Shown here one piece after another: positions 1 to 6,326 of a stretch of DNA of 6,326 nucleotides. Both the position numbers and the translations under genes were made by a program. The stretch is from Breznakia blatticola (GTDB lineage: Bacteria > Bacillota_I > Bacilli_A > Erysipelotrichales > Erysipelotrichaceae): assembly GCF_004365815.1 (NCBI RefSeq), contig NZ_SODD01000070.1, positions 1 to 6,326 on the forward strand. Direction: 5' to 3'. Under the pieces are notes generated by a model, which was not told the origin of the DNA, did not search any database, and saw nothing but the letters and a program-made list of their open reading frames with translations. Position 1 is the first letter of the stretch; every line of letters begins with the position of its first letter.

Positions 1-141
1 ACCTTCCTTATTTTTATATGGTAATCTTACATTTCAATGTATCATCATACATGTAACAATCTAAGTTAGGTGCGCATCGGTTGAATTAAGCCAAATTATT
101 TTAACTTTTATTATTCTTTTTCACAATTACAGAATATTGAA

Positions 142-178
142 ATAGGGTAGAGGGAAAGTAATTTCTTTCGCCCCTCCC
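142..178 (-). ncRNA. Group II intron domain VI with bulged branch-point adenosine, and the 3' splice site
   Basis: Minus strand reads GGGAGGGGCGAAAGAAAUUACUUUCCCUCUACCCUAU. GGG pairs with CCC, and AGGGG pairs with CCUCU across a single bulged A (complement of T148). The inner helix GAAAG/CUUUC follows. The bulged A is 7 nt from the proposed intron end ...UAU at 142. Confidence 0.7.
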
Positions 179-181
179 GTT

Positions 182-213
182 GCACCGTACGTACGGTTCT
201 TGTATACGACGCT
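182..213 (-). ncRNA. Group II intron domain V (catalytic hairpin, shortened IIC-like form)
   Basis: Minus strand reads AGCGUCGUAUACAAGAACCGUACGUACGGUGC. A 9-bp lower helix forms between GCGUCGUAU and GUACGGUGC. There is a 2-nt AC bulge on the 3' strand, as in canonical DV, and a short upper helix with its loop. The AGC triad sits at the 5' end. The hairpin lies directly upstream of domain VI. Confidence 0.7.
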
Positions 214-232
214 ACATATGTATTAATCACGA

Positions 233-1525
233 CTATCTCAGATAGTACTGAAGAGGATTGACCAACCCTGGTCGATCCTTTTGCTTTACTGCTAGAATTG
301 TTGGATTTAGAATGAAGTTCACCACATCCATTCCACATCTTCGATACCAACCTAACCTTGAGTTTGCAACCTTAAAAATGTCTTCATGTTTGAAACTAAA
401 GCGTTGTACTCGGTTTAATCTTTGTAGATTTATATAGATTCGTTTTGGTATCTTCCATTGCTTTATGATTATGACTCTTATCTTGTGTCGTAACCATCCT
501 CCAAATTCCTCAAGAAACGTTTTCATACTTCCAATGCGAAAGTAGTTTATCCATCCCCTTACGATTTGATTTACTCTAGTAAATGTGATTGCTAATGGTT
601 TTGATGCTGCATGTTTTCTAAGGAGTACTTCCTTTAGTTTTGCATATAGATTTGCTTTCCTATCATTGGTAGGTTTGCATTTCCATTTTGGACCATTTTT
701 GAAAAACGTAAATCCTAGAAATTGACTTCTTGTTGGTCTTACGATTTTCGTTTTCCTTGCGTTCACTTTCAAGAATAACTTTCTTTCTAGCCACGATGTG
801 ATTGACTTCATTACTCTATTTGCTGCCATTTCACTCTTTACGAATATGTTACAGTCATCGGCATATCTTACGAATCGCAAACCTCTTTCTTCCAGTTCCT
901 TATCAAATGCATCTAAATAGATATTTGATAGGACTGGACTTAAAGGACCACCTTGTGGTACTCCTTCGTGGCTTGGACTTGTTAGCCCTTTTTCCATGAT
1001 TCCTGCACGCAAGAATGAACGTATCAAATGTAGTACTTCTTTTTCATTCACTCGCTCTCTAAGTTTTGAGATTAATTTATCATGATTTACTTTGTCAAAA
1101 TACTTTTCAATATCCATGTCTATGACCCATTCGTACCCTTCATTGAGATATTCAAGTACATTCTCCATAGCGTCATGTGCACTTCTTCCTGGACGAAAAC
1201 CGAAACTATGCTCGCTAAAACATGGTTCATAGATTTCACTTAGTTTTTGTGCAACTGCTTGTTGAATAACTCTATCTACTACTGTAGGTATTCCTAATGG
1301 TCTTTGCTTACCATTTGCTTTTGGTATATAGACTCTTCTTACTGGCATCGGCTGATATTTCATCTGTATAACGGATTTGATAATCTCTTTTCCATTTTCA
1401 TTAAAATATCCATCAATTTCACTCACTGTCATCTTGTCGATTCCTGGTGCGCCTTTGTTACTTTTGACTTTCCTGATTGCCTTTTCTACATTTTTGTCAG
1501 TAAACATTTCTTCAATCAATCTCAT
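233..1525 (-). CDS. Group II intron-encoded reverse transcriptase/maturase (RT domains 0-7 plus X/thumb; no HNH endonuclease domain)
   Basis: 430-aa ORF. Motifs seen: NKGAPGIDKMT (RT0/1), RRVYIPKANGKQRPLGIPTVVDRVIQQA (RT2), FGFRPGRSAHDA (RT3), GVPQGGPLSPVLSNIYL (RT4), FVRYADDCNIF (RT5, YADD catalytic box), FLGFTF (RT7), RGWINYF (maturase X motif). The C-terminus has no Cys/His HNH motifs. SD GGAGG (1534..1538) lies 8 nt upstream of the ATG at 1525. Confidence 0.95.
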   Translation of the reverse strand: MRLIEEMFTDKNVEKAIRKVKSNKGAPGIDKMTVSEIDGYFNENGKEIIKSVIQMKYQPMPVRRVYIPKANGKQRPLGIPTVVDRVIQQAVAQKLSEIYEPCFSEHSFGFRPGRSAHDAMENVLEYLNEGYEWVIDMDIEKYFDKVNHDKLISKLRERVNEKEVLHLIRSFLRAGIMEKGLTSPSHEGVPQGGPLSPVLSNIYLDAFDKELEERGLRFVRYADDCNIFVKSEMAANRVMKSITSWLERKLFLKVNARKTKIVRPTRSQFLGFTFFKNGPKWKCKPTNDRKANLYAKLKEVLLRKHAASKPLAITFTRVNQIVRGWINYFRIGSMKTFLEEFGGWLRHKIRVIIIKQWKIPKRIYINLQRLNRVQRFSFKHEDIFKVANSRLGWYRRCGMDVVNFILNPTILAVKQKDRPGLVNPLQYYLR

Positions 1526-2062
1526 TCGCTGTTCCTCCTCTACTTGTAGATATATTCAAAATCATCCCCGTTACCTTTCCAATCAATGATTACGTTTCAC
1601 TGCTCTTTGGTATCCTCATTTTCGGACTATTTGAATATTGCTCATAGTGATTCACACTATACATACATTAGGTCCTTCATTGTCTAGGCTTGATAACTAC
1701 TATGACCTCAGCTGACTTCTTACGGTAAACCTTTTTCGATCGGCCCGTTTAACGATTACTGTATTAAAGCGCTCGTGCTTATCCGTCCGTAAGACCTCCC
1801 AGGGTAAGATACATATCTTTTTCACTTTCACAACCTCTTGATTTACTGTCTTGGTTTACGTTTACCCTTTGGACTTCGGTTTGTTAGGCACCCTCATCCA
1901 CCATTTAGCCTTATATCAAGTTTCTGTTCGTAGGCTCGAAAGACTTGCTACACCACTTCCTTCACCCCGTCGTCACCGACTTCGGCTTGTGGTTCACTAC
2001 GCTTAGCGGTAACACTTGCGGTTGGACTTTCACCAACTAGATATGTACCATGCCTGGCACAC
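1526..2062 (-). ncRNA. Group II intron ribozyme 5' segment (domains I-III and proximal domain IV)
   Basis: About 537 nt of non-coding, relatively GC-richer sequence between the GUGUG 5' end and the IEP start. It contains helices capped by GNRA-type tetraloops, e.g. TTGGTGAAAGTCCAAC. It also contains CCTAA (complement of 1884..1888), which is complementary to the 5'-exon end UUAGG and is a candidate EBS1. Individual domain boundaries were not resolved by eye. Confidence 0.75.
1534..1538 (-). promoter_or_regulatory. Shine-Dalgarno sequence of the intron-encoded protein (within domain IV)
   Basis: GAGGAGGAACAGCGA-ATG on the minus strand. Confidence 0.7.
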
Positions 2063-2068
2063 CCTAAA

Positions 2069-2101
2069 AAAGGAACTTATAAGCGCTACATAAGTTCCTT
2101 T
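2069..2101 (-). terminator. Terminator-like stem-loop that forms the IIC intron insertion-site motif
   Basis: Minus strand reads AAAGGAACUUAU-GUAGCGCUU-AUAAGUUCCUUU, a 12-bp perfect stem with a 9-nt loop. It is followed by UUUAGG and then the intron 5' GUGUG at 2062. Class C introns characteristically home just downstream of such structures. Confidence 0.7.
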
Positions 2102-2167
2102 AATTATCCTAATAATCTAATATCTTAGTGTGTGTGTTTAATAAGGAATGAATAGATTTTAGGGAAT

Positions 2168-2213
2168 GAGAGGGTGAATTATTAAGAATTGCATGCCTTC
2201 TTAAACACCTCTC
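2168..2213. repeat. Imperfect nested inverted repeat (potential ~46-nt RNA/DNA hairpin) in the inter-terminator spacer
   Basis: Plus strand: outer arms GAGAGGGTG (2168..2176) and ACACCTCTC (2205..2213), pairing with a one-base bulge. The inner perfect arms are TTAAGAA (2182..2188) and TTCTTAA (2198..2204). The loop contains the palindrome GCATGC. Confidence 0.5.
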
Positions 2214-2252
2214 AGTAATAGGAGTATTACGCACACAAAAGGTTGGATAAAT

Positions 2253-2276
2253 AAAAAACCTCATTTGAGGTTTTTT
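2253..2276 (-). terminator. Rho-independent terminator of the surface-protein gene (symmetrical A/T flanks, potentially bidirectional)
   Basis: AAAAAACCUC-AAAU-GAGGUUUUUU starts 5 nt after the TAA stop (2282..2284). The CCUC/GAGG core is extended by A6/U6 pairing and a U tract. Confidence 0.7.
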
Positions 2277-2281
2277 ATTGG

Positions 2282-4699
2282 TTATTTACTGTATTTCTTT
2301 CTTCTGAAGAAAATAAATAATGCTGTTAATGATGATAAACCAACAAGAATAAACAATGTTGAAACATTTGTAGAATCTCCAGTTTGTACAACAGCAAATG
2401 TTTCTGTATTTTCTCCAGTAAATACTGGTTCTTTACTTGCTAGATTTGTTGGGGTTTCATTATCTTTTATTGGTGGTTTACTATGTGTTTTTGGTTCAAC
2501 TTTCTCAACATCTTTTTCCCATTTTGCATAAAGTGTTACAGGTTCAGCATATGTTGAAGGAATTGATGTAATTTCGTTTTTGAATTCAGCATCACTATGC
2601 CATCCTTTAAATGTATAACCTATTTTTGTTGGTTCTTTGAATGATTCGACTCCTGTACCAAAGGCATACTCATTTGGATTCGCTTCCGCATTTATTCCTC
2701 CATCTATATTATATTTAATTGGATATTGATTAGGAGTCCATTTTGCAACAAAAGTGATTGTTCTTCCTGCCATTTCATGAATACTTAATCCTTTTTTTTC
2801 TGCATACTCGTACGGCTTCATTGAATCAAAATCCCATAACTCACCATCTGACCATTCCCATCCAACAAATGTATAACCATACTTTGTTGGGCTTGCAACT
2901 TTTGTTACATTTGTAGCTTGATTTATTCTTTGATTAGAAATAGTCGAACTCACTTCACCACCATTTGCGTCAAAATGAACATCAATCAAATATTCCCATT
3001 GATATGTATCTGGAATAGACCCATCATATTGACCCATAAACTCATCAGAAGAACTATATATATTACCTGTAGTTAAACCTACCCATTTTCCTGTAATTGC
3101 ATCACTTGTCAAAACAGCCGAAAGCCAACTATTTTTTTCAATAAATCTTGTTTTCTCATTTAATTTAATTGTATGAAGATTATTATCAGAAAGAAACATG
3201 TAGGACATTTCTTTTGCATTTTTTGTATTAAATCCCGATAAGTCTAAGTGTGTTAAACTATGGCATGCGCTAAACATAGCATACATTTTTTTTACATTTT
3301 CTGTATTAAATCCCGATAAGTCTAGATATGTTAAGCTACTACACTTTTCAAACATAAAGGACATTTCTGTTACATTTTTTGTATTAAATCCTGATAAGTC
3401 TAAGTGTGTTAAACTATTGCATTCGCTAAACATAGCATACATATTTGTTACGTTTTCTGTATTCCATTCAGATACGTTCAAGTTTGTTAAACTATGGCAT
3501 TCGCTAAACATACCAAACATATTTGTTACATTTTCTGTATTCCATTTAGATGTGTCCAAGTTTGTTAAACCACTGCACCCTTTAAACATACAATCCATAT
3601 CTGTTACATTTTCTGTATTAAATCCCGATACATCTAAGTAATTTAAGCTACTGCATCCACTAAACATGCTCCTCATATTTGTTACACTATCTGTATCTAA
3701 CCCCAATACATTTAAGTCCGTTAAACTTCTGCACCCACCAAACATACTTGTCATAGTTGTAACACTTTTTGAATTCCATTCGGATATATCCAAGTTAGTT
3801 AAACCGTTGCACCCATTATACATAAAAGACATATCTGTTACATTTTCTGTATTCCATTCGGATACGTCCAAATTTGTTAAACTTTTGCAATTATGAAACA
3901 TAACATACATATTTGTTACATTTTTTGTATTCCATTTAGATACGTCCAAATTCGTTAAACTATTGCATCCTTGAAACATAGCAGACATATCTGTTACATT
4001 TTTTGTATTCCATTTAGATACGTCCAAATTTGTTAAACTATCGCATCCTTGAAACATAGCAGACATATCTATTACATTTTCTGTATCCCAATTAGATACA
4101 TCTATCAAAGTTAACTTACCACATAGAGAAAACATTCCACTAAGATTTATATTTTCACCATTAAAAGTGAAATGTTCAGCTCCTTCTACAATTTCTAAAG
4201 TATTGTAGTTTCGAAACATGTTATATCCATTTTGGATATTTACAGGACCTTCAACTTTTATCTTTTTTACTTTATTACTATAAATTGAAAAGTTGGAAGG
4301 TGATCCCAAATTCTCACTTCTTGCTTTTAACTCTCCACTCCCTAGCACCAGCTCACCATCATCATACAATACCCAATCAACTCCATGTTTTCCTTTTTTA
4401 GTTATTGTCCGTGTTTCTTCACCAGTTGTTACTGATGTTACAGGTATACTTAACGTTGTTGTAGTAACAGACGTTACAAAAGCAGATTCTTTATCATACT
4501 CTTCTTGTTCTCCATTCTCAGTTACTTCTTCAGAAGTTTCTTCAATTGTTTCTTCTGTTTCTGTAACTTCAACCTCTTCCGTCACTTCTGTAATTTCATC
4601 TGGGTTTTCAACATGTTGTTCTACATTGGTAAACCCTGTCCCAACTAGAAATAAACTACTAATCAAACATATCATAAAATTTCTTTTTGCCTTATTCAT
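2282..4699 (-). CDS. Secreted, probably cell-wall-anchored surface protein with BspA/DUF285-type 26-residue leucine-rich repeats and two Listeria-Bacteroides (Flg_new) repeat domains
   Basis: The long ORF runs 2282..4711. The start at 4699 (MNKAKRNFMICLISSLFLVG...) is preferred because GGAGG (4705..4709) lies 5 nt upstream of it, while the ATG at 4711 overlaps that SD and has none of its own. Order of elements: Sec-type signal peptide, acidic T/E-rich tract, about 13 repeats of consensus MxxMFxxCxSLTxLDVSxWNTxNVTx, then two modules ending GYTFxGW...(I/L)TxxAKW. The C-terminus reads VVQTG, then a hydrophobic segment, then RRKKYSK. Confidence 0.9.
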   Translation of the reverse strand: MNKAKRNFMICLISSLFLVGTGFTNVEQHVENPDEITEVTEEVEVTETEETIEETSEEVTENGEQEEYDKESAFVTSVTTTTLSIPVTSVTTGEETRTITKKGKHGVDWVLYDDGELVLGSGELKARSENLGSPSNFSIYSNKVKKIKVEGPVNIQNGYNMFRNYNTLEIVEGAEHFTFNGENINLSGMFSLCGKLTLIDVSNWDTENVIDMSAMFQGCDSLTNLDVSKWNTKNVTDMSAMFQGCNSLTNLDVSKWNTKNVTNMYVMFHNCKSLTNLDVSEWNTENVTDMSFMYNGCNGLTNLDISEWNSKSVTTMTSMFGGCRSLTDLNVLGLDTDSVTNMRSMFSGCSSLNYLDVSGFNTENVTDMDCMFKGCSGLTNLDTSKWNTENVTNMFGMFSECHSLTNLNVSEWNTENVTNMYAMFSECNSLTHLDLSGFNTKNVTEMSFMFEKCSSLTYLDLSGFNTENVKKMYAMFSACHSLTHLDLSGFNTKNAKEMSYMFLSDNNLHTIKLNEKTRFIEKNSWLSAVLTSDAITGKWVGLTTGNIYSSSDEFMGQYDGSIPDTYQWEYLIDVHFDANGGEVSSTISNQRINQATNVTKVASPTKYGYTFVGWEWSDGELWDFDSMKPYEYAEKKGLSIHEMAGRTITFVAKWTPNQYPIKYNIDGGINAEANPNEYAFGTGVESFKEPTKIGYTFKGWHSDAEFKNEITSIPSTYAEPVTLYAKWEKDVEKVEPKTHSKPPIKDNETPTNLASKEPVFTGENTETFAVVQTGDSTNVSTLFILVGLSSLTALFIFFRRKKYSK
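2285..2392 (-). other. C-terminal cell-wall sorting signal (variant motif VVQTG, hydrophobic helix, basic tail)
   Basis: VVQTG (2378..2392) is followed by DSTNV, then the hydrophobic stretch STLFILVGLSSLTALFIFF, then RRKKYSK and the stop. This is the tripartite architecture of sortase substrates, but the pentapeptide is not LPXTG. Confidence 0.6.
2519..2980 (-). other. Two Listeria-Bacteroides repeat (Flg_new / InlB B-repeat-like) domains
   Basis: First module: VHFDANGGEV...PTKYGYTFVGWEWSDGELWDFD...ITFVAKW. Second module: YPIKYNIDGG...PTKIGYTFKGWHSDAEFKNEI...VTLYAKW. Both match the family signature nGG...GYtFxGWy...itLyAkW. Confidence 0.75.
3161..4147 (-). repeat. Tandem array of about 13 coding repeats of 78 bp (26 aa), DUF285 / 'bacterial surface protein 26-residue repeat' type LRR
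   Basis: The periodicity is visible directly in the DNA, e.g. GCATCC at 3965 and again at 4043. Units 3911..3988 and 3989..4066 are 75/78 identical by manual alignment. The protein consensus is MxxMFxGCxSLTNLDVSxWNTxNVTx. A more degenerate unit may extend the array up to about 4225. Confidence 0.9.
4622..4699 (-). other. N-terminal Sec-type signal peptide of the surface protein
   Basis: MNKAKRNFMICLISSLFLVGTGFTNV has a basic n-region (KAKR) followed by a hydrophobic core. No convincing lipobox: the Cys sits in FMIC context inside the h-region. The cleavage site was not determined. Confidence 0.65.
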
Positions 4700-4704
4700 A
4701 TTTT

Positions 4705-4709
4705 CCTCC
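4705..4709 (-). promoter_or_regulatory. Shine-Dalgarno sequence of the surface-protein gene
   Basis: GGAGG-AAAAT-ATG on the minus strand, with the same 5-nt spacing as at the sigma gene. Confidence 0.6.
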
Positions 4710-4815
4710 ATCTATATTTACACTTTTTCTTTTTCATTTATTCAATTTCCTTTTACTAGATTTACGTAATCCTCTGCATATTACACCTCCACACACATGT
4801 CTATGTTCACCAAAA

Positions 4816-4831
4816 GGAGTTATTTTACTCC
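4816..4831 (-). terminator. Weak hairpin downstream of the sigma-fusion gene (possible leaky terminator)
   Basis: Minus strand reads GGAGU-AAAAUA-ACUCC followed by UUUUGG. The stem is only 5 bp. It is flanked by a direct repeat CCTTTTGG (complements of 4830..4837 and 4810..4817). It is too weak to call a strong terminator, so read-through into the surface-protein gene is plausible. Confidence 0.3.
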
Positions 4832-4849
4832 AAAAGGTTTGATAGTTTC

Positions 4850-6190
4850 TTAAATTTCAAACTTAAATACATTCTCATTTCCTTTTTCATCAACTAATAA
4901 AACCTCTAAGAAACCATTAAATTCACCATATAACTTGTGACTTCCTGGAAGTTTAATTCTTTCCCCATTATGTAGTACATATGATTTACTATAATCAATA
5001 TGATTTTTTGCTTGTTGTATTTCAAAATATATGAAATCATCACTATATTTAACAGATTTTACAGTTGGTATATCATTATCAATACTATTTATATAGAAAA
5101 CTTGTTCATCAGCACCTACTTGGATACTATATTTTCCGTTTTCTTTAGCATAGAAGTATATAAAGTTACTAGAAACAGAGTATTTAAGTTCCTTATCATC
5201 CTTCTTGACATATATTTCATTACTTGCATAGTTATCATATAAATAAATTCGTACCTCAATTGGGCCAGCAATTGGATTTGGATTGAATTTTATACTTTCA
5301 ATATTTTTGTCTAGATTTGGTCGTTTATAAACTGAGATATCTTCAGTTTGCAGCATACAAGTTTTGTTATCTTTTTTAAGTACAGTAGAATCAGATAGAG
5401 ACCATATATTATTAGGATAGAGAAGTTGAGGTAATAGTATCGCGCTAACAGTTAAACAAGCTAAAATTAGACTAAGTTGCTCAATATTACTAATTATATG
5501 AGTTACTGTTTGAACCACACTTTGAATAAATGATGTATCTTTTAATACAACTTCGTTCTCTAAAGTTAATGTAGAATACTCCTTTTGCATCTCAACAAAA
5601 AGAAGGGGTGGCGAGCTGATACTTAAATATTTATCTGGTTTATATCCTTGTTCTTCAAGATCCGCCTTTACAATCTTTCGTATTTCATATATCCGACTTT
5701 TTACTAATGCGGGCTTTATATCTAATGTGTCTGCAATCTCTTGCATTGAAAAGCTACTTAAAAATTTTAACTCTGCCGTTTCTTTATATGTTTCGCTTAG
5801 TTTTTGAAAAGAAGACAGGACAGCATTTAATATGCTTGAATTGGAGAATGCTTTTTCTGGGTCATCAGGAGCAATAACTACATCTTCGATACTGTAATTT
5901 TCATTTGGTTGAATAATCCTATCTTTTGCACGCTGTTTTGCTTTACATTCATTTCCAGCAATAGTAAAAAGCCAAAAATGAAATGAATCTACATTCCGTA
6001 ATTGGTTAATTTTCTCATATACGATTGTTATTGTGTCTTGCACTACTTCTTCAGCATCATGGTGATTCCGAAGAATTGAAAGTGCATAATAAAATAAAGG
6101 ACCTTTATAAAAATTATAGATTTCGTCCAAAGCACTAGTATCCCCATTTTGCAATCTTAAAACAACTGAAACATCAATACGATTATTCAT
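4850..6190 (-). CDS. ECF-type sigma-70 family factor fused to a linker, single TM helix and beta-rich extracytoplasmic C-terminal domain (membrane-tethered sigma / sigma-anti-sigma-like fusion)
   Basis: The ORF runs 4850..6253. The start at 6190 (MNNRIDVSVV...) is preferred because GGAGG (6196..6200) lies 5 nt upstream and a TTGACA -35 box lies inside the longer ORF extension. Region 2 is seen as HHDAEEVVQDTITIVYEKINQLRNVDSFHFWLFTIAGNECKAKQR. Region 4, a helix-turn-helix, is seen as LSETYKETAELKFLSSFSMQEIADTLDIKPALVKSRIYEIRKIVKADL. A ~60-aa linker follows, then the TM segment LSLILACLTVSAILLPQLLY, then ~190 aa rich in short beta-like segments (IEVRIYLYD, IYFYAKENGKYSIQV, FIYFEI, LEVLLVDEKGNENVFKFEI). 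No zf-HC2 (HxxxCxxC) anti-sigma motif was seen. Confidence 0.85.
   Translation of the reverse strand: MNNRIDVSVVLRLQNGDTSALDEIYNFYKGPLFYYALSILRNHHDAEEVVQDTITIVYEKINQLRNVDSFHFWLFTIAGNECKAKQRAKDRIIQPNENYSIEDVVIAPDDPEKAFSNSSILNAVLSSFQKLSETYKETAELKFLSSFSMQEIADTLDIKPALVKSRIYEIRKIVKADLEEQGYKPDKYLSISSPPLLFVEMQKEYSTLTLENEVVLKDTSFIQSVVQTVTHIISNIEQLSLILACLTVSAILLPQLLYPNNIWSLSDSTVLKKDNKTCMLQTEDISVYKRPNLDKNIESIKFNPNPIAGPIEVRIYLYDNYASNEIYVKKDDKELKYSVSSNFIYFYAKENGKYSIQVGADEQVFYINSIDNDIPTVKSVKYSDDFIYFEIQQAKNHIDYSKSYVLHNGERIKLPGSHKLYGEFNGFLEVLLVDEKGNENVFKFEI
5417..5476 (-). other. Predicted single transmembrane helix of the sigma-fusion protein
   Basis: LSLILACLTVSAILLPQLLY is about 20 mostly hydrophobic residues and the only such stretch in the protein. 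It separates the cytoplasmic sigma module from the C-terminal domain. Confidence 0.7.
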
Positions 6191-6195
6191 TTTTT

Positions 6196-6200
6196 CCTCC
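6196..6200 (-). promoter_or_regulatory. Shine-Dalgarno sequence of the sigma-fusion gene
   Basis: GGAGG-AAAAA-ATG on the minus strand. Confidence 0.7.
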
Positions 6201-6223
6201 ACATACACACACATTTGTTCTTT

Positions 6224-6253
6224 TACATAAGAAGACAAACTATCATATGTCAA
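6224..6253 (-). promoter_or_regulatory. Candidate housekeeping-sigma promoter for the sigma-fusion gene
   Basis: On the minus strand, TTGACA (complement of 6248..6253) is followed by an 18-nt spacer and TATGTA (complement of 6224..6229). This sits about 35 nt upstream of the preferred ATG at 6190. The -35 box is perfect. The -10 box matches only 3/6. Confidence 0.4.
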
Positions 6254-6326
6254 GTAAAGAATGATATTGGCATATAAATAGGTGATTGTCTTAGTTTAGA
6301 GGTGAATCCTCTATAAAAACTTCAAT

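Follow-up and report, generated by a model that had tools for sequence, protein, structure and literature searches.

A membrane-anchored, single-polypeptide ECF sigma factor that is probably the regulator of an adjoining surface adhesin gene

In the window, i.e., the 6,326 nucleotides of Breznakia blatticola DNA analyzed here, an ECF sigma factor, a transmembrane (TM) helix and an extracytoplasmic domain of this gut bacterium are encoded as one polypeptide, and a gene for a sortase-anchored surface protein follows directly on that strand. Our favored interpretation, to which we give somewhat better than even weight, is that the two genes form a "sigma plus adhesin" cassette, in which the membrane-anchored sigma factor is the regulator and is released by proteolysis. 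The single chain runs from a SigW-like ECF sigma module (residues 1-180) through a conserved post-sigma4 segment (181-212) and a hydrophobic helix (239-257) to two Ig-like β sandwiches (297-446). The features of the fused gene, with the evidence for each, are:

4850..6190, minus strand: complete ORF for the fused ECF sigma/TM/tandem-Ig protein (ORF list, identity match)
6196..6200, minus strand: Shine-Dalgarno sequence GGAGG, 5 nt from the ATG at 6190 (read off the sequence)
5915..6190, minus strand: sigma region 2 domain, residues 1-92 (Pfam Sigma70_r2 at 28-91, conservation, model)
5651..5833, minus strand: sigma region 4 HTH domain, residues 120-180 (Pfam Sigma70_r4_2 at 123-172, NCBIfam, model)
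5555..5650, minus strand: conserved post-sigma4 segment, residues 181-212 (column conservation, model)
5420..5476, minus strand: single TM helix, residues 239-257, LSLILACLTVSAILLPQLL (Kyte-Doolittle)
5303..5419, minus strand: juxtamembrane spacer, residues 258-296, poorly conserved and of low model confidence (model, conservation)
5081..5302, minus strand: extracytoplasmic Ig-like domain 1, residues 297-370, with a conserved N-G-x-Y (model, Foldseek, conservation)
4853..5080, minus strand: extracytoplasmic Ig-like domain 2, residues 371-446 (profile search, model, conservation)

The first-pass annotation had reported an uninterrupted frame of 446 residues without stating its strand. That frame is unbroken, encodes 446 amino acids plus a stop, lies on the minus strand, and specifies a product identical to a B. 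blatticola protein annotated "RNA polymerase sigma factor." Because all homologues begin with the same N-terminus, MN(K/N)RID, a 467-residue version of the ORF starting at a TTG is unlikely. A second copy of a group II intron at the contig end, upstream of the sigma gene, was considered and rejected, as there was no supporting repeat.

Sigma region 2 and a region 4 HTH, both recognized by eye in the earlier reading, were borne out by HMM matches from Pfam and NCBIfam. Sigma70_r2 (PF04542) matched residues 28-91 with E = 1.4e-10 and 41 bits (cut-off 24). The match of Sigma70_r4_2 (PF08281) to residues 123-172 had E = 1.1e-5 and 25.4 bits, i.e., 0.3 bit under the cut-off of 25.7, and relatives of the protein scored up to 62 bits with this model, well over the cut-off. 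Two ECF models were also matched, Sigma70_ECF with 24.6 bits (cut-off 21.1) and TIGR02937 (sigma70-ECF) with 73.4 bits over residues 20-175 (cut-off 42.9). Pfam gave no matches to Sigma70_r1 or Sigma70_r3 in the window protein, and the linker between sigma2 and sigma4 is short in the structure model (approximately residues 93-119). With region 2, region 4 and a short linker lacking regions 1.1 and 3, the protein has the domain make-up of an ECF (group 4) sigma-70 factor. The region 2 motifs DAEEVVQ and F..WL..IA.N are kept and, across 76 sequences, W73 is invariant, while A46, Q51, L64, F70, L141, E151 and I152 are nearly so. When the family profile was searched against PDB sequences, B. subtilis SigW was matched with E = 7e-50 over residues 6-180, region 4 included, and there was no match past residue 185. 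Scores against the SigW equivalogs NF007223 and TIGR02948 were 77.3 bits (cut-off 209) and 61.9 bits (cut-off 243), respectively; since both cut-offs are missed, the window protein is not a SigW orthologue.

The first-pass annotation took the long frame for a genuine fusion, and the family upholds this. Seven close homologues (40-86% identity, 431-464 residues) have the same order of sigma, TM and ectodomain parts, and an exhaustive profile search, which was the informative one, extended this architecture to some 75 more distant cluster representatives, all of them full length (412-479 residues). All representatives with a named organism are from Erysipelotrichales; the family spans several genera, and B. 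blatticola itself has at least four paralogues. A search with the close C-terminal alignment found Erysipelotrichaceae MTC7 as its sole match among representative genomes, a C-terminal profile search found at least six proteins, and an exact-sequence look-up of two members (P0003 and P0007) returned no contig match. Naturally split versions were sought among shorter matches, and the five candidates (P0044, P0069, P0045, P0050 and P0079) were set aside as indistinguishable from truncated gene calls. Comparison with the 86%-identical orthologue gave an overall dN/dS of 0.17, with 0.06 in the sigma part and 0.19 in the ectodomain; values for individual segments ranged from 0.06 to 0.48, and purifying selection thus acts throughout. 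Constraint is strongest on the sigma part, which has the lowest dN/dS and the highest column conservation.

Between the sigma module and the membrane, a linker of some 60 residues had been described; it measures 57 (residues 182-238) and contains no cysteine, so that the HxxxCxxC zinc motif is absent, again as claimed. These approximately 57 cytoplasmic residues are fewer than in a class I anti-sigma domain, and zf-HC2, FecR, RskA, DUF4179 and other anti-sigma Pfam domains were matched neither in the window protein nor in 25 relatives; both points count against our favored interpretation. From the end of sigma4 to the ectodomain, conservation is confined to the post-sigma4 motif, G-Y-x-P-x-K-Y-x-S-x4-P-x-L, after which comes a helix at 194-212. 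Conservation there is 2.05 bits per column, compared with 0.4-1.2 in the next 90 residues, and the pLDDT, about 30 at first, reached 77-85 when the deep alignment was used. We regard residues 181-212 as a candidate built-in sigma-restraining (anti-sigma-like) element.

The prediction of a single TM helix also held up: on topology, which was assessed from hydropathy only, a Kyte-Doolittle plot has one peak, at 239-257, with a 19-residue mean of 2.23 (threshold 1.6), and a hydrophobic peak occupies the equivalent position in eight of eight homologues tested. The model places the helix at 221-252, the TM and juxtamembrane parts having pLDDT values below 50. The juxtamembrane spacer (258-296) is a possible region for site-1 cleavage. 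The first-pass annotation had named a split ORF, a lack of sigma HMM matches and a lack of a TM helix as grounds for rejecting its proposal; the ORF is whole, the sigma HMMs match and one helix is predicted. Its idea of a membrane-tethered, one-component sigma device fits all of the evidence.

An ectodomain of about 190 residues had been proposed, of no family recognizable by eye; it comprises 189 (258-446), and among the C-terminal halves (from residue 182) of 25 members there was no consistent Pfam family at E ≤ 1. The fold, however, can be recognized, because AlphaFold and Foldseek make it a tandem Ig-like structure: residues 297-446 are modeled as two β sandwiches with block-mean pLDDT values of 91-97. 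Domain 2 has N-I-D-x-x-x-P at its start and IDYxKSY and LYDxxGN inside, and is weakly related to a repeat of giant surface proteins that also bear DUF7743/Big_13. Foldseek matches of the ectodomain were to generic tandem Ig/FnIII proteins (myomesin, nectin-like, Dscam and intimin) and therefore say nothing about its ligand.

The AlphaFold model used throughout was built from 76 sequences. It replaced one built from the 7 close homologues, which was discarded because it had a pLDDT of 61 and left sigma4 and the linker uninterpretable. In the model, region 2 has pLDDT values above 93 and a TM-score of 0.85 to SigE region 2 structures, and the structural matches of the sigma module are SigW, SigE, AlgU and CnrH. 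The arrangement of sigma2 and sigma4 is compact, and superposes on the anti-sigma-bound forms CnrH-CnrY (TM-score 0.76), SigW-RsiW (0.72) and EcfG-NepR (0.70) but not on RNA polymerase-bound ECF forms (0.30-0.44, with an rmsd of 21-27 Å), bearing in mind that AlphaFold tends to give compact isolated ECFs anyway. Together with the conserved post-sigma4 segment, the compact model hints that the sigma module may be self-inhibited.

The elements downstream of the sigma gene are:

4814..4840, minus strand: promoter-like motif AAACCTTTT-N13-TCCTT in the sigma-adhesin gap (pattern scan, orthologous gaps)
2282..4711, minus strand: surface-protein gene, 809 residues, presumed sigma target (Pfam, NCBIfam, sequence)
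2219..2245, minus strand: second promoter-like motif, CAACCTTTT-N13-TCCTA, right after the adhesin terminator at 2250-2279 (pattern scan)
2066..2212, minus strand: terminator-bounded unit of about 147 nt downstream of the second motif, ending in a hairpin at 2066-2101 (sequence, Rfam, L002)

The adhesin gene lies 138 nt from the sigma gene and encodes a signal peptide, 11 PARCEL/DUF285 LRR-like repeats of 26 residues, 2 Flg_new repeats and a VQTGD-type cell-wall sorting signal. In each of the nine independent loci examined, the sigma gene is followed directly, at a distance of 18-138 nt, by a co-directional gene for a secreted protein; a signal peptide is present in all nine, and a C-terminal sortase-type sorting signal (x-x-T-G/S/N-D) in seven. 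Of the other two, one (L013) has only a hydrophobic tail at its end and the other (L014) is cut by the contig end. LRR, PARCEL, Flg_new or adhesin-like features were found in eight of the nine proteins; the ninth (L016), with no Pfam match on record, shares 43% identity with the adhesin of the window across 493 residues. Passenger domains differ among cassettes (PARCEL, BspA-LRR, other LRR and Flg_new), adhesin subfamilies sharing only the C-terminal sorting region of about 80 residues. Other neighbors vary from locus to locus, and one locus (L015) has two cassettes in tandem. The adhesin gene is probably switched on by its adjoining fused sigma factor. Literature on PARCEL/DUF285 proteins with a sigma factor, and on Breznakia, yielded nothing relevant.

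The most informative feature that we observed is one that the first-pass annotation lacks: a surface-protein gene invariably follows the sigma gene.

A motif resembling an ECF-type promoter, AAC-N18-TCYTW, is located ahead of the adhesin gene; relatives have it ahead of the sigma gene as well. Searched for as two blocks, it was found at two places in the window, both between genes and on the gene strand, where 0.01 occurrences are expected, for a motif defined post hoc from the sequences. The copy in the sigma-adhesin gap is conserved in the orthologous gaps, these copies not being independent of one another. Its -35-like part had 28 same-strand matches in 88.6 kb, 9 of them within the 2.1 kb of sigma-upstream or intergenic DNA. 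The -10 variants are constant within a locus and differ between loci: CTCCTW is present three times in the window and L002, ATATCTAAC twice in L016, CTTATCTAWG twice in L008, and GTCTTATATA twice in L011. Locus-specific variants of this kind are as expected for cognate sigma-promoter pairs. Upstream of the window's own sigma gene there is no AAC -35 element, TAC being found instead, and homology to the L002 sigma upstream region stops about 48 nt before the ATG. Scanning for the sigma-70 consensus gave 22 sites, compared with 24 in shuffled sequence, and hence no excess. From the sequence pattern, AAC-N18-TCYTW may be the promoter recognized by the fused sigma factor. The unit of about 147 nt beyond the second motif is 97% identical in L002 and matches no Rfam family; it is a candidate sigma-dependent small transcript.

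In the mechanism that we propose, the SigW-like sigma2-sigma4 module would be kept in the cytoplasm, where residues 181-212 and the tether provided by the TM helix would hold it compact and unable to join RNA polymerase. The Ig-like domains would face the cell wall side and serve as the input. On arrival of a signal, the ectodomain would be trimmed and a RasP/RseP-type intramembrane protease would then cut the TM helix, with RsiW and IutY as parallels; regulated proteolysis, presumed already in the first-pass annotation, is an inference. The freed sigma factor would direct RNA polymerase to AAC-N18-TCYTW promoters ahead of the adjoining sortase-anchored LRR/PARCEL gene, and might also act ahead of the sigma gene itself in relatives and ahead of the small unit past the adhesin gene in the window.

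Several other explanations bear on these data. That a frameshift or assembly error joined a sigma gene to a separate anti-sigma gene might be suspected because the contig is short (6326 bp) and some short matches (e.g., P0044 and P0069) start near the junction. These matches resemble truncated gene calls, however, the junction motif is kept in frame, and the fusion recurs in about 75 divergent representatives, which belong to several genera and were assembled independently; the conserved fusion and the dN/dS values therefore exclude such an artefact for practical purposes. It is also very unlikely, if less extremely so, that the sigma-like module is degenerate and has another membrane function in adhesin export or anchoring. 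A precedent for a sigma mimic exists in PhyR, which carries a sigma-like domain acting in that way, and the window protein scores just below the Pfam cut-off for Sigma70_r4_2 and lacks an equivalog-level NCBIfam match. Against this, the sigma part is under the strongest constraint (dN/dS of 0.06), the ECF region 2 motifs (DAEEVVQ and F..W...I..N) are conserved, relatives reach 62 bits for r4_2, and the cassette comes with a conserved promoter motif of the AAC type.

We consider it improbable that the sigma factor acts while membrane bound and is never released, recruiting RNA polymerase to the membrane in a ToxR/CadC-like manner while the ectodomain changes conformation or oligomeric state. 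An advantage would be that the adhesin could be transcribed, translated and secreted in a coupled fashion. Membrane-proximal transcription is conceivable given a target directly downstream that encodes a secreted protein, no protease site is recognizable, and about 57 residues, partly of low confidence, separate sigma4 from the TM helix. Yet the most conserved part of this linker abuts sigma4 rather than serving as a free spacer, the compact sigma2/sigma4 model is unlike RNA polymerase-bound forms, and the TM-fused or TM-sequestered ECFs studied experimentally in PMC5411451 and PMC8999054 are all released by proteolysis. A tentative variant, less probable than our favored interpretation by a good way, keeps proteolytic release and makes the adhesin the sensor, passing ligand binding or mechanical load to the Ig-like ectodomain, so that each cassette would be a ligand-specific positive-feedback loop. 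The sigma-adhesin adjacency is invariant despite the differing passenger domains, there are several paralogous cassettes per genome, including tandem ones, and in the IutA-IutY parallel the induced receptor is also a signal transmitter (PMC5411451). A plain relation of regulator to target explains the adjacency equally well, however, the contact between ectodomain and adhesin is hypothetical, and across subfamilies the adhesins have only the sorting region in common. Extended to a form of Gram-positive cell-surface signaling, the same proposal would have the adhesin as both output and ligand or force sensor, orthogonal cassettes each inducing their own adhesin upon target engagement in the insect or animal gut, and the sigma factor also driving a small RNA; this is speculative to a similar degree. 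Proteolytic release of a sigma factor that induces its adjoining adhesin thus remains our favored interpretation.

Single-protein sigma switches are already known in general; what is new here is the family in the window and its pairing with an adhesin. The first-pass annotation considered a TM plus ectodomain fusion of this kind to be poorly characterized, which needs qualifying, because TM-bearing single-polypeptide hybrids are documented (IutY, PMC5411451; ECF48/52/53, PMC8999054) and the novelty is less than was implied. The main text of the ECF classification (PMC7826278) has no Firmicutes group with an extension of one TM helix and an ectodomain. ECF41, ECF42 and ECF56 differ in having a soluble SnoaL-like or TPR extension, whereas the window protein has no such Pfam matches and carries a TM helix and an Ig-like fold.

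Among proteins of solved structure, SigW comes nearest to the sigma part (E = 7e-50, TM-score 0.72). SigW, however, is made separately from its anti-sigma factor RsiW, which binds zinc through its anti-sigma domain, spans the membrane once and is removed by PrsW, then RasP, and then Clp. In the SigI-RsgI systems of Clostridium thermocellum, extracellular sensors couple an outside cue to the expression of surface-displayed cellulosomal proteins through proteolysis (PMC10328401, PMC10556640). Several paralogous sigma/anti-sigma modules per genome and a surface-protein output are points of likeness, although SigI is not of the ECF type and is separate from its anti-sigma factor, and the juxtamembrane domain of RsgI undergoes autoproteolysis, while no such domain is detectable in the window protein. 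The actinobacterial groups ECF48, ECF52 and ECF53 (e.g., SCO4117 of Streptomyces coelicolor) combine, like our protein, an ECF sigma factor with a C-terminal TM and extracytoplasmic extension; theirs has TM helices and a large extracytoplasmic part, and proteolytic activation is presumed (PMC8999054, PMC5826349). They differ in having a zinc finger (ZAS-like) and a Pro-rich or carbohydrate-binding ectodomain, whereas the window linker has neither cysteine nor zf-HC2, and both the ectodomain and the phylum are different.

The compact design, with no separate anti-sigma gene, an adjacent target with a candidate promoter and several apparently orthogonal copies, makes this a tractable system. It could be used to address what keeps a sigma factor in check when a canonical anti-sigma domain is missing, and how Erysipelotrichales of the gut choose which surface adhesin to display, and orthogonal sigma-promoter pairs could serve as parts for synthetic biology. 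The nearest parallel is IutY of P. putida (ECF243), a sigma/anti-sigma hybrid with a single TM helix that is released by Prc (site-1) and RseP (site-2) and induces the adjoining surface receptor gene (PMC5411451, PMC8999054). Both proteins have an N-terminal ECF sigma factor, a single TM helix and an extracytoplasmic C-terminal domain in one chain, and both are encoded beside a surface-protein gene. IutY, however, has a FecR-type anti-sigma domain, where the window protein has no FecR match and tandem Ig-like domains instead; and it works in a Gram-negative with a TonB-dependent outer-membrane receptor, as opposed to an Erysipelotrichaceae species, of Gram-positive lineage, with a sortase-anchored LRR adhesin. 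By analogy, the best reading of the window protein is as a Gram-positive analogue of the IutY-type hybrid, a sigma/anti-sigma-like transducer that would induce its adhesin. If the adhesin were in addition the sensor, the principle of cell-surface signaling, known from the outer membranes of Gram-negatives, would apply to sortase-anchored wall proteins as well.

The window spans the whole of a 6326-bp contig from Breznakia blatticola (Erysipelotrichaceae, Bacillota), which carries the sigma-fusion gene. The first-pass annotation placed the ORF correctly but did not state its strand, which is minus. The genes and promoter-like motifs discussed below are:

4850..6190, minus strand: sigma-fusion ORF, 446 aa from ATG
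4814-4840, minus strand: two-block promoter-like motif, copy 1, in the gap ahead of the adhesin gene
2282..4711, minus strand: surface protein (adhesin) gene, 809 aa
2219-2245, minus strand: two-block promoter-like motif, copy 2, directly behind the adhesin terminator
233..1525, minus strand: group II intron reverse transcriptase

A GGAGG Shine-Dalgarno sequence lies 5 nt ahead of the sigma-fusion ATG, and the N-terminus, MN(K/N)RID, is the common start in all homologues. The sigma regions 2 and 4 claimed by the first-pass annotation were both matched by HMMs, i.e., Sigma70_r2 on residues 28-91 (E = 1.4e-10) and Sigma70_r4_2 on residues 123-172 (E = 1.1e-5, 0.3 bit below the cut-off) in Pfam, where Sigma70_ECF was also matched, and TIGR02937 (sigma70-ECF), with a score far over its cut-off, in NCBIfam. 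No NCBIfam equivalog (SigW, SigM, SigV and others) was reached. A profile of 76 family members matched B. subtilis SigW at 7e-50 over residues 6-180, and a search of PDB sequences with it gave no match past residue 185. The sole Kyte-Doolittle peak over threshold, at residues 239-257, corresponds to the single TM helix proposed previously and is equivalently placed in all homologues tested. The sigma domain must lie in the cytoplasm, so the N-terminus is inside and the C-terminal Ig-like pair is on the outer face.

An AlphaFold2 model built with the 76-sequence alignment (mean pLDDT 80.8) had pLDDT values of >92 for sigma2 (1-92) and sigma4 (120-180), 77-85 for residues 181-212, <50 for residues 213-292 (TM helix included), and >90 for two beta-sandwich domains (297-367 and 376-445). 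Foldseek matches to the C-terminal part were generic tandem Ig/FnIII proteins only. In a scan of the C-terminal halves of 25 family members, no Pfam model covered residues 182-446 consistently; the first-pass annotation recognized no family in the ectodomain, but its fold is recognizable as tandem Ig-like. The second beta-sandwich domain, which opens with N-I-D-x-x-x-P, is weakly akin to a repeat of giant surface proteins that also have DUF7743, BiPBP_C and Big_13 domains.

An indexed search returned seven full-length homologues (40-86% identity), and in an exhaustive profile search 103 cluster representatives matched residues 182-446 (82 at E<=1e-10), with about 75 representatives being 412-479 aa in length and carrying the ectodomain C-terminally. 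Sigma70_r2 and r4 preceded the ectodomain in 7/7 representatives sampled, and an end-to-end alignment spans 76 sequences. Named members come from B. blatticola (four paralogues), B. pachnodae, a Coprobacillaceae MAG and Erysipelotrichaceae MTC7. Measured against the 86%-identical orthologue, dN/dS was 0.06 for sigma, 0.48 for linker plus TM, 0.11 for the juxtamembrane segment, and 0.17 and 0.23 for the two Ig domains; since values were 0.06-0.48 in all segments, every part is constrained coding sequence. The family-wide fusion and the dN/dS values bear out the earlier claim of a genuine fusion, and they exclude a frameshift or assembly artefact joining sigma to ectodomain. Column conservation peaks in sigma2 and sigma4, falls in the linker, TM and juxtamembrane segments, and climbs again in the ectodomain; right behind sigma4 is a conserved island, G-Y-x-P-x-K-Y-x-S-x4-P-x-L. 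Some short proteins matching the ectodomain profile (P0045, P0050 and P0079, 198-214 aa; P0044; P0069) begin at a TM helix or precisely where the post-sigma4 motif starts, and may represent either naturally split, anti-sigma-like forms or gene calls that were cut short.

In nine independent loci (window with its orthologous locus L002, L001 with L006, L008, L011, L013, L014, L015 with two cassettes, and L016), the gene next after the sigma fusion encodes a secreted protein, on the same strand and after a gap of 18-138 nt (9/9), while the remaining neighbours vary from locus to locus. All of the downstream proteins have an N-terminal signal peptide, and their features include PARCEL/DUF285 repeats, BspA-type or other LRRs, Flg_new (Listeria-Bacteroides) repeats and adhesin-like domains; that of L016, with no recorded Pfam match, shares 43% identity with the window adhesin across 493 aa. 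At the C-terminus, seven have a sorting-signal-like x-x-T-G/S/N-D followed by a hydrophobic stretch and basic tail, and that of L013 has a hydrophobic tail only; the L014 gene is truncated where its contig stops, and the second gene of L015 extends past the edge of the locus. The window adhesin motif is VQTGD, and the LPXTG-anchor model TIGR01167 scored above its cut-off. Common to the window, L001, L002, L006, L008, L011, L015 and L016 is P-x-F-x-G-E...(V/I)-x-T-G/S/N-D, hydrophobic stretch, basic tail, a non-canonical signal sitting where LPXTG is expected; its sharing suggests that the lineage may have a dedicated sortase specificity. L015 has two cassettes in tandem (4061-5422 and 8515-9870), and P0009, a more remote fused sigma whose ectodomain is of another kind, adjoins Flg_new and lectin proteins. 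The window adhesin gene contains 11 tandem 78-nt (26-aa PARCEL) repeats (3116-4195, minus strand). Between the window and L002 the sigma proteins are 86% identical and the DNA 3' of the adhesin gene 97% identical; the adhesins differ in length (809 vs 660 aa), with a best HSP only 44% identical. The passenger region differs strongly, which points to a fast-evolving or recombining surface antigen.

The gaps between sigma and adhesin genes share ATC(C/A)AAC(C/T/A)TTTT, then (T/A)C(T/C)T(A/T) 18-19 nt past AAC. ECF promoters typically have a -35 that contains AAC, e.g., SigW TGAAAC-N16-CGTA. The motif was set after the sequences had been seen, and copies in orthologous loci do not count as independent; with these limits, the -35 part had 9 matches in 2.1 kb of sigma-upstream/intergenic DNA and 28 same-strand matches in 88.6 kb overall, and the two-block pattern (AAC-N18-TCYTW) occurred twice in the window vs 0.01 expected. 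At each locus, a -10 variant of its own recurs at two or three sites, and the variants are unlike between loci (ATATCTAAC in L016, GTCTTATATA in L011, CTTATCTAWG in L008, CTCCTW in window/L002, GTRTARATA in L015), the pattern that would be expected of co-evolving sigma-promoter pairs. In L011, two motif copies (9176, 9463) lie ahead of the gene for another Flg_new surface protein, of 1122 aa, and suggest a putative regulon of more than one adhesin.

Upstream of the window sigma gene, about 50 nt 5' of the ATG are identical to L002; homology ends ~48-50 nt before the ATG, with unrelated sequence beyond (6238-6326, minus strand). The window reads TAC at the AAC position of the L002 autoregulatory -35, and a sigma-A-like TTGACA-N17-TTATGT overlaps this site; the contig stops 136 nt 5' of the gene. 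The change could reflect recombination at this point or replacement of the promoter. The leader/Shine-Dalgarno regions of the sigma and adhesin genes are 78% alike over 46 nt (4692-4737, 6183-6228). Among the loci compared (L001, L008, L011, L014, L015, L016 and the window), many have a purine-rich GGAGGTG or GGGTAAGTA 8-12 nt 3' of the putative -10, which could be a start-site region or leader element.

Downstream of the adhesin terminator (2250-2279), and bounded at its far end by another terminator (2066-2101), lies a transcription-unit-like element (2066-2245, minus strand), comprising a promoter-like motif copy and ~147 nt conserved with L002. Its RNA fold z is -2.5, no Rfam family or convincing ORF was found in it, and it is a candidate sigma-dependent small RNA. 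Directly behind the 2066-2101 hairpin is inserted a group II intron (1-2065, minus strand), with an RT/maturase ORF (233-1525; TIGR04416, 431 bits) and Rfam group-II-D1D4-3 and D1D4-1 matches at 1672-1736 and 1809-1982; L002 is 97% identical up to the hairpin and lacks the intron. Such terminator targeting is known from bacterial class C introns, to which this intron may belong.

The modelled sigma2/sigma4 superposes on anti-sigma-bound ECFs (TM 0.76 for CnrH-CnrY, 0.72 for SigW-RsiW, 0.70 for EcfG-NepR) and fits RNAP-bound forms poorly (TM 0.30-0.44), a compactness that may stem from training bias. Segment 181-212 was placed confidently only with a deep alignment. We infer that this conserved segment and the membrane tether would keep sigma inactive. 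On activation, the ectodomain would be trimmed, intramembrane cleavage would follow, and a sigma of ~25 kDa would be set free to transcribe the adhesin gene. RsiW is known for the same route of trimming, intramembrane cleavage and sigma release. Such proteolytic activation is proposed by analogy with the IutY hybrid, which is activated by Prc, then RseP (PMC5411451); release by trimming and intramembrane cleavage has also been proposed for ECF48/52/53 (PMC8999054).

Other arrangements can be envisaged. That the adhesin acts as a co-sensor with the sigma-fusion protein seems unlikely, and we give still less credence to a sigma that is active while tethered to the membrane. A sigma module that is a degenerate sigma mimic is the least credible of the three, and very improbable.

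By all testable features the protein belongs to the ECF sigma family, and its sigma core is structurally SigW-like. With 77 bits it stays below the SigW equivalog cut-off of 209. It differs from FecR-type hybrids in lacking the defining FecR domain, and from actinobacterial ZAS-TM fusions in that the defining zinc motif was not found, in agreement with the first-pass annotation. The ECF reclassification (PMC7826278) describes in its main text no group from Firmicutes whose extension consists of one TM segment and an ectodomain; an earlier listing as an unnamed group is possible. The architecture of a one-component, membrane-tethered sigma factor stands, but not the novelty of the concept, the principle being known from IutY and ECF48/52/53. 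What is new is, first, an extension that combines a non-canonical candidate restraining segment with an ectodomain of two Ig domains in tandem; second, the occurrence in Erysipelotrichales; third, an obligatory pairing with genes for surface adhesins, the majority of which bear sortase-type sorting signals; and fourth, the multiple, apparently orthogonal sigma-adhesin cassettes per genome. In function, the nearest counterpart is the IutY/IutA pair, a hybrid system of cell-surface signalling.
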